Notes: a model not told the origin generated them from the letters alone. DNA of 5,946 bases from Promethearchaeota archaeon (GCA_027031765.1 JALVPN010000057.1:1-5946), one strand, 5' to 3'. Shown: positions 1 to 5,946, counted from the first letter of the stretch. A program made the numbers and translations.

Positions 1-1
1 A

Positions 2-868
2 TTGTATGGTGGGTGGGTGCTGCTACTTGATGCGGGTGAGGATGTCCAGCGACAGTTCGTCAGGGCAGGCATCGGCCTCAACAAGAAGATGGCAGTCTTT
101 GTGACCCACATCCATGCAGACCACGTCATTGGCCTGCCAGGCCTCCTGCTCCGCTTCTCGTTGCTCGGACGCACCCGTGAGTTGTCCGTCTATGGCCCCT
201 CCGAGCTTGTCGGCTACGTTTCCCTCTGCCAGCAGACAATCAATCTCGGCACCTCCTTCAGGACGACGGTATCCGCAATCAGTCCCGGCCTCGTCTTCAG
301 TACGGGCGACCTCCGTGTCGAGGCGTTCGAAGTAGAGCACCGGTGTCAGGCATTTGGGTACTCGCTCACGTTCCAGCGTCCCACCGGTAGGTTCGTCCCC
401 GAGCGTGCGGTCGAGCTCGGTGTACCAAAGGGCCCCCTCTGGGGACGCCTGTCACGGGGGCAGGCCGTCACTCTGGCCGACGGCCGCGTGGTGCACCCCA
501 GTGATGTGTGTGGTCCGCGTCCCGCACCTGTCCAGGTGGTCTATTCCGGTGACACACGCCCATGTGATGGCCTGCGCGCTGCCGCAAAGGATGCGACCCT
601 CCTCATCTGCGAGGCCACATACACAACCGAGCACTCCCACCTGGCAGAGCAGCGTGGCCATATGACAGCAGCAGAGGCTGCCACAATTGCACGCGAGTGC
701 GGCGTCCAGCTCCTTGCACTTACCCATGTCAGTCCCCGCTACGACGACGGCACTCCAGTGCTTCGCGAGGCCATGTCCGTGTTCCAGCAGTCGATACTTG
801 CCAGAGACCTGATGCGTATCTGCATCTCCACAGCTGGTGTGCCAACAGTGGTGCCCCCACCGGGATGA
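2..868 (+). CDS. rnz: Ribonuclease Z (tRNA 3'-processing endoribonuclease, short form), 5'-truncated by the window edge
   Basis: Metallo-beta-lactamase motif THIHADH (104-124), LLDAGE motif I, GP-rich exosite arm (RPTGRFVPERAVELGVPKGPLWGRL), YSGDTRP, CEATY (HEAT equivalent), GHMT (HST equivalent), LTHVSPRY and ARDL (AxDG equivalent). The frame is open from the window edge, so the true start is probably upstream. Stop is TGA at 866-868. Confidence 0.95.
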   Translation: MYGGWVLLLDAGEDVQRQFVRAGIGLNKKMAVFVTHIHADHVIGLPGLLLRFSLLGRTRELSVYGPSELVGYVSLCQQTINLGTSFRTTVSAISPGLVFSTGDLRVEAFEVEHRCQAFGYSLTFQRPTGRFVPERAVELGVPKGPLWGRLSRGQAVTLADGRVVHPSDVCGPRPAPVQVVYSGDTRPCDGLRAAAKDATLLICEATYTTEHSHLAEQRGHMTAAEAATIARECGVQLLALTHVSPRYDDGTPVLREAMSVFQQSILARDLMRICISTAGVPTVVPPPG

Positions 869-899
869 CATGGCACCACCGCTCTGCTCTACATCGTGT

Positions 900-2105
900 C
901 TAGCCGAGTCCCAGCATCATCGCCTCCAGTGGGTGCCGTACCACCAGTTTCTTGAGCATCTCTCGCCTGAGCTGTGCCACAGGCCCCAGCCCCGCCATGA
1001 AGTCCACAATCAGGTCTTTCATCACCGGGTCTTGCTGCGCAATCCTGCACACCCGTTCCGTGTTGTCCCGTGACCTGAACAGCACACCAGCAATCGACCT
1101 TGCGACTCCGAGCTCGTATCCCACTGACCTCCGCAGTCGCGTGCCATAGGTCCTGATGTGCTCCTTGCTGTCCTCCCTGACTGCGTCTATCACTGTCCGT
1201 GCTGCCACCACGCCGGACCTGACCGCATAGTATATTCCCTCTCCGGAAATGGGCGATGCAAGACCGGCGGCATCACCCACGAGCAGTGTCCGTCTTCCCA
1301 TCAGCGTATCGGGCTGCCCCCCAAAGGGGACGCGGGCTGCACTGACACCACTGAGGTCCAGCGTCACGTCCTTCTCCTGCTGTAGTCGTGCGGCGAAGCT
1401 GCGCCATGCACCACGCAGTTGTCCTGCATGGTCCATCCTGCACCCGACGCCTATGCTGACCTCGTGCTCCTTCGGAAAGCACCAGCCAAACCCCCAGTCC
1501 ATGGTGTCCAAGTACATCTCTATCGCAGGGTCCCCCGTGCCAGACATGATCCCGGTAATCCTTTCCACCTCACTGGCCGGCAGTGGTACGTCCGCTGCGA
1601 TGCACAGTGCCACGGAGTCAGCTTGCCAGCGTCTGCGGAGCCCGAGTCGTCGTGCAACGGTGCTGTTGACACCATCAGCCCCTACGAGCACCCGTCCGCC
1701 AAAGGACTCCTCACCGTTAGACACCTGCGCTCTGTCCGCAGTCGTTGCAGCCGACACGATAGCCGCGCCCTGGACAACTGTGGCACCACTCTTCTCGGCC
1801 TGCTGGACGAGATACGCATCAAACCTGTCACGGCATACGAGCATCCCCGTAAGGTCCTCCCTGGTGCATACGACTGTCCTCCCAGACGGTGATACTATGA
1901 CTGCCGTGTTGACCCTCCGTTCCACCACCGGCCCCAAGTCTAGCCCCAAGAGTCTGCCGGTGCCCGGCCGTACAGCCCCACCGCACAGCTTCCGCCGGGG
2001 GTGCTCCTCCTTTTCGACCACCAGCACATCAAGACCTGCCCGGGCGGCCGTCATGGCGCACGCCGCTCCGGCCGGCCCCGACCCGACAATGACCACGTCG
2101 TACAC
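900..2105 (-). CDS. Geranylgeranyl reductase family FAD-dependent oxidoreductase (GGR / digeranylgeranylglycerophospholipid reductase-like)
   Basis: The N-terminal Rossmann motif YDVVIVGSGPAG follows directly after GTG at 2105-2103, which I prefer over the track's TTG at 2147. Other family motifs are PRRKLCGG, RDRFDAYL, VGADGVNS, GFGWCFPK and LLVGDAAGLASPISGEGIYYA. Stop is TAG at 902-900. The exact substrate is not determinable from sequence. Confidence 0.9.
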   Translation of the reverse strand: MYDVVIVGSGPAGAACAMTAARAGLDVLVVEKEEHPRRKLCGGAVRPGTGRLLGLDLGPVVERRVNTAVIVSPSGRTVVCTREDLTGMLVCRDRFDAYLVQQAEKSGATVVQGAAIVSAATTADRAQVSNGEESFGGRVLVGADGVNSTVARRLGLRRRWQADSVALCIAADVPLPASEVERITGIMSGTGDPAIEMYLDTMDWGFGWCFPKEHEVSIGVGCRMDHAGQLRGAWRSFAARLQQEKDVTLDLSGVSAARVPFGGQPDTLMGRRTLLVGDAAGLASPISGEGIYYAVRSGVVAARTVIDAVREDSKEHIRTYGTRLRRSVGYELGVARSIAGVLFRSRDNTERVCRIAQQDPVMKDLIVDFMAGLGPVAQLRREMLKKLVVRHPLEAMMLGLG

Positions 2106-2143
2106 TGTCCGCGTCCCTCGTCCCAAGCATGCCCTGCAAAAGA

Positions 2144-2151
2144 GCAATAAA
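2144..2151 (-). promoter_or_regulatory. Possible TATA-like box (TTTATTGC) for the GGR gene
   Basis: It is the only AT-rich patch in the divergent spacer, about 40 nt upstream of GTG 2105. It is an imperfect match to the archaeal TATA consensus. Confidence 0.3.
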
Positions 2152-2251
2152 CCCCTCTATTCCACGGTGCGCCCGGTGCAACACCTCTGGGTGAGTGTTC
2201 CCGGTGGCCTGCGACGGGTTGTGGTCACTGGTGGCGTCTGACCCAGACATT

Positions 2252-2258
2252 GGAGGTG
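2252..2258 (+). promoter_or_regulatory. Shine-Dalgarno sequence of the asparaginase gene
   Basis: GGAGGTG lies 10 nt upstream of GTG 2269. Confidence 0.75.
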
Positions 2259-2268
2259 TGAGAGAATA

Positions 2269-3318
2269 GTGTCTAGAGTAAGAGAGGCCCGCGTGTGTCT
2301 GCTCTCCACAGGTGGCACAATCACGAGCATCTATGATGAGGACATCCAGGCATACCGCCCCGGTCTTGCGATGGATGCCCTCCTGTCCTCACTCCCCCCA
2401 TCCCTAGGTAGCATTGAGGTGGTCCGACGCGACCTTTTCCAACTCGACTCCGCAAATGCCCAGCCACATCACTGGCAGGAGATTGCAACGGCAGTCCAGG
2501 AGATGGACGCCAGACGTCCTGACCTTGACGGGTTTGTGATCCTCCACGGCACGGATACGATGGTCTACTCGGCCTCGGCACTGAGTTTCATGGTGCAGAA
2601 ACTGGGAAAACCGATTGTGTTCACGGGCTCACAGATCCCGGCCTCGTTGCCCTGGAGCGACGGCCCACGGAACCTACTGGATGCCCTGCGTGTGGCTGCA
2701 TGGGCCGACCTTGCAGAGACGTGTATTGTGTTCAACGGTGAGATCCACCGCGGCACCCGTGCAAAGAAAATCCGTGAGCGGGCACTCGATGCCTTCGACT
2801 CCGTAGACCCAACACCGCTGGGCGTGCTTGCACGTGAAGTCGTACTGCAGGAGTCGCGCACTAGGAGGCACCCACCATCGCCAGTATTCGACACACGCCT
2901 CTGCAAGGACGTGTTCCTCCTCAAGGTGTTCCCCGGCATGCCACCCGACGTAATCTCCCGCATCATTGACATGGGCTATCGTGGACTGGTCATAGAGGGC
3001 TTCGGTTCCGGTAACATCCCCACCATCGAGAATGCTCTGACGGGGCCGATACGCGAGGCCCTCTCGTCAGGCTGCACAGTTGTGATGACGACGCAGTGCG
3101 CCTTCGGTCAGGCTGACCTGTCCCTGTACGAGGTCGGCAAGGCCGCTATGGACGTGGGGGCCCTCAGCGCGTATGACATGACCTCGGAGGCCGCCCTGGT
3201 CAAACTGATGTGGGTACTCGGCCACACCGATGATGCCGATGAAGTCCACACCATGATGATGAAGAACTACGTCGGCGAGATAACGCTGTCCCAGAGCGTC
3301 GGTCTCCGGGGGACCTGA
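2269..3318 (+). CDS. ansA: L-asparaginase, type I (cytoplasmic AnsA-like)
   Basis: Contains STGGTI (catalytic Thr), HGTDTM (Thr/Asp), TGSQIP, RGTRAKK (catalytic Lys), EGFGSGNIP and LYEVG. The catalytic motif lies about 12 residues from the start, so the extra N-terminal domain of GatD is absent. A strong SD (GGAGGTG, 2252-2258) precedes the GTG at 2269. Confidence 0.9.
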   Translation: MSRVREARVCLLSTGGTITSIYDEDIQAYRPGLAMDALLSSLPPSLGSIEVVRRDLFQLDSANAQPHHWQEIATAVQEMDARRPDLDGFVILHGTDTMVYSASALSFMVQKLGKPIVFTGSQIPASLPWSDGPRNLLDALRVAAWADLAETCIVFNGEIHRGTRAKKIRERALDAFDSVDPTPLGVLAREVVLQESRTRRHPPSPVFDTRLCKDVFLLKVFPGMPPDVISRIIDMGYRGLVIEGFGSGNIPTIENALTGPIREALSSGCTVVMTTQCAFGQADLSLYEVGKAAMDVGALSAYDMTSEAALVKLMWVLGHTDDADEVHTMMMKNYVGEITLSQSVGLRGT

Positions 3319-3451
3319 CGCACCACGGCCTGCGCTCATAGTCCCGGGCAGTACACCATGCGTTGAGGGCGTCCCGACCCGTGACCGTAGGGGCCCTGCA
3401 TGTTTCCCGGCACCACCTGCGGTGACCCCGTGGCCACACAATGGCTGGACC

Positions 3452-3466
3452 AAAATGAGTGGGGAA
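3452..3466 (-). terminator. Possible pyrimidine/oligo-T terminator downstream of tRNA-Ser
   Basis: The minus strand reads TTCCCCACTCATTTT directly after the CCA. Archaeal terminators are typically oligo-T or pyrimidine-rich, but this T run is short. Confidence 0.3.
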
Positions 3467-3575
3467 TGGCGCCCGGAATGAGATTCGAACTCATGCCTCC
3501 CAAAGGGAGAGCAGCTGCCTGTCGGGCCGTACGTCCGGCTCCAGGCTGCCGCCGTAACCACTTGGCTATCCGGGC
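3467..3575 (-). tRNA. tRNA-Ser(GGA) with a 22-nt intron at position 37/38 and genomically encoded CCA
   Basis: The minus strand folds as acceptor stem GCCCGGA/TCCGGGC, D-arm TAGCCAAGTGGTTACGGC, anticodon stem GCAGC/GCTGC with loop CT-GGA-G^A (anticodon 3542-3540), long variable arm CTCCC-TTT-GGGAG, T-arm ATGAG-TTCGAAT-CTCAT, discriminator G and CCA (3469-3467). The spliced length is 87 nt. Confidence 0.95.
3517..3538 (-). other. tRNA intron (CCGGACGTACGGCCCGACAGGC), archaeal bulge-helix-bulge type
   Basis: Removing these 22 nt restores a 7-nt anticodon loop. The exon/intron junctions fold as a BHB-like motif: bulges AG^C and GC^A flank a central helix CUGG/ACAG with one G.A mismatch, followed by an intron helix CGG/CCG. 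Confidence 0.85.
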
Positions 3576-3738
3576 GCGTCTGACTATGGAGTCTGTCACG
3601 ATGCTTTTCATTCTTTCTCTTGTCCCATGTGTGCATGGGGGCCGGACGTTCCAAGGAATGGCGGTGGCATGCCCCCACATCTACCACCGGGGCCGGGCCA
3701 CGCCTTGCCACAAAGGGGCGTCCTCCGTCAGAGCTCAG

Positions 3739-3748
3739 TTTAAATATA
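3739..3748. promoter_or_regulatory. Archaeal TATA box (TTTAAATATA) in the divergent tRNA-Ser / GTPase spacer
   Basis: TTTAAATA matches the archaeal TATA consensus on the + strand, predicting a start site near 3768-3770 upstream of the GTPase gene. It also reads TATATTTAAA on the - strand. It stands out in a GC-rich context. Confidence 0.65.
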
Positions 3749-3812
3749 GTCCATGTCGCATAGTGACAATACTGCATGACCCGTGTCGTATCTCAATTGG
3801 GGCCCTCAACCT

Positions 3813-4724
3813 ATGATACACACAATATTCCTCGTGCGTACTCCGAGTTACCGTACTGTGGCAGCATCGAGGTACTGGGCCATCAAAGTCCCAAGACGTG
3901 ACATTATTGAGTACCTGCACGCACGGCAAGACCTCCGAGAAGTGACCTCTGAGAGTGATGCTGTTCCACTTGTAGTACGGGGGAACAAGTACTTCGCGCG
4001 GGACTGTACCGACAGGTATGTCCTGATCTTTGTGACAGACCTCTCTGAGAATGACCGGGTTGTCAATGAGAAGATTGAGGCTGCAGCACAGGAGCTCACG
4101 ACTGCCATCGTGCAGCACTCCATTTCGTATGTCCGTCACAATTTTGCACGGCTGGTCGCACCCTTCGTGCACTCAAGACTGAAGATTGCGCTCGTGGGTG
4201 AGGGCGGCGTCGGTAAGACCACTACACTCCACCTGCTGATGGGACGGCTGCCCCCGCGCCAGTACATCCCTACCATTGCACTGGACATGGAGGTGGTCGA
4301 GAACATCCACTTTGGGAACTACTCTCTTGTCATCTGGGACTTTGCTGGCCAGGAACGTTTCAGGAGGCTCTGGAAGTTCTACTTCAAGGGGGTTGACATT
4401 GTGTTCCTCCTCACCGACTCCACACTGCGCAATGTCCTCGTATCGAAGGAGATGCTCACTCTCATCCGGAGGGACGTACCGAATGTGCCGGTAGTTGTGC
4501 TTGCAAATAAGCAGGACCGCCCGAATGCCCTCGACCCCTCCATCATCGAACGTATCCTTGGTGCTGAGACGTACCCGCTCATTGCAATCGACATCACATA
4601 CCGGGACCGTCTGCTCCACGTCCTGCTGGAGGCTGTGGCACGGCACATCAAGGTCGCGGTGCCCGACGTGTCGCCAGACGAACTGTTCCGTTTCACAGAT
4701 GAGGGCGTGGAGGAACTCACATGA
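3813..4724 (+). CDS. Small GTPase (Arf-like/Ras superfamily) with an N-terminal ~120-aa longin-like domain
   Basis: G1 is GEGGVGKT (4197-4220), G2 is YIPTI, G3 is WDFAGQ (4335-4352), switch II is [10 protein letters not shown]4 is NKQD (4506-4517) and G5 is a divergent YPLIAI (4572-4589). The start is placed at ATG 3813 (MIHTIFLV); the track's GTG 3783 is an alternative. The GTPase call is firm. The longin call rests on a by-eye secondary-structure pattern. Confidence 0.88.
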
Positions 4725-4820
4725 CGGTGCGGAGTCCCTGCACACCGCCTCCCTCAAGAGTGGCCGGTCGCCGTGGATTTGCAGGAAGGACGCACTGGGC
4801 TGCGGCGCTTGATGACAACT

Positions 4821-4829
4821 ATTATAAGC
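4821..4829 (+). promoter_or_regulatory. TATA box (ATTATAAGC) of the rps13-rps4 operon
   Basis: TTATAA core about 55-60 nt upstream of ATG 4883. It predicts a transcription start near 4851. Confidence 0.7.
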
Positions 4830-4869
4830 ACACTCCAGAAGGCGAACAAAGCCTCACACCAGTGAGAAT

Positions 4870-4874
4870 GAGGT
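4870..4874 (+). promoter_or_regulatory. Shine-Dalgarno sequence of rps13
   Basis: GAGGT lies 8 nt upstream of ATG 4883. Confidence 0.65.
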
Positions 4875-4882
4875 TATACTCC

Positions 4883-5332
4883 ATGTCCGAACAGGATTAC
4901 CGACACATAGTCCGTGTGGCAAACAGGGACATTGACGGCCAGGAGAACCTACTTGAAGGCCTGACCCGTATCAGGGGGGTGGGCCTCAGACTCGCAAGGG
5001 CCGTTGTCGTCAAGCTCGGCCTCGACCCTTCCATGCGACTGGGCTACCTCACAGATGAGGAGGTCTCACAGATTGAGGGCCTGCTGGCAGACCCGGTCGC
5101 TACGGGCATACCGGAGTGGTACGTCAACCGGCCACGTGACAGACGGAGCGGTAGGATGCTACACCTGACTGGTGCGGACCTGGAGTTCGCTCACCGTAGT
5201 GATATTGACCGGCTCAAACGCATAAGGTGTTGGCGCGGTATCAGGCATGCCCTTGGCCTGAAGGTGCGTGGACAGCACACCCGGACCACAGGGCGCCGCG
5301 GGATGACAGTGGGCGTGTCGAGAAAGAAGTAG
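4883..5332 (+). CDS. rps13: 30S ribosomal protein S13 (uS13, archaeal type; eukaryotic S18 homolog)
   Basis: The protein begins [19 protein letters not shown], contains LTRIRGVG and [12 protein letters not shown], and ends [32 protein letters not shown]. It is 149 aa from ATG 4883, which has an SD. The track ORF adds 54 upstream codons with no recognisable S13 similarity. Confidence 0.97.
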
Positions 5333-5354
5333 GTAATGTGTTGGGGTTGTCAGA

Positions 5355-5946
5355 ATGGGAGATCCACGCCGACAGAAAAAGAAGTACGTCACACCCAAGC
5401 GTCCCTTTGACAGCGAGCGCTTCGAGCAGGAGCTCCAGCTTGTGGGGATTTATGGCCTCAGGAACAAGCGGGAACTCTGGAAGCACAGGACAGAGCTGTC
5501 AAGATACAGACGTCAGGCCAGGAACCTCCTGGCCCAGCCGCCATCAGAGCGGGCCAAAGAAGAGAGGCAGCTCCTTGACCGACTGATACGCCTGGGAATC
5601 CTCACAAAAGAGCCCACACTTGAGAACGTCCTCGACCTCACACTCGAAGATGTGCTTGAACGCAGGCTGCAGACCATTGTCTTCCGGAAAGGCCTTGCGT
5701 GTTCAGTCCATCACGCACGACAGCTCGTCGCACACGGCCACATCGTTCTGGGCCCGGCACGTGTGACCACCCCCTCGCGCATAATCACGCTCGATGAAGA
5801 GGAGCGCATCGGTTACTCTGCAAAGTCACCACTCAACGACGAGTCACACCCCGCAAGGATTGCCGCAGCTGAGATTGCGAGCCGGACGGCTGCTGAAGCG
5901 CCAGAGCCAGTGGCCGAACCGCCAGCCCCACCACCCGTCACCCCAC
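5355..5946 (+). CDS. rps4: 30S ribosomal protein S4 (uS4, archaeal type; eukaryotic S9 homolog), 3'-truncated by the window edge
   Basis: Not in the ORF track. Manual translation from ATG 5355 gives MGDPRRQKKKYVTPKRPFD...YGLRNKRELWK...LERRLQTIVFRKGLACSVHHARQLVAHGHI...SPLNDESHPAR, with no stop before the window end (197 complete codons). It follows rps13 as in the archaeal alpha-operon-like cluster. Confidence 0.97.
   Translation, partial: MGDPRRQKKKYVTPKRPFDSERFEQELQLVGIYGLRNKRELWKHRTELSRYRRQARNLLAQPPSERAKEERQLLDRLIRLGILTKEPTLENVLDLTLEDVLERRLQTIVFRKGLACSVHHARQLVAHGHIVLGPARVTTPSRIITLDEEERIGYSAKSPLNDESHPARIAAAEIASRTAAEAPEPVAEPPAPPPVTP

Follow-up and report, generated by a model that had tools for sequence, protein, structure and literature searches.

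In Rag/Gtr proteins, a G domain is followed by a C-terminal roadblock dimerisation domain. Longins touch the switch regions of GTPases in trans, as in SRX-SRbeta, Mon1-Ccz1-Ypt7 and TRAPP-Ypt1. For Asgard archaea, the available text of Dey et al. (2016, PMC4917890), with reference to Klinger et al. (2016), mentions five longin domains that occur in fusion with Arf-like GTPases of lokiarchaeal origin. According to the available text of Tran et al. (2024, PMC10933270), 74 GTPases are predicted in MK-D1, and in a Rag-like/Arf-like class of them the G domain is joined to either a longin or a roadblock domain, or sits between the two. The same text describes longin and roadblock domains as dimeric GTPase platforms in general, and reports that the longin/roadblock-GTPases of MK-D1 were modelled as dimers by AlphaFold2. 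Longin N-termini are also found among the Asgard Arf-like proteins of Zhu et al. (2025, PMC11914678), whose available text gives a rule for true Arf proteins: G1 has Leu-Asp as its second and third residues, and the third residue of G3 is Gly. Furthermore, Vargova et al. described the ArfL proteins as an Asgard-only group which resembles Arf and is not directly related to eukaryotic Arf or SRbeta.

The protein described here has a longin-Arf-like architecture of this already known kind, and the architecture is therefore not new. A sequence-only reading of the locus had supposed that similar Asgard fusions might already be known, and they have indeed been on record since 2016 (PMC4917890, PMC10933270 and PMC11914678, in their available text). 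It had also named, as a point against its own novelty, that the family might already be characterised: the architecture is on record, while the available parts of these three papers hold no biochemical work on such fusions. The same parts of the three papers make no mention of a tail-less paralog in Thorarchaeota, its C-terminal motif or its fixed genomic position. The protein has the domain order, the size class of about 300 residues and the phylum of the described Asgard ArfL proteins with a longin; however, it is a Thorarchaeota-specific, tail-less paralog, with a C-terminal motif and a fixed location upstream of rps13. What is new is this tail-less paralog of Thorarchaeota, with its lineage-specific motif and its constant place in the genome.

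Gene and longin domain

The window, which is the whole stretch of DNA analysed, comprises 5,946 nucleotides from a Promethearchaeota archaeon (GCA_027031765.1, JALVPN010000057.1:1-5946). The features of the longin-GTPase gene are given below with their evidence in brackets. Residue conservation refers to two alignments, one of 40 Thorarchaeota homologs and another of 15 rows across Asgard families.

3739..3748, + strand: TATA-box-like element TTTAAATATA, 65-74 nt upstream of the start codon (direct sequence reading)
3813..4724, + strand: longin-GTPase coding sequence (P0001), 303 residues, stop included (ORF list, translation)
3813..4172, + strand: longin domain, residues 1-120 (AlphaFold2, structural alignment, Foldseek)
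4173..4649, + strand: Arf-like (ArfL type) small GTPase domain, residues 121-279 (Pfam, PDB phmmer, Foldseek)
4197..4220, + strand: G1 or P-loop GEGGVGKT, residues 129-136 (G129, G134, K135 and T136 invariant in the 40 homologs)
4338..4352, + strand: G3 and start of switch II, DFAGQ, residues 176-180 (alignments)
4506..4517, + strand: G4 NKQD, residues 232-235, guanine specificity (invariant in both alignments)
4662..4694, + strand: C-terminal motif P-D-L-P-x-D-E-L-L-R-F (consensus), residues 284-294 (homolog alignments)

The start codon is the ATG at position 3813, and the GTG at 3783 proposed by the ORF finder is unused, because the N-terminal M-I-H is invariant in the 40 aligned homologs. 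The stop codon is located at 4722-4724. Homolog search and alignment show that the frame is intact and conserved, and a pseudogene or spurious ORF was rejected on these grounds. Upstream of the gene, the element TTTAAATATA is a putative archaeal promoter. The 303-residue sequence shows no hydrophobic segment and neither an amphipathic helix at its N-terminus nor a lipidation box at its C-terminus. The Pfam GTPase domain starts at residue 121, in agreement with the sequence-only reading, which had placed about 120 residues ahead of a complete GTPase; the observation of a longin domain joined to an Arf-like GTPase in a 303-residue protein is confirmed.

The tertiary structure was modelled with AlphaFold2. 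Residues 1-120 alone gave a mean pLDDT of 93.0 and a pTM of 0.87, and the full-length protein, modelled from a 40-sequence alignment, gave a mean pLDDT of 84.8 and a pTM of 0.76. According to DSSP, the modelled N-terminal domain contains five strands (residues 2-9, 14-20, 53-55, 58-64 and 69-75) and three helices (residues 28-44, 81-101 and 104-119). The resulting topology, strand-strand-helix-strand-strand-strand-helix-helix with a strand already at residue 2, is that expected of longins, and the order of the elements agrees almost exactly with the string of secondary structure first read from the sequence.

An exhaustive structural comparison of the N-terminal domain (VIA-align) with 48,161 PDB representatives found the longin of delta-COP as the best match, with a Z of 14.1, an rmsd of 2.2 and 112 aligned residues across residues 1-120. 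Over the same residues, it also matched the mu/sigma chains of AP-3, AP-2, AP-4 and AP-1 (Z 11-12.4), VAMP7 (Z 12.2) and sedlin (Z 11.1). Further matches were SRX (Z 10.5), Sec22 (Z 10.4) and Mon1/Ccz1 (Z 9.3-10.1), and Foldseek found AP2 sigma at 6.8e-5. Roadblock proteins (MglB, Ego/LAMTOR) reached Z values of 8-11.5, only from residue 1 to about residues 100-105. The longin fold, for which the sequence-only reading had set AlphaFold and Foldseek as a check, is borne out by solved longins that align across all 120 residues, and the roadblock and PAS folds which that reading had weighed against it are rejected on the topology and the alignment ranges. A roadblock/LC7 (MglB-like) fold was rejected since the domain has no N-terminal helix before strand 1 and has two C-terminal helices, whereas the roadblock has one; a PAS/GAF fold was rejected on topology and alignment ranges.

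Searches of Pfam/NCBIfam with residues 1-125 of the window protein found no longin match at E<=1, and the sole match was RIF5_SNase_1 (E 0.01, below cut-off). The family profile of the N-terminal domain gave only chance-level matches among PDB sequences, with E values of 0.12 or worse. Relatives in other Asgard families, found by the window-family profile with E values of 1e-5 to 1e-17, have N-terminal domains which score 27.3-30.2 bits with Pfam Fuz_longin_1, above its cut-off of 26.1; to Clat_adaptor_s they align from the first profile position, with E values of 4e-4 to 5e-3, below cut-off. The link to longins by sequence is transitive, because the window protein's own N-terminal domain lacks a Pfam longin match and its relatives have one. 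By its predicted fold, and through its relatives by sequence, the domain is a longin.

The G domain, the junction and the C-terminal motif

The small-GTPase domain detected by Pfam at residues 121-253 is best matched by Arf (PF00025), with an E value of 5e-23 and 81.9 bits, followed by weaker scores for Roc (67.0 bits) and Ras (58.5 bits). Gtr1_RagA (PF04670, 21.2 bits) and SRPRB (PF09439, 16.9 bits) are below their respective cut-offs of 22 and 25, and NCBIfam TIGR00231 small_GTP, with 63.6 bits, is above its cut-off of 42.5. In a PDB phmmer search, Arf, Arl8, Arl1, Arf6 and Sar1 fill the top 60, and the best Foldseek match of the full model is the Asgard protein GerdArfR1 (PDB 8oum), followed by Arl1. 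The proposal that the fused GTPase is Arf-like is upheld by both the best curated HMM and these fold matches.

All the elements that define the Ras superfamily, which are G1, the switch-I Thr, G3, G4 and the G5 Ala, were found in the window protein. The switch-I Thr154 is invariant or nearly so across the family. In G3, D176, F177 and G179 are invariant in the 40 Thorarchaeota homologs, and the catalytic-type Gln180 is nearly invariant in these and invariant in the 15-row alignment across families. The G5-type Ala258 is invariant or nearly so in both alignments. Judged from these positions, the G domain keeps every residue required to bind guanine nucleotides, together with the catalytic-type Gln.

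The strict rule for Arf proteins gives another result, since positions 2-3 of G1 are E-G and not L-D, and the third position of G3 is Ala and not Gly; this form of G1 and G3 is closer to that of Rab/Ras. The N-terminus, where a strict Arf has an amphipathic helix, is filled by the 120-residue longin domain. Compared with the Arf family and the Asgard ArfR (GerdArfR1), the window protein has in common a Trp that precedes DxxGQ and, in switch II, the stretch R-x-L-W-x-x-Y-F, but it lacks the amphipathic helix and shows GEGGVGKT instead of G-L-D-x-x-GKT and DFAGQ instead of DxGGQ (PMC11914678, in its available text). The Arf-like HMM match, the failed Arf signatures and the absence of non-Asgard members are consistent with the ArfL group rather than true Arf, a resemblance in features.

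These results bear on a role as a switch of membrane-traffic type, in which the protein, like Arf/Sar, would bind membranes in its GTP-bound form and recruit a coat-like partner through its adaptin-type longin. The interswitch of the window protein is three residues longer than that of human Arf1, which counts against such a role. The coat subunits delta-COP and AP mu/sigma are the best fold matches of the longin, and Arf, Arl and GerdArfR1 are the nearest matches of the G domain, both of which favour it; however, the protein has no N-terminal amphipathic helix, the Arf-specific L-D of G1 and Gly of G3 are absent, and ArfL is Asgard-only and not directly related to eukaryotic Arf (Vargova et al.). 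We consider this role very unlikely.

In the AlphaFold2 model, helix 104-119 runs without a linker into strand 121-129, which is strand 1 of the G domain, and the longin domain is predicted to be rigidly joined to the G domain. A junction without linker, together with a full-length pTM of 0.76 that suggests a defined inter-domain arrangement, speaks for regulation in cis. The longin would then fold onto the switch regions of its own G domain and serve there as an exchange factor, as an element like a GAP or as a mimic of an effector, so that the protein would be a self-contained timer. A possible interface is provided by the loop Y21-W22 and by D76/E79/D81, which are nearly invariant in the longin domain of the 40 Thorarchaeota homologs, and SRX, Mon1/Ccz1 and TRAPP chains are among the structural matches of the domain. 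Nevertheless, in the 15-row alignment across Asgard families, conservation in the longin domain is limited to I2 and Y21, which are invariant, and K59, which is nearly invariant; the conserved positions of the two alignments taken together are I2, Y21, W22, K59, F73, D76, E79 and D81. Moreover, no conserved Arg finger or Gly-Pro motif, the marks of GAP-type longins such as FLCN, Nprl2 and SMCR8 (PMC12290439), was found within residues 1-120 in either alignment, which counts against this reading. Regulation in cis is, on this evidence, an unlikely explanation.

Only 24 residues follow the G domain. They include the C-terminal motif at residues 284-294, in which P284 is invariant and position 292 is Leu in more than 90% of the Thorarchaeota homologs, and which was modelled by AlphaFold2 as a short helix followed by a strand. 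The motif is common to the two short types of Thorarchaeota proteins (A and B) and to the tailed paralogs, and it is absent from other Asgard families. The window protein ends nine residues beyond the motif, without a tail.

Family, paralogs and genomic neighbourhood

A search among 5.8 billion proteins found more than 100 homologous clusters with full-length coverage and 43-66% identity, and nearly all the named full-length clusters are labelled Thorarchaeota. The profile of the N-terminal domain, compared with 1.84 billion representatives, matched 41 clusters at E <= 0.001, and none of these 41 contains members outside Asgard-type archaea. Nearly all matches begin at the N-terminus or about 20 residues from it, in proteins of about 300 or 460-656 residues plus fragments; the exceptions are two weak matches within proteins of 1380 and 3344 residues.

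The N-terminal domain was found in 162 of the 301 Asgard genomes sampled, including 74 of the 76 genomes of the window's own family and 59/68, 19/19, 3/4 and 3/3 genomes of four other Asgard families. In these genomes it invariably opens frames of about 300 or about 600 residues. It was not found in several large Asgard families (0/28, 0/21, 0/11 and 0/11 genomes). The matches in other families are proteins of about 290-325 residues with the same layout, a longin followed by a GTPase, and longin-GTPases of about 300 residues occur in at least five other Asgard families, of which the largest is, judged by the source names of its members, Lokiarchaeia. The gene is a member of a real and conserved family, Asgard-wide in distribution.

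The window genome contains two copies: the 303-residue protein and a 581-residue paralog (L002:1501-3243, + strand, on contig C90 of genome G000). In the latter, the core is the same and is extended by a tail of about 280 residues, which is acidic, of low complexity and rich in Glu, Asp, Ala, Gly and Val. A roadblock domain was considered for the extra length of this paralog and rejected, the sequence reading as the acidic tail instead; in the long paralogs, Pfam found no domain besides the GTPase. Compared with the Thorarchaeota longin-ArfL proteins that carry an acidic tail of 200-350 residues, the window protein is about 50% identical in its longin and G domains and has the same C-terminal motif. 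Homologs of the 581-residue paralog have an acetyltransferase gene upstream, and genes encoding a protein of about 119 residues, a nucleoside deoxyribosyltransferase, EamA and RtcB downstream. The gene of about 119 residues, just downstream of the tailed paralog, shows a weak Ssb-like OB match in one of three Thorarchaeota loci and no Pfam match in the other two.

Thorarchaeota genomes contain two to four paralogs each, some of them in tandem. Tail-less copies, as judged by E-value and frame length, were found in five of the 16 sampled genera of the window's family. A quick maximum-likelihood tree was generated with 103 rows; rows lacking an initial M-I and rows shorter than 285 residues were excluded. 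The tail-less Thorarchaeota proteins form a single clade (SH-aLRT 100) nested among the tailed forms, which suggests a duplication followed by loss of the tail; that the tail was probably lost in this order is a reading which depends on the root of the tree. Two types of tail-less protein were distinguished. Type A, to which the window protein belongs, shows about 57-66% identity to it, and type B about 38-45%, with a two-residue deletion in switch II (L-W-D-x-x-F in place of L-W-K-F-Y-F). Both types are found at the same locus, in tandem in some Thorarchaeota genomes and singly in others (L024, L025 and L006 versus L034-L039).

This locus is constant: in 19 of 19 Thorarchaeota loci, which belong to several genera, the tail-less gene (or the two genes in tandem) is flanked by an asparaginase-family gene on one side and by rps13-rps4 on the other. 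The gene is always transcribed in the same direction as rps13, at a distance of about 0.13-0.65 kb, and most of the 19 loci also contain the RNase Z-like and geranylgeranyl-reductase-like genes found in the window. In the window itself, the longin-GTPase gene is directly upstream of rps13-rps4-rps11. The ORF finder extends the rps13 frame to 4721-5332 (+ strand), with an ATG at 4721 which overlaps the GTPase stop codon; however, homology (149 residues, 65-75% identical in other genomes) places the start of S13 at the ATG at 4883, leaving a spacer of 158 nt.

In one Thorarchaeota lineage, TnpB/Cas12f-like genes of the IS605 family are located on either side of the longin-GTPase gene (L003:3084-4751, - strand, and 6725-8317, + strand), and with these insertions 2.6 kb lie between it and rps13. 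In four other Asgard families the adjacency to rps13 is absent, and the related genes have unrelated neighbours. Because it is limited to Thorarchaeota and broken by insertion elements in some genomes, the adjacency is read as stable lineage synteny and not as evidence of function.

A further feature of the window is located on the other strand:

3470-3575, - strand: tRNA gene, 106 nt (Rfam, 48.1 bits)

ARAGORN, unlike Rfam, found no tRNA within the window. The Rfam prediction has a variable arm of 13 nt (Ser/Leu type) and 25 nt at the place of the anticodon loop, which suggests that the tRNA gene contains an intron. This gene and the GTPase gene are divergently transcribed.

The neighbourhood raises a translation- or SRP-receptor-like role, on ribosomes or in protein targeting. 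The co-directional arrangement with rps13-rps4 in all 19 loci and the nearby tRNA gene would suit it, as would the resemblance of the fusion to SRX plus SRbeta and the structural match to SRX. Nevertheless, the adjacency is found only in Thorarchaeota, with other neighbours in four other Asgard families, and the insertion elements between the gene and rps13 in some genomes argue against an obligate operon. The SRPRB score of the G domain is below its cut-off, no transmembrane anchor is present, and SRX is ranked under about 20 AP/COPI/SNARE longins. SRalpha SRX/SRbeta also pairs a longin-fold domain with an Arf-related GTPase, but as two distinct polypeptides, of which SRbeta is anchored to the membrane, while the window protein has neither an SRPRB-type G domain nor a membrane anchor, and many longins match it better than SRX. 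Such a role is very improbable indeed.

Other arrangements were also observed. On a related Thorarchaeota contig, the orthologous GTPase gene is preceded, at a distance of about 3 kb, by a gene for a gelsolin-domain protein (L005:1329-1925, + strand), which is a eukaryote-signature protein. In a small Asgard genome (G001, 1.4 Mb, of family f3; region L021:882-5032), a longin-GTPase gene of about 300 residues adjoins an Ssb-like OB-fold gene, two Snf7 (ESCRT-III) genes and a Vps4 gene.

Proposed mechanism and significance

The identification of the window protein as a longin plus Arf-like GTPase protein is close to certain. Taken as a whole, the results are best explained, with moderate confidence, by a soluble two-domain longin-ArfL switch. 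The protein would cycle between GTP and GDP like other switches of the Ras superfamily. The longin domain appears to occupy the place of the membrane-inserting amphipathic helix of Arf, and membrane anchoring by that route is therefore probably absent. The longin would be a built-in platform for pairing, and the partner could be the protein itself, a paralog, or another longin/roadblock protein. The assembly may read out the nucleotide state of the G domain or be controlled by it.

The mechanism with the longin as platform is our best guess, although a tentative one. It draws on the analogy with longin and roadblock domains as dimeric GTPase platforms, on Rag proteins, which carry such a domain permanently, and on the two to four paralogs in Thorarchaeota. 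Analogous platforms are the roadblock domain in Rag GTPases and the longin pairs in TRAPP, Mon1-Ccz1 and AP complexes. A homodimer prediction with two copies and an alignment gave a score of 0.00 and no answer, and was counted neither way. The SR-like or translation-linked role and the Arf-like role at membranes are both less likely than the pairing platform and than regulation in cis.

The comparison with Rag/Gtr shows likeness and difference. Both are small GTPases fused to a platform fold of longin/roadblock kind, with several paralogs per genome; however, the domain order of the window protein is inverted, its platform has a longin and not a roadblock fold, and its Gtr1_RagA score is below the cut-off. 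A C-terminal roadblock domain is likewise absent from the protein. It is quite doubtful, though conceivable, that the longin-ArfL paralogs of Thorarchaeota (the tail-less types A and B and, in each genome, two forms with an acidic tail) pair via their longins as asymmetric GTPase dimers of Rag-like type, the tail-less copy being a lineage-specific alternative partner. Types A and B do not form an obligate pair, since each replaces the other at the same locus in different genomes. If true, such pairing would correspond in archaea to the logic of RagA/RagC, with inverted domain order, and the C-terminal motif would dock in the longin groove.

The suggestion, made at first from the sequence, that this polypeptide could be a precursor of a coat, GEF or SRP-receptor module finds no support here: the Arf-specific forms of G1 and G3 fail, SRPRB and Gtr1_RagA are below their cut-offs, and the literature places ArfL outside the eukaryotic Arf/SRbeta lineage. 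The picture of eukaryote origins is unchanged. Fusions of this type have been on record since 2016, and Arf-specific signatures are missing from the G domain.

The pairing of longin/roadblock platforms with small GTPases is central to how membrane traffic and nutrient signalling work in eukaryotes, and the Asgard fusions of both are natural experiments on which pairs work together. Among them, the tail-less protein of 303 residues is a clean, minimal member of an abundant family, and should lend itself to expression, crystallisation and assays more readily than the relatives with an acidic tail.
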